A DNA stretch of 64,000 bases from Candidatus Woesearchaeota archaeon (lineage in GTDB: Archaea; Nanobdellota; Nanobdellia; Pacearchaeales; GW2011-AR1). A program made the translations under genes and the position numbers. The notes beneath the pieces were generated by a model. That model had not been told where the DNA came from. It did no database searches and was given only the letters and a program-made list of their open reading frames with translations. Positions 1 through 64,000 of the stretch are shown here, piece after piece; positions within the stretch are counted from its first letter, which is position 1, and each line of letters begins with the position of its first letter. The DNA lies in NCBI GenBank assembly GCA_964545065.1, contig CAZJEO010000001.1, positions 53,338 through 117,337 on the forward strand, in the 5' to 3' direction.

Positions 1-133
1 TAGCAATTTCGTCACAAAAATCATCGTAGCTTGGGCTTGGATAAAAAGTATATACGCCGAGGTTTACTAATCCAAAAAGAATCAGCGCCAACGCGATGCC
101 CATTGTTATTTGCATTGGGTTTTTCTTTTTCAT
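1..133 (-). CDS. hypothetical membrane protein, N-terminal part (gene runs off the window edge)
   Basis: Minus-strand ATG at 133..131, open to position 1. Translation MKKKNPMQITMGIALALILFGLVNLGVYTF... has one hydrophobic helix. Too short for the ORF track. Confidence 0.3.
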   Translation of the reverse strand, partial: MKKKNPMQITMGIALALILFGLVNLGVYTFYPSPSYDDFCDEIA

Positions 134-158
134 GACTGTAAGAAATCAGAGTTGTTTA

Positions 159-971
159 TTAATTTTTCTGAATGATTTGAGTGTTTTGAGAAGTGGGTAG
201 AAGAGATATTGATTTTCTTAATTTGTTTGTAATCTGCTGTGTTGCAATTGTCATTTTTTCTTTGTTGCCGGATTTTTGATCTTTATGTATTCTATATTTA
301 AATGTTATAATTGGATATTTAGCTATTTTATAACCAGCTTTAATAATTTGGAAATTAAAATCACAATCTTCAGAATTTCTTAGGTTCTCATCTAATTTTA
401 TTCCTGCATCAATTATTTTTCTTCTGAACATAATACTTGCTCCTGGAATGAATTTTTCTTTATCTAATGCTTTATAGGCCTCTTTAATTTCTTGTTTTCC
501 TTTAGCAAATTTTTTTAATCTTTTTAAGGGCTCTTCTGTATCTGAAAATTCAACAGAGTTGTAAATCTTTTTTGTTCCATTTTCCCAGAATTTGAGAATG
601 TCGCCATAAATCATATCTATTTCAGGATGGTTCTTTAAAAAGAACATTTGTTTTTTTAGTCTTCCTGGGTACATTATGTCATCAGAATCTAAAAAGGTTA
701 TATATTGTGCTTTTGCATTCCTAAGTCCAACATTAATGGAGCTAGCTCTACCCTTATTTGTTTTGCTTTTGAATAATCTTATTCTATTGTCTTTTTTAGC
801 TAATTCTCTAGTAATTTTTAGACTATTGTCTGTGGACGCATCATCAATTATAATTAGTTCAAAATTTTTGAAACCTTGTGAAAGAACTGATTCTATTGTT
901 TCTTTAATATATTTTTCAGAATTATATAAGGGAATGATGACTGAGATTTCTGGAGTTTTAATGTTTTTCAT
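159..971 (-). CDS. glycosyltransferase family 2
   Basis: ORF 159..1049. Shows the GT2 signature ISVIIPLYNSEKYIKETIESVLSQ..ELIIIDDASTDNS and a DSDD motif. Likely start is MKNIKTPE at 971, overlapping the upstream gene end by 14 nt. Confidence 0.85.
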   Translation of the reverse strand: MKNIKTPEISVIIPLYNSEKYIKETIESVLSQGFKNFELIIIDDASTDNSLKITRELAKKDNRIRLFKSKTNKGRASSINVGLRNAKAQYITFLDSDDIMYPGRLKKQMFFLKNHPEIDMIYGDILKFWENGTKKIYNSVEFSDTEEPLKRLKKFAKGKQEIKEAYKALDKEKFIPGASIMFRRKIIDAGIKLDENLRNSEDCDFNFQIIKAGYKIAKYPIITFKYRIHKDQKSGNKEKMTIATQQITNKLRKSISLLPTSQNTQIIQKN

Positions 972-2277
972 TGCTAATTTGAACTGGATTAGAAGTTTGA
1001 GGTTTAATCTGTATTTTATTGTTTTCGATACAGGATCGAAAAATTCCAACTAATCTGTCGGTGGTTTTCTTTACATTAAACCTGCTTTGAACTCTATGCA
1101 TTCCTGCTTTGCCCATTCTCGCTCTTCTTTTTTCATCTGTCATTAGTATTGCTAATTTTTTTTCTAATTCTATGGGTGAATCTGGAGCTATCAAAAAACC
1201 AGTTGTATTATTTACTATTATTTCTGGTACTCCTCCGACACTTGTTCCTATTACAGGCAATCCGCAAGCCATTGCTTCTGTATAAACTAATCCAAATGAT
1301 TCCATTTGTGATGCCATGGCAAAAATGTCTGAGCCATTATAAACAAGGGGCATTTCTTGTAATTCAAATGGTTGCACAATGACTTGATTACCAACCCCAT
1401 GTATTTCTGCTAAATCTTTTATTTTCTGAGTTGCTTCTTCAAAACGTTTTATCCAAGCTTTTGTTCCTTTTGCTGTTGATATTAATAATTTTATATTTTT
1501 GTGTTTTTGAGCAAGCATAGAAAAAGATTCTAAAAGAGTAGTTATTCCTTTAAGTTCAAGAGTTGAATGTGTTTTGCTTCCAGTTATTCTGCTTGCATGG
1601 GTAATTAATAAATCCTTATCTGATATTCCAATTCTTTTTCTTAACCATTCTTTTCCAAGATTTGGCCTAAAAAAGTCTGTATCTACTCCTGGATATGCTA
1701 CAAGTAATTTTTTAACTTTTACTCCTGCATTATATGATTCTTTGTTTACGTTTTTACTAACACTTACTATTTTAGACCACATTAAATCTTTAGTTAAAGC
1801 TTTTTCTATTTCTTTCTGAAAATGTGTATGTCTTCTTAGAATTGCAGGAACTCCTGTTTCTAAAGATACAAGGTTTACAGCAAAAGCATAAGATGGAGGA
1901 GTTCCTCTCTGAAAATTCTCTGCAGAAATTATGTCTATTTCTTTTTGAGTTACTAAATTTTTGAGATAATTATATAATCTTTTCCCCCCAACTTCTTTAT
2001 TGCTAAATTCTGCATTCATAACACGTAAACTATGTATTGTGAGATTGTCTTTTCTTTCTATTCTGTTTTTATCAAAAGATGCTGTAATTACATCTACAAT
2101 ATGCCCTCTTTTGAGTAATTCATTGATTGTAGTATTAAGATATCTTTCTATTCCTCCAATACTATTAGTAGAATAAACAAAAGTAACAAAACAAATTCGC
2201 ATATTTTTGTTTTTTTCTTGAGTTTCCTTTATGGGTGGAGGTTCATCATTATCCTTAGTTTCTCTTTGATCATCCAT
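958..2277 (-). CDS. glycosyltransferase family 4 (GT1-fold)
   Basis: ORF 958..2352. C-terminal motif ESFGLVYTEAMACGLPVIGTSVGGVPEII..TGFL. The start is uncertain (2352, 2277 or 2202). A TATA-like TTTTTTAAAG on the minus strand at 2356..2365 argues against 2352. Confidence 0.8.
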   Translation of the reverse strand: MDDQRETKDNDEPPPIKETQEKNKNMRICFVTFVYSTNSIGGIERYLNTTINELLKRGHIVDVITASFDKNRIERKDNLTIHSLRVMNAEFSNKEVGGKRLYNYLKNLVTQKEIDIISAENFQRGTPPSYAFAVNLVSLETGVPAILRRHTHFQKEIEKALTKDLMWSKIVSVSKNVNKESYNAGVKVKKLLVAYPGVDTDFFRPNLGKEWLRKRIGISDKDLLITHASRITGSKTHSTLELKGITTLLESFSMLAQKHKNIKLLISTAKGTKAWIKRFEEATQKIKDLAEIHGVGNQVIVQPFELQEMPLVYNGSDIFAMASQMESFGLVYTEAMACGLPVIGTSVGGVPEIIVNNTTGFLIAPDSPIELEKKLAILMTDEKRRARMGKAGMHRVQSRFNVKKTTDRLVGIFRSCIENNKIQIKPQTSNPVQISNEKH

Positions 2278-2417
2278 GAAATTATACCTTGTTTTTGCTA
2301 TAAAAAGCTTGTTATTTTTTGTTTGATTGATGAGTAGTGAAATCTTTATCAAAAGCTTTAAAAAAGAACTTCTCGTTTTAATCTCACCTAAATTTAATGA
2401 TTTAGGACAAATTTAAA

Positions 2418-2555
2418 ATGGAAGAAGACGAAAACAAAGAAGAAACTACTGAAGCTACTGATTCAGAAGAAGCAGCTCCAGAAAAACCTGCTTCAGAAGA
2501 ACCTGCAGCTGAAGAACCTGCAGCAAAAGCTGAAGATTCAGAAGACGAGGAATAA
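2418..2555 (+). CDS. small acidic protein (45 aa), hypothetical
   Basis: ATG 2418 to TAA 2553..2555. Translation MEEDENKEETTEATDSEEAAPEKPASEEPAAEEPAAKAEDSEDEE. A TATA-like AAATTTAA lies about 20 nt upstream and a T-rich tract follows the stop. Below the ORF-track length cutoff. Confidence 0.35.
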   Translation: MEEDENKEETTEATDSEEAAPEKPASEEPAAEEPAAKAEDSEDEE

Positions 2556-2715
2556 ATCCTCATTTTTACTAATTCTTTTTTTTATTTTTTTATGGTTTGA
2601 ACTTAAAATTAGCTAGATGGATATGTTGATAATTGAAATTCGCGGGGTTGAGTATGGTAGATTTGCAATCAGATATCAGGAATAAATTTATAATCATCAA
2701 ATCTTTTAGTTAATT

Positions 2716-3621
2716 ATGAGTGTGATCAAAGTTATTTTGGGTTTGTTGTTTTTTCTTTTAGTTGTTGGTTTGCTTATGTTTTATTGGTTTCTTCCTGGAG
2801 GAATTGATTTTGGTTCTCAATCTGGAAATTCTAATTTTAGTGTTGAATATGGTTCTGAAGAGATGCAATTTTACAAGAATATGAGGTTTTCAACGCCGAG
2901 CATTTCTTATAAAATTTTGAATTGCCCGCTGCAGAAAGAGGATGAAATGGAATATTCATTTGAGATTTTATCTAATAAGAGTGTTTTGAATTTTTATCCT
3001 GTTGCAGAAAATGAAGATATTTCTATAACTTGTGATAGTACAAATAGGATTGAAGGAGGTTTGTTTATTGCAGGAGAAGGTGGGCCTACAAATATAACTC
3101 AAGCTGGAGAATTTAATGTTATTCAGCATGGGAAAATTTTATTGATAAGAGAATCAAAATGTGCAAATCCCAATGTTGGTTTACATGAATTGTTCCATGT
3201 TTTGGGATTCAAACATTCTTCTAATAAGAATAATATAATGTACAACATAAGTAAATGTGATCAAGTGATAGGAGAAGATATTATTAGGTTGATAGATGAA
3301 CTTTATTCTTATCCGACTTATCCTGATTTAGTTTTTGAAAATGTTTCTGCGAAAATAGAAGCAAGGTTCCTTAGTACAAATATTAGTGTGAGAAATAATG
3401 GGCTTGCGGATGCTGGTGAGAGTGAGATAATTATTTATGTTAATGGGAAACAGATAAAGAAAGTTGATTTAGAATCTTTGGAGATTGGATTTGGGAGGAT
3501 GATAATTCTTGAGAAAGTTTTTATTTCGTCGCTTGTTGTGGATAGTTTGGAATTTGAAATAAGATATACTGGCGAAGAGTTAGAAAAAGAAAATAATAGA
3601 ATTAAATTAAATATTGATTAG
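2716..3621 (+). CDS. membrane-anchored zinc metalloprotease (metzincin-type HExxHxxGxxH) with a C-terminal CARDB-like beta domain
   Basis: N-terminal TM helix VILGLLFFLLVVGLLMFYWF. Motif HELFHVLGFKH. The C-terminal segment NVSAKIEARFLSTNISVRNNGLADAGESEIIIYVNG resembles CARDB. Confidence 0.6.
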   Translation: MSVIKVILGLLFFLLVVGLLMFYWFLPGGIDFGSQSGNSNFSVEYGSEEMQFYKNMRFSTPSISYKILNCPLQKEDEMEYSFEILSNKSVLNFYPVAENEDISITCDSTNRIEGGLFIAGEGGPTNITQAGEFNVIQHGKILLIRESKCANPNVGLHELFHVLGFKHSSNKNNIMYNISKCDQVIGEDIIRLIDELYSYPTYPDLVFENVSAKIEARFLSTNISVRNNGLADAGESEIIIYVNGKQIKKVDLESLEIGFGRMIILEKVFISSLVVDSLEFEIRYTGEELEKENNRIKLNID

Positions 3622-3832
3622 ACAAATCAGCCGTCTAGGTCTAATTCGTCTATAGCGTTGGTGAGTTCGTCTTCTTGTTCACTTTGTGAAGGTTTTTCCT
3701 CCATTTTTTACCCCTGTTATCTTTTTTTAGAGAAGGTTTAGTTTTTAAATATTTCTATGGGTTGGGAGTTACTCGCCAGTAATTAAAGTTAGTTGGGTAA
3801 AATATAAAATTTAAAATATATTCTGAAATAAT

Positions 3833-3844
3833 AACTTTTAAAAA
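3833..3844 (+). promoter_or_regulatory. BRE/TATA-like promoter element for tRNA-Tyr
   Basis: AACTTTTAAAAA lies 22 nt upstream of the tRNA 5' end and matches the consensus seen before many genes in this window. Confidence 0.4.
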
Positions 3845-3866
3845 CACTTTCTAACTTTTAGTTTTA

Positions 3867-3937
3867 CCCTCCATAGCTTAGTGGTAGAGCGGTTGGCTGT
3901 AGCCCGACATGTCCCAGTTCGATTCTGGGTGGAGGGA
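3867..3937 (+). tRNA. tRNA-Tyr (GUA)
   Basis: Manual cloverleaf. Acceptor CCCTCCA/TGGAGGG, D arm GCTT-AGTGGTA-GAGC, anticodon arm GTTGG-CTGTAGC-CCGAC, T arm CCCAG-TTCGATT-CTGGG. C1-G72 is typical of archaeal/eukaryal tRNA-Tyr. Confidence 0.9.
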
Positions 3938-3938
3938 T

Positions 3939-4268
3939 TTATTTATCAAGAACTTCAAATTTGTCGCTTCTAAAAGTCATTAGATGCGTTTCCCCATCTT
4001 TAGAATATTCTGAACGAAATAGAATAGTATACTCCCCTGATTCTTCGAATATGTAAGTAGGAATATCAACATTTGATAGAATAAAATTTAAAATGAAACC
4101 GGGTACGGGCAATCCTCTGTATTTTATTATTACATCTTTGGTTTTTATATTTAGTCTATTCCTTTCATAACTAAATTTCATAATTCCTCCTTCTTCTAAA
4201 TCCATAGTAAGATCTTTGAATTTTTGAAATTCAAATAACTTCCCTTCTTTCCATAATTCCCATTCCAA
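3939..4268 (-). CDS. hypothetical protein
   Basis: 109-aa ORF in a co-directional gene string. No recognisable motif. Confidence 0.5.
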   Translation of the reverse strand: MEWELWKEGKLFEFQKFKDLTMDLEEGGIMKFSYERNRLNIKTKDVIIKYRGLPVPGFILNFILSNVDIPTYIFEESGEYTILFRSEYSKDGETHLMTFRSDKFEVLDK

Positions 4269-4275
4269 TCCTTTT

Positions 4276-4590
4276 TCAACCGAGATTTTTTGAGGTTAAG
4301 TTTTTTACCTCCCCGGTATAATTTAATGGATCTCCTACTGAATAAGTTCCTAATAAAAAATTAATAGTTACATCTTCTTTTGAAACTGGAGTTGTTTGAT
4401 TTTGTCGGCTTTCGTGATATTCTGTTGATATGTCTTGGGAATTTGATTCTAATTTTTGTTTTGGTGTAGATGAAGCTGGTTTATTTATAAGAGAAAATAA
4501 TATTATTGGAATAAGATACTTTAGGCCAGCTCTCATTTTATTCTTCTGTGGGGGTTGGTTTTGTTGGTTGCTCAACTTCCAAACTCGCAC
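4276..4590 (-). CDS. hypothetical membrane/secreted protein
   Basis: 104-aa ORF. Internal Met MRAGLKYLIPIILFSLI (start 4536) followed by a hydrophobic helix is the more likely start. Confidence 0.45.
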   Translation of the reverse strand: MRVWKLSNQQNQPPQKNKMRAGLKYLIPIILFSLINKPASSTPKQKLESNSQDISTEYHESRQNQTTPVSKEDVTINFLLGTYSVGDPLNYTGEVKNLTSKNLG

Positions 4591-4602
4591 AGGTTATTGA
4601 TA

Positions 4603-5985
4603 TCATTCTATTTTCTCCTTACCACGACTTTGCTCGGCTATAAAGAAAGTCTTGTTAGATTCAGCTTCGCGGATTTCTCCTTCTTTTTCATAAATTGCAG
4701 TAGCTGTTGGTAAAGCGAATTTTCCTAAGACACCGACTTTTGAATAAATTATATATGACAATGTTCTTACTTCTCCTGCTTCGAGTTTTTCAAAATCCCA
4801 TCCGATTCTTCTGGTTTTCTCATCGACTCTTGTTGGTTTTTCTACTCCGAATCTCTCGTGGATTTTTACTAAAGGCGGAAGGCGGTCGATTATGCTTACT
4901 CTTTCAATATATTTCCTAGCACTAACAACAAGAGAAACCTTGAGTGCGAATTCCCCTCCCTTGGCTCTTACAAATGAGACCCTTTTCCTTAGAGCAAGGT
5001 CTGTTTTTGAGAATTTTTTTGTGAGTACTACGATTGCGACTATTAGGAAGATGACCAATAATGGGAGGAGCCAATTTGTTCTTATTTTTATTTCAAGTGT
5101 TTCTCCTGGTTTGATTTCTCTGTTCCAAGTGTAATAAACCTTGAATCCCTGTCTTTCAGCAATATCTGGTGAGGGAGAAAGAGTTGTGAAAAGTCTTGTT
5201 ACAATATTTTTCTTTATGACTGTTTCAGATTCTGTGATTGTGTTTCCTTCATTTGATTTTTTTATTATATTTGTTCTTATGATAAACCCATAATCTTCTT
5301 GTGTTGTTTCTAAAATATCTTTCTCAGAGAATTTCATTACGCCTTCTGTGGTTGCTTGTGACTTTCCAATTATCATTTCTGCTTGAAGTGTGTAAAAGCC
5401 AGCCATGATTTCATTGAAATCTTCCTTGTTCAACTGCACATCAAATGTTTTTCTTTCATAAGGAGCAATTGAAAGGGTTTCATCAAAATTGAAAAATGGT
5501 GACTTGAACTCTATTTCTATATTTTCAAAACCGAAATTAACCTCATTTTTAAAATAGATTTGCAGTGAATTTGATTCTGGGCTGAACTCTCCTGAGCCAA
5601 CACTGAATGCGTCTTTTAGATCAATTATTTTTATAAGCAAGGGAAATTCCTGCTCGCTTTTATCCAGACCCTGAATAAATAATTTAAATGTTACTGCGCC
5701 CCCTTGGCTTAAATCCTCTCGCGGGTAGATTCCAAATTGGACTGTTTTTGTTTCGTCTTGTGCTATATTGATTTTTTCTGTTGGGTAGCTATTTCCTCCA
5801 AAAAAAGTATAGAAGAAAAAATTATCTCCTGTACCATTGTTTGTTACTTCTAAATCAAAAACTGTTGGTCTTTCTAAACCAATGATCATTGTCTCATCTG
5901 AGCTGGTTTTTTCAATATCAAGATCTATTGCAAGAATGCTTGGAATAATCAATAAAATTAATAATATGAATGATATTTTTTTCAT
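4603..5985 (-). CDS. secreted/surface protein with signal peptide and a C-proximal TM helix
   Basis: 460 aa. N-terminal signal MKKISFILLILLIIPSILA, beta-rich ectodomain, TM LLPLLVIFLIVAIVVL, then a ~135-aa tail. Confidence 0.6.
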   Translation of the reverse strand: MKKISFILLILLIIPSILAIDLDIEKTSSDETMIIGLERPTVFDLEVTNNGTGDNFFFYTFFGGNSYPTEKINIAQDETKTVQFGIYPREDLSQGGAVTFKLFIQGLDKSEQEFPLLIKIIDLKDAFSVGSGEFSPESNSLQIYFKNEVNFGFENIEIEFKSPFFNFDETLSIAPYERKTFDVQLNKEDFNEIMAGFYTLQAEMIIGKSQATTEGVMKFSEKDILETTQEDYGFIIRTNIIKKSNEGNTITESETVIKKNIVTRLFTTLSPSPDIAERQGFKVYYTWNREIKPGETLEIKIRTNWLLPLLVIFLIVAIVVLTKKFSKTDLALRKRVSFVRAKGGEFALKVSLVVSARKYIERVSIIDRLPPLVKIHERFGVEKPTRVDEKTRRIGWDFEKLEAGEVRTLSYIIYSKVGVLGKFALPTATAIYEKEGEIREAESNKTFFIAEQSRGKEKIE

Positions 5986-6030
5986 AGAAAATTTAAAATG
6001 GAATTCTATTTAAGGATTTCGGTATTAAAA

Positions 6031-6384
6031 TTAATATAGTTCAGGAGGATTCTCTATTAAAAGGTTACCTGAAGGTATATGATATTTATGGATAAATCCA
6101 TGTAAGTATTCTTGAATAATTCTTCCTGCATGTTTATCTCTCCTAGAGTAATCTAGTGTTCCTGTTATTCCTCCTATTTTTCGCCCTTCCCCTTTTTCAC
6201 AAGTCATTATATCTGCAATAATTCTCGGACCTCTTCCTACGCATTCGCGATTTACTCTTATCATTTCACCTGTTGTAGAAGCAGGCTCTTCAATAACTCT
6301 AAATCCAAATCTTTTTCCACATCCTTGTACAATTTTTTCAATATTTTTTTTCAATTCTTCCATTATTTGTGGATCAGATAACAT
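6031..6384 (-). CDS. hypothetical protein
   Basis: 117-aa ORF with no recognised motif. Confidence 0.5.
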   Translation of the reverse strand: MLSDPQIMEELKKNIEKIVQGCGKRFGFRVIEEPASTTGEMIRVNRECVGRGPRIIADIMTCEKGEGRKIGGITGTLDYSRRDKHAGRIIQEYLHGFIHKYHIPSGNLLIENPPELY

Positions 6385-6445
6385 TATCCCAAAGAAACAT
6401 ATGACATTATAAAAATATATGTGATTAAAAATATATTTTAAAATG

Positions 6446-6949
6446 TTATTTCTTACCTTCTAAATCTAGAAATGCTTTAGCTTGGTTTAAGAATTCGTCA
6501 GATTTGTCAATTATTTTATCTTCAAATTCATTAACTCTTGTTGGGATTATCCATTTTTCATAGACGCTTCTGAGGAATTTTCTTGTTGCTGTTTTTTCGA
6601 ACTTTCCTTCATAATCTTTTACTAAGATTCCATTGATTTTTAATTCTACCTCTCCTTTGTTTGTTTTGAGTTTTGCACCCCCATTCTGGATTTCTACTTC
6701 TGTTAATCCAAGTACCTTGAATTCTATTTTTGCCAGGAATTTGAAGTAATCTGTAAGTTTTCTGACACCTTCCCATTTGATTTTTATTTCTTTCGCGTCT
6801 CCAACAATTTTTTCCGAGTATTTTTTTTCTTCAATTAAGAGGTTTGTTTCTTCTGTGATCCAGTCATAACAGAATAAGTAGAATTCTTTGAATGAGAAAA
6901 TTCCTTTGGATTTAATTTTGCTTGAAAATACAGTGTCTTCTTCTGGCAT
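6446..6949 (-). CDS. hypothetical protein
   Basis: 167-aa ORF with no recognised motif. Confidence 0.5.
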   Translation of the reverse strand: MPEEDTVFSSKIKSKGIFSFKEFYLFCYDWITEETNLLIEEKKYSEKIVGDAKEIKIKWEGVRKLTDYFKFLAKIEFKVLGLTEVEIQNGGAKLKTNKGEVELKINGILVKDYEGKFEKTATRKFLRSVYEKWIIPTRVNEFEDKIIDKSDEFLNQAKAFLDLEGKK

Positions 6950-6998
6950 TCTTAAAAGAAGTAAATTTCATTTAAATATTCTTCGTTCAAAGAGTTAA

Positions 6999-7553
6999 TT
7001 ATGTTGCATTCATGCAGGATTCACATAAGAGATCCCCATTGACAACAGATAAGAGATCGAAATTTCCGCATTCTTCGCAGGTTCCTGTTTTTCTTTTGCT
7101 TGCTTTTTTTAATCTTTTTAGTTTTTCTGATTCTTCTCTGATTTTTGAGAGTTCATCTAGTTCGGGGTAGAATTCTGGGTGAAAATTTAAAATGTCTTTT
7201 GTTGTGATTATTCCCAATAGTTCGCCGTTGTGGATTACAGGAAGTCTTTCAAATTTTACTGTTTTCATTTTTTCGATTGCCTGTGTTATTGTTGCGGTTG
7301 GTTTTATTGTTGCTATTTTTTTTGGTGAAATATCAATTGCTTTTATTTGTGATAAATCTTCTTTTGATTTTTTTATTAATGCCCAAAGAATGTCTTCTTG
7401 GGCTATGAATCCAACGAGTCTTTTTTTGTCAACGAGAAGTATGCTCCCTACTCTTTTTCTGACCATTTTTTTGGCGCATTCCAAGAGATTTGTGTTAGGT
7501 TTTACCATGATAGGTTCTCTTGTCATGATATCTATAACAAGTCTGTTATGCAT
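6999..7553 (-). CDS. CBS-domain pair protein with a C-terminal zinc ribbon
   Basis: Two CBS-like repeats (IMTREPIMV..., VGSILLVD; LPVIHNGELLGIITTKDIL) and a CEECGN...CESC ribbon. Confidence 0.75.
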   Translation of the reverse strand: MHNRLVIDIMTREPIMVKPNTNLLECAKKMVRKRVGSILLVDKKRLVGFIAQEDILWALIKKSKEDLSQIKAIDISPKKIATIKPTATITQAIEKMKTVKFERLPVIHNGELLGIITTKDILNFHPEFYPELDELSKIREESEKLKRLKKASKRKTGTCEECGNFDLLSVVNGDLLCESCMNAT

Positions 7554-7617
7554 GTTATAATTAGATGCTTCAAATTTATAAGTTTTTATATCTGGGAATG
7601 TATCTTTTGATTACAAT

Positions 7618-7630
7618 AATGTTTAAATAA
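7618..7630 (+). promoter_or_regulatory. BRE/TATA-like promoter of the thermosome gene
   Basis: AATGTTTAAATAA lies 18 nt upstream of ATG 7648. Confidence 0.4.
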
Positions 7631-7647
7631 CTAAATCTTGATTTGAT

Positions 7648-9261
7648 ATGATGGCAGAAAAACCAGTTGTTCTAATGCCCGAAGATATTCAGCGAATCAT
7701 GGGGAAGGATGCACAGAGAAATAACATCATGGCTGCGCGGATGGTGGCAGAAGTTGTGAAGACGACTCTTGGGCCGAAGGGAATGGACAAGATGCTTGTG
7801 AGTCCGACAAACGAAATTATAGTTACAAACGATGGTGTGACAATTCTCGAGGAAATGCAGATTGAGCATCCTGCTGCAAAGATGATGGTTGAGATTGCAA
7901 AGACTCAGGAGAGCGAGGTTGGTGATGGGACTACAACTGCTGTGATGATTGCTGGGAAACTTTTGGAAAATGCTGAAAAGCTTTTGGATAAGAAGATTCA
8001 TCCGACTGTTATAACTAAAGGATATAAGATTGCGGCTGAGAAGTGCCAGAGTATTTTGAAAGATATTTCATTAAAGATAACTCCTGAGGACGAAGATGTG
8101 TTGAGGCAGATTGCGATGACTGCGATGACTGGTAAGGGTGCAGAAGGTTCAAAGGAAAGACTTTCAGAGATAATTGTAAAAGCAGTTAAACAGATTAAAA
8201 ATGGTGATAGAATAGAATTGAATGATATCAAGATTGAAAAAACAAAAGGCGATGGGATTGCAGATACAGAACTTGTTTCAGGAATTGTTTTGGACAAGGA
8301 AAAAGTTTCTGCAGATATGCCTGCTGCTGTTGATAATGCTAAGATTGCTTTGATTGATTTTCCGTTGGAGTTGAAGAATCCTGAGATTGATACAAAGATT
8401 TCAATTTCTTCGCCAGACCAGTTACAGAATTTTATTGCTCACGAAGAAAAGACAATTAAGAACATGATAAATAAGGTAAAAGAGACTGGTGTGAATGTTA
8501 TTTTTTGTCAGAAGGGAATTGATGACTTTGCGCAGTATTTGCTTTCTAAGGCAGGGATTTACGCTTGTAGGAGAGTTTCTAAGAGTGATATGGAAAAACT
8601 TGCAAAGGCTACTGGTGGCAGGATTGTTAGTAATTTAAGTGAGCTTTCTGCTTCTGAGTTTGGAAAGGCGCAGATTGTTCAGGAAGTGAAACAGGGCGAG
8701 GATTTTTTTACTTATGTTGAAGGATGTCAGAATCCAAAGGCTGTGACTATTTTGATTCACGGCGGAAGTGATCATGTTATAGATGAAATTGAAAGAGCTA
8801 TGAGAGATGGATTGGGGGATGTTGTGTCTTCTTTGAAATCTGGATTAGTGGTTCCTGGGGGAGGTGCGATTGAAATGGAAATTGCAAAAAGATTAAGGGA
8901 GTTCTCCCAAGGTTTGAGTGGACGAGAGCAACTTGCTGTTGAAGAGTTTGCTTCTGCTTTGGAAGTTATTCCTACTGCTCTTGCAGAGAATGCAGGTATG
9001 GATCCAATTGATATTTTGACAGAACTTAAATCGAAGCATGATGCTGGGGAAAGAAATGCGGGGTTGAACTTATTTACAAATAAGGTTGAGAATGTGTTAG
9101 AAGCAAGAATTATTGAGCCGTTTGAGTTGAAGAGTCAGGCGATTAATTCTGCGAGTGAAGTTGCAACAATGATTCTAAGAATAGATGATGTTATTGCTTC
9201 TGAAGAAAAAAGAGGTGGTGCGCCTTCGGGTATGCCTCCTGGAATGGGCGGAGATTTTTAA
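7648..9261 (+). CDS. ths: thermosome subunit (group II chaperonin)
   Basis: 537 aa. Motifs [28 protein letters not shown] and a C-terminal [11 protein letters not shown] tail. Confidence 0.97.
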
Positions 9262-9653
9262 TTATTGTCCTGTTGATTTTGCAAGTCCATTGCTTCTGAA
9301 AGAGTTAGCTTAGTTATTTCCCCATGTTCATATTCTCCTTCCAAAGCAATAAGGTTTTTATTCCAATCTATTCCCCATTCTATTAACAAAGTTGAGACTG
9401 CACCTGGCCAGTTTTCATAAGGGGAGGTTAAAAAAGTAAATTTTGCATCTTCATATCCATCTCTGTTAGTATCAAATCTTAATTCTTTCATATCGTAGGT
9501 ACGTTCTCCTAATTGGTACTTACCATTTGATATACCTATTAATCTTGAAAGATCTATACTCGGAGGAGTTGGGTATGTTCTTTCTGGATTAGCGAATAGA
9601 GAACTTGTTGCGCAAGATAATCCTGCTACTAAAAGTAATGTTTTTAATCCCAT
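9258..9653 (-). CDS. small secreted protein (possible lipoprotein)
   Basis: 131 aa. Signal MGLKTLLLVAGLSCATSS. Last gene of a three-gene secreted-protein string. Confidence 0.5.
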   Translation of the reverse strand: MGLKTLLLVAGLSCATSSLFANPERTYPTPPSIDLSRLIGISNGKYQLGERTYDMKELRFDTNRDGYEDAKFTFLTSPYENWPGAVSTLLIEWGIDWNKNLIALEGEYEHGEITKLTLSEAMDLQNQQDNN

Positions 9654-9655
9654 TT

Positions 9656-11077
9656 TTATTTCAAGCCAAACAATCTCTTAAAAAAATCTTTGATTGATTG
9701 TATTAGTTGTTGGAACCATGAAAGTTCTTTTTCTTCTACTTCTTCATCATCTAAGTAAATTGTTTTAGGTTCAAATTGTGCTAAGTATTGAGATTGAGCA
9801 TCTGTTGTATCGTCGTCTAATGAAGAGTAACCAACTGATTTCTTTTTATCATCATCTTCTGGTTCTTCTGATGTGTCGATTGAGAATGTCACGCTTTCAC
9901 TTGCTGAATTTCCGCTTGTATCTTCTGCGTAGAATATTACTGTGTGTGTTCCATCTTCAAGATTTGTTAAAGTATATGTGAAAATGTGATCTGACGGGTT
10001 GGTCATTGGTATGCTTGCTGTACCATCTAAACTAAATGTTCTTATAGGAACATCTTCATCTGTGATTATTCTTAGATTTATTGTGCTAGTGTTATATTCT
10101 ATTGCTTCTGGAGACATTATGTTGATTGTTGGAGCTGTTGTGTCTGGGACAGTTGTGTCTACTGTGAATGTTATTGTTTCTGTTACTGAGTTTCCTGAAT
10201 CATCAATTGCAGTAACTGATAAAGTATTTGTTCCTTCAACAGAAGTTATGCTTACATCTTTTGTGGTTCCTGAAACACAAGATACTGTAACAGAAGATGC
10301 TCCATTGATAATGTACGAGCATGAATCTAAGTTTGTGTCTGTTGCGATGAAATTGAAATATTCTACTGGAGCATTATATGTTTGCCCGTTGTTTGGTGCG
10401 ATGATGTTTACTATTGGGTCTGTTGTGTCTGGAGCTGAAGCAGAAACAATTACTGTTCTTGTAACTTCTGTTGCATCATTTCCAGCTGCATCTTGAACAT
10501 TATAAGTTACTGTGTAAGTTCCAGCAACACCTGTGTAAACTGGATTGTAAGTTACTATGCTAGATGTTATATTTCCATCAACATTATCCTCTGCTGTTGC
10601 ACCCGGATCTATGTATGTTGCTCCTACTGCTAGTTCAACTTCATCAGCTCCTAAAAGAGTTATTACAGGAGCAATTGTATCTGGTTCTGGCTCAGGTTCT
10701 TCAGCAGGGTTTACTGTTAAAGATAAATAGCTAGGATCTGTAAATTCATCAGAACCTATAATTTCTATTTGATAAGCTCCTGGAGAATATGTGCCTGGAA
10801 TTGTGTAAAGATTATAATTGCTATGTTCACTAACTGGGGAAAGAGAATTACCATTAATTGTCACACTTAATGTTTCTGGAGGAGTGATGAAGTCAACTTC
10901 AAAATTAACACTTGTTCCTTCAATTATTGTTACTCCAATTATAAAACCAAATTCATCTAGTGTTGTTGAGAGATAATCTGGAGAATCGTCAAATGAGCCA
11001 TAAACAAGTACAGCACTTGCAAAACTAAGCATGAATACAATCATTACTGATGCTAATATGATTTTTGATGATTTCAT
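9656..11077 (-). CDS. secreted surface protein with tandem Ig-like (HYR/DUF5011-like) domains
   Basis: 473 aa. Signal peptide, then DTIAPVITLLGADEVELAVGATYIDPGATAEDNVDGNITS...TYTVTYNVQDAAGNDA, typical of HYR/DUF5011 Ig folds. Acidic linker and an amphipathic C-terminal helix. Confidence 0.65.
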   Translation of the reverse strand: MKSSKIILASVMIVFMLSFASAVLVYGSFDDSPDYLSTTLDEFGFIIGVTIIEGTSVNFEVDFITPPETLSVTINGNSLSPVSEHSNYNLYTIPGTYSPGAYQIEIIGSDEFTDPSYLSLTVNPAEEPEPEPDTIAPVITLLGADEVELAVGATYIDPGATAEDNVDGNITSSIVTYNPVYTGVAGTYTVTYNVQDAAGNDATEVTRTVIVSASAPDTTDPIVNIIAPNNGQTYNAPVEYFNFIATDTNLDSCSYIINGASSVTVSCVSGTTKDVSITSVEGTNTLSVTAIDDSGNSVTETITFTVDTTVPDTTAPTINIMSPEAIEYNTSTINLRIITDEDVPIRTFSLDGTASIPMTNPSDHIFTYTLTNLEDGTHTVIFYAEDTSGNSASESVTFSIDTSEEPEDDDKKKSVGYSSLDDDTTDAQSQYLAQFEPKTIYLDDEEVEEKELSWFQQLIQSIKDFFKRLFGLK

Positions 11078-12465
11078 TCTATTCTTGGACTCCTATAGGA
11101 AAATCCTTGGACAATGGTTAATTGATTTTTGTCGACATTCACGTCCATAGTTGTTCTAGAACCAACTCCTGATTTTAGAACTCCTTCTAATCCCATTCGA
11201 ATTGATTTAGACCATTCTGATTCTGGAATCGAATTTTGGTTTGATTTTATTATTGTTCCATCAGATTTCATTAATTCTTCTAATCTAGACTTAATCCAGT
11301 TAGTATAGTGTATTGCCCCACCAAATAATATTTTAAGTTGTTCTGCTCCAAATGTGAAATCTAATGCTCCTCCAACCATTCTTTTTTCTAATTCTTCTGT
11401 GATTCTGTGTCCATTTATTCCTCTTGGGGAAGGTTCTGTTGTTATTTCTTCAAGAATTCTATTTGCATAAATTGCTCCAAGAACTGACAAAGTAATTCCA
11501 AAATTGTTTTCTTTTATTGCAGGTTCCCAAGAAAATCCGAGTTCTCCATATCCAAATTCTTTTCCTCCAGATCCTCCAATATTAAATGCAACTCTTGATC
11601 TTTCTCTTAAAAGAATTCTTCTTAATATTTTTTCGTCAATTGGTGGTTCATAAAGTTTTGTATCTGATTCTTGAACTGTTGTTTCATCCATCCTTATACC
11701 ATCATCTATTTTAATTGTAGTTGGTGCAGTCTTTGCCTCTTCTTGATAATCTGGCTTAGGTGGCATTATTCTTGATTCGTTAGATGTAGCTAACACAGCG
11801 TCCATTACCTTTGGAAGGTTTGGTTCGGGATAGGTTATTCCTGTGAGTAATTGAGAATTTTGTGCTAAAGGATATTCTGGCGTACGAAGTCCAATACTTG
11901 GTTCATCAGGTTCTTCTTGAATGTCTGGGTAGGTTTCTTGCATTACTTTAATAAATTCAGATGCATATTGTGGGGTATCTTCATATTTTGCTAATCTTGA
12001 TTCTGCTGATGCTAATTTTTCTAATAAGTTTGCGTTTTTTAATCCGTCTCGAGCTAAATTTTCTTTCACTTTGATGAATGCGTTTTTTAGAGATGTAGTA
12101 ATAGTATAACCAAATTCAGGATTCATTTTATCATTGTCTCCTTCATCTGGTTCTCTGTTTTTGTTTCTATCATAAACCCAAGTTCCATCTGGCCTCATTA
12201 AATATTCATCATCAGTGCCTTTCTTGAAGACTCTTCCATTTCTTCTGACTTCAATTGTTTTATCAGAATAACCAAATTCAAGAATTGCTTTATCTGGATT
12301 ATCATAGAAACCTTCTGTCATTCCTCTTGGTGCACTATAAGCTGTTGGATTAATTATTGGTCCATCTGAATATTCTTGAAGTCCTTCAGCATGAATTCCT
12401 TTACCAGCAAATGCTAAAGCTCCTACAAGACTTAAAACTTTAGTAATTTTTCCCATGCGTTTCAA
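11074..12465 (-). CDS. secreted hypothetical protein
   Basis: 463 aa. Signal MKRMGKITKVLSLVGALAFAGKGIHA. Its stop overlaps the next start (ATGA at 11074..11077). Confidence 0.55.
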   Translation of the reverse strand: MKRMGKITKVLSLVGALAFAGKGIHAEGLQEYSDGPIINPTAYSAPRGMTEGFYDNPDKAILEFGYSDKTIEVRRNGRVFKKGTDDEYLMRPDGTWVYDRNKNREPDEGDNDKMNPEFGYTITTSLKNAFIKVKENLARDGLKNANLLEKLASAESRLAKYEDTPQYASEFIKVMQETYPDIQEEPDEPSIGLRTPEYPLAQNSQLLTGITYPEPNLPKVMDAVLATSNESRIMPPKPDYQEEAKTAPTTIKIDDGIRMDETTVQESDTKLYEPPIDEKILRRILLRERSRVAFNIGGSGGKEFGYGELGFSWEPAIKENNFGITLSVLGAIYANRILEEITTEPSPRGINGHRITEELEKRMVGGALDFTFGAEQLKILFGGAIHYTNWIKSRLEELMKSDGTIIKSNQNSIPESEWSKSIRMGLEGVLKSGVGSRTTMDVNVDKNQLTIVQGFSYRSPRIE

Positions 12466-12523
12466 AGAAAAAAGTATTTTATAAACTTTTCTATACTGTT
12501 GTTATTCTATAGTTACTGCAAAA

Positions 12524-13381
12524 TTAGGCTAATGTGGCATATAGAACGCAAGCTACAATAACCCCTGCTGCTACGATGTTCTTCATTTTTATTTTTTCTT
12601 TTAAGAAAATGCGTGCGAAAGCGTAGATGAATATTGGTCCTAACATAAGTATTAGAGTTGTAAAGATTACACCTATGTTGAGATATCCATAATAAACTAT
12701 GATTCTGTAAGCAACCCAAGCCACTCCTGTCAATAAAATTTTGAGACGGACAGATTTGTCTGCTTTCTTTAAACTTGGTCTGAAGAGAGCTAAACTAAAT
12801 AATAAGATAGCTGAACTTCGGAGAAAATAGAAACTGATTGGAGAATAGAAATCAAGAATTAATCTTGTTATAACTAATTCTAATGCAAAGAAAAAGCTTC
12901 CGATGATTGCTGCTATGAAATATTTATTGAAACTTAAATGATGTTTTTTTATGTGTGTTAAAAGCAAGGCTGCTCCAGCGATTATTGCTGGGATAATGAC
13001 TTTTAGATTTCTTTCAAAAAGATTTTCAAAGAAGAAACTAAAACCAATTGCTAAAAGTATTACAAATAATGGTTCGAGAACTTTGGCTGGTTCAAGGTTG
13101 CTGACTTTTTCCCATTTCATAGAATAGAATGTAAAAAGATTTGCGATAATGGAAAACACAATAATTGATCCAAAGATTAGTATGTTTTTTAATTGCAAGG
13201 CTTGTGCGTCAAGTTTCCAAAAGAAATAAACAAATGGTAACATAACAATTACAATTGCTAGGAATTCTAAGGTTTGATATAATTTAATGTTGATTTTCTT
13301 TTTTTGTAAAACTAGCTTTTGTAGAATTGTGCCCGTTGCTAATGCAAATGCTCCTATGATGGGGATATGTATTGGTATCAT
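12524..13381 (-). CDS. EamA/DMT-family transporter
   Basis: 285 aa with about 10 hydrophobic helices in two repeated halves. Confidence 0.7.
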   Translation of the reverse strand: MIPIHIPIIGAFALATGTILQKLVLQKKKINIKLYQTLEFLAIVIVMLPFVYFFWKLDAQALQLKNILIFGSIIVFSIIANLFTFYSMKWEKVSNLEPAKVLEPLFVILLAIGFSFFFENLFERNLKVIIPAIIAGAALLLTHIKKHHLSFNKYFIAAIIGSFFFALELVITRLILDFYSPISFYFLRSSAILLFSLALFRPSLKKADKSVRLKILLTGVAWVAYRIIVYYGYLNIGVIFTTLILMLGPIFIYAFARIFLKEKIKMKNIVAAGVIVACVLYATLA

Positions 13382-13525
13382 TCTCTTTTAGATGATATGG
13401 GAAGGGTGTTTAAAAGAATTTTGAATAGTAAAACTTTAAAACCCATTCCACTTTTAAAAAATAAGGTCCATCTTGTAATGGACCTTGAAAAGCTTTCATG
13501 GATAGGAAAGATAGTAACTGTCCAA

Positions 13526-13597
13526 GGTCCATTAGTCCAATGGCTAAGACGACTCGTTTACACCGAGTAGACTCAGGTTCGATTCCTGGATGGACCA
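13526..13597 (+). tRNA. tRNA-Val (UAC)
   Basis: Acceptor GGTCCAT/ATGGACC, anticodon arm ACTCG-TTTACAC-CGAGT, T arm TCAGG-TTCGATT-CCTGG. Confidence 0.88.
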
Positions 13598-13640
13598 TGA
13601 ATCCCTAAATCTTTTTAAATTAATTATATAAGAATTATAT

Positions 13641-14081
13641 ATGCAATATTTAGAAATGACATTAGAAGATAGTTTAGAAGGGATTTTTGATGTTGGAGAA
13701 GAATCATTTAATGAATTTTATCCTAGAGATAAATTTCTCAAAAGATTGCAAGATAGAAAATATTGGATTTATGTGGCAAAAGAAGAAGAGATAGTTGGCT
13801 TTAAAATATTCTATGAAGATGAAGATGGACAAATTTATAATTGGTTAGATGGTATTAAGCCTTCATATGGGAGGAGAGGTCTTGCTTCTGTTTTGATGAA
13901 TATGGAAATTGATTTTGGAAGACAAAATGGATATTCTAAAATAAAATTAAAAACTCATGAAGGACATCCTGAAATGATTGATTTATGTAAAAAATTTGGT
14001 TTTGTTGAAATAAGAAGAGAACCTCATCATTGGAAAGAGAGTATTGATAAAGAAGCTATATTTTTTGAGTTAACTTTATGA
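13641..14081 (+). CDS. GNAT-family N-acetyltransferase
   Basis: 146 aa. The RRGLASVLM acetyl-CoA motif A-like segment and overall size fit GNAT. Confidence 0.6.
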   Translation: MQYLEMTLEDSLEGIFDVGEESFNEFYPRDKFLKRLQDRKYWIYVAKEEEIVGFKIFYEDEDGQIYNWLDGIKPSYGRRGLASVLMNMEIDFGRQNGYSKIKLKTHEGHPEMIDLCKKFGFVEIRREPHHWKESIDKEAIFFELTL

Positions 14082-14100
14082 TCTAGTTTATGACGAAATC

Positions 14101-14109
14101 TTTATATAA
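14101..14109 (+). promoter_or_regulatory. TATA box of tRNA-Gly
   Basis: TTTATATAA lies 22 nt upstream of the tRNA 5' end. Confidence 0.45.
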
Positions 14110-14131
14110 TTTATTTATGAATCAGGTGTAA

Positions 14132-14277
14132 GCGCGGATAGTTTATTGGTAGAATATCTCGTTGCCAATGAGAACCACCAGCGGGTTCTTCACAATTCCT
14201 GCAACCCAGCAGGAAGCTGTAGAATGAATGGTGGAAGCAAAAACGAGGTGAGCCGAGTTCGATTCTCGGTCCGCGCA
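14132..14277 (+). tRNA. tRNA-Gly (GCC) with a 75-nt intron after position 37
   Basis: Acceptor GCGCGGA/TCCGCGC, D arm GTTT-ATTGGTA-GAAT, anticodon stem TCTCG/CGAGG, loop TTGCCA|intron|A, T arm CCGAG-TTCGATT-CTCGG. Spliced length is 71 nt. Confidence 0.85.
14168..14242 (+). other. tRNA-Gly intron (canonical 37/38 position, relaxed bulge-helix-bulge)
   Basis: TTGC (14162..14165) pairs with GCAA (14237..14240), followed by the 3-nt bulge AAA (14241..14243) next to CGAGG. The 5' side is irregular. Internal helices are CCACC/GGTGG, AGAACC/GGTTCT and TTCCTGC/GCAGGAA. Confidence 0.7.
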
Positions 14278-14385
14278 TAACTTTTCGAGAATCTTACCCA
14301 AGGAGGGCACAAGAACCTCTTCGAGGCACTCTCCGAGTTTCCCAAGGGATGATACTTCGTAGGCCTCGATTCTCGGTCCGCGCAT
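14278..14385 (+). other. GC-rich tRNA-Gly pseudo-3'-half with an insert in the T loop (unknown function)
   Basis: Perfect 20-nt repeat of the tRNA 3' end (14259..14278 = 14366..14385). It is preceded by CGAGG and CCGAG-TTT and by the 28-nt insert TTTCCCAAGGGATGATACTTCGTAGGCC, which is also found after tRNA-Trp. Confidence 0.6.
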
Positions 14386-14423
14386 TTAGGAACTTTTAAA
14401 TAGCCGTGATTTATTTTTTCACT

Positions 14424-15980
14424 ATGGAATCAGACAAATCTGAAGATAGAGACATACCTGAGATGAATCTTAATAAAAAGTATTCTAGCAAACTTCCTGA
14501 AATTCCCCAGACACCAGACAAAATTCAAAAGGAAATGGAGAAAGTTAAGAAAGATCTTGAGAAATTGAAGAATTTTATTGTTAAGAAATATTCTTTTACT
14601 CAGGCGATTGGAATCTTGCCGCCAATGTCAATTAAGTTGTTTGTCGAGGAGGAAGAAGTTCCCAAGGAAACAGAAAAGTATGTTCATTTGTATATGATTG
14701 TTCCTGAAGAAAAATTTAAAGAAATACCAAAAATAAAGAAAGAGATTGTGGCTCATATTGAATCAATGAATGAGAAAATTTGGCTTCATATTAAAACTCC
14801 AGTTGATCTTTGGGAAGTTTGTCTTGATAGTAAATTTGATTTGGCCAGCGCAATTGGGATGTCTTTACCTCTTTATGATAAAGGAATTTTGGGAGCATTG
14901 AGGGTAGCAGAAATTCACAAATCATTGGTTTTACAAAAGTTTGAAAAATATGTTGTTAGCTATGTTATTGGGGGAAGTTTAGTTAGGGGAGAAGCTGTAA
15001 AGACTTCTGATGTTGATGTTTTTATAATTATTAATGATACTGATGTGAAGAGAATGCCGAGGTTGGAGTTGAAGGAAAGGTTAAGGGGAATTATTTACCA
15101 GTATGTTGCTGAAGCTTCTGCGCTTGCTGGTGTTAAGAATAAACTTGAACCGCAAATTTATCTTTTGACTGATTTTTGGGAAAGTGTAAAGGATGCGCAT
15201 CCTGTTATTTTTACTTTTATTAGAGATGGAATTCCTCTTTATGATAGGGGAACATTCATGCCATGGAAAGCTTTGTTGAAAATGGGTAAGTTAAAACCGT
15301 CGCCAGAGGCGATTGAGATGTTTATGTCAATGGGGGATAAGACTGTTACTCGAGCAAAAGCAGGTTTATTAGATATTGTGATTCATGATCTTTATTGGGG
15401 GGTTTTAACTCCAAGCCAGGCAGTTTTAATGCTTTATGGTTTGCCCCCACCAACACATAAGACTGCTGCCAATGAAATGAAAAAGATTTTTGTTGATAAA
15501 GAAAAAATGTTAGAATTAAAGTATGTTAAAATTCTTGAAAAAATTGTTGGAATTTACAAGGATTATGAGCATGAGAAAATAAAGGACATTAAAGGTGCTG
15601 AAGTTGATAAGCTGATTAAAGATACAGAAGATTATTTGAAGAGGTTGAAAGAATTGAGAGAGCAAATTGAGAAGCGAACTTCTGAGAAAACAATTGAACA
15701 AATTTATGCGGACACTTTTAGTGTTTTGAAAGGAATGCTTGGAAATAAAACGCAAAAAGCAATGGTTGAAAGTTTTGAGAAAGATTTGGTTAAGAAGGGC
15801 AAGATGCCACCGCACAATTTGAGGATTTTGAAGAATATTATTTCTGCACGAGTAGATTTTAAAAAAGGAAAGTTGAACGTCCATAAAGTTGATGATGCTC
15901 GAAAACAAGCTTCGATTTTGATGAATGATTTGATTGAATATAATCAGAGATGTGATTTGGCTAATGGGAAGAAAAAATAA
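14424..15980 (+). CDS. nucleotidyltransferase-domain protein (pol-beta superfamily) with a long helical C-terminal region
   Basis: ORF 14406..15980. NTase motif GGSLVRGEAVKTSDVDVFIIIND. ATG 14424 sits 22 nt after AACTTTTAAATA (14391..14402). Paralogous to 17469..18329. Confidence 0.7.
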   Translation: MESDKSEDRDIPEMNLNKKYSSKLPEIPQTPDKIQKEMEKVKKDLEKLKNFIVKKYSFTQAIGILPPMSIKLFVEEEEVPKETEKYVHLYMIVPEEKFKEIPKIKKEIVAHIESMNEKIWLHIKTPVDLWEVCLDSKFDLASAIGMSLPLYDKGILGALRVAEIHKSLVLQKFEKYVVSYVIGGSLVRGEAVKTSDVDVFIIINDTDVKRMPRLELKERLRGIIYQYVAEASALAGVKNKLEPQIYLLTDFWESVKDAHPVIFTFIRDGIPLYDRGTFMPWKALLKMGKLKPSPEAIEMFMSMGDKTVTRAKAGLLDIVIHDLYWGVLTPSQAVLMLYGLPPPTHKTAANEMKKIFVDKEKMLELKYVKILEKIVGIYKDYEHEKIKDIKGAEVDKLIKDTEDYLKRLKELREQIEKRTSEKTIEQIYADTFSVLKGMLGNKTQKAMVESFEKDLVKKGKMPPHNLRILKNIISARVDFKKGKLNVHKVDDARKQASILMNDLIEYNQRCDLANGKKK

Positions 15981-16024
15981 TTATTAGCAACTTTTAAAAA
16001 CTAAATTTCTTGATAATAATTATA

Positions 16025-16279
16025 ATGAAAGGAAAAGTTATTCAATTTAGGCGTGGAAGACATGTGATTCATGAACGGCACTTTTTGATAGAAGTTGGTA
16101 CGAAAAATAGGGAAGAAGCTGAGAAGTTTGTGGGAAAAGAAGTTGAATGGAAGTCGCCTGCTGGAAAAGTGATTAAGGGAAAAATTGCAGCGCCTCATGG
16201 AAACAATGGATTGGTTCGAGCTATTTTTGAAAAAGGTTTGCCTGGGCAAGCTGTTACAACAGAGGTTGAAATAAAATAA
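16025..16279 (+). CDS. rpl35ae: 50S ribosomal protein L35Ae
   Basis: GKVIQFRRG...WKSPAGKVIKGKIAAPHGNNGLVRAIFEKGLPGQA matches archaeal L35Ae. ATG 16025 follows AACTTTTAAAAA (15989..16000). Confidence 0.92.
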   Translation: MKGKVIQFRRGRHVIHERHFLIEVGTKNREEAEKFVGKEVEWKSPAGKVIKGKIAAPHGNNGLVRAIFEKGLPGQAVTTEVEIK

Positions 16280-16280
16280 A

Positions 16281-16826
16281 ATGCCACCATTAAGAAAAGC
16301 TACAGCGTATTCAAAGAAGAAAGTTACCCCATATACTAGGGTTAGCAAGAAAAAGGGAAAGTCTTACATTAAAACTGTTCCGCAGCAGAAAATTGTTAAG
16401 TTTGCAATGGGGAAACATAAATCTTTTGCTAATGGGAGATTGCTTCATACTTTGACAATGATTTCTACAGAAAATGTTCAAGTTCGGCATAATGCTCTTG
16501 AGGCTTGTAGGCAGTTTGTTAATAAGAAACTTGAGACAGAACTTAAGGGGCAATATTATTTTAGAATAATTCCTTATTCACATCATGTTCAAAGAGAGAA
16601 TAGAATGCTTACTGGTGCAGGAGCAGATAGAATGCAGACAGGAATGCAATTATCTTTTGGGAAGGCTATGGGAAAATCAGCTATTGTAAAGAAAAATACT
16701 CCTCTGTTTTTCGTCGCTGTTCAGAATCCAAAGGCAGCTGCTTTTGCTAGGAAATTGTATAAGCAGATTAAGTCTAAGCTTCCTGGAAAAACTAGAGTTC
16801 TTTACGAGATTAAGAAGAAAGCATAA
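16281..16826 (+). CDS. rpl10e: 50S ribosomal protein L10e (uL16)
   Basis: 181 aa. ENVQVRHNALEACRQ... and GAGADRMQTGMQLSFGKAMG are typical of L10e. Confidence 0.92.
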   Translation: MPPLRKATAYSKKKVTPYTRVSKKKGKSYIKTVPQQKIVKFAMGKHKSFANGRLLHTLTMISTENVQVRHNALEACRQFVNKKLETELKGQYYFRIIPYSHHVQRENRMLTGAGADRMQTGMQLSFGKAMGKSAIVKKNTPLFFVAVQNPKAAAFARKLYKQIKSKLPGKTRVLYEIKKKA

Positions 16827-16888
16827 TGTTTAATTCTTTAGTGGTAACATTTAGAAAAGTTTATAAAGTAGAAATGTGAGAGAATAAT

Positions 16889-17452
16889 ATGACAAATGAA
16901 GAAGAAAAACCAGATATGAAGAGATATGATTATCTTGGATTAGTTGCACAATTAAACGAAGCAGATCAAATTTATACTTTGGCAGCTATGGATAATTATG
17001 TAGATGGTTTGCAAGAAAAAGATTTAAGAGAAAATAGTAAAGCTCAATTGAGGTCATCAAAACAAGGATCTGGATTAGAACATGCCATTGAAGCATCTTC
17101 TGAAAAATATGTAACTAATCGTAATAAAACTACTTTAAAAGATTTTTGTGATATTTATTCTGTAGATGAGTTTACAAGAAAATCACTTGAGAGTTATTCT
17201 AAAAGAACAATTGGAGATATAGAGAAAGAATATAGTTCTTTAACAGAAATAGTTAAAAGTAAGACAGGTAATTTTACTAAAGAACAAAAAGAAGATGCTA
17301 AAAAGAAACTTGAAGAGTATAATCCAGTTATGGCTAAGATAAAATTTGTTGAAGATGAAAGATTTACAAATTTGAAAATTGACGCCATTAAAAGAACAAA
17401 GCAAAATATGGAAGAGGAAGAAAAAGAGAAACAATTGGCAAACGCTGCTTAA
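16889..17452 (+). CDS. hypothetical coiled-coil protein
   Basis: 187-aa charged, helical ORF with no recognised motif. Confidence 0.5.
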   Translation: MTNEEEKPDMKRYDYLGLVAQLNEADQIYTLAAMDNYVDGLQEKDLRENSKAQLRSSKQGSGLEHAIEASSEKYVTNRNKTTLKDFCDIYSVDEFTRKSLESYSKRTIGDIEKEYSSLTEIVKSKTGNFTKEQKEDAKKKLEEYNPVMAKIKFVEDERFTNLKIDAIKRTKQNMEEEEKEKQLANAA

Positions 17453-17468
17453 TTATTTTATAGAAAAA

Positions 17469-18329
17469 TTACTTGACATATTCATTTACTAACTTAGCCA
17501 TTGTTTTCATGAAGTCTTCTGTTCTGTCTTGCCACATATCTATTTCAACACCTTTTAAATCATTGATGTCGCCGTGGGAAATCTTTTTGTGGAGCATGAG
17601 TAAATCGCGGTACCATAAAGTATATTTCATTTTTAGTTTTCCTGCGTTGACAAAAGTTTCTTTTAGGTCAATTGAGATATGTTCTGGAGAAGCGGGCGGG
17701 ACATTTGCAGCAATGAGAGCTGCGTGAGCAGAATCAACCATTGCCCAATACAAGCCTTCGATTGAATTTAGTTCAGCTGCTTTGCTTCTTAGAATGTGTT
17801 GAGGGGCTCTTTGCAAACAATTGTAAATTGCTTCTGGTGTTGATTTTATTTTTCCTTTTACTAATAAGTATTTTAGAGGTTCGAAAAATCCTGCGAGGTC
17901 AATCATTGCTTCACCGTGGCGGATGACATTTATTACAACAGGGTCTCCGCGCATTAAATCTTCCCACCATGTACTTAATTTTATCGTATTAATGTGTAAA
18001 TGTTTTTGGTAAGGATTTGCTCGAAGTAGTTTGTCAAGTTCTTCCCGGTACCATGCGATTAATTCCTGGTCCCATTTTATTGAAACATCGTCAAGAATTA
18101 TAATTATATCAATGTCAGAGCCGGCTGTTGAGGTTTGCTTGACTGAAGATCCGAAAAGAACAACAGATTTAATCATCTTGTTGTATTTTTTATAGAGCTT
18201 TGTGGCAAAATCCATCGCTATCTCTGATTCATTTTTTAACTGTAGGCTTGGGACACTTTTTCCCTCTGGAATTCTCTTTTGAGATTTCTTCTTTGGCTTG
18301 CTTGGAGATTTAGATTTTTTCTTCACCAT
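17469..18329 (-). CDS. nucleotidyltransferase-domain protein with a helical (HEPN-like?) C-terminal domain
   Basis: 286 aa. NTase motif FGSSVKQTSTAGSDIDIIIILDD. The C-terminal LYWAMVDSAHAALIAANVPP parallels LYWGVLTPSQAVLMLYGLPP of 14424..15980. Confidence 0.7.
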   Translation of the reverse strand: MVKKKSKSPSKPKKKSQKRIPEGKSVPSLQLKNESEIAMDFATKLYKKYNKMIKSVVLFGSSVKQTSTAGSDIDIIIILDDVSIKWDQELIAWYREELDKLLRANPYQKHLHINTIKLSTWWEDLMRGDPVVINVIRHGEAMIDLAGFFEPLKYLLVKGKIKSTPEAIYNCLQRAPQHILRSKAAELNSIEGLYWAMVDSAHAALIAANVPPASPEHISIDLKETFVNAGKLKMKYTLWYRDLLMLHKKISHGDINDLKGVEIDMWQDRTEDFMKTMAKLVNEYVK

Positions 18330-18387
18330 CTTTTATGTTTGTAGTAAGTTTGAAGAGTTTTTAAAAGTTTTGAAGAAAAGGATAACT

Positions 18388-18435
18388 CCTCGCTTCGCTC
18401 GGAAATCTATTATGTTAATATCTAGATTCGCGAGG
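18388..18435. repeat. bipartite GC-rich intergenic motif, copy 1 (CTCGCTTCGCTCG-N22-AGATTCGCG)
   Basis: CCTCGCTTCGCTCGG at 18388..18402 and TAGATTCGCGAGG at 18423..18435. Lies in a divergent intergenic region, with the same orientation and spacing as the copies at 31041.. and 36880... Confidence 0.6.
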
Positions 18436-18562
18436 ATGAACAGATATTGTAAACAAGATTATATCCCAGCATGAATTCTTGGAATAAGGTATTTTAATCT
18501 TAGGGGCGGAAAATTTTGTTTTAAGTTAAATATTTAAAACTAGTTCTGTTTAAAAAATTGAG

Positions 18563-19093
18563 ATGGTGAAAAAAACAGTTTGTATTATTACTGGACCTTG
18601 TGGTGTCGGAAAATCTACAATATCTAAGTTATTGGCGAAACATATCAAAAAAAGTGCCTATATAGGTGTAGATATTTTACGGGAGGAGATGATTAAAAAC
18701 GGAAAAGTTAGTCCATTTTCTTACAAAGGGGAATCAAAAAGACAAGTAGATCTTGGGACAAAAAATTCTTCTGATTTAGCGAACAATTTTCTTAGAGCAG
18801 GATTTAATGTTTTTATTGATGATGTTCTTGAAAGGAAACAACAAGTAAAAGATTATATTAAGTATCTTAGTTCTTCCAAAATCCATATATTTCTTCTGTT
18901 ACCAAATAAAACGATTATTAAAAAAAGAGATTCTCAAAGGAAGAAGAAGGATAGGATGGGTAAAAGAGCATTAGAACTTCACGATATATTTACAAAAAGA
19001 ATTCCTGAAGAAAATTGGCATGTTCTAGACACAAGTAATCAGACAATAAAAGAAACTGAAAAAGAAATCTTAAATATTTTAGAGATAAAATGA
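18563..19093 (+). CDS. P-loop kinase-like protein (AAA_33-like)
   Basis: Walker A GPCGVGKST at the N-terminus; 176 aa. Confidence 0.6.
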   Translation: MVKKTVCIITGPCGVGKSTISKLLAKHIKKSAYIGVDILREEMIKNGKVSPFSYKGESKRQVDLGTKNSSDLANNFLRAGFNVFIDDVLERKQQVKDYIKYLSSSKIHIFLLLPNKTIIKKRDSQRKKKDRMGKRALELHDIFTKRIPEENWHVLDTSNQTIKETEKEILNILEIK

Positions 19094-19854
19094 AAAAAGT
19101 AAATTATCACATTCATACCACCGGCTCTGATGGAAAATTAAGACCTGAAGATTGGATAAAACTTGCAATAAAAAAGAAATTTGATATTTTAGGAATTACA
19201 GACCATTATACTATCCCAAAAGGTTTTAGAAAACCAAATAATGAAATGTACTCTTATTATTCTGAAAAACATTACAAAAAATTAATTGAATTAAGAAATA
19301 AATATAAGGATAAAATTAAAATTTTTGTTAATGTTGAATTTGATTGGTTTGAGGAGTATAAAGATTGGTTAAAGAAAGAAGCAACAAGAAGAAGATATGA
19401 TTTAAGATATATTTCAGTCCATTATATAAAAACAAAGAAAGAATATATACCATTAGATTGGACAGAAGAAGGTTTTCAAGACATGATCAAAAGTTTTGGA
19501 ACAGTAAAAAAACTTGTTAAGTGGTATTATTCATCATTAAGAAAAGCCATTAATCTCGGATGTTTTGATGTTGTGGCTCATTTAGATATAGTCAAAATTT
19601 GGAATAAAAATAAAAAGTATTTCTCTGGAAAGGAAAATTGGTATAAATTGGAAATCCAAAAAACATTAAAATTAATTAAAAAGAAAAATATGAAGCTTGA
19701 TTTAAATATATCAGGTTTTAGAAAACCTTGTGCTGAACAATATCCTAGCAAGGATATTTTAGAAGAAGCTAAAAAAATGAAAATTCCTCTTTTGGTTGGA
19801 ACCGATGCTCACAAAGCAGAGGAATTAGAAGCAGGACTAAATCTAATTAAATGA
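19090..19854 (+). CDS. PHP-family phosphoesterase (histidinol-phosphatase-like)
   Basis: YHIHTTGSDG, GITDHYT, VAHLD and GTDAH metal-ligand motifs. The start overlaps the upstream stop (ATGA). Confidence 0.75.
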   Translation: MKKVNYHIHTTGSDGKLRPEDWIKLAIKKKFDILGITDHYTIPKGFRKPNNEMYSYYSEKHYKKLIELRNKYKDKIKIFVNVEFDWFEEYKDWLKKEATRRRYDLRYISVHYIKTKKEYIPLDWTEEGFQDMIKSFGTVKKLVKWYYSSLRKAINLGCFDVVAHLDIVKIWNKNKKYFSGKENWYKLEIQKTLKLIKKKNMKLDLNISGFRKPCAEQYPSKDILEEAKKMKIPLLVGTDAHKAEELEAGLNLIK

Positions 19855-19952
19855 AAAATTTGGGTGAAACCAAGTAACATATAATTATTATGAATAAACC
19901 TAATTGAAATTTTAAGACACTTAGAGATGGTGAAGTTATAATCATTTAACAT

Positions 19953-21770
19953 TCATTCCATCGGCTTACCGCTCATTCTAGAACCTTGTGCTCCTGGCAT
20001 TTGTCCTCCGAGTTCTACTGGTAATTGCATGAAGCCTGCTCCAAATGTTTCATAATTCATTTGAGGAAGCCATTGTCCTGATAAACCTCCCATATATCCT
20101 TGTTGTAATCCTTGTGCCTGATTCCAGTAAGGTGCCATGTCCATTGAATAAATAGGAGAACCAAATGCTTCCAGAGTTTCTTTGAATGGTGGTGTTTTGA
20201 AATGCTGCCACCAGTTTCCGGCTTCGATAATTTTCTTTGCATCAAATCCTTCTTTTCCTATTTTTTCGAGAATTTCTTTTATTGGAACATTTCCCATACC
20301 CATTGGAAGTTCTGTGTGCTCGAATCCGAAGTTGTCTGATAGGTGGATGTGTTTTACAAGAGGAGCAACTGCTTCTGTTTCTTTTACAATGTCTTTATCT
20401 TCATAGCCGTATTTTCTGAGCATGTTAATATGCCCAACATCCCAGGTTACTCCAAGAATCTTATCTGCTGCTTGCTGCGCTTGCTTTTTTGACATTCCTA
20501 AACCTCTTTGGTCTTTAGGTAGATTATAACTATCGGGTTTTGTTGCTCTTGTAACAAATTCTTCTCTTGCTTTCTCAACAATTTCCTTGAGTTCTTCTCC
20601 TGTGCTGAATCCTCCACCTGCAGGAGGATTTTCAATACTGATTATTGGTGAATTGTTCCCGAATTTTTTATAAGAATCAAATGCAATATTTGCGAATGTT
20701 TGAATGGTTTTTCCTTTGGCAAATGAGTCAATTTCTGTGAACATTTCTGGGAGGGTAATATCCTTCAAAGTTCCAATTCCTTCATCAATAACTTCTCTTT
20801 TTAGTATTGCTTTATCATGCGTGCTTTTTGACTTATTTATTTCTTCTACTTTTTGTGCTATTCGTTCTCCTAGTTCTTTTATTGTTTCTTTATCCTGATC
20901 TGTTGCTGCGTATTCATATGCTGATTCATAAACTCCCTTAAATTCTCTGTATGCATTATTGAGGAATGTGTCTGCCATGGTGAATGCGTGCTTCGCTCTT
21001 TTTTCTTTTTCATTGATTTCTCTTCCTTGTGCTTCTTCTAATTCAGCTATGACTGCTGTTTTTTCATATGTATCGATTAATTCACCTGCTCGTTCATTTT
21101 CATATGAGAGGTGACTAAGATTTTGAAGCCAAGAATCTTCATTTACTTTGTTAAGTTCTTTTTGAATTATATCCTGCTCTGTTTCAGTTTTTTTTCTCTC
21201 TTCTCCGGGGAAATGTTTTTCTTCTTTTATTGGGATTCTGTTAATCCCGCCTGTTTCCTTATTGATGATGAGCATTTCCTCTGCTTTTTTTCCTTTTTCT
21301 CCTATTTTTCCAGGAAGCATTACAGAAGAATGGAAAGTTACTGGGATGTTTCCGTCGGGATTTATTTCATGGCTTTTTTCAACTGCTGAGAACATCTGAC
21401 GCTCTGCTGCTTTTCTGTTTGTTTCTGTGAATCCTTCTTTCTGAGTGAGTCCTGATGCTTCTACAATTGGACCGTGAACAGAGATATCGACTCCTGTTAA
21501 TTTAGAAAGTCTATTGAGTTCCTTTAAGTGTTGTTTTGGAATTGATTCAAATACTTCTGGAGTTACTGCAGATATTTCCATGTGCTTAACTCCTGATGCA
21601 AGTTTTGCAGATGTATCCTGTAAGACATTTGCTGTTCGCGGGTCTGTTGTTAAACCAAAGCCGCCCGCATTTACCTTGTAGCCTGTGAAAACATCACCAT
21701 AAGTAGGTTTTAGAGAAGAGTATCCTCCCTGATAAATGCTACTTAAAGTATAACCACCTATTTTTGCCAT
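19953..21770 (-). CDS. xylose-isomerase-like/EndoIV-like TIM-barrel protein split by a ~250-aa charged insertion, with a G/Q/M-rich tail
   Basis: 605 aa. The N-terminal part has ISVHGP and VTFHSS; the C-terminal part has WDVGHINM and HIHLSDNFG (sugar phosphate isomerase/AP endonuclease 2 type ligands). The middle is Glu/Lys-rich and helical. The tail is MGGLSGQWLPQMNYETFGAGFMQLPVELGGQMPGAQGSRM. Confidence 0.5.
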   Translation of the reverse strand: MAKIGGYTLSSIYQGGYSSLKPTYGDVFTGYKVNAGGFGLTTDPRTANVLQDTSAKLASGVKHMEISAVTPEVFESIPKQHLKELNRLSKLTGVDISVHGPIVEASGLTQKEGFTETNRKAAERQMFSAVEKSHEINPDGNIPVTFHSSVMLPGKIGEKGKKAEEMLIINKETGGINRIPIKEEKHFPGEERKKTETEQDIIQKELNKVNEDSWLQNLSHLSYENERAGELIDTYEKTAVIAELEEAQGREINEKEKRAKHAFTMADTFLNNAYREFKGVYESAYEYAATDQDKETIKELGERIAQKVEEINKSKSTHDKAILKREVIDEGIGTLKDITLPEMFTEIDSFAKGKTIQTFANIAFDSYKKFGNNSPIISIENPPAGGGFSTGEELKEIVEKAREEFVTRATKPDSYNLPKDQRGLGMSKKQAQQAADKILGVTWDVGHINMLRKYGYEDKDIVKETEAVAPLVKHIHLSDNFGFEHTELPMGMGNVPIKEILEKIGKEGFDAKKIIEAGNWWQHFKTPPFKETLEAFGSPIYSMDMAPYWNQAQGLQQGYMGGLSGQWLPQMNYETFGAGFMQLPVELGGQMPGAQGSRMSGKPME

Positions 21771-21808
21771 CTTTGATTAAATAAAGTTTCCTTTATTTAT
21801 TAATTTAT

Positions 21809-22408
21809 CTACAAGTTAACTTTCCTGTATTTTTTCTGCTCTGGTTCAAAAGGCATCCGTCTTTCTTGTTCAAGAGTTTCTGTTGTGAATCTTGGTTCAT
21901 TGTTCTCTTGAATTTCAATCCGAGGCTCTGTTCCGCGCATTAAAACTTCCTGATTTCTTCCAGTTAATCTTGTTGATTCTAATACAGGAGCACCAATACT
22001 TTCATATTTTTTTTCAGATGTTTTTGTCCTTCTGAAATCATTGTATCGTGGTTCATTCTCTGAAATTGGTGAAGTAGTGTAATCAATTCTTGTTTGGTCC
22101 TCTTTATTTTCTTGTTGGGAATTAGGGAGGTTTAATTCTAATGCTTTTTGTGTTTGGACTCTTTCAAGAACTGGTGCACGAGAATTTGTTTCAATTTGAG
22201 TAAAGGATTGTTCAAATCCAGATTCTTCAATTTTATCTGCTTCTTTAATATTTTTTTCTAAAGGAGAACCACCAGCGGGTTCTTCCCAGTTCCTGCGACC
22301 TAACAGGAAGTTGATTTCAGATTTTTTTTCGACTATCTTTTTCTTTTTTTTAATCTCTTTGATTTTCTTTTGTTTTGTTTTAGAAATCCCTTTCTTTTTC
22401 TTTGGCAT
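21809..22408 (-). CDS. Lys-rich low-complexity protein, hypothetical
   Basis: 199 aa. N-terminus MPKKKKGISKTKQKKIKEIKKKKK, repeated APVLE motif. Sits between two co-directional genes with gaps of 2 nt (upstream) and 38 nt (downstream). Confidence 0.5.
   Translation of the reverse strand: MPKKKKGISKTKQKKIKEIKKKKKIVEKKSEINFLLGRRNWEEPAGGSPLEKNIKEADKIEESGFEQSFTQIETNSRAPVLERVQTQKALELNLPNSQQENKEDQTRIDYTTSPISENEPRYNDFRRTKTSEKKYESIGAPVLESTRLTGRNQEVLMRGTEPRIEIQENNEPRFTTETLEQERRMPFEPEQKKYRKVNL
22264..22313. repeat. copy of the tRNA-Gly-intron two-hairpin module inside a CDS
   Basis: 44/50 nt identical to 14170..14219. The first 22 nt (GAGAACCACCAGCGGGTTCTTC) are identical. Same + orientation, so antisense to the host mRNA. 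Confidence 0.85.
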
Positions 22409-22410
22409 TA

Positions 22411-23841
22411 TTAAGTGAAACTTTCCATTCCATGAGCATCCTTGTAAATATCAAATAAATTAAAAGCAGTATCTTTTGATTTGCTTGCTGCAAAAGGTCT
22501 GATGTTTTCTTTTTCAATAAAATTATCTACTTTGATGATAGAATCTTTTTTATCTTTTCCTTTTTTTGTTTCTTTTTTATCATATTTTCCAATTAATGCA
22601 AAAAATGGGTTTGATTCATCTTGGGATTTCTCTTTCTTTTTTTTGGCCTCGGGTTTTTCTTCCTCTTCTAAAAAGAAATCAATTTCGTCTTGCAATTGCT
22701 TTAAACTTTCATCAGTTGCTCCTTCAATCAAAGTTAAGACATCGCCAACATCTGAATTTGCTAATTCTTTTTCTAATTTTTCTAACTCTTCTTCGTTTAA
22801 TGCATATCCTCTAAAGGTTATGTTGGCTTTTCCTCCAAAAGCATAATGCGCTTGCTGACCTGCCTTCTGAGGTATTCCTCTGAATGTGAAATCAATTAAA
22901 ACACAGCTGTAGTATTTTCTTTTTAATGATTTTTGAATTCCTGCTTCTGAAAATTCTTTTGGCAAATTTCCTGCTATTGCTTCATCCTTAACGTCTATTT
23001 CATGTTTGCCCAACAAAGTTAATTCAAGAAGAATTGTATTGAATACTTTTACTAATGCTGGTTCTCTTGCATTTTCTTTTGATTCGAGTTGCTGTGCTGC
23101 TTTTAGATATGGCTTTGCCCATCGTGAATAAAGTTTCAAGCTATTGACCTGACTTCTTAGATAATTTCTTTCAATTTCATATCTTTTTCTTAGTTCTTTT
23201 TCAGATTGGTCTAGCCATGCATTGAATTCCATTACTCTTGGTTTTAGGATTCTTCTCACTCTGTCGTTTAAGTCTAATTTGTCAACATCTTTTGCCTCTT
23301 TTGCTACGAGAAATGCATCAATGAGGGTTTGGAAACCTGCTTGGCCAAGTGCCATTGCTTTAATACTTGAGTTTTGTTTGGCTATATCTACTTTGTCCAT
23401 CCAGAGTTGTTTTAATGCGAGTGTTGCAGCATCTTTTTTACTTTCATCTTTTGATTTTAATCCCTCGTAATGATCTAATCTTATTCTGAATTCCTTTAAA
23501 TCATAGATAATATTTAGGACGCTTCTTAAAACAGTGTTGACATCTCCGAGTATTTTTGTTGCTTGTTGCTGCATTATTGTTGCTCTCTGTCCAAGTTCTG
23601 CAAAGTGTCCTGAACCAGGAGTAGATGAAAAGTTGTCTATGATCTTTTCTGGGCTTAACCCGTAGTCTGTCATTAAATCAACAATGAAAAAGTAAACTGG
23701 CTCAAGCGTTTCTGTTGAGGAATCATATTCAAGAACATGTTCTGTTTCTGGTTCTCCTTTTTTCTTATAGTATGGTGAAACATCTTGGATTATTTCAAAT
23801 ACTGATTTTATTTTTGTTTCTTCCTCTTCTGTTTTTGCCAT
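22411..23841 (-). CDS. hypothetical protein (476 aa, helical core, acidic/Lys-rich C-terminal region)
   Basis: Long ORF and first gene of the 23841..19953 string. I recognise no motif. Confidence 0.6.
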   Translation of the reverse strand: MAKTEEEETKIKSVFEIIQDVSPYYKKKGEPETEHVLEYDSSTETLEPVYFFIVDLMTDYGLSPEKIIDNFSSTPGSGHFAELGQRATIMQQQATKILGDVNTVLRSVLNIIYDLKEFRIRLDHYEGLKSKDESKKDAATLALKQLWMDKVDIAKQNSSIKAMALGQAGFQTLIDAFLVAKEAKDVDKLDLNDRVRRILKPRVMEFNAWLDQSEKELRKRYEIERNYLRSQVNSLKLYSRWAKPYLKAAQQLESKENAREPALVKVFNTILLELTLLGKHEIDVKDEAIAGNLPKEFSEAGIQKSLKRKYYSCVLIDFTFRGIPQKAGQQAHYAFGGKANITFRGYALNEEELEKLEKELANSDVGDVLTLIEGATDESLKQLQDEIDFFLEEEEKPEAKKKKEKSQDESNPFFALIGKYDKKETKKGKDKKDSIIKVDNFIEKENIRPFAASKSKDTAFNLFDIYKDAHGMESFT

Positions 23842-23876
23842 TAAGATTTTAAAGATAAGGAGTTTAAAAAATGTTT

Positions 23877-24440
23877 CTAATTTTGAGGCTTAAAAATTCT
23901 TATTGCTTCATCTAGTGACTGAAGATTTATTGGTTTTGGTCTATAAATTCCATTTTCTTTAATATAAACGCTAGAGAAATCTAATCCTTTACCAACTTCC
24001 TTAAATTTATGGCCATCAAGACAATATTTATTATTTAATGTGAATCCTTCTTTTGGTTCATAAGATCTCCAATGTTCATTAACAAAGATATCTGCAAAAA
24101 TATGCCCCTGAATCCCTTTAATACTTGTATCCTCTAACCATTTTTCATCGAATGTCTCTACATATTTTGTTGGAATTCCCAATTCTCTTGCTAAAACTAT
24201 AAATGCTAATGCTACGTCAGTACATCCAGTTACATAACCTGATTCTAGAATCTCCGAGGCAGTTCTTTTTCTAAAAATATTATCTTTATCAGAATCATCA
24301 CATTTCAAATTTGCAACATATCCACTTACTGCTCCCCATGGAGTTCTAGTAGATTGTTTTAATTCTCCAGCGATTTCTCTAACAAGATCATCTTTCTTGG
24401 TAAATTCTCCTTCTTCTAGGAAATTCAAATCTTCAATCAT
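23877..24440 (-). CDS. transglutaminase-like (papain-fold) domain protein
   Basis: TGCTDVALAFIVLARELGIPTKYV and GHIFADIFVNEHWRSYEP resemble the Cys and His/Asp segments of the transglutaminase core. Confidence 0.55.
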   Translation of the reverse strand: MIEDLNFLEEGEFTKKDDLVREIAGELKQSTRTPWGAVSGYVANLKCDDSDKDNIFRKRTASEILESGYVTGCTDVALAFIVLARELGIPTKYVETFDEKWLEDTSIKGIQGHIFADIFVNEHWRSYEPKEGFTLNNKYCLDGHKFKEVGKGLDFSSVYIKENGIYRPKPINLQSLDEAIRIFKPQN

Positions 24441-24519
24441 GATATTTGGGTATATTTACTATATTTAAGGCTTTCCAATTGAATAACTAAATTTAAAAAG
24501 AAAAAAATAAAATAATTTT

Positions 24520-24759
24520 ATGGTAAGTATGTTGGAGTTGTATATTTTATCTTTAAAGAATGTATTAAGACCTGGAACTAAATATTTTATAGGAAAATGT
24601 GATAGACAGATAGAACCTGTTGAAGGTGGAGGGGTTCCTCTGATTTTTGATGATCAAGAGAGAGCTTTTGAAGAATGCCGTAAATATTCTACCGAACATC
24701 CTGAACTAGATGTTGGAGTTTATGAGATAAGAATTTGTAGGGTGATTAATTCAGAATAA
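24520..24759 (+). CDS. hypothetical protein
   Basis: 79-aa ORF, 20 nt after a TATA-like ATTTAAAAA. Confidence 0.45.
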   Translation: MVSMLELYILSLKNVLRPGTKYFIGKCDRQIEPVEGGGVPLIFDDQERAFEECRKYSTEHPELDVGVYEIRICRVINSE

Positions 24760-24793
24760 CTAAATTTAAAAATGAGAGATGCTTTTGTTTAAT

Positions 24794-25138
24794 ATGGTTT
24801 TGTTTAAATCAAAGAGAAAAGATAGAGTGTTGGATTTGACTGAGAAATATCGGAAACAGTTGGATGCGGCGACACAACGGGCATCTAGTGGTGAAGCGAG
24901 TTCTTCGCAAACAGGTGATTCTTCTGAATTTAATTTTCTTGGTAGCATGGCTTCTGGTGCTCAACCTGCTGGAGAGGCTGAAGAACCTATTTCTGTGAAT
25001 GTTGAAGAAAGGAAAAGGAAATTGACCAAGAGACTTGTTGATATGACTAACCAGATAGAAGGTTTATCAAATCAGATTTATCATTTGCAGCAGAGAGTTG
25101 AAGTTCTTGAGAGGAAATCTGGAATTGGGGTTGAATGA
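24794..25138 (+). CDS. hypothetical coiled-coil protein
   Basis: ORF 24779..25138. ATG 24794 (MVLFKSKRK) lies 21 nt after the duplicated promoter element. C-terminal heptads LVDMTNQIEGLSNQIYHLQQRVEVLE. Confidence 0.5.
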   Translation: MVLFKSKRKDRVLDLTEKYRKQLDAATQRASSGEASSSQTGDSSEFNFLGSMASGAQPAGEAEEPISVNVEERKRKLTKRLVDMTNQIEGLSNQIYHLQQRVEVLERKSGIGVE

Positions 25139-25200
25139 ATTTATCTCTTTTAAGTGATAACAATCGGAAGTTTTATAAATCATTTTTCTTGTAGAAAACC

Positions 25201-26121
25201 ATGAAAATAATTCATATGTCAGATATACATGGAGATTTAGAGACTTTTGACGTTGCATTAGAGTATGTTTTAGCAAGCGATGCAGAAGTTTTAGCAATAA
25301 CAGGAGACCTTTCAGGAAAAGTTTTTTCTCATGAAGAAGAAAAGCCGTTTGTAGAGACGACTCAGAAACTTCAGTCTATAGCTCAACAATTTATTGCTAC
25401 AACTAAAGGGAATGTTAGAACCTTCCATGATGCAGCGGAATTTTTAGTGTCGGCGAGGGTAGAGGCACCTGTAGAAATAAAACAATGTGCAAGAGATTAT
25501 CTTAATTTTGAAAACATAGCAAGAGAAAGAATGTTGCAAACCTATACAGGATTTAAAACAAGATTTGATGATTTAGGAAAAAAGGTTTTATTAGTTCCTG
25601 GAAACTGGGATGGAAAATGTATAGATGATGTATTAGCTCATGAGAATATTCATAGTAAATATTTTGAAGAAGTTGAAGGAGTTAGATTTATTGGTTATGG
25701 TGGAGCTTATGAACCTCCAAAAGTATTGCCGCCTTATTTAACAGTAAAGTTTGACAGAGATGATGCTTATTCTCATTTGATCAAGTATGAAGCTGAAATA
25801 GCATTAATGCACACAATGCCAAGAGGTTTTGGAGATAATGCAACACATCCTGGAGAATATAGCTTACTTGCTTATATGTATAGAAATCAACCAGATTTAA
25901 TTTTGGTAGGACACACGCATACACCATTTATAATCAAAGATGAAAAAAGCGGAGTAATGGTTGTAAATCCAGGGAATTTAGGAAAATATAATGATGAATC
26001 CTTTGGAACTTTTTTAGAAATTGAAACTGATGAATATTCTGTTAGGCCAAAGGCCCTTCATCAAGTTATGGGTAGTTCTATTATAACTGAAGAATTAAGT
26101 GAAAACGTGCCAGCGCGATAA
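25201..26121 (+). CDS. metallophosphoesterase (calcineurin-like)
   Basis: Motifs MSDIHGD, ITGDLSG, PGNWDG and GHTHTP. Confidence 0.85.
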   Translation: MKIIHMSDIHGDLETFDVALEYVLASDAEVLAITGDLSGKVFSHEEEKPFVETTQKLQSIAQQFIATTKGNVRTFHDAAEFLVSARVEAPVEIKQCARDYLNFENIARERMLQTYTGFKTRFDDLGKKVLLVPGNWDGKCIDDVLAHENIHSKYFEEVEGVRFIGYGGAYEPPKVLPPYLTVKFDRDDAYSHLIKYEAEIALMHTMPRGFGDNATHPGEYSLLAYMYRNQPDLILVGHTHTPFIIKDEKSGVMVVNPGNLGKYNDESFGTFLEIETDEYSVRPKALHQVMGSSIITEELSENVPAR

Positions 26122-26295
26122 GATTTATTAATCCTGCTTTCTATATTTTTAAAAAGAAGTGATCAGTCGTCTTCGTTGTTGGAATTTTCTTCGTCAGATT
26201 CACTTTCTTCAGGGTCTGATGTTGTAACATGGCCGACAGGTATGCTTCCATTTACCATAAATATCAGATGAATTAAATGTATATAAATTGTTCGA

Positions 26296-28095
26296 ATGAG
26301 GAAAAAAGTTAAAAAAATAGAAGAAGAAAGGAAAATAGATTTCAAATATAATCTTAAAGAGTATTGGGAAATTTTGAAGCGGCATAAAATAAAGTTTTTT
26401 TTGCTTTTGTTTATCACATTAATTGTTGAGGCATTGTTTTTGGTAGATAAATTTTTATTTAAAATTATTATTGATGATGGAACAGAATTTGTTGCTGGAA
26501 ATTTGGAGAAACCTATTTTTGTTCAAACATTGATTGTTATTGCAGGAATTTTTCTTGGGGTTTCGTTAATAAAAGTTATTGGGAAATGGTTGAATGTTCT
26601 TGTTTTAGCTGCCTTGAATACTAATCTTGTTTTGGAATTAAAAAGAAAATATTTTGACCACATACTTAGCTTGTCACATAATTTTCATAGCACTCATAAA
26701 ACTGGTTCGTTGATTTCACGGTTGATTCGTGGTTCTGGAGCAATAGAAAACCTGACTGATATTGCTGCGTTTAATTTTGCTCCGTTGATTTTTCAGTTGG
26801 TAATTGTGGGGGGTGCTTTGCTTTATTTTAATGTAACGTCGGCACTAGTTATTTTAATTGTTTCAATTACTTTTGTGGGTTATAGTTATTTGATTCAACA
26901 ATTGCAACAAAAGCATCGGTTGAAGTTGAATGAAGTTGAGGATAGAGAGAAGGGATTTGTTAGTGATATTTTTATGAATGTTGATTCGATTAAATATTTT
27001 GGAAAAGAGAATTTGATTAAAAGAAGATTTGGGGTTTTTGCTCGAAGGTCGCGGCTTTTTTCGCTTAAATATTGGAATTATTTCAAATGGTTTGATTCTG
27101 GACAAGTATTGATTCTTGCTCTTGGAACTTTTTTCATGGTTTATTTTCCATTGATGGAATTTCTTGATGGAGGAATGACTATTGGAACTTTGGTTTTCAT
27201 TTACACGGCTTATGGAAATGTTGTTGGTCCGATGTTTGGTTTTGTTTGGGGAATGAGGGGGTTCTATAGAGCAATGGCTGATTTGCAGGATTTGTTTAGT
27301 TATGGAAAAATCAAGAATGATGTTAAAGATAGAAAGGGTGCTAAGAATTTGAAAATTGAAAGAGGGAAGATTGAGTTTTCAAATATTGGATTTAATTATG
27401 GAAGGAGGAGAATTTTTAGAAACTTCAACCTTGCGATAAAACCTCATGAAAGAATTGCACTTGTTGGGCATTCTGGTTGTGGGAAAACGACTTTGATTAA
27501 ATTGCTTTATCGATTGTATGATGTTAAATCAGGGGCTATTTTAATTGATGGAACAGATATTGAAGAATTTAAACAAGAATCTTTGAGAAATGAATTGGGA
27601 ATTGTGCCGCAGGAGACTGTGTTATTTGATGATACGCTTTATAGGAATATTGCTTTTTCAAATCCAAAGGCTTCGCGAAAAGAAGTTATGCGGGCGATTA
27701 GGTTTGCGCAATTACATAAAATAATTAAGAGTTTTCCTCTAAAAGAAAATACTATTGTTGGGGAGAGAGGAGTTCGATTGTCTGGGGGAGAGAAGCAAAG
27801 GGTTTCGATTGCGCGGGCGATTTTGGCGAATAAGAAAATTTTGATTTTGGATGAAGCTACTTCTGCCTTGGACTCTGAGACAGAACATGAGATTCAGAAG
27901 AGTTTGGCAAAATTGTTAAAGGGTAGAACTTCCATAATTATAGCGCATAGACTCTCGACAATTATGGGAGCTGATAGGATTATTGTTATGAAAAAAGGAA
28001 AGATTATTCAACAAGGGAAGCATCGAAGTTTGATTAGGAAGCCAGGGGAATATAAGAGACTTTGGAATCTTCAAAAAGGAGGCTATATTAGGTAA
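26296..28095 (+). CDS. ABC transporter, fused permease/ATPase (MsbA-like exporter)
   Basis: Six-TM N-terminal half, Walker A GHSGCGKTT, signature LSGGEKQRVSIARA, Walker B ILILDEATSALD. Confidence 0.92.
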   Translation: MRKKVKKIEEERKIDFKYNLKEYWEILKRHKIKFFLLLFITLIVEALFLVDKFLFKIIIDDGTEFVAGNLEKPIFVQTLIVIAGIFLGVSLIKVIGKWLNVLVLAALNTNLVLELKRKYFDHILSLSHNFHSTHKTGSLISRLIRGSGAIENLTDIAAFNFAPLIFQLVIVGGALLYFNVTSALVILIVSITFVGYSYLIQQLQQKHRLKLNEVEDREKGFVSDIFMNVDSIKYFGKENLIKRRFGVFARRSRLFSLKYWNYFKWFDSGQVLILALGTFFMVYFPLMEFLDGGMTIGTLVFIYTAYGNVVGPMFGFVWGMRGFYRAMADLQDLFSYGKIKNDVKDRKGAKNLKIERGKIEFSNIGFNYGRRRIFRNFNLAIKPHERIALVGHSGCGKTTLIKLLYRLYDVKSGAILIDGTDIEEFKQESLRNELGIVPQETVLFDDTLYRNIAFSNPKASRKEVMRAIRFAQLHKIIKSFPLKENTIVGERGVRLSGGEKQRVSIARAILANKKILILDEATSALDSETEHEIQKSLAKLLKGRTSIIIAHRLSTIMGADRIIVMKKGKIIQQGKHRSLIRKPGEYKRLWNLQKGGYIR

Positions 28096-29303
28096 TGAAA
28101 GACTTGGGAAAAAAAGCTCGGGCATATGCTTTGAAAAATGCTGTGGCACATGGCGGGAAAGCTATGCAAGGAAATGTTATTGCTGGTTTGTTTAACGAAG
28201 GTTTGAAGAAAAATGAAGTTGGAAAATATGTTAAAGATATTTCTAAAATTGTTTCTGAGGTGAATAAATTATCTTTAGATGAGCAGAAGAAAGAACTTGA
28301 GGGAGATAAAGAAATTATAAGCGAGAGAAAAGTTCGTGAAGGTTTGCCTGAATTGCCTGGTGCTAAAAAAGGAAAGGTTATAATGAGATTTGCTCCAAGT
28401 GCTTCTGGAGGATTTCATATTGGACATGCTTTGACTTCAAGTATTTCTTTTGATTATGTTATGAAGTATGGTGGAATTTTTTATGTAAGAATTGAAGATA
28501 CAAATCCAGAGAATATTTACAAGCCTGCTTATGATATGATTAAGAAAGAGAGCAAGTGGCTTTTTGATGGAAAGGCAAAGGTTGTGATTCAATCTGACAG
28601 AATGGAATTGTATTACAAATATGTTGAGAAATTGATTAGGAAAAATGCTGTTTATGTTTGTACTTGTGAATCTGAAACTTTCAAATATTTTGTTTCTGAA
28701 AAAAAGAATTGTCCTTGTCGGAAATTAGATGCTAAGGAGAATATGGAAAGATGGAAAAAGATGTTAAGTAAATCTAAAGATGCGTTTAAAGGGGGGGAAG
28801 CTGTTTTGAGATTTAAATCAAACATGAAAGATAAGAATCCTGCGATGAGGGATTTTCCTTTGGCAAGAATTAATTTGACAGAACATCCTAGACAGAAAAA
28901 GAAATATCGTGTTTGGCCGTTGATGAATTTGGCTGTGACTGTTGATGATATTGAAATGAAGATGACGCATATTATTCGAGCGAAGGAACATCGAGATAAT
29001 GAGAAAAGACAGAGGATGATTTACAAAGCGTTGGGCAAGGAGAAACAATTTCCCTGGACTGGTTTTTTAGGAAGATGGAAGTTTACTGACATGGAATTGT
29101 CTTCTACAAAGTTTACCCAGGGAATTAGGGAAGGAAAGTATTCTGGATGGGATGATCCACAGTTACCTACAATTGCTTCTTTGAAAAAGCAGGGCTATAA
29201 GCCAGAAACTTTTTGGAAATTTGCAGAGCACATTGGTTTTTCAGAGAATGATAAAGTTATTGACAAAAAAGAATTCTTTAGATTGTTGGATAGTTTTAGA
29301 TAA
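28095..29303 (+). CDS. gltX: glutamyl-tRNA synthetase, catalytic core only (C-terminally short)
   Basis: Archaeal-type N-terminus AYALKNAVAHGGKA, FAPSASGGFHIGHA (HIGH), RIEDTNPE, GWDDPQLPT. Ends at 402 aa where archaeal GluRS normally continues with the anticodon-binding domain. Confidence 0.75.
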   Translation: MKDLGKKARAYALKNAVAHGGKAMQGNVIAGLFNEGLKKNEVGKYVKDISKIVSEVNKLSLDEQKKELEGDKEIISERKVREGLPELPGAKKGKVIMRFAPSASGGFHIGHALTSSISFDYVMKYGGIFYVRIEDTNPENIYKPAYDMIKKESKWLFDGKAKVVIQSDRMELYYKYVEKLIRKNAVYVCTCESETFKYFVSEKKNCPCRKLDAKENMERWKKMLSKSKDAFKGGEAVLRFKSNMKDKNPAMRDFPLARINLTEHPRQKKKYRVWPLMNLAVTVDDIEMKMTHIIRAKEHRDNEKRQRMIYKALGKEKQFPWTGFLGRWKFTDMELSSTKFTQGIREGKYSGWDDPQLPTIASLKKQGYKPETFWKFAEHIGFSENDKVIDKKEFFRLLDSFR

Positions 29304-29358
29304 GTTACGTCGGCATAGAAATGTTTTTAAATTAGAATATACTTTATAGAATATTAAA

Positions 29359-29363
29359 GGAGG
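29359..29363 (+). promoter_or_regulatory. Shine-Dalgarno-like GGAGG before the pilin gene
   Basis: AAGGAGGT lies 5 nt upstream of ATG 29369. A TATA-like GTTTTTAAAT is at 29323..29332. Confidence 0.45.
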
Positions 29364-29368
29364 TTAAT

Positions 29369-29830
29369 ATGATTAATAATAAAAAGGGTTTGTCAGCGAT
29401 TGTAACTACTCTTTTAGTGATACTTTTGGTTTTAGTTGCTGTTGGTATTGTTTGGGGAGTTGTAAGCAATATTTTTCAGGGTGGAGAAGAAACTGCTGAA
29501 TTGAGTGAAATGTGTTTATACACAGATGTTCGAGTAACTGCTGCAACATGTACACCCGCACCTGCAGGCATATGTTCTATTAGTCTAGATAGAACTGGTA
29601 TAACTGATGATGCGCTGGGTGGAGCAAAACTAGTTTTTGAAAATTCAACTGGGACTAGATCTTCAGTAGTAGATTTTCCAGGAGATATAGAAAAATTAGT
29701 TGGTAGCACTAATTTGACTCTAAATAGTGGGATTGCAAATGCAACTAAAGTGGAGGTTACACCTTACTTTATAGATGCTTCTGGAAACGACGACATTTGT
29801 CCAGGAAGTCCAACAAAATTTAGTTTTTAA
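29369..29830 (+). CDS. archaeal type IV pilin-like protein (class III signal peptide)
   Basis: MINNKKGLSAIVTTLLVILLVLVAVGIVWGVV shows a KG/LS prepilin-peptidase-type site followed by a hydrophobic helix. Confidence 0.75.
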   Translation: MINNKKGLSAIVTTLLVILLVLVAVGIVWGVVSNIFQGGEETAELSEMCLYTDVRVTAATCTPAPAGICSISLDRTGITDDALGGAKLVFENSTGTRSSVVDFPGDIEKLVGSTNLTLNSGIANATKVEVTPYFIDASGNDDICPGSPTKFSF

Positions 29831-31007
29831 TTTTATTTTTTATAACGACGTAAACTTCGTCGTTTTTTCTTACTTTTTTTAATTTTATTCCGATTTCATC
29901 GCCTTTGTTTGCTTTTTGAACTTCTTTGTTTTTTATTTCAATATGCTGGATTTTTGATTTTTTTATTCCAGTTGTTTTACCAATTATGATAATTTCGTCA
30001 CCGACTTTTACTTGTGAAGAAACTTTTATTGTTGCTACGCCGAGTTTTGAAAAATAGTGGAGGACTTTTCCTATGAAATGTTTTTTCTCTGTTGCTTCAC
30101 TATTTTCTGTATTTGTGAAATCGTCGCTTGTTGGAATCTTGTTGTAGAATCCTGATGAGAATTTTCTGTTGTAAACTTTTTTTAATTCTTCGATGGAATC
30201 TTTTAATTCTTGGGGAGATAAAGTTTTATCAAGAGCTTTTCTATAAATTTTCACGACTGTATCAACATAACGTGCATCCCTGTTTCTGCCTTCGATTTTG
30301 AAACTTACTATTCCTGTTTGTTTCATTTTTTCTATGAATGGTAAAGTGCAAAGGTCTTTTGCTGAGAAAACTTTATTGTTGTTTACTTTTAGTTCATTGC
30401 CTTCTTCATCTTTTACTTGGTAAGTTCTTCGACAGGGGTGTAAACATTCTCCACGGTTGGCTGATTTATTAAATAAGAATTGTGATGTGAAACATCTCCC
30501 TGAAACAGAGACGCACATTGCTCCGTGGCAAAAGCATTCAGGATCAATTATTTTTGAGATTTCTTTAATTTGTTTTAAGTTTAATTCACGTGCAAGGACT
30601 GCTCTTTTTGCTCCGAGATTTTTGTAGAATTTTGCTGCTTCAATGTTTGAAACAGATGCTTGAGTTGAAACAAAGAAAGGGATTTTGTATTTGTTGCATA
30701 ATTTGATTACTGCTAAATCCCAACAGATGATTGCATCAACTTTTCCCCTGACTTTTTTGATTACTTTTTCTAATTGTTTTATTTCTTGGTTGTAAATTAT
30801 TGTGTTTAAAGTCAAGTATCTTTGGACGTTTTTTGGTTTGCATATTTTTTCTATTTTATCTAAGTCTTTGATTGTGAAGTTTCTTGCTGTTGCTCGCATT
30901 GAAAATTCTTTTAAGCCGAAATAAACTGCGTCTGCTCCTGCGTTTACAGCTGCGACTAGCATTGGAAAATTTCCTGCTGGAGCGAGTAGTTCGTATTTAT
31001 TTTTCAT
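29820..31007 (-). CDS. peptidase U32 family protein
   Basis: ELLAPAGNFPMLVAAVNAGADAVYFG start and a conserved Cys-rich core (CFCHGAMCVSVSGRC). Confidence 0.85.
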   Translation of the reverse strand: MKNKYELLAPAGNFPMLVAAVNAGADAVYFGLKEFSMRATARNFTIKDLDKIEKICKPKNVQRYLTLNTIIYNQEIKQLEKVIKKVRGKVDAIICWDLAVIKLCNKYKIPFFVSTQASVSNIEAAKFYKNLGAKRAVLARELNLKQIKEISKIIDPECFCHGAMCVSVSGRCFTSQFLFNKSANRGECLHPCRRTYQVKDEEGNELKVNNNKVFSAKDLCTLPFIEKMKQTGIVSFKIEGRNRDARYVDTVVKIYRKALDKTLSPQELKDSIEELKKVYNRKFSSGFYNKIPTSDDFTNTENSEATEKKHFIGKVLHYFSKLGVATIKVSSQVKVGDEIIIIGKTTGIKKSKIQHIEIKNKEVQKANKGDEIGIKLKKVRKNDEVYVVIKNKIKN

Positions 31008-31114
31008 GGTTTTTGGATATTGATATTAGTATATAAATTGCTCGCTTCGCTCGATTGATAGAATAGATAATTTAGATTCGCAGGGTTTTCAGTTATCAGT
31101 TACGTTGATTTGCG
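31008..31114. repeat. repeated promoter cassette, copy 2 (TATA + CTCGCTTCGCTCG-N20-AGATTCGC)
   Basis: 25 nt at 31030..31054 are identical to 36869..36893. The flanks are also similar. The minus-strand TTTATATA lies 22 nt upstream of ATG 31007. Confidence 0.7.
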
Positions 31115-31129
31115 AACTTGGGTGAGTAA

Positions 31130-31549
31130 TTAATCAAGGTATTTTTCTGGATTACAGAAATATTCTAGAAGTAAATTAGCATAAATAACTAAGTCCATTG
31201 TTTTAACTTCTTGGGGTTCTACCCATGTAAATTCAGAATGTTTTTTTGGATCTAGAGTAATATCTTTTTGTGGTGCTTCAAGAAGATAAATTTTGCAATG
31301 GCTATCATAATTTTTATCTGTTATTCTTAATTCTGGAAGTTCTTTTATTATTTTGCAATCTAACTCTGTTTCTTGTTTTGTTTCTCTTAAAATTGTTTCT
31401 TCAGGAGTTTTACTTTCTTCAATTTCTCCTCCAGAACATTCCCATTTTCCTATGTTTTCTGGAAAATATGCATCTTCTGCTTTTTTGAGTAAAAGATATT
31501 TTCCATTGTGCCTTATGAGTGCTTTTGCAATTTTTATTTCTGTTACCAT
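31130..31549 (-). CDS. NUDIX hydrolase
   Basis: Nudix box GGEIEESKTPEETILRETKQETEL. Confidence 0.85.
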   Translation of the reverse strand: MVTEIKIAKALIRHNGKYLLLKKAEDAYFPENIGKWECSGGEIEESKTPEETILRETKQETELDCKIIKELPELRITDKNYDSHCKIYLLEAPQKDITLDPKKHSEFTWVEPQEVKTMDLVIYANLLLEYFCNPEKYLD

Positions 31550-31612
31550 AGTTTAGAGGGGTAATTAAGATATATAAATTTTTAAAATTTGTATAGCAAC
31601 TCTTTTAAGATT

Positions 31613-32761
31613 ATGTTTCTTATTATAACTATGGGAGTTATCGTAAAAAAAGGTGATAAAAAGATTACCTTGGAGGAAATAAAACGAAATATCAAATATT
31701 TTTCGTGGGCATGTGCTTTGTTTGCTTTGATGATTTGGATTTTTTTTATATGGATGTTTTTTAATACCCAAAATTATTCATTATTTTTTATCTATTTTTT
31801 AATAGCTATTTTTATTGTTATTTTTGTTCAACGAATGATTTTTTGTTATGTAATTAAAAAAGCAAGAAAAAAACATAAAAAATTTCTGAAAGATTTGTTG
31901 ATTTTTAAAGTAAATAGGAAAAGGTTTTTCACAATTTCTGGATTAACTCTTTTTTCAAGTGTGATTTTTTTTATTGCGTTAATGATGTTGGTGGTCCCAA
32001 ATATTGAAATTGTGCAGGCAGAGCAAATAGTTTTTTGGGCTCATCGTGGAAATTCTGTTGATTTTATTGAGAATACAATTCCTGCTTTTGAAGATGCTGT
32101 GGAACAGGAAAAATACAAATTTATAGAATTTGATGTTCAATATACTAAGGATAAAAAAATAATTGTTTTCCATGATGCAAATTTATTTAGATTACAAAAG
32201 AAACTTTATTCTATTGAAAAATTAACATATGAAGAGTTGCTTAATGTTAGTGATTATTATGTACCTCTTTATTCTGAAGTTATGGATATAATTGCTACAA
32301 AAAAACCAGTTAGTCTTGAAATAAAATCTCAGGGGAATTTCTCAGATGATAAAATTCTTGTGGATTTTCTTGTTGAAGATTGCAAAAAAAGAGGAGTTTT
32401 TAATACAACCTTATTCATTTCTATTTCTTCAGATATTATTGAATATATTTCTGAAAAATATCCTGATGCTGAAACAGGGAAAGTTTACTATGTTGTTTCT
32501 AGTAGTTTTTTGAATTTTGATGTTTTTACCTCCCAAATTTATGAAGAAGCAGAAAGGATTGGTGCAGATTACATTATGCTTCATGCAAGTAATTTGAAGA
32601 ACTATAATTCCTTGAGAAATATTAAAGCTAAGGACCAGACAATAGTTTTTTGGTATTTGACTAATGATCAGATATATGTTGTTAATCCCAAGGAAGAAAG
32701 TTGGTTAACAGGTCGGATAATAAAGAAATTTAAATCTCCTTGCTTTTGGTGGTGTGATTAG
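31613..32761 (+). CDS. membrane-anchored glycerophosphodiester phosphodiesterase (GDPD)
   Basis: ORF 31589..32761. N-terminal TM helices, then WAHRGNS..ENTIPAFEDA..FEFDVQYTKD..IVFHD. ATG 31613 follows a TATA-rich stretch. Confidence 0.75.
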   Translation: MFLIITMGVIVKKGDKKITLEEIKRNIKYFSWACALFALMIWIFFIWMFFNTQNYSLFFIYFLIAIFIVIFVQRMIFCYVIKKARKKHKKFLKDLLIFKVNRKRFFTISGLTLFSSVIFFIALMMLVVPNIEIVQAEQIVFWAHRGNSVDFIENTIPAFEDAVEQEKYKFIEFDVQYTKDKKIIVFHDANLFRLQKKLYSIEKLTYEELLNVSDYYVPLYSEVMDIIATKKPVSLEIKSQGNFSDDKILVDFLVEDCKKRGVFNTTLFISISSDIIEYISEKYPDAETGKVYYVVSSSFLNFDVFTSQIYEEAERIGADYIMLHASNLKNYNSLRNIKAKDQTIVFWYLTNDQIYVVNPKEESWLTGRIIKKFKSPCFWWCD

Positions 32762-32848
32762 TTTGTATTGTTTTGTATAATTTTAATTAAAAGTTTGAGT
32801 ATAAACTTTTAAAAAATTGTATACATGATAGTTAAGTTTAAAAATTCT

Positions 32849-33283
32849 TTACAAAGAAGAAAGTATTTTTTTAACACTCTCTGTTATAGGATACTTTTCT
32901 AATTCCTCTTTTTCAGCCCAAACATGACTATCATGTTCAGTTAGCTTAACTTCTCCGTCATCTTCTACAACTACTATGAAATTAAATTGTCTTGTTTTTT
33001 TTCCACTTTTAGATTCGTAATCAAAGTGTCCTAAGTAATCTATAATTTCTTTTATTTTTAATCCTGTTTCTTCTAAAACCTCCCTAATTAATGCTTGATC
33101 AAGAATCTCTTCTTCTTCAACTTTCCCACTTGCTAATTCAAAAATGCCCCCCATAAAGTCATCTTTTGGTCTTTTTAATAATAAAAATCCACTGCCTTTT
33201 TTTATAACTGCTCCAACTACAAATCTGCTTATTTGATCTCCTAAGGCTTTTTCTACCAGTTCGTTATAAAATTTTTCGTCCAT
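32849..33283 (-). CDS. NUDIX hydrolase
   Basis: Nudix box SGKVEEEEILDQALIREVLEETGL. Confidence 0.85.
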   Translation of the reverse strand: MDEKFYNELVEKALGDQISRFVVGAVIKKGSGFLLLKRPKDDFMGGIFELASGKVEEEEILDQALIREVLEETGLKIKEIIDYLGHFDYESKSGKKTRQFNFIVVVEDDGEVKLTEHDSHVWAEKEELEKYPITESVKKILSSL

Positions 33284-33437
33284 TTATTTTTATTAGTTAG
33301 TTAAGTTTAAAAATACTATTTTCCTTGCAAAATTATGATAGCTAAGTTAAATTATGGGTATTGTCCCCATCATTGTTAAGAAAGATTTCTTTAGCTGCGC
33401 AAATATTTTTATACCTTATTCAACTGAATTAAATTAT

Positions 33438-33509
33438 GGTGACTGTAGTTTAATGGTAGAACGTGTGGTTGTGGTCCGCAAGACGAGGGTTCGATTCCCT
33501 TCTTTCACC
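33438..33509 (+). tRNA. tRNA-His (GUG) with encoded G-1
   Basis: G-1 opposite C73; D arm GTTT-AATGGTA-GAAC; anticodon arm TGTGG-TTGTGGT-CCGCA; T arm GAGGG-TTCGATT-CCCTT. The acceptor stem GTGACTG/CTTTCAC has two adjacent pyrimidine mismatches (5:68, 6:67). Confidence 0.7.
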
Positions 33510-33526
33510 CTTTTGGAGAAAAGAGA

Positions 33527-34714
33527 ATGAAAAAAAATAGCACCCAAGGGCGTACCCCGAAAAATTCTTTTCAAGAATTTTTACAAAGGGCAAAAATAAC
33601 TAAAGGATTTAGAGATTATACTGGAGAAGAAGCTCAAAAAAGAGCAGAGATTCGAAAGGCTTTGGTTGAGATTTTTGAGACATATGGGTTTGAGCCAGCT
33701 GAGACTCCGATTATTGAGAGTGAGGAATTTGTGAAGGGTGAGAATGCGCAGGATGAATCTGTGAGCGATATTTTTAAATTGCAAGATAAGGGGAAGCGGA
33801 AACTTGCGTTGCGTTATGAATTGACTTTTCCGTTGCAAAGAATTATGAAGAATAAGAAACTTCCTTATAGAACTTATAGGATTGGGGAAGTTTTTAGGGA
33901 CGAGCCTGTTTCAGCAAATCGTGTTAGACAGTTTACTTCTTGTGATGCAGATATTATTGGCGTGCAAAATATTGCAGAAGAAGCAGAGATTTTTTCATTG
34001 ATTAAAACTATTTTGGATAAGCTCAATATAAAATTTACAATTTATGTAAACAATAGAAAACTGTTGAACGAAATTTTAAATGAACAGAAAATTAAGAATG
34101 TGTCTGAGGTTGTGAGAATTTTAGATAAGCTTGATAAAAAACCAGAGAAAGAAGTGAAAGAAGAATTGAAGAAATTTGGGGCAGAGAAAATTGTGGGTAT
34201 TTTGAAAAAGCCAGAAAACTATTTTAAGAAATATGACTCTTATAAAGAAATTATTGCATTGCAAAAATATTGCAAGTATTATAATGTTAAAATTAAATTT
34301 GTTCCTAATTTAGTGCGTGGGTTGAGTTATTATAATGGAACTATTTTTGAAGTGAAGTCAGATATTCGGGAAACGATTATTGGCGGAGGCGCGTTTGTTT
34401 TTAATAATGTTCAGTCGATTGGGTTTGGAGTTAGTATAGAAAGATTGTCTGCTGTTTCAAAGATAGAAGTTGAAAAATTAGAAACTTTGATTATTAGTAT
34501 TGGACAAGATAGAGAAGCGATAAAATTATCTGAAAGACTTCGTGCGAAAGGAAAGAATGTTTTGATTTATTATGGGAAGCCGTCGAAGGCCATGGAATAT
34601 GCGAACAGCAAAGGAATTGGTGAAGTTATTTTTGTTGGAAAGAAAGAAGTTGCAAGTGGAAAGTTTAAGATTAAGGATATGAAGAGTGGTGGGGAGAGAG
34701 TTTTGAGGGTTTGA
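33527..34714 (+). CDS. hisS: histidyl-tRNA synthetase
   Basis: Class II motifs LALRYELTFPLQR and RIGEVFRDEPVSANRVRQFTSCDADIIG, with a C-terminal anticodon-binding-like domain. Begins 18 nt after tRNA-His. Confidence 0.85.
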   Translation: MKKNSTQGRTPKNSFQEFLQRAKITKGFRDYTGEEAQKRAEIRKALVEIFETYGFEPAETPIIESEEFVKGENAQDESVSDIFKLQDKGKRKLALRYELTFPLQRIMKNKKLPYRTYRIGEVFRDEPVSANRVRQFTSCDADIIGVQNIAEEAEIFSLIKTILDKLNIKFTIYVNNRKLLNEILNEQKIKNVSEVVRILDKLDKKPEKEVKEELKKFGAEKIVGILKKPENYFKKYDSYKEIIALQKYCKYYNVKIKFVPNLVRGLSYYNGTIFEVKSDIRETIIGGGAFVFNNVQSIGFGVSIERLSAVSKIEVEKLETLIISIGQDREAIKLSERLRAKGKNVLIYYGKPSKAMEYANSKGIGEVIFVGKKEVASGKFKIKDMKSGGERVLRV

Positions 34715-34716
34715 AG

Positions 34717-35763
34717 ATGGTAAAAGACCATTATTTACCAAGATTAATAATTAGAAATTTTACTGATTCTTCTGGAAGAATTTATCTCTTTAGTAAAAAA
34801 GATAAAAAGATTTATGGTCCTTGTGACCACTATAACCAGTTACAAAAAAATGATTTTTATAGCAAAAAAACAATAAGTGAATTAGAGGAAATATTCCCCC
34901 ATATTAAAATAAATCCAATTTTCCAAGATAAAAACTTAAACTTAGATAAAAATATTGAATTATATCTTGAAAGACCAATTGGAAAAATATTCTCAAACAT
35001 TATCGAGGAAATTCTTAAAGGAAATTTTCCAAAAGTTTCAGATGAAAATTTTAATTTGATAAAAGAATACTTTATAATCCAGCACTTAAGGACTCCTATG
35101 CAAAAAGGAATTTCTATAAAAGTTCATGATAAAACTTTAAAATTACCTTCAAACATAAAAGAGATTATTATGGAACAAGAATATCAGCGAGAAATTGATC
35201 CAAAAAATTATGTAAATAAGAATTTTTCTCATTTAAACTCAAAACAAAGAAGAGCAAAAGTTAATGAATTTCGGAAGCTCCTTAAAAAACGCCTTAAGCA
35301 AGATCCAAATTTTATCAAAAATATAAGAAACTCTAAAAAAATAGAAGAGATTCTAAACGAAGAAGTAAAAAAGTCCGAAGAAGAGCTTGAAAGAATACGA
35401 ACACATCCAGACAAACATTCTTCTGAGATTTTAGATTTTAATTTAAGAAATATCTTTTCAAAACGTGTTGATGTTAATTTGAAAGATAGAAATATAAAAT
35501 TTTTAATAAACAATACAGAAATTCCTTTTACTCTATCTGATACTGGGACAATGATGATCTATTGGAATTATGGAATTAAAAAAGAATTGCATCTTTATTT
35601 ACCAATTCATTCAAAAATTTTGATAGAATTTTCACAAGATTCAGAAAAAATGAAATTAGTAGATGAAGATTTTGTCAAGGAGATTAATAATCTCAGTGAA
35701 GATGATTCTCTTATCAATGTGTATTCATCTGATTTAGAAGCATTAAAATTGTTAACCAAATAA
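34717..35763 (+). CDS. DUF4238-like protein
   Basis: The N-terminal HYLPRLIIRNF resembles the HxVPxxYLxxF signature I associate with DUF4238. The rest is Lys/Asn-rich. ATG lies 3 nt after the hisS stop. Confidence 0.5.
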   Translation: MVKDHYLPRLIIRNFTDSSGRIYLFSKKDKKIYGPCDHYNQLQKNDFYSKKTISELEEIFPHIKINPIFQDKNLNLDKNIELYLERPIGKIFSNIIEEILKGNFPKVSDENFNLIKEYFIIQHLRTPMQKGISIKVHDKTLKLPSNIKEIIMEQEYQREIDPKNYVNKNFSHLNSKQRRAKVNEFRKLLKKRLKQDPNFIKNIRNSKKIEEILNEEVKKSEEELERIRTHPDKHSSEILDFNLRNIFSKRVDVNLKDRNIKFLINNTEIPFTLSDTGTMMIYWNYGIKKELHLYLPIHSKILIEFSQDSEKMKLVDEDFVKEINNLSEDDSLINVYSSDLEALKLLTK

Positions 35764-35770
35764 ACCATAA

Positions 35771-35841
35771 TCATTTAACTTTAATTTCCATCTTCCAACT
35801 ATCCCCTTCTCCCCAGATGATTTTGGACTCTTTTCAAAATG
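35771..35841 (-). pseudogene. relic 3' end of a Dph6-like gene
   Basis: The minus-strand reading ..FEKSPKSSGEKGDSWKMEIKVK* parallels the C-terminus ..FKKSLKIKSKEIFGEKNSWRMEIKVF* of 36179..36847. DNA at 35779..35841 is similar to 36187..36249 (22/24 identical at the start). Confidence 0.65.
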
Positions 35842-35890
35842 TATTTCCTTTTATACATTTTTTTATAAACTATGGATTTATTATAAAAAG

Positions 35891-36172
35891 ATGGTAGATA
35901 AAATAGATTGTGTTGAGAGAGGAGATTTAGTCGAGCTTGTTCTTAAGGTAAATGCTCGGAAAATTTTAGAAGCGCAAGAAATTTTTGTTCTAGATAGAAG
36001 TGGCGGAACTAATACTCCTGGAAGGCGTTATGTGGGTTATACAGTTGAAGTTACATCCGATTCTATCTCTTTGGCTCAAGGTTGGGACGAGATAAATGAT
36101 AAAATTCCAGACAGGATTGGAGGAACTCGATTTTATTTTAATGCTATAGAGGTTTATTCTAAGAAAGAATAG
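35891..36172 (+). CDS. hypothetical protein (93 aa)
   Basis: ORF bracketed by the Dph6 3' relic and the intact Dph6-like gene. No recognised motif. Confidence 0.45.
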   Translation: MVDKIDCVERGDLVELVLKVNARKILEAQEIFVLDRSGGTNTPGRRYVGYTVEVTSDSISLAQGWDEINDKIPDRIGGTRFYFNAIEVYSKKE

Positions 36173-36178
36173 ATTAAA

Positions 36179-36847
36179 CTAAAAAACTTTAATTTCCATT
36201 CTCCAACTATTTTTCTCCCCAAATATTTCCTTGCTCTTTATCTTCAATGATTTTTTGAATAATGGACAATCTAAAACAAAGGTTTCGAATTCTCCGCCTT
36301 CTCCTGCTTCGTGGATTTTGTATTTCTCGTTAAGAATTTTTACATCTTCAATAAATTCTTGGTTGATTTCTCTTCCGAGCCAAGATTCATCTAAAGGGTA
36401 TGCTGCCACCCCAATGATAATTATTTTGAAATTGTTTTTTACGAGTTCATTCAAGTATTCTATTTCATTTTTTTGCCATAATGGATTGAAACATTTTAAA
36501 TCAAGTTTATCACAAATCTTTTGGATTCTTGTGGCTTGGTAAACACTTCTTAATGCTCCTGTTACGATTGTATCGATTTGAAATTCTTGTTTTGCTTTTT
36601 CAATTGCATCTTCTAAATCTTGGAGCTCGATTTCTTTTTCTCCTTTTGTTTTGTGAATCAATAATGGAATGTCTATAACTTCTGCTTGTTTTTCTGTAGC
36701 TGTCATAGAAGGAGTGTGGAACATGTAACTATGGGGATTTTCCGACCTTATTGAAATAAGACAAGCTAATTCATATCCTGCTTGCTTTGCTAAATAAGCT
36801 GAATAACACGAATCTTTTCCGCCGGAGAATAGGATGGCTGCTTTCAT
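36179..36847 (-). CDS. diphthine-ammonia ligase-like PP-loop ATPase (Dph6/MJ0570 family)
   Basis: AILFSGGKDS PP-loop and the EAGEGGEFETFVLD C-terminal motif. Confidence 0.8.
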   Translation of the reverse strand: MKAAILFSGGKDSCYSAYLAKQAGYELACLISIRSENPHSYMFHTPSMTATEKQAEVIDIPLLIHKTKGEKEIELQDLEDAIEKAKQEFQIDTIVTGALRSVYQATRIQKICDKLDLKCFNPLWQKNEIEYLNELVKNNFKIIIIGVAAYPLDESWLGREINQEFIEDVKILNEKYKIHEAGEGGEFETFVLDCPLFKKSLKIKSKEIFGEKNSWRMEIKVF

Positions 36848-36931
36848 GATTTTTGGTATTGAAATTGATATATAAATTGCTCGCTTCGCTCGAGATATAA
36901 GAATTGATAATCTAAATTCGCGTTGATTTCG
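36848..36931. repeat. repeated promoter cassette, copy 3 (TATA + CTCGCTTCGCTCG-N21-AAATTCGCG)
   Basis: Near-identical to 31008..31114. The minus-strand TTTATATA (36869..36876) lies 21 nt upstream of ATG 36847. Confidence 0.7.
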
Positions 36932-37045
36932 TATAACACCCTAAATATATAAATTTTATGATAAAGATTTCGTATAATGGGTAGTTATGTACAATATTAC
37001 TCGGCAGGCATTAAATTTATATAATTCATCAAATATTTTCTACAT

Positions 37046-37591
37046 ATGGAACCGTTAAAGATAATCCAAAAGTATTACCAAATAGATTCTAAATCTTATC
37101 AATTTTTAGTAGAGCACAGCAAAGCAGTAACTAAAAAAGCTATTGAAATAGCAAAAAAAGTTCCACATCTTAATCCTGATTTGAAATTCATTGAAGAAGC
37201 TTCAATGCTACATGATATTGGAATTTTTTTAACCAATGCTCCTGACATTAATTGTTTTGGGAAAAAACCTTACATTTGTCATGGTTATCTAGGAAGAGAA
37301 ATTCTAGAACAAGAGGGTTTTTCAAAACATGCATTAGTTTGCGAAAGACATGTGGGTGTAGGAATTTCAATTAAGGATATTAAAGAACAAAAATTACCGA
37401 TTCCAAAAAGAGATATGCTTCCAATTTCAATAGAAGAACAAATAATCTGCTTTGCTGATAAATTCTTTTCTAAAAATAAGGAATTTTTGTTTAAAGAAAA
37501 AAGTCTTGATAAGATTAGAACAAGTTTATTAAAATTTGGTAATAATAAAGTGAAAATATTTGATGAATGGATTAAAAAATTTAGATACTAA
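37046..37591 (+). CDS. HD-domain phosphohydrolase
   Basis: HSKAV...MLHDIG (H..HD) and CERHVG motifs. Confidence 0.7.
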   Translation: MEPLKIIQKYYQIDSKSYQFLVEHSKAVTKKAIEIAKKVPHLNPDLKFIEEASMLHDIGIFLTNAPDINCFGKKPYICHGYLGREILEQEGFSKHALVCERHVGVGISIKDIKEQKLPIPKRDMLPISIEEQIICFADKFFSKNKEFLFKEKSLDKIRTSLLKFGNNKVKIFDEWIKKFRY

Positions 37592-37765
37592 TGCCCGCTT
37601 GCGTCATACTGTGCCTACGCTTTGCTTCGGCATTTTTTCTTGCAGAAAAAACACATAACAGCGATTAAGAGACTTCGCCTTGCAGACTCCATCCAAATTT
37701 CTCACTATGTTCGAAACTTCTCTAAATCGCGATGTTAAACATAATAAGGATTCTTCTTATTAAAA

Positions 37766-38737
37766 TTAAATCCCCCCAATCGGATCACTAAATTCTTCAT
37801 CAACTTTTTTAACTCTTTCTTGATCTAGCTCTTTAAGTTCTTCTTCAAGTTCTGCTTTTAGTTCTGCAAAAGGATCTTCATTGTGTTTAAGGAAAACATC
37901 TTTGAGCCAGATGTAAATTTCGTCAAAATGATTTTCTTGATGGAGCCAAATCTTTTTCTGATTTTCTAAATGCAAAAGAGGCAAGAGCGAGATTATTTTT
38001 TCTTCTCTATCTTCCCCAATCAATTCATTAATTGAGATTTTTTTCTTTATTTCTTCGTCTTGTAAATGCTTGAAGAGTTTATTATAAAGTTCTTTCATTT
38101 TGTCCTTGGTACTGAATTTCTTTTTTGGAAGTGAGAAAGAACTTTTTCTTACAGCGTTATTGTTGATTGTTATTTTTTGGATTCTTCTATTTTCTGTTGT
38201 AATTGCCTTGTTTAATGATTCAATTAATTCTTGTAATGTTACTTTTTTGAATCTTGGAATCGGACTTCTTAGAACGAGCTCTGGAATTTCTTCATCAAGT
38301 TCTATTCTTTCTAAAGCGTATTTTTTCTCTTCTTTTTTTCCAAATAGAATTTCATCTATGCTTTTTATGTAGGTATTTAGAAGAATTTCTGATTTAATCT
38401 TCAAAAATAATGATGCTGCGAGCAAAACTTTACTTGAAATAAAAAAATCTGCTTCTTCCATTTTTCTTACTTTTTCGAGATATTTCTCTGACAAGATTAT
38501 AATATCAATATCCCATGCGTCCAATTGTTCTGTATTAATCAAATCATAGATGATTTCTTGCCATCCTAGCTCTCTACTAAAGAGTAAATCGTGGATTTGG
38601 TCTTGTTTTACTGAATGAAGAACCTCCTGCGGGTTCTTTCCAGCTTCTTGCTTCCGACCTTGCTCGTATTGATTGCTATGTGCTCTTGCAAAATCGCTCG
38701 GCATCCCAGTAGAAGTTGATGAATCACCTTCTTTCAT
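37766..38737 (-). CDS. scpA: segregation and condensation protein A (kleisin)
   Basis: The core LLFSRELGWQEIIYDLINTEQLDAWDIDIIILSEKYLEKV...LLAASLFLKIKSEILL is typical of ScpA. There is an unusual ~45-aa N-terminal extension. Confidence 0.75.
   Translation of the reverse strand: MKEGDSSTSTGMPSDFARAHSNQYEQGRKQEAGKNPQEVLHSVKQDQIHDLLFSRELGWQEIIYDLINTEQLDAWDIDIIILSEKYLEKVRKMEEADFFISSKVLLAASLFLKIKSEILLNTYIKSIDEILFGKKEEKKYALERIELDEEIPELVLRSPIPRFKKVTLQELIESLNKAITTENRRIQKITINNNAVRKSSFSLPKKKFSTKDKMKELYNKLFKHLQDEEIKKKISINELIGEDREEKIISLLPLLHLENQKKIWLHQENHFDEIYIWLKDVFLKHNEDPFAELKAELEEELKELDQERVKKVDEEFSDPIGGI
38618..38660. repeat. diverged copy of the intron hairpin module inside the scpA 5' region
   Basis: AAGAACCTCCTGCGGGTTCTTTCC compared with the intron AGAACCACCAGCGGGTTCTTCAC: same stem AGAACC/GGTTCT, 18/20 over the hairpin. 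+ orientation, so antisense to the scpA mRNA. Confidence 0.55.
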
Positions 38738-38770
38738 GAAATATAATGGGAATTTTATTTTATAATTGTT

Positions 38771-38805
38771 TGTAGTGCCTACATGTAAAGGAAGTGTAGT
38801 GCCTA
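38771..38805. promoter_or_regulatory. two direct TGTAGTGCCTA repeats upstream of the scpA TATA region
   Basis: 11-mers at 38771..38781 and 38795..38805 (24-nt period), directly distal to the minus-strand ATTATAAAATAAAA and about 35-70 nt upstream of ATG 38737. Confidence 0.4.
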
Positions 38806-39055
38806 ACTGAAAAATAAATTTACTACTTTAGTAGGATTACCTCTTGTCATTTTTTAAGGGTAACAAAACAGAAAGGTTTAAATAGAACTGGACATTCAAT
38901 ATTCTATCACCTCTTTTTCCCCAGGAGAAGCTTCAGGTCATCTTTTTGAAGGCTTGAAGAATCTCCCAGGGTTATATTATAATCTAGATAAACCAAAAAT
39001 GGAGGAGAGAACTTAATTGATACTGCTCCTAGGTTTTATAGTCCTTTTTTTAATA

Positions 39056-40129
39056 TTAAAGCTGTTTCATTAATTCTTTGAAATTTACTTTTGCAAGACC
39101 AATCATAGTATCTGCAGCACCATAATAGATTTTTAATTTATCTTTATCAACAACGGCTCCCTCTGGAAATACAACATCTCTTACATCGCCTTCTTTCTCC
39201 CATTTAAGCTCTGGTTTAAACAAAGGTTTGCTTAATCGATTAATTTCTGTTTCAGGATTTTTCAAATTGAGAAGTGCGGCTCCTGCAGAGTAAACCAATG
39301 GCAGTCTTTTGTTTCTAAATTTATGGACATGCCCATTAACCTTGTACATTGTTTTCTGATGGGCTGAAAATTTTTCCTTAATTAATTCAACACCATGATA
39401 AATTAAAAGCCATCCGCGTTTTGTTTTTATGGGAACAGCGCCTGCACCAATGTGCTCCGCTTCCCAATTATATCTTCTATATAATGAAATTTTATCTTCA
39501 TATTCTCCTAAATTTTCAATATACTCTTTCCAAAAAGAATCGTCCTGGAGATCTGAAAAATTTTTAAATTTTACAATTTGTATATCTGGTAAAAACCTAT
39601 GAAGCATAACAAATTTTCCATTAATTTTTTCAGGGAACAAAACAGCATCTTTATCCCACAAATAACTTTTAGATTTGGAAATTTCTTGTGTTTTCCATTT
39701 GTCTCTGTATTTTTTTATTTTCACTAATTTTCTTGCTTCTCTAATTGAAACGCGCGGACTGATTATTCCTTTTTTCTTCCAGTCTCTTAAATTTTTTGAA
39801 ACAGCATAAACAATTCCTGCATTTTTCCCGTCAAATCCAGTATATAATAAATGATATATATTTCCTATCTTTACTATCCTTGGATCTTCAACGCCTTTTT
39901 TTTCATATTTTTCTGTGGGGCGAATTAAGGGTTTAGAATTTCTTTCAATAATCTTACCGTCTTTTATTTTAACATAACCTAAGGATGAAATCTTGTTGGG
40001 TGCAACGCCCCGATAAATTAAATGCTCTATACCTTTTTCTTTTATGACTGTGGGATTTAGAACTGCGTGTGACTCCCATTTATTCTTTGTTGGTTTTAAG
40101 AATAATTCTTTTTTAACCCTTATAGCCAT
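39056..40129 (-). CDS. GH130-family glycoside phosphorylase/hydrolase (DUF377-type)
   Basis: HAVLNPTVI, GVEDPRIVKIGNIYHLLYTGFDG and YYGAADT are typical of the GH130 five-bladed propeller. Confidence 0.75.
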   Translation of the reverse strand: MAIRVKKELFLKPTKNKWESHAVLNPTVIKEKGIEHLIYRGVAPNKISSLGYVKIKDGKIIERNSKPLIRPTEKYEKKGVEDPRIVKIGNIYHLLYTGFDGKNAGIVYAVSKNLRDWKKKGIISPRVSIREARKLVKIKKYRDKWKTQEISKSKSYLWDKDAVLFPEKINGKFVMLHRFLPDIQIVKFKNFSDLQDDSFWKEYIENLGEYEDKISLYRRYNWEAEHIGAGAVPIKTKRGWLLIYHGVELIKEKFSAHQKTMYKVNGHVHKFRNKRLPLVYSAGAALLNLKNPETEINRLSKPLFKPELKWEKEGDVRDVVFPEGAVVDKDKLKIYYGAADTMIGLAKVNFKELMKQL

Positions 40130-40992
40130 CTCAATCCCTTAAAATCAAATTTAAAATTAATAACTTGGTTTTTAAATTTTTTAACAAGCTTTTTTTTATC
40201 TCCTAAAAATAAAATACTTCCCCCGCCCCCAGAACCGCAAATTTTGGCTCCGATAGCTCCGCTTTTCATCCCTGTATCAATAATTTTTTCTATTTTTGGT
40301 GGGATAATTGATTTATGCAATAATTTTCTTTCTTTTGTTTCTTCATTCATTAACTCTGCGAATTTTTCCAAATCTTTTTTTATTAAAGCATTTTTCATCT
40401 CTTTTGCAATCTTTTTTATTCTGAGTAGATTTTGGGTATTTCTTCCTTTTTTCAAATTATCCATCATGAATTTATTTGAATTTCCTGAAAAATGAGGTTT
40501 TCCTGTATAGACCAGTACAAGATTATTTTCGAACTTTCTTATAAAACTTTTATTAAGATTTAATCTTGTTACCTTAACATTTTCTCCTTTAAATTCTAAA
40601 AAATTTATTCCTCCAAAAGCTGCTGCATATTGATCTTGTTTTCCTCCGACCAATCCGATTCCCTGTTCTAATGAATAAACTCTGTCTGCTAATTCTTTTT
40701 TAGTTTTGAAAGTAATGCCTCCTTTTTTCTTTAATTTTATTTGGGAGATTAAAGCGAGCCAGACAAGATTCATAACTCCTGATGTGCCGAGGCCAGAAGA
40801 AGTGGGGGTATTGCCGGTATATTCTAAATGGACTTTTTCATTTGTTTTGATTATGCTTCCAGTAACATATCTATTAATGCAGGCGTTTAGGACTGCTCCG
40901 CCGTGCTTGTGGGTGAATGGATAAATGTCTGTGGTTCCTCCTCCAAAATCAATTCTTACTGGCGCTATCACCTTCTTTATCGCCTCTTTCAT
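40120..40992 (-). CDS. GHMP-family sugar kinase
   Basis: APVRIDFGGGTTD and the GHMP motif PTSSGLGTSGV. Confidence 0.75.
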   Translation of the reverse strand: MKEAIKKVIAPVRIDFGGGTTDIYPFTHKHGGAVLNACINRYVTGSIIKTNEKVHLEYTGNTPTSSGLGTSGVMNLVWLALISQIKLKKKGGITFKTKKELADRVYSLEQGIGLVGGKQDQYAAAFGGINFLEFKGENVKVTRLNLNKSFIRKFENNLVLVYTGKPHFSGNSNKFMMDNLKKGRNTQNLLRIKKIAKEMKNALIKKDLEKFAELMNEETKERKLLHKSIIPPKIEKIIDTGMKSGAIGAKICGSGGGGSILFLGDKKKLVKKFKNQVINFKFDFKGLRWL

Positions 40993-41093
40993 AGATATAA
41001 TTGCTAAGTTTATTTTAAATATTCTTTGTTTATCTGGTAAAATTATAGAAACTTTTAAATAATAGATTCGTTTAATAATATAAAGAGGAGAAA

Positions 41094-41843
41094 ATGTTTA
41101 ATCTAACAGGAAAAATAGCTATTGTTACTGGTTCTGCGAGGGGAATTGGACAATCTATTGCAGTGGAATTGGCAAGACAGGGGGCTAATGTGGTTGTTAC
41201 TGATATTATTTCTGGGGATGCAACTGTCAATAAAATTAGAGCATTAAAAAGAAAATCTTTTTTTGTTAAGGTGGATGTTTCTAAGAAAGAGGAAATTGAG
41301 AATGTTGTTATGGAGACTATTAAGAAATTCAGAAAGATTGATATTCTTGTGAATAATGCAGGAATTTTCAAGCCAAGTCCGAGCGAAAATTTAAGTGAAG
41401 AAGATTGGGAAAAAACAATTGATGTTAATTTAAAGGGTTATTTTTTGTTTGTTCAAGCTGTTGGGAAATATATGTTAAAGAAAAAGAAAGGATGTATAAT
41501 TAATATTGCTTCTGTTGCTGGGATAATGGGATATGCTCAAGCAGTAGCTTATTGTGCAAGCAAGGGTGGAATAAATTTATTAACAAAGTCATTGGCAGCA
41601 GAATGGTCTCCATTGGGAATTAGGGTGAATAGTATTTGTCCGGGAATAATAGAAACAGCGATGACAAAAGACATTCTTGCAGATAAAAAAACAAAACAAG
41701 GAATGATAATGAAAGTTCCATTAAGGAGAACAGGCAAACCAATAGATATTGCTGGAGGAGCAGTCTTTTTAGCATCAGATGCTTCGTCGTATATAACAGG
41801 ACAAGAATTAGTTATAGATGGTGGCTGGACTTCTGCTTTGTAA
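41094..41843 (+). CDS. short-chain dehydrogenase/reductase (FabG-like)
   Basis: TGSARGIG, NNAG, YCASKGG. Confidence 0.9.
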   Translation: MFNLTGKIAIVTGSARGIGQSIAVELARQGANVVVTDIISGDATVNKIRALKRKSFFVKVDVSKKEEIENVVMETIKKFRKIDILVNNAGIFKPSPSENLSEEDWEKTIDVNLKGYFLFVQAVGKYMLKKKKGCIINIASVAGIMGYAQAVAYCASKGGINLLTKSLAAEWSPLGIRVNSICPGIIETAMTKDILADKKTKQGMIMKVPLRRTGKPIDIAGGAVFLASDASSYITGQELVIDGGWTSAL

Positions 41844-41845
41844 AT

Positions 41846-42481
41846 TTAGGAACAGAGTTCTCTTAATTTTTTCTCAGGATTTTTAGCTTTTGTTATTGCA
41901 GAAGATATGGCTATTCCAGAAGCTCCTAGCTTCATTGCTATCTTAACGTCTTCCTTATTATGAATTCCTGCTCCAACAATGAATTTTGTTTTTAACTCTT
42001 TAGCAATTTTTTCAATTAAATCTGGCTTGGCCTTGGAAACTGAAACTTTTCCTCCAACTAATTCAGGCGGTTCGATTATAAGGTAATCTGGTTTTAATTT
42101 TTTTATCTTTTTAGCCTCTGTTAAATTCTTTGCAAAGACTGCTGTCTTTAGATTTAGATTTTTGCATCTTTTAATTGTCTTTTTTAGAACTGAAAATTTC
42201 AGAGGATGTTCTGAATGATTTAGGAATGTTCCTTTAGCTCTGTCTTTTTTTATAGCTTCAGGTAAAATAGAACCTGTGTGTTTTCCTGGCTTAAAAAAAT
42301 CAAGATGCTGGCTATAAACTCGTAGTTTGGTTGCTTTTGCAATTTCATAAATATCAGATGCCTGCACACCGACGATAATATTCTTATCAACCTTCTCTAT
42401 TTTCTTAGCTAATGCGATAGCTTTCTTACCTTGCTGATATGTTTTAAAATTTATTACGATTAGAGGTTTCATTATTTCCAA
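41846..42481 (-). CDS. tpiA: triosephosphate isomerase (short archaeal type)
   Basis: 211 aa. INFKTY, LNHSEH, and IEPPELVGG / VGAGI motifs. Confidence 0.8.
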   Translation of the reverse strand: MEIMKPLIVINFKTYQQGKKAIALAKKIEKVDKNIIVGVQASDIYEIAKATKLRVYSQHLDFFKPGKHTGSILPEAIKKDRAKGTFLNHSEHPLKFSVLKKTIKRCKNLNLKTAVFAKNLTEAKKIKKLKPDYLIIEPPELVGGKVSVSKAKPDLIEKIAKELKTKFIVGAGIHNKEDVKIAMKLGASGIAISSAITKAKNPEKKLRELCS

Positions 42482-43218
42482 AGAATCTTTTTGATTTTAT
42501 TTGTGATTTTCAATGGCTCTTTGCTTTGCCAGACATTTCTTCCGATTGCTAATCCGATTGTTCCCGCTTTTATAATTTCTCTTACTTGTTTTAATAAAAC
42601 TTTTTCTGTTTTTTTCATTCCTCCAGAGATAACAATTTTTGTTTTGCCAGCAGATTTAACTGCCCAGCTCAAATCTTTTGGGTTTCCAGAATATTTTATT
42701 TTTATCATATCTGCGCCAATTTCAAGCCCTACTCTCGCGGCATAAGCCATTAATTCTTTGTTTGATTTTCTTTTTACTGCTTTCCCTCTTGGATAAATCC
42801 AGGCAATTGTAGGAAGATTTTGTTTATGAGCTTGTCTTTGTATTTTTTCAAATTCTTGCATCATGATTGTTTCATGCTGGCTTCCGATATAAATTGTGTA
42901 ACCAACTGCAGAAGCTCCAAGTTTAACCGCTTCTTGGACTGTGCATAATTGTCTTGAGACTGGCTCTCCTTTTACGAGATTTGTTTTGCCATTTAATTTT
43001 ACTATAAGAGGAACTTTGCTGTTTACTATTTCTTTTTTGTATTTTTTTGCAATTCCTTTTTGGAGAATGATTCCAGTATACTTTCCTTTTTTTGCTATGT
43101 CAATTATGTATTTGGGGTCAACATTCTTATCATTAAAATCTGTTGGACCGTGTTCTAAACCCTGATCATAAGCAAGGAAAAGCCCTTTTCCTTTTCGTAA
43201 GATTTTGTTTAAATTCAT
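42472..43218 (-). CDS. fba: class I fructose-bisphosphate aldolase (archaeal DhnA/FbaB type)
   Basis: LAYDQGLEHGP; the Schiff-base region MIKIKY; 248 aa. Confidence 0.75.
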   Translation of the reverse strand: MNLNKILRKGKGLFLAYDQGLEHGPTDFNDKNVDPKYIIDIAKKGKYTGIILQKGIAKKYKKEIVNSKVPLIVKLNGKTNLVKGEPVSRQLCTVQEAVKLGASAVGYTIYIGSQHETIMMQEFEKIQRQAHKQNLPTIAWIYPRGKAVKRKSNKELMAYAARVGLEIGADMIKIKYSGNPKDLSWAVKSAGKTKIVISGGMKKTEKVLLKQVREIIKAGTIGLAIGRNVWQSKEPLKITNKIKKILWK

Positions 43219-44108
43219 TTTAATTTCATCCTCAATAAATTATTTTTAGCTCCAAAGTGTCTTATGACTGATTCGGATTCTTTGAGAGCGAGAGCCAAAC
43301 TCTCTTCAATTGTTTTGTTAGCTATCTGGCCTGCAACAAACCCTGAAGCAAAGGCATCACCTGCTCCTGTTCGTTCTACTACTTTTATTTTGTGCGGTAG
43401 AAGAGAATATTTTTTCTTTCCGTCATAAGCTTGGATTTTTTTATTCTTATCTGTGATAACCACGATTCCTTTAGTAAGTTCATGTAATCTCTCAAGAAGA
43501 TTTTGTTTTTTCTTCGTAAGCATTTCTGCTTCTTGTTTGTTTAAGATTAGGATGTCAGATAACTTGAGTAAAGGGGAAATGTTTTTTGATTTGATTAAAT
43601 AACTACTTGGATTAAATGCAAATTTTGTTCCTTGTTTTTTTAAGGAGCGAACAAGTTTTATCTGAGTCTGAAAACTTTGACCAAGTAATGAAGAACAATA
43701 AAGCCATTTTGTTTTGAACTTTTTAATATCATTTAAACTTATATCGTCGTTAATTCCCTTGTATGTTAGTATTGTTCTGCTTTTTTCCTTGCTGTCAAGA
43801 ACAATTGAATATCCTGATTTTGCTTTTTTTTGTTTTCCAAGAAAGCTTATTCTTTCTTTTTTTAATAATTTTAAAATATTATTTTCATGCTCACCACTTC
43901 CGACTTTACAAATACAACCTGTTCTCAAACCAAATCTTGAAAATGCTACAGCTGTGTTTGTTCCTCCGCCTCCGATATCAAATTTCAAATCTTTTACTAA
44001 AATTTTAGCTCCAATAGGATAGCGGATAAAATTCTTTTTTTCGGGGAGGTCTGTGTCTACAAAAATATCTATGACTGCTGAACCGAAACTAACTATATCA
44101 AACCTCAT
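43215..44108 (-). CDS. PfkB-family carbohydrate kinase
   Basis: GGGGTNTAVAF and TGAGDAFASGFVAG. Confidence 0.85.
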   Translation of the reverse strand: MRFDIVSFGSAVIDIFVDTDLPEKKNFIRYPIGAKILVKDLKFDIGGGGTNTAVAFSRFGLRTGCICKVGSGEHENNILKLLKKERISFLGKQKKAKSGYSIVLDSKEKSRTILTYKGINDDISLNDIKKFKTKWLYCSSLLGQSFQTQIKLVRSLKKQGTKFAFNPSSYLIKSKNISPLLKLSDILILNKQEAEMLTKKKQNLLERLHELTKGIVVITDKNKKIQAYDGKKKYSLLPHKIKVVERTGAGDAFASGFVAGQIANKTIEESLALALKESESVIRHFGAKNNLLRMKLK

Positions 44109-44220
44109 TTTCTTAATTTAATTAACAAACACAAACTTAAAAACCTAATGAGTGGTGAGTTGAAGGAGAATTTATAAAGTTAAAAATCCTGAAGTGAGTA
44201 GAAAATGAAAAGAGGGTCAT

Positions 44221-46431
44221 ATGAATCGTGATGAAGATTCAAAAGTATGTTGCTTTTTGGGCAACTTTCCGCCGAGAGAATGTGGAATAGCTACATTCAC
44301 AAGAGATCTCACCTATGCAATGAACAGGAAATTCAATCCCAAATTAAAGTCGCGAATTGTTGCATTGAATGAAGAAGGTTCTTTTTATAATTATAATAAC
44401 AAAGTAATTATGCAATTTAATAAAGATAATATTGAAGAGTACATAGATTATGCGAAGAAAATTAATCGGTTAAAAAATATTAAGATTGTGTGTATCCAGC
44501 ATGAGTTCGGCATATTTGGGGGAGAGTATGGAAATTATATCATTCCTTTTTTAGAAACAATTGAAAAACCAGTTGCAATAACATTTCATAGTGTGCTTCC
44601 AGATCCAGATCCTATAAGAAAAAGAATTGTGCATCACATATGTTCTAAGTGCGATGCTATCATTGTAATGGCAAAAAAAGCAGTTGAAATACTGAAAGAA
44701 GATTATGGAGTAGATGGGGATAAAATCCATGTTGTTTATCACGGAATCCCGAATGCCCCGTTTCAAAATTCTGAAATAAGCAAAAAAAATCTTAACCTTA
44801 GTGGAAAAATAGTTCTTTCAACTTTTGGTTTGTTGAGTAGAGGCAAGGGACAAGAATATATGATTGAAGCGCTCCCAAAATTAGTCGAAAAATATCCTAA
44901 TATTCTTTATTTGATTATCGGGGAAACTCATCCAAACATAAGAAGAGAAGAGGGGGAGTCTTACAGAAATGAGCTTATGAAAAAAGTTAAGAAACTTAAA
45001 TTGGAAAACAATGTGAAATTTTACAACAAATATTTGCCCCAACAAGAGATAATAAATTATCTTTTGGCAACAGATATTTATGTTTGTACAAATCTAGATC
45101 CTAACCAGATAGTTTCTGGAACACTTTCTTATGCTATGGGGTGTGGTAAGGCTGTTGTTTCAACCCCGATTATATACGCAAAAGAAATCCTAGCAGAGAA
45201 CAGGGGGGTCGTAGTCAAATCTAAAAATCCAAAATCTTATGCAGATGCTATTGATGAGATTCTTTCAGATAAAGAATATAAAGAATCACTCGAGGGGAAT
45301 GCGTATACATTTAGTAGAGCAATGGTTTGGTCAAATGTGGCTGCACATTATTTGTCAATCTTCAATCAGATTGTTTCATTGAGAGAAGAAACTGTCAAAA
45401 AATTCCCTCCAATAAAATTAAATCACTTGAAGAATCTAACAGATGATTTTGGGGTTTTGCAATTCGCAAAAATAATTGAACCAGATAAAACCTCAGGATA
45501 TACGATTGATGATAATTCCAGAGCACTGATAACAACTATCCTTCATAACAAGCTTTTCAAATCAAAACAGTCATTAGATTTATCCAGAATTTATTTAGAT
45601 TTTCTAGAATATGCTAGAGACGAAAGTGGTTGGTTTAATAATGTCATAAAAGACGGGAAAATGATTGATGACAGCGAAGATGCTTTTGGAAGAGCACTAT
45701 GGGCATTGGGTTTTTTGATTGATAAATGTGGGGATGAAAAACATCTTGAGAAAAGCAAAAGAATTTTTGAAGAATCTATGGAACATCTTGATAAAGTTAA
45801 TTCTCCAAGGTCCAAGGCTTTTTGTTTAATGGGATTGTATTATTACCACAAGAAATATCCAAATGATGAAAATTTGGAAAAGATAAAAAACCTGACAAAT
45901 TTTCTGGTGGAATTATATGAAGAAGAATCTTCTGATACTTGGCATTGGTTTGAGAATCAAGTTACTTATTCGAATTCAAAACTTTCAGAAGCATTATTTT
46001 TAGCGTATGAACTTACTAAAGACGAGAAGTATCTTGAAGTCGCTAAAAAGACCTTGGATTTTTTATCTGATATCTTGTTTATCGACGGTAAACTTTCTCC
46101 CATAGGACAGAATGGGTGGTATAACAAAAATGGAAAGAGGGCCTTTTATGATCAGCAACCAGTAGATGCTTCTGAAATGGTTCAGACATATTTGATTGCT
46201 TATCACATAACTAAAGATCCAAAATATTATGATAATGCTATTCTTGCATTTAATTGGTTTTTGGGAAAGAATCATTTGAATCAGATGGTATATGATGAGA
46301 GGACTGGAGGATGTTATGATGGTGTTGCAAGAGAATCTGTAAACTTAAACCAGGGTGCAGAGTCAACTATCTCTTATCTTACGGCTAGACTTTTTCTAGA
46401 AGCAGTTAACAGAAATGAAGAGCTGATTTAG
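44221..46431 (+). CDS. GT4 glycosyltransferase fused to a C-terminal alpha-helical (six-hairpin-like) domain
   Basis: The N-terminal ~380 aa have GT4 features (GIATFTRDL, sugar-donor half). The C-terminal ~350 aa are helical repeats with W/Y-rich turns (WHWFENQVTYSNSKLSEAL). Confidence 0.65.
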   Translation: MNRDEDSKVCCFLGNFPPRECGIATFTRDLTYAMNRKFNPKLKSRIVALNEEGSFYNYNNKVIMQFNKDNIEEYIDYAKKINRLKNIKIVCIQHEFGIFGGEYGNYIIPFLETIEKPVAITFHSVLPDPDPIRKRIVHHICSKCDAIIVMAKKAVEILKEDYGVDGDKIHVVYHGIPNAPFQNSEISKKNLNLSGKIVLSTFGLLSRGKGQEYMIEALPKLVEKYPNILYLIIGETHPNIRREEGESYRNELMKKVKKLKLENNVKFYNKYLPQQEIINYLLATDIYVCTNLDPNQIVSGTLSYAMGCGKAVVSTPIIYAKEILAENRGVVVKSKNPKSYADAIDEILSDKEYKESLEGNAYTFSRAMVWSNVAAHYLSIFNQIVSLREETVKKFPPIKLNHLKNLTDDFGVLQFAKIIEPDKTSGYTIDDNSRALITTILHNKLFKSKQSLDLSRIYLDFLEYARDESGWFNNVIKDGKMIDDSEDAFGRALWALGFLIDKCGDEKHLEKSKRIFEESMEHLDKVNSPRSKAFCLMGLYYYHKKYPNDENLEKIKNLTNFLVELYEEESSDTWHWFENQVTYSNSKLSEALFLAYELTKDEKYLEVAKKTLDFLSDILFIDGKLSPIGQNGWYNKNGKRAFYDQQPVDASEMVQTYLIAYHITKDPKYYDNAILAFNWFLGKNHLNQMVYDERTGGCYDGVARESVNLNQGAESTISYLTARLFLEAVNRNEELI

Positions 46432-46434
46432 CAA

Positions 46435-47019
46435 ATGGTGAAAATAAAAAAGGTCTTGGTGATTGTTGCTCATCCTGATGATGAAACTATTTGGATGGGA
46501 GGAACTTTAATTAAGAACAAAAAGTGGAAAACCGAAATTATAAGTCTATGCAGGAGAGACGACGAAGATAGATCTCCTAAATTTAAAAAAGTGTGTGAAA
46601 TTCTTGGGGCGAAAAATTACATGTCTGATTTGGAAGATGAGAAATTAAGAGATATATCTGTTGGAGAGATTATAAAAAGAATTAGGAAATTTACCGACGG
46701 AAAATATTATGATTATGTCTTCACACATGGGGAGAGTGGTGAATATGGACATAAGAGACATTTTGATGTAAGTAAGGCTGTGGTTCAAATGGTAAAAGAA
46801 AAACAATTAGCAGCAAAAGATATTTTTTTCTTTTCGTATCTTAGAGAAGGCGTGTTATGCAAACCCAACCCGAGTGCAGATAAAATTATAAAGTTTGATG
46901 AAAATATCTTAAACATGAAAAGAGAATTAATTAAAGATGTGTATGGCTTTGGCGAAGAAAGTTTTGAATTCAAATCAACAGAAAAAATAAATGTTGAATC
47001 TTTTGATAGATTAAAATGA
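46435..47019 (+). CDS. PIG-L/LmbE-family deacetylase
   Basis: VIVAHPDDETIWMGG and HGESGEYGHKRH. Confidence 0.85.
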   Translation: MVKIKKVLVIVAHPDDETIWMGGTLIKNKKWKTEIISLCRRDDEDRSPKFKKVCEILGAKNYMSDLEDEKLRDISVGEIIKRIRKFTDGKYYDYVFTHGESGEYGHKRHFDVSKAVVQMVKEKQLAAKDIFFFSYLREGVLCKPNPSADKIIKFDENILNMKRELIKDVYGFGEESFEFKSTEKINVESFDRLK

Positions 47020-48155
47020 AGTTCTTGGTTTTATTTCCGTATCCAACAGAGCCAGATGGACAGAGTTTGCAAGGAGAGGCTCTTTACAAAGGAATTTTAG
47101 AACAAGGTCATCAAGCAACACCGTGCCATTTTAGAGGCAGTATGCAAAAAACATTTTATATGAAAAATTCAAAACCAGATGTTGTTTATGGTATTGGATT
47201 TTGGGGGAATGTTCCAGAAGTTGTGCAAGAACCTCAAGAATATGGGTTAACTGTTGTACCATGGTTTAATGCTGATGGTTGGGTAGCTAATTATCAAGAA
47301 GAATTTGAAAAACTTCCTTTGATGTTCACCACAAGCGAATGGGTGAGATCAATTTACAAAAGAGATGGGGTGGATGTAAGTAAAATAATTCCTATGCCTG
47401 TTGGAATTGATACAGATTTATTTAAGCCTTTGAATAATCATAATTTTGATAAAGATATTAAAGAGATGCTTGGGATTAAAAAAGAAGAAAAAATGATTCT
47501 GACTGTGGGGGGAGATGTTACGTCAAAAGGTGCTCAGGAAATGTTTAAGGCTCTTGCTAATGTTGACAAGGAGTTCAAGGACTGGAAGTATGTATGCAAA
47601 ATCTGGCCGAGCAGATGTTCGAATGAATGGAGAAAATTTGAAGAAGAGTTGATAAATGATTTGGGAATACAGGACAAGGTTATTTTTGTGGAGGATACTT
47701 TCTCACATGAATTCATGGTTCATCTTTTAAATGCGTGTGATATTTATGCTGCTCCTTCGAGAATTGAGGGTTTTGGGATGATACAAGTTGAAGCAATGGC
47801 TTGTGCTAAGCCCGTCATATCAATAAATAAAATGGGTCCAGCAGAAACAATAATCCATAATAAAACAGGTTTTTTAGCAAAAGCTTCAGAAGAGGTTAAG
47901 CTTGAAAGGGAATGGGTTTATCCTAGCATGGGATTTGATGAGAAAAAAATTGTGGAGTTTAATTCTCCGAAGACTTTTGCATACAGGGCAGATGTAAATG
48001 ACTTAACTAAATTTACATTGGACTTGTTGACTAATTCTGAATTATGTGAAACAATTGGTAAACAAGGGCGAGAGCATGCGGTTAAAAACTTTGATTATAA
48101 AATAACTTCAAAAAAGATGGTTGATGTTACAAAAGAAAAACTTGGGCTTGATTAG
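47016..48155 (+). CDS. glycosyltransferase family 4
   Basis: IEGFGMIQVEAMACAKPVIS...TGFL. Confidence 0.8.
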   Translation: MKFLVLFPYPTEPDGQSLQGEALYKGILEQGHQATPCHFRGSMQKTFYMKNSKPDVVYGIGFWGNVPEVVQEPQEYGLTVVPWFNADGWVANYQEEFEKLPLMFTTSEWVRSIYKRDGVDVSKIIPMPVGIDTDLFKPLNNHNFDKDIKEMLGIKKEEKMILTVGGDVTSKGAQEMFKALANVDKEFKDWKYVCKIWPSRCSNEWRKFEEELINDLGIQDKVIFVEDTFSHEFMVHLLNACDIYAAPSRIEGFGMIQVEAMACAKPVISINKMGPAETIIHNKTGFLAKASEEVKLEREWVYPSMGFDEKKIVEFNSPKTFAYRADVNDLTKFTLDLLTNSELCETIGKQGREHAVKNFDYKITSKKMVDVTKEKLGLD

Positions 48156-49942
48156 ATTAAAACTTTTTTCTTTTTCAAACTTTGGTATGCCATCATATAC
48201 ATGCCAGCGTCCCATGCTTGTAACATGCCGTGGCTCTCTTTTGTTAAAGGGTTTATCCATTCAGGAAAGGAATTTCCTTTTAGATTAGATTCTGCTAATT
48301 TTCGTAATTCTTTTTCAGCTTCCTTAAATTTTTTAATTTTTATTAAAGCGAGAACGTAAAATCCCCCAATGTATGGCCAAATTCCTGCATTCGCATAATG
48401 ATAAGGTTTTCCAGCATCACAATCTAAATAATAATCTTGCCAATATTTTTCTCCTTTTCTTATTGGGGGGTAAATTGATTTAACAGGGTAAGGTTTGTTA
48501 ATGTTATTTTTCCTAATGTGGGAGAGAATCTTTTTGGATTTTTTATTATCAGCTAATTCGAAAACAATAGAAAGTAAATTTCCTAAAGAATCAAACCATT
48601 CTCCGATTTCTTTGTACTTGTTATGGTTTTTCCATCTGTAAGCATAATAAAAATTTCCATTCCATAATTCATAATCATTTTTTTTATTTACCGCGCTTTT
48701 TAATTTTTCTGCTTTTTTCTTATCTTTGATTAAATTTAGAACTAAATAATAGAGGGCTTGTGTGTTTATTGTCCTTCCATATTTATGTGGGAAAGCATCT
48801 TGCCAATCTGTAGTTGGAAGTTGCTCTAACATGATATCTTCTCCCATATCTTGATAACTTAACCAGGTAATTGCTTTTGTGATTGATTTTTTATATTTTG
48901 CGAATAAATCCCCACCATATCTTTTTTTGTAAATATGGTGTCCGATGATAAACCACAGACTTGAATCAATTGAGAGATAGTCTACTTTTGGTTTTTTGTC
49001 TAAGTTATAAACCGCGTTAGGTATCTGGCCTTTTTCACTTTGATATTTAGCAAGAGTCGTTAAACTTTTTTTAAATTGTTCTTTAATAGAAGGGTCTTTC
49101 TCTAAACTTGCTCCGATAAGTGAAATCATACTATCTCTTGACCAAACACCGCGATATCCTTGCTTGCCGCCAGAAGCATACAATCCATATTTTGTTGAGC
49201 ACTCTTTGATTACTTCTTTTGCTTTTTCATATGCTTGTTCTAAAATATCTCCCCCCACCTTATATGATTTTTTTAATAAACAACCTGCTTTATTATCTAT
49301 TATTACTGTCAAGTTTTTATGTCTTTTTAAAAAACTGACTGGGCAATTCTTGTTAGCGTCGTCGTCTAGCAAACATTTTATGGCTTTTGATTTTGCTTTT
49401 CCAGATGCTAAGAGGATTAATTTCTTTGCAGACATTATTGTTGAAATTCCCATGGTCAATGCTTTTTTTTGATTTACTGTTACTATTCTTGTCTTAGAGT
49501 TTAGACTAGAACCTGGCTCATTAAAAGCTATGTGTCCGTTAACTCCAACACCCAATATTTGAACATCAATTTTATTTTTCTTAATTTTAGTTTCATAATC
49601 CTTGCTTTCTTTTTCAGGATTTTTTGCTTCACCATTTAGGAGATTGATATTACTCTTTTTGATATTGATATTGTTGAATAAATTATTGAACAAATAATAG
49701 TTGTAGCTTTTTTTATCTGTTTTCTTTATCAGATAGTATTCGTCAAGGTTAAAGGCTTTAACTTTTGAAAAATTAATTTTCTTTTTCTTGTATGCTTTTA
49801 TTAATTCTTTATATAAACCTAAAGGAGTAGCTCCTGTTGCAAAACCGATTGTAAGGTTTGGCTTTTCTAAAATTTCATCTATTAGGATTCTACTAGCTTT
49901 TTCTGATAACTCTTTATAATCTTTAACTTTGATAACATCCAT
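48152..49942 (-). CDS. fusion of a NagB-like sugar-phosphate deaminase/isomerase domain with a GDE_C/GH100-like (alpha/alpha)6 glycosidase domain
   Basis: The N-terminus has GFATGATPLGLY, NLDEYY and VNGHIAFNEPGS. The C-terminus has GVWSRDSMISLIGASL and W-rich helical repeats. Confidence 0.65.
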   Translation of the reverse strand: MDVIKVKDYKELSEKASRILIDEILEKPNLTIGFATGATPLGLYKELIKAYKKKKINFSKVKAFNLDEYYLIKKTDKKSYNYYLFNNLFNNINIKKSNINLLNGEAKNPEKESKDYETKIKKNKIDVQILGVGVNGHIAFNEPGSSLNSKTRIVTVNQKKALTMGISTIMSAKKLILLASGKAKSKAIKCLLDDDANKNCPVSFLKRHKNLTVIIDNKAGCLLKKSYKVGGDILEQAYEKAKEVIKECSTKYGLYASGGKQGYRGVWSRDSMISLIGASLEKDPSIKEQFKKSLTTLAKYQSEKGQIPNAVYNLDKKPKVDYLSIDSSLWFIIGHHIYKKRYGGDLFAKYKKSITKAITWLSYQDMGEDIMLEQLPTTDWQDAFPHKYGRTINTQALYYLVLNLIKDKKKAEKLKSAVNKKNDYELWNGNFYYAYRWKNHNKYKEIGEWFDSLGNLLSIVFELADNKKSKKILSHIRKNNINKPYPVKSIYPPIRKGEKYWQDYYLDCDAGKPYHYANAGIWPYIGGFYVLALIKIKKFKEAEKELRKLAESNLKGNSFPEWINPLTKESHGMLQAWDAGMYMMAYQSLKKKKVLI

Positions 49943-49944
49943 TT

Positions 49945-51078
49945 TTATTTTAGTGCTTCTAAACCAGGAAGTTTTTTTCCTGCAATATAATTAAGAAGGG
50001 CTCCTCCTGAAAGGCTGATGTGGTTGAATTTGGTTTTTGGGATTTTTGATTTTTCAATTGCGTCGCTGAGGTGCCCACCACCAATGATTGAGAATCCTTT
50101 GTTTTGTGCTATTGCTTTTAAAATTTCAAACGTGCCTTTTGCAAATTGTTTTTCTGAAGTAGCACCTGCTGGACCTTTCATGTAGATTGCTTTTGCATTT
50201 TTGATTTCTTTTTTGAAAAGCTCTTGAGTTTTTTCTCCAATGTCAAATATTTCATATTGGCTTGGGAATTGTTCTAGCAAAATTTCTTTTCTTTTGCCTT
50301 GAATTTTAACAGCAAAATCCAAAGGAGTTTGCACATTTTTTAATTTCTTTTTTAATTTCTTTAAAACACTTGAATAGGTTTTGATTTCTTTTTTTAGATA
50401 TTTATTTTGCTCTCCTAGATTTTTTCCTTTTGCAATAGTGCAAACCTGCCCGAATAAACCACAAGCAAGAACTTTATTCCCCTTTAGCAATATTAAATTG
50501 TCCTCTGGTTTTGCTCCTCCCAAAATATAAAGGCATTTTCTTAATTGAATTTTTTTTAATGCTGTGATTTCTTTTTCTAAAAGTCTGCCTGCACAACCTG
50601 GCATGTATTTTGGAAAGCTAACAATAGAGGTTTGCTCTCTGTGAGAAACAGAGAATGCATCATTAACATAGATTATGTCTTTGAAATTGAGAAAGAATTT
50701 GACAAGTTTGTTTTTTCCTGGATGAAACTCTTCTTTTAAGAATCTTAAATTTTCCAAGAGGATTGCATTTCCTGGTTTTAGATTTTGAATAGCGTTTGTT
50801 GCTTTTTTTCCAATAGTGTCTGGGATGAATTTTATTTTTGTATACTTATTTAATATTTTTGTATGTTGTTTAAGAGAAATAAAATCACTTTTGCCAGGCC
50901 TTCCTTGGTGGCCGATTATAATAACTTTTGCTTTTTTTCTTTTGAGTTCTGAAATTGTTTGTACAGATTCTTTAATTCTTTCAGAGAGAATGACTTTTTT
51001 GTTTTTAACATCTGAATCTAAATCTGCTCTCAAAAGAACTATTTTATTCTTGAAATCAAAATTCGAAAGAGTTTTCAT
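49945..51078 (-). CDS. pgk: phosphoglycerate kinase
   Basis: LLRADLDS, IGHQGRPG, NLRF, and GGGHLSDAI in place of GGGD. Confidence 0.8.
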   Translation of the reverse strand: MKTLSNFDFKNKIVLLRADLDSDVKNKKVILSERIKESVQTISELKRKKAKVIIIGHQGRPGKSDFISLKQHTKILNKYTKIKFIPDTIGKKATNAIQNLKPGNAILLENLRFLKEEFHPGKNKLVKFFLNFKDIIYVNDAFSVSHREQTSIVSFPKYMPGCAGRLLEKEITALKKIQLRKCLYILGGAKPEDNLILLKGNKVLACGLFGQVCTIAKGKNLGEQNKYLKKEIKTYSSVLKKLKKKLKNVQTPLDFAVKIQGKRKEILLEQFPSQYEIFDIGEKTQELFKKEIKNAKAIYMKGPAGATSEKQFAKGTFEILKAIAQNKGFSIIGGGHLSDAIEKSKIPKTKFNHISLSGGALLNYIAGKKLPGLEALK

Positions 51079-52001
51079 TTTTCCTTGAATTTATCAATGT
51101 AATTAAAAGCTGCCAAAGCTGCCTTACAGCCTTCTCCTACTGCTACAGCTATTTGTTTAGCTGGAATATCTGTAACATCTCCAGCCGCAAATACTCCTGA
51201 AACATTTGTCATGTTTTCTTTCTGAGTAATTGTGTTTCTAAAAATCATTATTTCCCCCCATTTATTTTTTTTGATAATCTTTGCGAAATCTGATCTTGAA
51301 ACAAGCCCAATCTCAATAAAAACAGAATCAAGCTTGAGTGTTTTTTCTTGTTTGTCAACTTCATATTTTATAGCATTAACAACCTTATTTCCAAGAATCT
51401 CTTTTGTTTTAGCATTTCCAATGAATGTAATTTTTTTATTTTGTATAACCTTGTCTCTTAAATAAGGTTCTCCTGCAATTTTTGGAGTTAAATCAAAAAG
51501 GTAAATCTTTTTTGCATATTTGCTCAAAACTAAAGAAGAGTCTAATCCAGAATTTCCACTTCCAATAACTGCCACTATTTTATCTTTGGTCAAGGGGGCA
51601 TCACATGTTGCGCAATAATGAACTCCTTTGTTTAAGAATTCTTTTTCTCCTGGGATATTGAGTTTTTTGGATTTTTTTCCAGAAGCAATTATGATTGTTT
51701 TTGTTTCATATATATTTTTTTTTGTTTGGACTGTAAGGATTTTGTGTTTTCTTCTTATATCCACCACTTCTCCTATTCTTGGTTTAATATTATAATCACC
51801 AATATGCTTTTGAAATTTCTTAACAACTTCTATTCCAGGTAAATCTGGTAAGCCAGGATAATTATCAACATCAGAACTCCAACTTATCTGGCCTCCGATG
51901 TCTAAACTTAATACTAAGAATTTTATTTTTCTTCTTGCAGCATAAATTGCAGCTGTCATTCCTGCTGGACCTGCTCCAATAATAATCAAATCATATAACA
52001 T
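51075..52001 (-). CDS. trxB: thioredoxin-disulfide reductase
   Basis: IIGAGPAGMTAAIYAAR, redox CATCDA, GSGNSG. Confidence 0.9.
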   Translation of the reverse strand: MLYDLIIIGAGPAGMTAAIYAARRKIKFLVLSLDIGGQISWSSDVDNYPGLPDLPGIEVVKKFQKHIGDYNIKPRIGEVVDIRRKHKILTVQTKKNIYETKTIIIASGKKSKKLNIPGEKEFLNKGVHYCATCDAPLTKDKIVAVIGSGNSGLDSSLVLSKYAKKIYLFDLTPKIAGEPYLRDKVIQNKKITFIGNAKTKEILGNKVVNAIKYEVDKQEKTLKLDSVFIEIGLVSRSDFAKIIKKNKWGEIMIFRNTITQKENMTNVSGVFAAGDVTDIPAKQIAVAVGEGCKAALAAFNYIDKFKEK

Positions 52002-52002
52002 T

Positions 52003-52983
52003 TTATTGTAATATTTTTAGTAGTTCAACCATTCTAGAGCTGTATCCATATTCATTATCATACCAACTTAGAACCTTGACCATGTTTCCTATGACTTGTG
52101 TTGAAGAGCCGTCAACAATTGAACTATTAGAATTCCCAATAATATCTGAAGAAACAATTTCATCTTCTGTATAAGCTAAAATTCCTTTTAGTTTTCCACT
52201 GGCAGCTTTTTTGAGAGTATTATTAATTTGTTTTGCAGTTGTTTTTTTATTAAGTTCAACAACAAAATCTACTATAGAACCACAAGCTACTGGAACTCTC
52301 ATAGCTAAACCATCTATTTTTCCTTTTAAGGATGGAAGAACTTTTGATGTTGCTGTTGTGGCTCCGGATGTTGTTGGAATTATGTTTCTTGCAGCAGCTC
52401 TTGATCTTCTTAATTTTTCATGAGGGACGTCTAAGATTTTTTGGTCATTTGTATAGGCGTGAACAGTTGTCATGAATCCTTTTTTGATTCCAAAAGAATC
52501 GTTTAAAATTTTAGCGAGCGGGGCTAAGCAATTGGTTGTGCATGAAGACATTGAGATAATTTTATCTGTTTTTTTTAATTTGCTTTCATTTACTCCTAAA
52601 ATTATCATGTTATCTGCATTATCGCTGTTGGCTGAAATAATTACTTTTTTTGCTCCGGCATTTAAATGTAATGCTGCTTTTTCTCTGTCACAGAAAAATC
52701 CTGTTGATTCTATTACTACATCCACCCCTAATTTTTTCCATGGAAGTTTTTCTGGGTTTTCTTCTGAAAGTATTTTTATTTTTTTTCCTGCTATTTTGAT
52801 AAAATCTTTTCCAGCTTCAACTTTTTTATCATAATTTCCATAAACAGAATCATACTTTATCAAATATGCAAGAGTCTTTGGATCTGTTAAATCGTTTATA
52901 GCCACAAAATTTATTCCTTTTTCAAGGCCAATTTTTAAAACCAATCTTCCAATTCTGCCTAATCCATTAATAGCTACTTTCAT
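52003..52983 (-). CDS. gap: glyceraldehyde-3-phosphate dehydrogenase, type I (bacterial/eukaryal type)
   Basis: INGLGRIGR, SCTTNCLAP, WYDNEYGYS. Confidence 0.9.
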   Translation of the reverse strand: MKVAINGLGRIGRLVLKIGLEKGINFVAINDLTDPKTLAYLIKYDSVYGNYDKKVEAGKDFIKIAGKKIKILSEENPEKLPWKKLGVDVVIESTGFFCDREKAALHLNAGAKKVIISANSDNADNMIILGVNESKLKKTDKIISMSSCTTNCLAPLAKILNDSFGIKKGFMTTVHAYTNDQKILDVPHEKLRRSRAAARNIIPTTSGATTATSKVLPSLKGKIDGLAMRVPVACGSIVDFVVELNKKTTAKQINNTLKKAASGKLKGILAYTEDEIVSSDIIGNSNSSIVDGSSTQVIGNMVKVLSWYDNEYGYSSRMVELLKILQ

Positions 52984-53036
52984 TTTATCCTCTTTTATAT
53001 TCTTTATAACGAGTGTGATTTAATAAAGTTTTCTAC

Positions 53037-53852
53037 CTATTTAATTAAGAGAGCTGCTCCAAGAATTCCAGGATGTTCTAAGGTTGTCCATTTAATTTCG
53101 GGTTTCTCTGGAATTATCGTATATTTTATTGCTTGCTTTTTTATCATGTTCAGAAAAACACTGCCTGTTTCTTTTACTCCTCCAGATATTACAATAATTT
53201 CTGGATCAAATACTGAAATTAAACTTGCAATTCCTTGTCCAAGACCAATACTAAGTTCTTTTAAGAATTTTTTAGCCCTAGGATTTTTCATTTTCAACAA
53301 ATCTTTAATTAGGGTTTTCTCACCAAACGCTTTTTTATATCTTTTTTTTATATCTTGCCAAACATCTTCAAAATCTCTTTCTTTATCAAGATGAATATGA
53401 CCTAATTCTCCTCCATATCCTTCACCTGTTTCAAGTTTTCCATCAAGTATTATTCCCCCTCCAATACCTGTGCCCAATGTTAATACAATGAAATTATTTT
53501 TCTTGCAACCAAATTTTGCTTCTGCTAGTGCAACACAACCCGCATCATTTTCTACTTCAACTCTTTTCTTAAATTTCTTTTTGAGAATTCTTTTTAGATT
53601 GAGTGTTTTAAATGGGAGATTTGGAGGATTTTTGATTATCCCATTTTTTAAGGGACCTGCACTTGCAACACCAATTGCTTTTACATCTTTTGTCATTAAT
53701 GATTCAATTGAAGAAAATAATTCTTGTACTAATGCCTTTTTGGTTTTTGGAGTTTCTTTTTTTATGTATTTTGTAATTTTATTATTTTTTACAATTCCAA
53801 CTCTCAAAAATGTTCCTCCCAAATCTACTGCAATAATTTTATTTCCTGCCAT
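53037..53852 (-). CDS. ROK-family glucokinase
   Basis: IAVDLGGT, LGTGIGGG, GELGH. Confidence 0.8.
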   Translation of the reverse strand: MAGNKIIAVDLGGTFLRVGIVKNNKITKYIKKETPKTKKALVQELFSSIESLMTKDVKAIGVASAGPLKNGIIKNPPNLPFKTLNLKRILKKKFKKRVEVENDAGCVALAEAKFGCKKNNFIVLTLGTGIGGGIILDGKLETGEGYGGELGHIHLDKERDFEDVWQDIKKRYKKAFGEKTLIKDLLKMKNPRAKKFLKELSIGLGQGIASLISVFDPEIIVISGGVKETGSVFLNMIKKQAIKYTIIPEKPEIKWTTLEHPGILGAALLIK

Positions 53853-54171
53853 ATTTATCCTCTAGCCTGATTTCATCATGCTCTTCAAATTTTCCTGTTG
53901 AAATTTCTAAAACTTCTACTTTTTTATTCTTAGCAAATAATCTATGAGCAGTATTTTTATTAACTATTATTGTGTCGCCTTTTTTTACTCTGATTTTTTT
54001 CTTGCCAACCTGGGCATAGCCCGGAGTTAAAAAATACAATGTCTCTTTTCTTTTTTTGTGTTTTTGCAGACTTAAAATCTGATTTGGATTAATTGTTAGA
54101 AGTTTGACAGTACATTTTTTATTAAGGATAAATCTCTTAAAATTTCCCCACGGTCTTTTCACCTCTTTCAT
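53839..54171 (-). CDS. cupin-domain protein (type II phosphomannose isomerase C-terminal-like)
   Basis: KRPWGNF...LSLQKHKKR.E....G; 110 aa. Confidence 0.65.
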   Translation of the reverse strand: MKEVKRPWGNFKRFILNKKCTVKLLTINPNQILSLQKHKKRKETLYFLTPGYAQVGKKKIRVKKGDTIIVNKNTAHRLFAKNKKVEVLEISTGKFEEHDEIRLEDKYGRK

Positions 54172-54217
54172 AATTAGGAAAGAATAGAGAATTTTAAATA
54201 ACTTCTGTTTTGATATT

Positions 54218-54445
54218 TTACGCTGCTACTTCAACTTTAGCATTTTTCTTACTTTCAAATTCAGAATAATGACATTTACCGCAGTAAAGTCTTCCTTGAG
54301 AATTCATTAAAAATATTCCTGGTCCACATCTTGGACAAGTTTTTTCTCTAACGACTTTGTTACCTTCGATTTTGTATTTAGTATATTTTTTGCTAGTTGG
54401 TTTATTCTTGTGTGCTTTCTTTCCTTTTTTTTCTTTTTTAGCCAT
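54218..54445 (-). CDS. rps27ae: 30S ribosomal protein S27ae (eS31)
   Basis: CPRCGPGIFLMNSQGRLYCGKC zinc ribbon. Start MAKKEKKGKK at 54445, 1 nt after the S24e stop. Confidence 0.9.
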   Translation of the reverse strand: MAKKEKKGKKAHKNKPTSKKYTKYKIEGNKVVREKTCPRCGPGIFLMNSQGRLYCGKCHYSEFESKKNAKVEVAA

Positions 54446-54446
54446 G

Positions 54447-54941
54447 TTAATTTGTCTCGCCTGACGGCTCGTCATTATTTTTATTATCTAAATCATTTTT
54501 TTCATCATTAGTATTATTATCTTCTGCGTCAGCAGGCTTTTGTTCAGTAGGTTCTTCTGAGGGTTTTTCAACTGGCGCTGGTGTTTCTGCAACAGGTTTT
54601 GGTACTGGTTCTGTAGCAGGTGCTTCTTGAGCAGGAATTTCTGCTGGAGCTTCTGTTGGAGCTTCACCTTCTTTGGGTTCTGCTGATTTTTTCTTTTTTT
54701 GTTCAACAGCTTGTTTTTCTTCTGGTGAATCATAAATGTTTGCATTAATTGTAAAAGTTTTAGAACCAAATCTTCCGTGGATTCCTTTTATACTAATGTT
54801 TTCTGGCTGGGATGAAAACTTTTGTGCGATTAATTCTATGATTTCTTTTTCACTCGGAGTAACTTCTGCTTCTACATTGAATTTTATTTCTTTTCTGTTG
54901 AATAACGGGTTTTGATTTTCTTGAATTATTTTAATTTCCAT
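54447..54941 (-). CDS. rps24e: 30S ribosomal protein S24e (eS24) with a ~65-aa Pro/Glu/Ala-rich C-terminal extension
   Basis: MEIKIIQENQNPLFNRKEIKFNVE...IKGIHGRFGSKTF matches S24e. The tail is EAPTEAPAEIPAQEAPATEPVPKPVAETPAPVEKPSEEP.... Confidence 0.9.
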   Translation of the reverse strand: MEIKIIQENQNPLFNRKEIKFNVEAEVTPSEKEIIELIAQKFSSQPENISIKGIHGRFGSKTFTINANIYDSPEEKQAVEQKKKKSAEPKEGEAPTEAPAEIPAQEAPATEPVPKPVAETPAPVEKPSEEPTEQKPADAEDNNTNDEKNDLDNKNNDEPSGETN

Positions 54942-54946
54942 TAGAA

Positions 54947-55135
54947 TTACCTTGTTTTAATTGCAAAATTTCCTTTACTTTTGATATTTATTTTTGAAGC
55001 AATTTCTGATTTTTCTGGGTCGAGAACAACTATCCTTCCCTTGAAGCTTTCTGTTGATTCCTTAGATTCGCATCTGGGACATTTATCTCCTTCATAGATT
55101 GCATTACAAATTTTACATGCTTTTTCTTTTGGCAT
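54947..55135 (-). CDS. spt4: transcription elongation factor Spt4 (RpoE'')
   Basis: 62 aa; CKICNAIYEGDKCPRC zinc ribbon; position next to rpoE'. Confidence 0.85.
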   Translation of the reverse strand: MPKEKACKICNAIYEGDKCPRCESKESTESFKGRIVVLDPEKSEIASKINIKSKGNFAIKTR

Positions 55136-55755
55136 TATTTCTTCCCCTTCTTAGCTTTTGGTTTTTTTCCAGCTTCTTTAGCTGCTTCTGCTTTTATTGC
55201 TTTTTCATCGTCTTTCTTTTTCTTTGCAGCGTCTTCTTTAATCCAGTCAAGTTTTCCTAATCCTGGTTGTCGCATTGTCAATCCTATTTTGAGTTCTCCG
55301 CCCTTGTAACTTATTGCTACAATTCTTGCCAAGCAAAGTTCTCCTGATTTTAAGCTTCTCTTTGAGGCTTTTCCTAATAATGAGTTTGCTTTGCTGAAGC
55401 TTACGTAATCGTCCATTGTTTGCGAGATGTGAATCATTCCATTCATAACTCCCATATTGATGAATGCCCCGAAATTTGTAATTTCTGAGATTATTCCAAA
55501 AACAAGTTCGTGCATTTCTGGTTTCCATGCGAGCAATTTGAATCGTGATTTGTAGTACGCTGCTCCGTCGCCAGGTATAATTACACCTTCTCCTACTTCT
55601 AAAACTTCGATTATAGAAACGACTTTTCCGAGTTCTTTATTGTAATGACCCATATAAGTTTCTATAAGTTGTTTACCTACAGAGTCAGAAGTAGGTAATC
55701 CAAATAGCTTTGGTTCTACTCTTATATGGTCTTCAACTTCAGTTAAGTAAAACAT
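55135..55755 (-). CDS. rpoE: DNA-directed RNA polymerase subunit E' (Rpo7) with a Lys-rich tail
   Basis: N-terminal MFYLTEVEDHIRVEPKLFG fold plus an S1 domain (GIISEITNFGAFINMG). C-terminal KKKKDDEKAIKAEAAKEAGKKPKAKKGKK. Confidence 0.9.
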   Translation of the reverse strand: MFYLTEVEDHIRVEPKLFGLPTSDSVGKQLIETYMGHYNKELGKVVSIIEVLEVGEGVIIPGDGAAYYKSRFKLLAWKPEMHELVFGIISEITNFGAFINMGVMNGMIHISQTMDDYVSFSKANSLLGKASKRSLKSGELCLARIVAISYKGGELKIGLTMRQPGLGKLDWIKEDAAKKKKDDEKAIKAEAAKEAGKKPKAKKGKK

Positions 55756-55803
55756 TTTATAAAATTTAGAGTAAGAATTGGTTTTTAAAGGTTATGACTG
55801 GAC

Positions 55804-56172
55804 TTAAACAATCTCTAACTTCTTTTTACCACGAATAACTAATCTTTGGCCTTTGACTTTTTGTTTTAATTCTTTGTCAAGTGTTGCTACGATTACGTCG
55901 TTTTCTTTTGAATATGCGACAATTCCATTATCTGTGTTTTTGGTTTTCAAATCTATTTTTTTGAATTTTGATTGTTCCAAAAGTTTCAAGGCTAATGTTG
56001 CTTCGTCTCTGAACCGAAGTTTCTTTTTTGATTTTGTAATTCTTTCTATTTCTTGTATAACCTGTTTTGGAATTATGATGTTTAATCCTTGAAATGTAAG
56101 TTCCTCTATAAAATCTATTTTATTTCTAATGCCTGTTAAGATAAAACTTGTATCAAGTAAAACTTGTTTCAT
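55804..56172 (-). CDS. PIN-domain protein (Fcf1/VapC-like)
   Basis: LLDTSFIL at the N-terminus, VATLDKEL near the C-terminus; 122 aa. Confidence 0.7.
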   Translation of the reverse strand: MKQVLLDTSFILTGIRNKIDFIEELTFQGLNIIIPKQVIQEIERITKSKKKLRFRDEATLALKLLEQSKFKKIDLKTKNTDNGIVAYSKENDVIVATLDKELKQKVKGQRLVIRGKKKLEIV

Positions 56173-56224
56173 AAATTTACAATGTCTAAGAAACTTTTAA
56201 ATATTGCCTTTGAGTTTTTAATTT

Positions 56225-56785
56225 ATGAAAGAAAGAGGGCATGTTTTGAAGATATTAAAAGAGACTAAAAAAGCCTTAGGAAAAGGGGATGCTGATAGAT
56301 TAAAAGAATTGAGTAATCAAACGATTCATACTTCTTCACTTGACCAAGATCCAATTCATGTTGCTGTTGCAGTTATAACTTATTCTTTAAGTAAAATTAT
56401 TGAGAGAAAAGATTACCAGAAATATCCTCAATGGAAGAACTTTTATAGAACAAACATAGATTTAATTGACAAAACAATTAACGCATTAGTTAAAAGTGAT
56501 GATACCAAGGTGAGGAATTATTTAACTCTGATGAGAAAATCAATTGACAAGTTGTCTGGGAAACTAAAAATATATATTCAGGATGTTTTTAGGAAAGCCG
56601 AGATTAACAAAGCTTCGAGAATTTATGAACATGGTATTTCTATGGAGAGGACTGCAAGTTTGTTGGGGGTGACAATGTTTGAACTTGCAGAATATGCTGG
56701 ACGGACTGGTATTTCAGATGTCCCACTAGCGAAAACTCAGGGCGTGAAAGAAAGATTGAAAGTTGTGGAGGATATTTTTGGATGA
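56225..56785 (+). CDS. hypothetical protein with a C-terminal HTH-like segment
   Basis: 186 aa. ISMERTASLLGVTMFELAEYAG looks like a helix-turn-helix. Promoter-like AAACTTTTAAATA at 56191..56203. Confidence 0.5.
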   Translation: MKERGHVLKILKETKKALGKGDADRLKELSNQTIHTSSLDQDPIHVAVAVITYSLSKIIERKDYQKYPQWKNFYRTNIDLIDKTINALVKSDDTKVRNYLTLMRKSIDKLSGKLKIYIQDVFRKAEINKASRIYEHGISMERTASLLGVTMFELAEYAGRTGISDVPLAKTQGVKERLKVVEDIFG

Positions 56786-57405
56786 AATTATATTTAGTGC
56801 GTCATGCGCAATCTAAAAGAAATGCGAGGCAGAAATCTAGTGAAGATGCAGAACTGAGCGAAATTGGAGAGGAGCAGGCAAGAAGGCTTGGTGGTTATTT
56901 TCATGAGGTTAAATTAGATAAAATTTATTGTAGTACTTTGAAAAGGGCAAGGACAACTTTTAGAGAGATAAAACCTTTTGTAAAAGATGTTTCTGTGAGT
57001 TACACCTCAAAGATAGTTGAGCATAAGATAGGAATTTATGAAATTGGAATAAGAGACAGGGGTGATTGGAAGAAATATGCTGAAGATGCGAAAAATGCGG
57101 GAGTTCCTTTTCACTTGTTTAAACCGAAGTATGGAGATAGCTTATTGGAGACGTACCAAAGGGCAGGGGAATTTTATATAAATCTTTTAAAAAAGCATGG
57201 GAAAGATAAGGTTCTTGTTGTTGGACATGGGCTTTTTAATATGCATTTGATTTTGAATATTTTGGGTTTGGATTTAAATGAATCCCAATATTATTCTTTA
57301 AGCAATGCTAGTGTTAGTACATTAAATATTGATGAAAAAGGCGAGGTTGAGAATTTTCATATTAATGATTACAATCATTTAATTCGAGAGGGAATGAAAA
57401 AATGA
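56782..57405 (+). CDS. histidine phosphatase family protein (phosphoglycerate-mutase-like)
   Basis: LYLVRHAQS (RHG-type motif), later GHG. The start overlaps the upstream stop. Confidence 0.75.
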   Translation: MKLYLVRHAQSKRNARQKSSEDAELSEIGEEQARRLGGYFHEVKLDKIYCSTLKRARTTFREIKPFVKDVSVSYTSKIVEHKIGIYEIGIRDRGDWKKYAEDAKNAGVPFHLFKPKYGDSLLETYQRAGEFYINLLKKHGKDKVLVVGHGLFNMHLILNILGLDLNESQYYSLSNASVSTLNIDEKGEVENFHINDYNHLIREGMKK

Positions 57406-57860
57406 AAGAAGAACTTTTGGAATTTATTGCTTATGCAAAGAAGAAAGGTTATGCTGATTCAAATTCTGTTTGGAAAAAAATTAAGGGGGGAGGAAAGAGA
57501 TGTATGATTAAAAAAGGAGATTTTACTTATGTAGATACATATTTTGGAGGATTGATAGATAGTGGACAAGAAATAATTTCATATAAGGAAAAAGTTGTTT
57601 GGATTATGGCTTATAGGGGAGGAAGTTTAAATGAAAGTTTATCTGGAAAGGCATTTGATTTTCTAAAAGAATGTATTGGAAAAACTCCTAAAAATTTTCC
57701 TGCGAGAGGACCAAAAAAATTTACAAAAGGCCAGTGGAAATATCAAAACAAATGGAAAGGAAACATTTGGGGTTTTGTTGGAGAAGAGTATATTTATCAT
57801 AGTGGGAAAAAAGTTTGTTTTAGAAATTATTTGGGAGGTTTAATTAAGAATAAAAAATGA
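57402..57860 (+). CDS. hypothetical protein (possibly DUF5680-like)
   Basis: 152 aa. Pattern YVDTYFGG...GQEII...VWIMAYRGG. The family assignment is from memory only. Confidence 0.4.
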   Translation: MKEELLEFIAYAKKKGYADSNSVWKKIKGGGKRCMIKKGDFTYVDTYFGGLIDSGQEIISYKEKVVWIMAYRGGSLNESLSGKAFDFLKECIGKTPKNFPARGPKKFTKGQWKYQNKWKGNIWGFVGEEYIYHSGKKVCFRNYLGGLIKNKK

Positions 57861-58072
57861 AATTTAAATTAACAGCGTTAGAGAGAAAAAAATACTTGAT
57901 GCCTGAAGAGAGAGATTGGATTATTCTTAAAAAAATAAAAAAGTTAGAGGAAAAGAAATTAAGTAAAGAGGATAAATTATTAGTTAAGTTAATAAAAACC
58001 CAGCTTGAAAAAGATTGGAGAAAACCCTTGATAATTAAGTTAGATAAATTGTCAAAAAAATATAAAAAATGA
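57857..58072 (+). CDS. hypothetical small protein
   Basis: 71-aa Lys-rich ORF, translationally coupled on both sides. Confidence 0.4.
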   Translation: MKFKLTALERKKYLMPEERDWIILKKIKKLEEKKLSKEDKLLVKLIKTQLEKDWRKPLIIKLDKLSKKYKK

Positions 58073-58752
58073 AAGCAATAATCTTTGACGCTAGTACTAT
58101 AATTACATTTTCAATGAATGGGTTTTTGCCAGAGTTGAGAAAACTAAAGGAGATTTTTGGTGGGAAGTTTTTGATAACCCAAGATGTTAAGTGGGAAGTT
58201 GTTGACAAGCCGATGAAAATAAATCGGTTCAAACTTGAAGCATTGAGTGTTGAAAAACTTATCAGGGAAAAGGTTTTGGAGATGCCTATTTCCTTGAAGA
58301 TAGATGAAAATTTGATATCAAAGAAAACAGATGAAATTAAAGAAGTTGCAAATAATCTTTTTGAAGCACGGGGGAAGTTTCTCCATTTGATTGATTCTGG
58401 TGAAGCTTCTTGTTTGGCTTTGAGTAAAATTTTAGAAGAGAAAGGGATAAAAAATGTTGTTGCAGTTGATGAAAGGACGATGAGAATGCTTGGGGAAAAG
58501 CCAGAGAATGTAGAGGAATTATTAGAAAGAAAGTTGCATACTAAAGTTGTTTTGAAGAAGGAGAATTTTGGAATTTTTGAAGGGTTTAAATTTATCCGTT
58601 CATCAGAATTGATTTATATTGCTTACAAGAAAAAACTTTTTGATTTGGAAAATGGTATTCTTGAGGCTTTGCTTTATGCTGTGAAATCAAAAGGGTGTGC
58701 AATTTCAAGTGACGAGATTAAAGAGATTGTTCGGATGAATCGGAAGGGTTAA
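58069..58752 (+). CDS. PIN-like domain protein
   Basis: IIFDASTII at the N-terminus and LIDSGEASCLAL; 227 aa. Confidence 0.55.
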   Translation: MKAIIFDASTIITFSMNGFLPELRKLKEIFGGKFLITQDVKWEVVDKPMKINRFKLEALSVEKLIREKVLEMPISLKIDENLISKKTDEIKEVANNLFEARGKFLHLIDSGEASCLALSKILEEKGIKNVVAVDERTMRMLGEKPENVEELLERKLHTKVVLKKENFGIFEGFKFIRSSELIYIAYKKKLFDLENGILEALLYAVKSKGCAISSDEIKEIVRMNRKG

Positions 58753-58834
58753 AAATAAGATATTTCTTGTAAAATAGTACTCGCGAGCCCACTCGCAATC
58801 AAGGGCGATTGAGAAGGCTTCGTGAACGTCGCTC

Positions 58835-58905
58835 GGGTGCGTCGTACACTGGTAGTATACCTGCCTCCAGAGCAGATGAAGGGGGTTCGATTCCCTCCGT
58901 GCCCA
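58835..58905 (+). tRNA. tRNA-Trp (CCA), intron-less
   Basis: Acceptor GGGTGCG/CGTGCCC (two G-U pairs), D arm GTAC-ACTGGTA-GTAT, anticodon arm CCTGC-CTCCAGA-GCAGA, T arm GGGGG-TTCGATT-CCCTC. Confidence 0.8.
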
Positions 58906-58975
58906 TCGGGCTCTCACCCCAAGGGGTTTCCCACAGGGATGACCTACTTCGTAGGCCGCGATTCCCTGGTGCCCA
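58906..58975 (+). other. GC-rich tRNA-Trp pseudo-3'-half with an insert in the T loop (unknown function)
   Basis: AGGGG-TTT + insert TTTCCCACAGGGATGACCTACTTCGTAGGCC (58927..58957) + GCGATT-CCCT-GGTGCCCA mimics the tRNA-Trp T arm and acceptor 3' strand (1 deletion, 1 substitution). The insert matches the one after tRNA-Gly. Confidence 0.6.
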
Positions 58976-59140
58976 TTTCTGTAATAAATAAGGTAAATAA
59001 AATGTCATTTGATGGTTTGCATGTAATTTGTAGTAAGCATTTAGTGGAAACCCGGTATTGTTGCATTGAGATGAAATGGGTTTGCACAAAGTGCGAGCTG
59101 GAAGGGGAAGTTTTATAAATCAAGTGTGTTGCTTTTGGAT

Positions 59141-60781
59141 ATGAGTGGAGAAGAAATAACAAATCCTGAAAATCAAAATACAGATGCTGGAATTTACCAT
59201 CTTGTTCCTGAAAAAGGAACAGAAATTATCTTGAAGGGCTTGCACGTGGAAGTTAAAAATGGGAAAAGATTACTTGAAGCAGAAATTACTAATGGTGATG
59301 GCAATAATTTGCCTATTCTTAGGAATGAAAGGGCTGTAGTAGAACTTGTTCCTGAGGTAAAACAAGAAGTAAGTTATGAAGCCAAACCAATTGAGATAAA
59401 GGAAATTGTAGAATGCCCTGATTTTGGATTTGAAAATTATGAATTTACTGAAAAACAGAGAAAATCAATCATTAAAATTTTAAGGCCAATGCATTTTGGA
59501 TTGGATAAAAGAGAACAAAATAAATTTGGAGAAATTATAGAACTTCAAAGACATGTTTGGATTGATAATGATAGAAAAGATAAGAAAAAATTGAGGAATA
59601 TGGTTGGCGAATTTCATGATGGATATCCTGGTCGTGTGAGAAGACTTATTTCCTATAAAGAAAGGAGAGCAGCCAAAATTATTCTTCCAATAGCACTTAT
59701 TAGTGCTTTGGCAGGATATAGGACTCTTCCTAGGTTATTGTCTTTCTCGCCAGCACCAGTTAATATAGAGTCTATTGTGAATCAAAAATATGGTGAGTTT
59801 ACCGAAGCAATTGCTCTTGCAAATGAACAAAGAAGACCTGCGAGGGCATTGTTAGTTGGAGGTGCTGAGGGTGCAAATGATGATCCTCCTAAAGATACTG
59901 ATCCTGAAGGACATTATAGATTGGCACAATGGCTTACTGCGGGTTGGATGCTCGAAAGCGGATTAACAAATGATGAGATTAAATTTATGGGGCATAATCC
60001 AAGAAGCATTCCAATAACAGAAACCAAGGCCTATGAAGATTTTATTAAGAGAAACGCAGGAAATGAAAATATATTGAGAATTATGGATTTAGCATTAGAA
60101 AAATTAGTTGTTGATGGAGGTTCAAATTACTTAGGGGTTGTTGAAGATTTGGAAAATTTAGCTGGAGAAAGAGCAGTTATTGGGTTTTTTGGTTCAGAGA
60201 ATCATGAATTTGTGGTTCCTGGGGGAAACTTGGGATCTGTAGAAGTTAACAAAATAATGCAACAAGTTGGATATCCTGAGAGTTCGATTTTTATAAGTGG
60301 GGGGAGAAATGGATCTTCTTATATTTCTTCATTGAATATGCCAAATTCATTAGAGATTAGTACTCAGTCAAGAAGTGGTTCTAGTGTGATTAAAGATTCA
60401 AGGATTATAGAGGACTTGGTTAATTCTTATCTTGAAGATCCTGAACAATCTATTCTTGGTATGTTAAATGGTGTTTTGTCTAGAGACCCAAAAGGGTATG
60501 GTGGTGATTTTGTGGCTAAGGATAAAAGAGCATATATGATTAGCTCTACTTCTTTTGGGAATCCTATATTTTTTAGACCCGGTCAGTTTGTCACGGGGGA
60601 GAATCTATCTTTCCTTGAAGATGGAACTCTTAGAGATTCCTTTGGGGTAACAGAAAATGGAAGAATTTATACAGGAAAGTCTGAAGAGCTAACTATTCCA
60701 ATAAATCCAGATACTGGATTACCATATGAATTGAATTTTATGCATAGACCGCTTAGTCATTTTATTGGTGTAAGTCAATAA
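59141..60781 (+). CDS. hypothetical protein (about 546 aa)
   Basis: ORF 59126..60781. ATG 59141 lies about 20 nt after GTTTTATAAATC (59110..59121). One predicted TM (IILPIALISALAGY). No recognised catalytic motif. Confidence 0.55.
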   Translation: MSGEEITNPENQNTDAGIYHLVPEKGTEIILKGLHVEVKNGKRLLEAEITNGDGNNLPILRNERAVVELVPEVKQEVSYEAKPIEIKEIVECPDFGFENYEFTEKQRKSIIKILRPMHFGLDKREQNKFGEIIELQRHVWIDNDRKDKKKLRNMVGEFHDGYPGRVRRLISYKERRAAKIILPIALISALAGYRTLPRLLSFSPAPVNIESIVNQKYGEFTEAIALANEQRRPARALLVGGAEGANDDPPKDTDPEGHYRLAQWLTAGWMLESGLTNDEIKFMGHNPRSIPITETKAYEDFIKRNAGNENILRIMDLALEKLVVDGGSNYLGVVEDLENLAGERAVIGFFGSENHEFVVPGGNLGSVEVNKIMQQVGYPESSIFISGGRNGSSYISSLNMPNSLEISTQSRSGSSVIKDSRIIEDLVNSYLEDPEQSILGMLNGVLSRDPKGYGGDFVAKDKRAYMISSTSFGNPIFFRPGQFVTGENLSFLEDGTLRDSFGVTENGRIYTGKSEELTIPINPDTGLPYELNFMHRPLSHFIGVSQ

Positions 60782-60825
60782 TTATCCTACGAAACTTTTA
60801 TAAAGACATATGAAATAATATTCAT

Positions 60826-61161
60826 ATGAATAATAAATCATGCTCATGTAATGCGTATTTGAATCATAATTCTTATCATGTATTTTTTACTAATCTTGCT
60901 AATGAATTAAAGATTGGGATAATTCTTGAATTGCGAAAAGGCGACAAGAATGTGTCAGAGCTTACTGAAGAACTTGATGTTGAGCAGAGCAAGGTTTCGC
61001 ATGCGTTGAAAAATCTAAGGGCGTGTAATATTGTTGATGTTGAAAGCAAGGGCAAGGAAAGAATTTATTCTCTGAATAAAGATACGATTCTTCCGATGTT
61101 GAATCTTATTGACAAACATGCGAATGATCATTGTAAGGGGAGGTGTGGAGTTAGGGGATGA
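60826..61161 (+). CDS. ArsR/SmtB-family HTH transcriptional regulator
   Basis: LANELKIGIILELRKGDKNVSELTEELDVEQSKVSHALKNLRACNIV (winged HTH). Promoter-like GAAACTTTTATAAAG at 60791..60805. Confidence 0.75.
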   Translation: MNNKSCSCNAYLNHNSYHVFFTNLANELKIGIILELRKGDKNVSELTEELDVEQSKVSHALKNLRACNIVDVESKGKERIYSLNKDTILPMLNLIDKHANDHCKGRCGVRG

Positions 61162-61892
61162 AACAGATATTAAAAAAGATTAAGCAAATTGAGACAGATA
61201 GAAAAATAAAAGTATTATTTTTAATTGAGTCTGGAAGTAGAGCATGGAAGTGGGAAAGTCAAGATAGTGACTATGATATTAGAGGTGTTTACATTCAAGA
61301 TTATCTAAAAGTAGAGGAAATTGATAAACAGATTAGTGTTGTTGATGAAGAATTAGATATTGTTTTATGGGATTTTAGAAAATTTTTAAGATTATTAAAA
61401 AAATCAAATCCTTCTGTTTGGGAATGGCTAAGTAGTGACATTGTTTATCTTGAAAATAGTTTAAGGAAAAACTTAATTAATATTTTTAAAAAAGGTTTTA
61501 ATGAACAAGCTCTTAAACAGCATTATGCTTCAATGGCGAGACAAAATTTTGAAAAGTATATTAGGAATTCAGGAGATAAAGCTAATTTAAAAAAATATGT
61601 CTATATTTTGAGAAGCATTGCTTGTATTCTTTGGATAGAGAAATATAAATCGCCCCCTCCTAAAGATTACAAGAAAGTTGCAATATTATTACCAGAAGAT
61701 GTTCAAAAATTTTTTAATAAAATTGTAAAAGATAAAGAAAAATCAGAAGATTTAACTGGGAAGAGAAATAAAGAAGTAGAAAAATATGTTCTTGGTTTTT
61801 TTAATAAAAAGTTTGATAAAACAGAAGGTTCTTTTGATGATGAAAAAATAGATAGGTTGTTTAAAAAAATAGTTAAGGAGAATCTAAAATGA
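61158..61892 (+). CDS. RlaP-like nucleotidyltransferase (PF10127-type)
   Basis: LFLIESGSRAWKWESQDSDYDIRGVYI matches the family signature as I recall it. The start overlaps the arsR-like stop. Confidence 0.6.
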   Translation: MKQILKKIKQIETDRKIKVLFLIESGSRAWKWESQDSDYDIRGVYIQDYLKVEEIDKQISVVDEELDIVLWDFRKFLRLLKKSNPSVWEWLSSDIVYLENSLRKNLINIFKKGFNEQALKQHYASMARQNFEKYIRNSGDKANLKKYVYILRSIACILWIEKYKSPPPKDYKKVAILLPEDVQKFFNKIVKDKEKSEDLTGKRNKEVEKYVLGFFNKKFDKTEGSFDDEKIDRLFKKIVKENLK

Positions 61893-62353
61893 AAATAGAA
61901 TTTAAAGAAATGAAATTATCTAAGGATGGAATATCTGTTGAAATAAAAGGGAAATCTATGAGTTCATTTTCTTTTGGAAAAGATGTAGATATTAAAATGT
62001 CTATTCTTCAATTGGCTAAAGTGTGGGGAACAGATAGAAGTGTTGGAGATGAACTTGAAAACGGGGAGGGATGGGGTTCAAAAGAATTAGAAGAAAAATG
62101 TGATGAAACAAAGGGTGAAATTAAGAAGTTTCCAAATGTAAAATTCTGGGATAAGGAAATTGAATGTTATGATAATGGTGGCCCACATGAAAGGGAGGAT
62201 ATGATAACAGTTTATGGAGAAGACTTGTCTGGTTGGAATAATGAAGGAATCAGTATCAAGATGAAGAAAGAAGTTTATGAAAAAGAGATTAATGGGAAAA
62301 AATTCAAGGTTATATTAAATCCGATGACAATTACACTAAAAGTTGAAAAATGA
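61889..62353 (+). CDS. hypothetical protein
   Basis: 154-aa ORF, translationally coupled on both sides. Confidence 0.5.
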   Translation: MKIEFKEMKLSKDGISVEIKGKSMSSFSFGKDVDIKMSILQLAKVWGTDRSVGDELENGEGWGSKELEEKCDETKGEIKKFPNVKFWDKEIECYDNGGPHEREDMITVYGEDLSGWNNEGISIKMKKEVYEKEINGKKFKVILNPMTITLKVEK

Positions 62354-63090
62354 AACAAGAAAAAGTTAGCTTTGAAAATAGTGAAGGGAAAAGATTAGCT
62401 GGAATATTGCATATTCCAGAACAGGAAACTAAAAAGATAGTAATAATTGCTCATGGATTTACTATGCATAAAAGAAGAGAACACTATATTGAAATAGCTG
62501 ATAAATTACATGAGAACGATATTGCGTTGCTAAGATTTGATTTTGGAGGAAGTGGTGAAAGTTATGATACTGAGATTGATCTTGATAAACAAGTTGATGA
62601 TTTAAATTCTGCAATAAAATTTGTTAAAGACAGAGGATATAATGAAATTGGGCTTATTGGTGAAAGTCTGGGAGGGTTGGCCTGTCTTAAAGCAAATCTT
62701 CAAGAAGTTAAAACTGCTGTTCTTTTAGCTCCTGGCATTCATTCAAAAGTTCCAACTTATATTAAGAGACATCCTGAAAAAAAAGTAATGCTTGACGAAA
62801 AGGGATTTGTTGAAAAAGAAAAAGATGGAAAAACTTTTATTCTCCCAAAAAAATATTTTGATGATAGGTTAAATGTCAACCAAGAAGAACTTGTTAAGGA
62901 ATTATCTATTCCTGTTCTTATTTTGCATGGAGATAATGATGGGATAGTTCCGTTAGAACACTCTGAGGGTGCAAGAGACAAAAATAAAAATATAAAATTA
63001 GAAATTATTGAAAATGCTGGACATGATGTAGGAGAGGAAAAAGAAGCGCAAATTAAGATTATTAATTGGTTCAAGGAGGAGTTGAAATGA
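62350..63090 (+). CDS. alpha/beta hydrolase
   Basis: HGFT, nucleophile elbow GESLGG, HGDNDGIVP, AGH. Confidence 0.8.
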   Translation: MKQEKVSFENSEGKRLAGILHIPEQETKKIVIIAHGFTMHKRREHYIEIADKLHENDIALLRFDFGGSGESYDTEIDLDKQVDDLNSAIKFVKDRGYNEIGLIGESLGGLACLKANLQEVKTAVLLAPGIHSKVPTYIKRHPEKKVMLDEKGFVEKEKDGKTFILPKKYFDDRLNVNQEELVKELSIPVLILHGDNDGIVPLEHSEGARDKNKNIKLEIIENAGHDVGEEKEAQIKIINWFKEELK

Positions 63091-63794
63091 AACCAAATAA
63101 TAAAGAAATGAAAATTATTGAATCTGCTTTACTTAAAATTTATTTTAAATATAAAAATAAAGGATTATTATCAATTTATTTATGGGGGACTGTATTAACT
63201 AATGATTTTAATCCAGATTCAAGCGATATTGATAGTATAGCAATAGTTAGTAGTAAGGCAAATAAAAAAGATAATAATGAAATTAATAAGTTTCTAAAAG
63301 ATTACTGCCCAGAATATAAGGATTTTAAATTGAACTATCTTTATTTAGATGAATTGGATGGAAAGAGAATAAAAAGTAGACTCGCAAGAGTTATGGATCC
63401 TCGATTATTATTGCTAGATTTTAAAAACTGGAAACATGTATCTGGAAAAAAATATTCGAGAAAAGATTTTAAATTAAAGGAGATAAATTTAGATGAAGCA
63501 ATAAAATTAAATTTGTTTATAGCAAAAAAAAGATTCTTACCTTTATTCAAAAAAGATAATTTTGAACATACCCAATATTTTGTGAAACGTCTTATCAAAA
63601 TTTGTTACCATCTAAATCAAAGAGATTTTGGAAAACATAATTTTAGATATAATGAATTATTAAAGAAATCTCCAAAAGAGAGAAAGAAAGTTGTTAAAAT
63701 TTTATTGGAGATTAAAAAAAGTAAATGGGATGAATCTTTAATGAAAAAGAACTTTTCTTTTTTGAGGAATTTTATTGAAGAGGTTGATATATGA
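63087..63794 (+). CDS. nucleotidyltransferase-domain protein
   Basis: ORF 63066..63794. ATG 63087 is preceded by GGAGGAG and overlaps the upstream stop (ATGA). NTase motif WGTVLTNDFNPDSSDIDSIAIV. Confidence 0.65.
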   Translation: MKPNNKEMKIIESALLKIYFKYKNKGLLSIYLWGTVLTNDFNPDSSDIDSIAIVSSKANKKDNNEINKFLKDYCPEYKDFKLNYLYLDELDGKRIKSRLARVMDPRLLLLDFKNWKHVSGKKYSRKDFKLKEINLDEAIKLNLFIAKKRFLPLFKKDNFEHTQYFVKRLIKICYHLNQRDFGKHNFRYNELLKKSPKERKKVVKILLEIKKSKWDESLMKKNFSFLRNFIEEVDI

Positions 63795-64000
63795 AAACCC
63801 TATACCTAGACAACGCTGCAACAACGCGAGTTGATGATGAAGTCTTGAAAGAAATGATTCCTTATTTTAGTGAGAAGTATGGGAATGCGTCTTCTCAGCA
63901 CATGAAGGGACAGGAAGCAAAGCAGGCAATGGAAAAAGCGAGAAAGATTATTGCAAAGGCTATTGGTGCGCGGGGTCATGAAATTATTTTTACTGCGGGG
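63791..64000 (+). CDS. cysteine desulfurase (NifS/IscS-like), N-terminal part, runs off the window
   Basis: MKTLYLDNAATTRVDDEVLKEMIPYFSEKYGNASSQH...EIIFTAG is a typical class V aminotransferase N-terminus. The ATG overlaps the upstream stop. Confidence 0.8.
   Translation, partial: MKTLYLDNAATTRVDDEVLKEMIPYFSEKYGNASSQHMKGQEAKQAMEKARKIIAKAIGARGHEIIFTAG

What the first reader, a model, noticed from the sequence alone, without database searches (positions are those of the whole stretch)
58906..58975. tRNA-Trp trailer repeats the tRNA-Gly architecture: a pseudo T-arm and acceptor strand, with the same insert
**The pseudo 3' half.** After the tRNA-Trp 3' end comes TCGGGCTCTCACCCCA-AGGGG-TTT-[CCCACAGGGATGACCTACTTCGTAGGCC]-GCGATT-CCCT-GGTGCCCA. 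The flanks copy this tRNA's own T stem and acceptor 3' strand (CCCTCCGTGCCCA versus CCCTGGTGCCCA), not those of tRNA-Gly. The bracketed insert is essentially the one at 14338..14365, with 28 shared positions and three 1-2-nt gaps.

**Predicted fold.**
- Hairpin CCUAC-UUC-GUAGG (58943..58955).
- AGGGAUGA (58935..58942) pairing with GAUUCCCU (58960..58967): five Watson-Crick pairs, one U-U pair, and tandem G-A/A-G pairs.
- A 4-nt bulge (CCGC).

This gives K-turn-like geometry. Two independent loci with locus-specific flanks and a shared insert point to an active process or a functional RNA, rather than chance.
Basis: partly seen in the sequence, partly recalled or inferred. Interest (0 to 1): 0.7.

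Follow-up and report, generated by a model that had tools for sequence, protein, structure and literature searches.

The report
Tiny mobile insert behind tRNA genes

Summary
tRNA-Trp (58835-58905) is followed by a 70-nt unit that ends in a slightly decayed copy of the tRNA's last 18 nt. tRNA-Gly (trailer 14278-14384) has the same architecture.

I found it in relatives too:
- at tRNA-Trp in five other Pacearchaeota-like lineages;
- at tRNA-Arg in a Woesearchaeota MAG.

Four orthologous tRNA-Trp loci are cleanly empty. Element variants do not follow host or tRNA phylogeny, which points to horizontal spread.

The unit is composite:
- a spacer, TCTCACCCCAAGGGG;
- a "K" module, TTTCCCAAGGGATGA + variable hairpin + CCNCG;
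- in long forms, an extra ~31-nt hairpin module "M".

K and M also occur away from tRNAs, and M even sits in frame inside a gene. Other tRNA-Gly loci carry the same 3'-end duplication with unrelated fillers.

Structure tests:
- The apical hairpin is supported by compensatory changes.
- The proposed K-turn stem has no covariation, needs a 4-nt bulge, and is absent from free K copies.
- I found no convincing BHB intron motif among many weak candidates, and no Rfam match, integrase or viral counterpart.

Best reading: a miniature att-type integrative or mobile element. The insertion mechanism is unresolved. Interest is moderate.

The parts
58835..58905 (+). Intact tRNA-Trp(CCA), 71 nt, no intron, no encoded CCA
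   Evidence: ARAGORN; Rfam RF00005, 52.5 bits
58888..58905 (+). Direct repeat 1: T-loop C56 to discriminator A73 of the working tRNA (CGATTCCCTCCGTGCCCA)
   Evidence: Sequence; only exact copy in the window
58906..58913 (+). Start of the spacer (TCGGGCTC): a decayed complement of GATTCCC. In tRNA-Gly the equivalent CGAGAATC is a perfect 8-nt complement of GATTCTCG.
   Evidence: Sequence comparison of 8 copies; helix counted: 67% paired, one compensatory pair, not significant
58912..58926 (+). Conserved spacer module TCTCACCCCAAGGGG (small hairpin ACCC-CAAG-GGGT). Present at tRNA-Trp and tRNA-Arg loci and, as the variant TCTTACCCAAGG interrupted by module M, at tRNA-Gly.
58927..58960 (+). Module K: TTTCCCACAGGGATGA + hairpin CCTAC-TTC-GTAGG (58943-58955) + CCGCG.
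   Evidence: Motif search; nhmmer hits in 7 other distinct loci, including two tRNA-free copies in L013; the hairpin varies with compensatory changes
58959..58975 (+). Direct repeat 2: decayed copy of the tRNA-Trp 3' end (CGATTCCCTGGTGCCCA), followed by the T-run TTTCT that follows the tRNA directly at empty orthologous sites
   Evidence: empty sites L011 and L023; regex match with 1 substitution and 1 deletion
14132..14277 (+). tRNA-Gly(GCC) with a 75-nt intron at 37/38; its last 18 nt (14260-14277) are direct repeat 1 of the second locus
   Evidence: Rfam; ARAGORN with introns
14278..14384 (+). Long-form copy of the same element: CGAGAATC (14286-14293), module M (about 14297-14328), CCGAG-TT (14334-14340), module K (14338-14368), and a perfect direct repeat 2 (14367-14384)

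Best explanation
**What it is.** The trailer is a miniature, non-coding, DNA-level mobile or integrative element. It belongs to a family found in Pacearchaeota/Woesearchaeota-like DPANN archaea.

- The upstream copy completes a working tRNA.
- The downstream copy is the displaced or duplicated target, and it is free to decay.
- This is the topology left by att-type (Campbell/site-specific) recombination with crossover in the T-loop, or by a long target-site duplication.

**What it is built from.** The filler is made of small G+C-rich hairpin modules: the spacer, K, and optionally M. These modules also occur elsewhere in the same genomes.

**Shown versus inferred.**
- Shown: recurrence, locus-specific repeats, empty sites, discordance between element and host, free copies of the modules, and the absence of a coding gene inside the unit.
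- Inferred: that it moves as DNA, that an enzyme acting in trans inserts it, and that the K-turn-like pairing with the T-loop half is incidental.
For: 1. **Same unit at three tRNA identities, each with its own 3'-end copy.**
   - Trp and Gly in the window.
   - Arg in the Woesearchaeota MAG L001.
2. **Orthologous tRNA-Trp loci are either filled or cleanly empty.**
   - Filled: L002, L004/L006, L008/L010, L013/L015, L020/L021.
   - Empty: L007, L011, L016/L017, L023/L024.
   - L007 and L008 encode an identical neighbouring protein and an identical tRNA, yet differ in occupancy.
   - L011 and L023 keep the same downstream small ORF as the window.
3. **Element variants do not follow host phylogeny.**
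   - L013 and L020 come from the same TARA sample. Their tRNAs differ at 15 of 71 positions and their neighbouring protein is 78% identical. Yet K, the hairpin and the tail show 0 differences.
   - The window and L008 tRNAs differ at 1 of 71 positions but carry different hairpin types.
4. **Modules K and M occur away from tRNAs**.
   - M is a 31-nt insertion relative to sister copies.
   - M is a 30-nt in-frame insertion in a coding region.
5. **The 3'-end duplication recurs with unrelated fillers** at tRNA-Gly in L025 and L031, so the duplication is a general process at these tRNAs.
6. **Conservation is uneven.** The pseudo-acceptor decays (L013, window) while the core is conserved.
7. **An 8-T run separates tRNA and element in L020**, which argues against obligatory co-transcription.
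8. **DR1 and DR2 differ** in L004 (C versus T at position 68) and in the tRNA-Arg copy (discriminator A versus G). This fits an incoming copy of the tRNA end.
9. **Background.** Archaeal integrases prefer the 3' ends and T stem-loops of tRNA genes, restore an intact tRNA, and switch between tRNA targets (PMC8371274; PMC3293823).
Against: - No integrase or transposase gene lies inside the element or within the stretches I could examine. No distant third copy of the tRNA end lies within about 10 kb.
- A 52-107-nt unit is far smaller than any known integrative element, and too small to circularise as duplex DNA.
- It has no terminal inverted repeats. A 17-18-nt duplication is longer than a typical transposon target-site duplication.
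- Three viral-contig scans found nothing related.
- The core is more conserved than the tRNA itself between some lineages. Host-level selection on a function could also produce that pattern.
- The sample is small: 8 distinct tRNA-linked copies.
Confidence: 0.55

Rival explanations
1. The trailer is a functional RNA co-transcribed with the tRNA. tRNase Z releases it, and it folds into a K-turn (UGA / GAU) that binds L7Ae. The tRNA-derived 3' strand forms the non-canonical stem or acts as a processing handle.
For: - GGGAUGA and CGAUUCC are invariant in all 8 tRNA-linked copies.
- The stem is 92.5% pairable and tolerates T-stem differences through G-U pairs.
- The C-stem hairpin keeps pairing through compensatory changes.
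- The core is conserved while the pseudo-acceptor decays.
- All tRNA-linked copies are on the tRNA sense strand.
Against: - No pair changes on both sides, and the observed value equals every shuffle.
- The bulge is 4 nt (CCGC/CCUC), not 3.
- Two free K copies lack the GAU strand.
- L008 has 31 nt inserted inside GGGAU|GA.
- RNAalifold gives -6 kcal/mol with a covariation term of +0.17, and picks another partner for GGGAUGA.
- MFE z-scores are -0.3 to -0.9.
- L020 has an 8-T run before the element.
- Close relatives do without it (L007, L011).
- There is no Rfam match.
Confidence: 0.2
2. Each trailer is a deletion remnant of a full-size virus or plasmid that integrated through a tRNA att site: a fused attL/attR scar. 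The conserved spacer and insert are the two arms next to attP in one family of elements.
For: - Direct repeats of the tRNA 3' end with an intact tRNA upstream are the classical att topology.
- Fillers differ between lineages at tRNA-Gly.
- The element variant tracks the sample rather than the host.
- DR1 and DR2 are not always identical.
Against: - Independent deletions would not give the same junction at Trp, Arg and Gly.
- No full-length version or integrase turned up in any locus.
- No viral contig carries the arms.
- Modules K and M also occur on their own.
Confidence: 0.17
3. The downstream copy is a relic or alternative 3' half of the tRNA that carries a T-loop (non-canonical) bulge-helix-bulge intron. 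The intron has been transposed between tRNA genes, as proposed for Thermoproteales.
For: - The insert sits nominally at T-loop position 55/56.
- tRNA-Gly in the same window has a BHB intron.
- DPANN archaea have broad-specificity splicing endonucleases (PMC5829648, listed).
- Similar inserts in different tRNAs recall intron transposition.
Against: - A scan for helix / 4 bp / 3-nt-bulge geometry returned many weak, wobble-based candidates and no convincing BHB around the insert. The scan also missed the real tRNA-Gly intron, which I identified as a relaxed BHB only by hand.
- The upstream tRNA is complete, and the pseudo-half has no 5' partner.
- The downstream copy is decayed in the window and in L013.
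- The same module occurs outside tRNAs.
Confidence: 0.05
4. The resemblance between the two trailers is chance, or an assembly artefact.
For: None beyond the small size of the motif.
Against: - 0 of 100 shuffles give the motif.
- The same architecture appears in independent assemblies from NCBI, ENA and JGI.
Confidence: 0.01

Closest known systems
Integrative elements using tRNA-gene att sites (archaeal tyrosine-recombinase integrases of SSV, pNOB8 or pT26-2 type; T-loop or 3'-end sublocation)
   Same: - An intact tRNA is followed by foreign DNA and then by a direct repeat of the tRNA's 3' segment starting in the T-loop.
- Related elements use different tRNAs.
- Occupancy is patchy among close relatives.
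   Different: - The filler is only 52-107 nt.
- It encodes nothing, and I found no integrase nearby.
- The same short filler recurs at different tRNAs.
MITE, REP and Rickettsia-palindromic-element type small repeats
   Same: - Short, non-coding and multi-copy.
- Hairpin-forming and G+C-rich relative to the genome.
- Presence/absence polymorphism.
- Sister modules (M, Q) are inserted in frame in protein-coding genes.
   Different: - No terminal inverted repeats.
- A 17-18-nt duplicated target made of a tRNA end.
- No associated transposase or RAYT identified.
- An archaeal DPANN host.
Kink-turn (Kt-7, box C/D, C'/D' type) RNA motifs bound by L7Ae
   Same: The tRNA-linked copies have a helix, an asymmetric loop, then G-A/A-G and U-U followed by Watson-Crick pairs. 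The order is D'-like (NUGA) ... C'-like (GAU).
   Different: - A 4-nt loop instead of 3.
- No box C or box D consensus.
- No covariation.
- The 3' strand is simply the universal T-loop GAUUCC, and it is missing from free copies.
Non-canonical (T-loop) BHB introns and archaeal tRNA intron transposition; split or fragmented tRNA genes (Sugahara et al. 2012, PMC3293823)
   Same: - An insert at a T-loop position.
- Similar inserts in different tRNAs.
- tRNA fragments lying next to tRNA genes.
   Different: - No convincing BHB motif.
- The interrupted copy is not part of a working tRNA.
- The working tRNA is uninterrupted in its T-loop.

Membership tests
Kink-turn RNA | Tandem sheared G-A / A-G pairs next to the loop, flanked by a Watson-Crick C-stem | tested here: inconclusive
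   The sequence is compatible in all 8 tRNA-linked copies: UGA before the hairpin and GAU after the loop. The C-stem hairpin is supported by compensatory variants. Sheared pairs cannot be shown from sequence.
Kink-turn RNA | Three-nucleotide bulge between the C-stem and the G-A pairs | tested here: not met
   The bulge is 4 nt (CCGC or CCUC) in every copy.
Kink-turn RNA | The motif is kept wherever the RNA family occurs, and the NC stem is supported by covariation | tested here: not met
   No pair changes on both sides, and the observed value equals all 500 shuffles. Two free K copies lack the GAU strand. L008 has an insertion inside GGGAU|GA.
Kink-turn RNA | Binding by L7Ae | not testable with these tools
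   Needs a gel-shift assay or structure probing.
Box C/D sRNA | Box C (RUGAUGA) and box D (CUGA) with guide regions | tested here: not met
   No CUGA is present. GGGAUGA departs from box C. Rfam gives only an 8-E-value, 10-bit hit on the opposite strand.
BHB (bulge-helix-bulge) tRNA intron | Two 3-nt bulges separated by a 4-bp helix at the insert boundaries | tested here: inconclusive
   The geometry scan returned many weak, wobble-based candidates and nothing convincing at the insert. It also missed the real tRNA-Gly intron, which I recognised as a relaxed BHB only by hand.
BHB (bulge-helix-bulge) tRNA intron | It interrupts an otherwise complete tRNA | tested here: not met
   The interrupted copy has only a T-arm and an acceptor 3' strand. 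The complete tRNA lies upstream and is uninterrupted there.
Integrated element at a tRNA att site | Direct repeat of a tRNA 3' segment, with an intact tRNA on one side | tested here: met
   Repeats of 17-18 nt at Trp, Gly and Arg. Further cases at tRNA-Gly in L025 and L031.
Integrated element at a tRNA att site | An integrase/recombinase gene and a kilobase-size body between the repeats | tested here: not met
   The repeats are 52-118 nt apart. Pfam gives no recombinase among the seven tRNA-adjacent ORFs scanned. No distant repeat lies within about 10 kb.
MITE | Terminal inverted repeats and a short (2-10 bp) target-site duplication | tested here: not met
   The ends share no inverted repeat across copies. 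The duplication is 17-18 nt.
MITE | Short, non-coding, multi-copy, with presence/absence polymorphism | tested here: met
tRNA minihelix (substrate for CCA-adding enzyme, RNase P or tRNase Z) | A 7-bp acceptor stem stacked on a T-arm | tested here: not met
   tRNA-Gly has no 5' strand complementary to UCCGCGC. tRNA-Trp has only GGGC/GCCC. The pseudo-acceptor has decayed in L013.

The most novel reading that the evidence does not exclude
Pace-/Woesearchaeota harbour an undescribed class of ultra-small (about 50-110 nt) structured mobile elements.
- They integrate in the T-loop of tRNA genes.
- They duplicate, or carry, the tRNA's last 17-18 nt.
- They spread horizontally between co-resident lineages with no gene of their own.
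- They belong to a wider set of G+C-rich hairpin modules that also insert in frame into protein-coding genes and into tRNA introns.

The inserting enzyme is unknown. It could be an integrase acting in trans, or an RNA-level route using the splicing endonuclease and ligase. Such elements could be the vectors that seed T-loop inserts or introns in archaeal tRNAs.
Probability: 0.3. Interest if true: 0.7.

Novelty: new variant of a known kind. Interest (0 to 1): 0.5.

Why it matters
**If the mobile reading holds,** tiny-genome DPANN archaea carry a family of gene-less, structured mini-elements that target tRNA 3' ends and even coding DNA.
- This gives a concrete, testable case for how tRNA gene fragments, T-loop inserts and non-canonical introns arise. 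That question has been open since split and multi-intron archaeal tRNAs were found.
- It also flags a practical annotation problem. Such modules inflate ORFs and imitate tRNA halves.

**If the RNA reading holds instead,** this would be a new tRNA-linked K-turn sRNA.

Tried and rejected
1. **Rfam**, at gathering and permissive thresholds: only the tRNAs match; the trailer has no family.
2. **BHB geometry scan** of all trailers: many weak, wobble-based candidates and nothing convincing. The scan also missed the real tRNA-Gly intron, so it is not conclusive.
3. **Thermodynamics:** MFE z-scores of the trailers are unremarkable. Only the tRNA-Gly precursor with its intron stands out.
4. **Covariation tests** of the K-turn stem and of the spacer/T-loop helix: no support. 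RNAalifold is weak.
5. **A large integrated element:** no third copy of the tRNA ends and no recombinase among the seven tRNA-adjacent ORFs scanned.
6. **Viral contigs:** three scans. The 14-mer gave 120 hits, all chance matches without the hairpin/CCNCG signature.
7. **Metagenome scan:** two of the four hits (L003, L005) are G+C-rich chance matches with no tRNA.
8. **Coding potential:** 1-2-nt indels between copies shift the frame, so the element is not a gene fragment such as a split integrase.
9. **Terminal inverted repeats:** an apparent CGG(G/C)CT match in tRNA-Trp is not shared by the Arg or Gly copies.
10. **Literature:** searches for DPANN/Pacearchaeota tRNA trailers, T-loop introns and MITE-like repeats found no description of this element.
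11. **Relatedness of L001 to the window** could not be measured, because no shared genes were held.

Full report
**Setting.**
The window is A+T-rich, at about 32% G+C. It encodes archaeal Spt4, RpoE', ribosomal proteins and intron-bearing tRNAs. The closest protein relatives are labelled Pacearchaeota.

**The observation.**
- tRNA-Trp(CCA) is 58835-58905.
- The next 70 nt read TCGGGCTC-TCACCCCAAGGGG-TT-TCCCACAGGGATGA-CCTACTTCGTAGG-CCG-CGATTCCCTGGTGCCCA.
- The last 17 nt copy the tRNA's C56-A73 with two substitutions and one deletion.
- tRNA-Gly(GCC) lies at 14132-14277 and has a 75-nt intron at 37/38. A longer version follows it and ends in a perfect 18-nt copy of its own 3' end.
- The shared core GGGATGA-N-CTTCGTAGGCC occurs twice in the window and in none of 100 shuffles.
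- tRNA-Tyr, tRNA-Val and tRNA-His in the window have no such trailer.

**Recurrence elsewhere.**
- One scan of species-representative genomes found the unit after tRNA-Arg(TCG) in a Woesearchaeota MAG: CTTCGGAATCTCACCGCAAGG-GTT-TCCACAAGGGATGACCTACTTCGTAGGCCT-CGATTCCTCGTGGGTTCG. Its 17-nt copy is that of tRNA-Arg.
- A metagenome scan found two tRNA-Trp loci, L002 and L004.
- Synteny through the upstream DUF3368 gene gave more tRNA-Trp loci.
  - Filled: L006, L008/L010, L013/L015, L020/L021.
  - Empty: L007, L011, L016/L017, L023/L024.
- L007 and L008 encode the identical neighbouring protein and identical tRNA, yet only L008 has the element.
- L011 and L023 are empty but keep the downstream small ORF (MSFDG...) seen in the window. 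There the T-run that follows repeat 2 in the window follows the tRNA directly.

**Anatomy.**
Comparing eight distinct tRNA-linked copies shows a composite, not "a T-arm with one insert".
1. *First bases after the tRNA.* They are a more or less decayed complement of GATTC plus the T-stem 3' strand.
   - Gly has CGAGAATC, a perfect 8 bp.
   - Arg has GGAATC.
   - The Trp copies have GGGCTC, GGGTTC, AGAATC or TTAATC.
2. *Conserved spacer.* TCTCACC(C)CAAGGG(G) follows at all three tRNA identities.
3. *Module K.* TTTCC(C)A(C)AGGGATGA, a hairpin, then CC(G/T)CG.
4. *The tRNA 3' copy.*

Long forms carry an extra module M of about 31 nt. It has hairpin NNCC-AAGGA-GGNN, a linker, and hairpin CCTN-loop-NAGG, with CCTC/GAGG against CCTG/CAGG as a compensatory change.
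- In the window tRNA-Gly copy and in L004, M sits in the spacer.
- In L008 it sits inside GGGAT|GA.

**The modules occur on their own.**
- M lies free downstream of the elements in L001 and L020.
- M is a 30-nt in-frame insertion (PRRRENLSEA) in a DUF1858 gene of L013.
- K occurs twice in L013 far from any tRNA, with hairpins CCC-TGCT-GGG and CTC-TGCT-GAG. Neither copy has the GATTCC strand.
- Other G+C-rich modules behave alike.
  - About 47 nt of the tRNA-Gly intron recur at 22264-22310, inside a gene on the other strand, and also in L031.
  - A module 'Q' lies in the HisRS N-terminus of the window (about 33541-33592). It is a 60-nt in-frame insertion in a NifU loop of L007, read in a different frame.

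**The duplication is general.**
At tRNA-Gly orthologues the 3' end is duplicated with unrelated fillers. L025 has a 17-nt repeat 118 nt downstream. L031 has two further partial copies. L029 is empty.

Across the distinct loci held:

| tRNA | Loci with a nearby copy of the 3' end |
|---|---|
| Trp | 6 of 10 |
| Gly | 3 of 4 |
| Arg | 1 of 1 |
| Val | 0 of 4 |
| His | 0 of 2 |
| Tyr | 0 of 1 |

**Structure tests.**
- The apical hairpin is real in the sense that four sequence variants keep pairing.
- The K-turn stem AGGGA/UCCCU is 92.5% pairable. But its 5' strand never varies, no pair changes on both sides, the value equals all shuffles, and a 1-column slide still gives 85%.
- The bulge would be 4 nt.
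- The spacer/T-loop helix is 67% paired with one compensatory pair, which is not significant.
- RNAalifold gives -6 kcal/mol with no covariation, and pairs GGGAUGA with UCACCC instead.
- MFE z-scores are -0.3 to -0.9.
- A BHB geometry scan returned many weak candidates and nothing convincing in the trailers. It is not conclusive, because it also missed the real tRNA-Gly intron, which I recognised as a relaxed BHB only by hand.
- Rfam has nothing for the trailer.

**Evolutionary pattern.**
- L013 and L020 come from the same TARA sample. Their tRNA-Trp differ at 15 of 71 positions and their neighbouring protein is 78% identical. Yet K, the hairpin and CCGCGATTCCC are identical, and the spacer differs only by indels.
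- The window and L008 tRNAs differ at 1 of 71 positions but carry different hairpin types.
- The hairpin sequence is free to differ between types. Its identity in divergent hosts from one sample therefore points to horizontal spread rather than constraint.
- The pseudo-acceptor has decayed in L013 (CCCCTGTGCAATTC) and in the window and L002, while the core is intact.
- L020 has eight T's between tRNA and element. From general knowledge of archaeal oligo-T termination, this is a probable terminator.

**Interpretation.**
The topology is an intact tRNA, then a filler, then a repeat of the tRNA from the T-loop onward. This is what recombination at a tRNA att site leaves. Archaeal integrases favour tRNA 3' ends and T stem-loops, and they switch tRNA targets (PMC8371274; compare PMC3293823).

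What differs is the scale. The filler is 52-107 nt, encodes nothing, and is the same at three different tRNAs. I found no integrase, no full-length parent and no viral counterpart.

I therefore commit to a miniature, gene-less mobile or integrative DNA element built from hairpin modules, with confidence 0.55. The downstream 'pseudo 3' half' is the displaced or duplicated target. The K-turn-like pairing is an incidental consequence of K abutting the universal T-loop GAUUCC.

Whether the unit moves as such or is a recurrent remnant of larger elements is unresolved. So is the enzyme that inserts it. A functional K-turn RNA remains possible at about 0.2, and a BHB-intron relic is unlikely.

**Limits.**
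- There are only eight distinct tRNA-linked copies.
- The collection scans were exact-match and capped, so divergent members were missed.
- There are no expression data.

Noticed in passing
window 58777-58834: A G+C-rich leader of about 58 nt (GTACTCGCGAGCCCACTCGCAATCAAGGGCGATTGAGAAGGCTTCGTGAACGTCGCTC) lies between the promoter-like A+T box and the tRNA-Trp 5' end. Orthologous loci L002 and L004 lack it; there the promoter box abuts the tRNA. Its GAGCCC is complementary to the trailer's GGGCTC. It looks like another inserted module that RNase P would have to remove.
   Followed up: partly
window 22264-22310 (+), inside the minus-strand ORF 21809-22408; also L031 17673-17710: About 47 nt of the tRNA-Gly intron (GAGAACCACCAGCGGGTTCTTC...TTCCTGC...CAGGAAG) recur inside a protein-coding gene on the opposite strand (89% identity), and at the orthologous place in L031. 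A similar hairpin (AGGAGAACCACTGGTTCTCCT) follows the element in L020.
   Followed up: partly
window about 33541-33592 (HisRS N-terminus); L004 5853; L013 11158; L007 about 14617-14676: Module 'Q' is CACCCAAGGGCGTACCCCGAAA + a covarying A/T hairpin + TACAAAGGG. It lies inside coding regions of unrelated genes (HisRS, DUF1858, NifU). In L007 it is a 60-nt in-frame insertion in a NifU loop, read in a different frame from the others. This makes it a nucleotide-level element tolerated in proteins, reminiscent of Rickettsia palindromic elements.
   Followed up: partly
L013 11171-11200: Module M (CCAAGGAGGCGCGAGAACCTTTCCGAGG) is inserted in frame (30 nt, PRRRENLSEA) inside module Q, at the N-terminus of a DUF1858 gene. 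In non-coding trailers the same module is a 31-nt insertion.
   Followed up: yes
window 14169-14243; L025 1454-1524; L031 6106-6227; L016 11132-11254: Intron content of orthologous tRNAs varies among close relatives.
- tRNA-Gly(GCC) has a 75-nt intron in the window, none in L025 (neighbouring protein 92% identical), and a 48-nt homologous intron in L031.
- tRNA-Trp has a 52-nt intron only in L016/L017.
   Followed up: partly
L025 1336-1453 (-) and L031 about 5990-6105 (-): The fillers between duplicated tRNA-Gly 3' ends contain degenerate inverted and direct fragments of the tRNA end. L025 has GAGCGCGAGA...TCTCGCGTGA. L031 has GGGGTTCGA, and a repeat that extends 14 nt beyond the tRNA. This suggests repeated rounds of events at the same site.
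   Followed up: no
window 59003-59118 and orthologues in L008, L011, L013, L023: A conserved small ORF (MSFDGLHVICSKH...C..C.KCE, cysteine-rich, about 38 aa) lies directly downstream of tRNA-Trp or the element in several lineages. It is deleted together with the element in L007.
   Followed up: no
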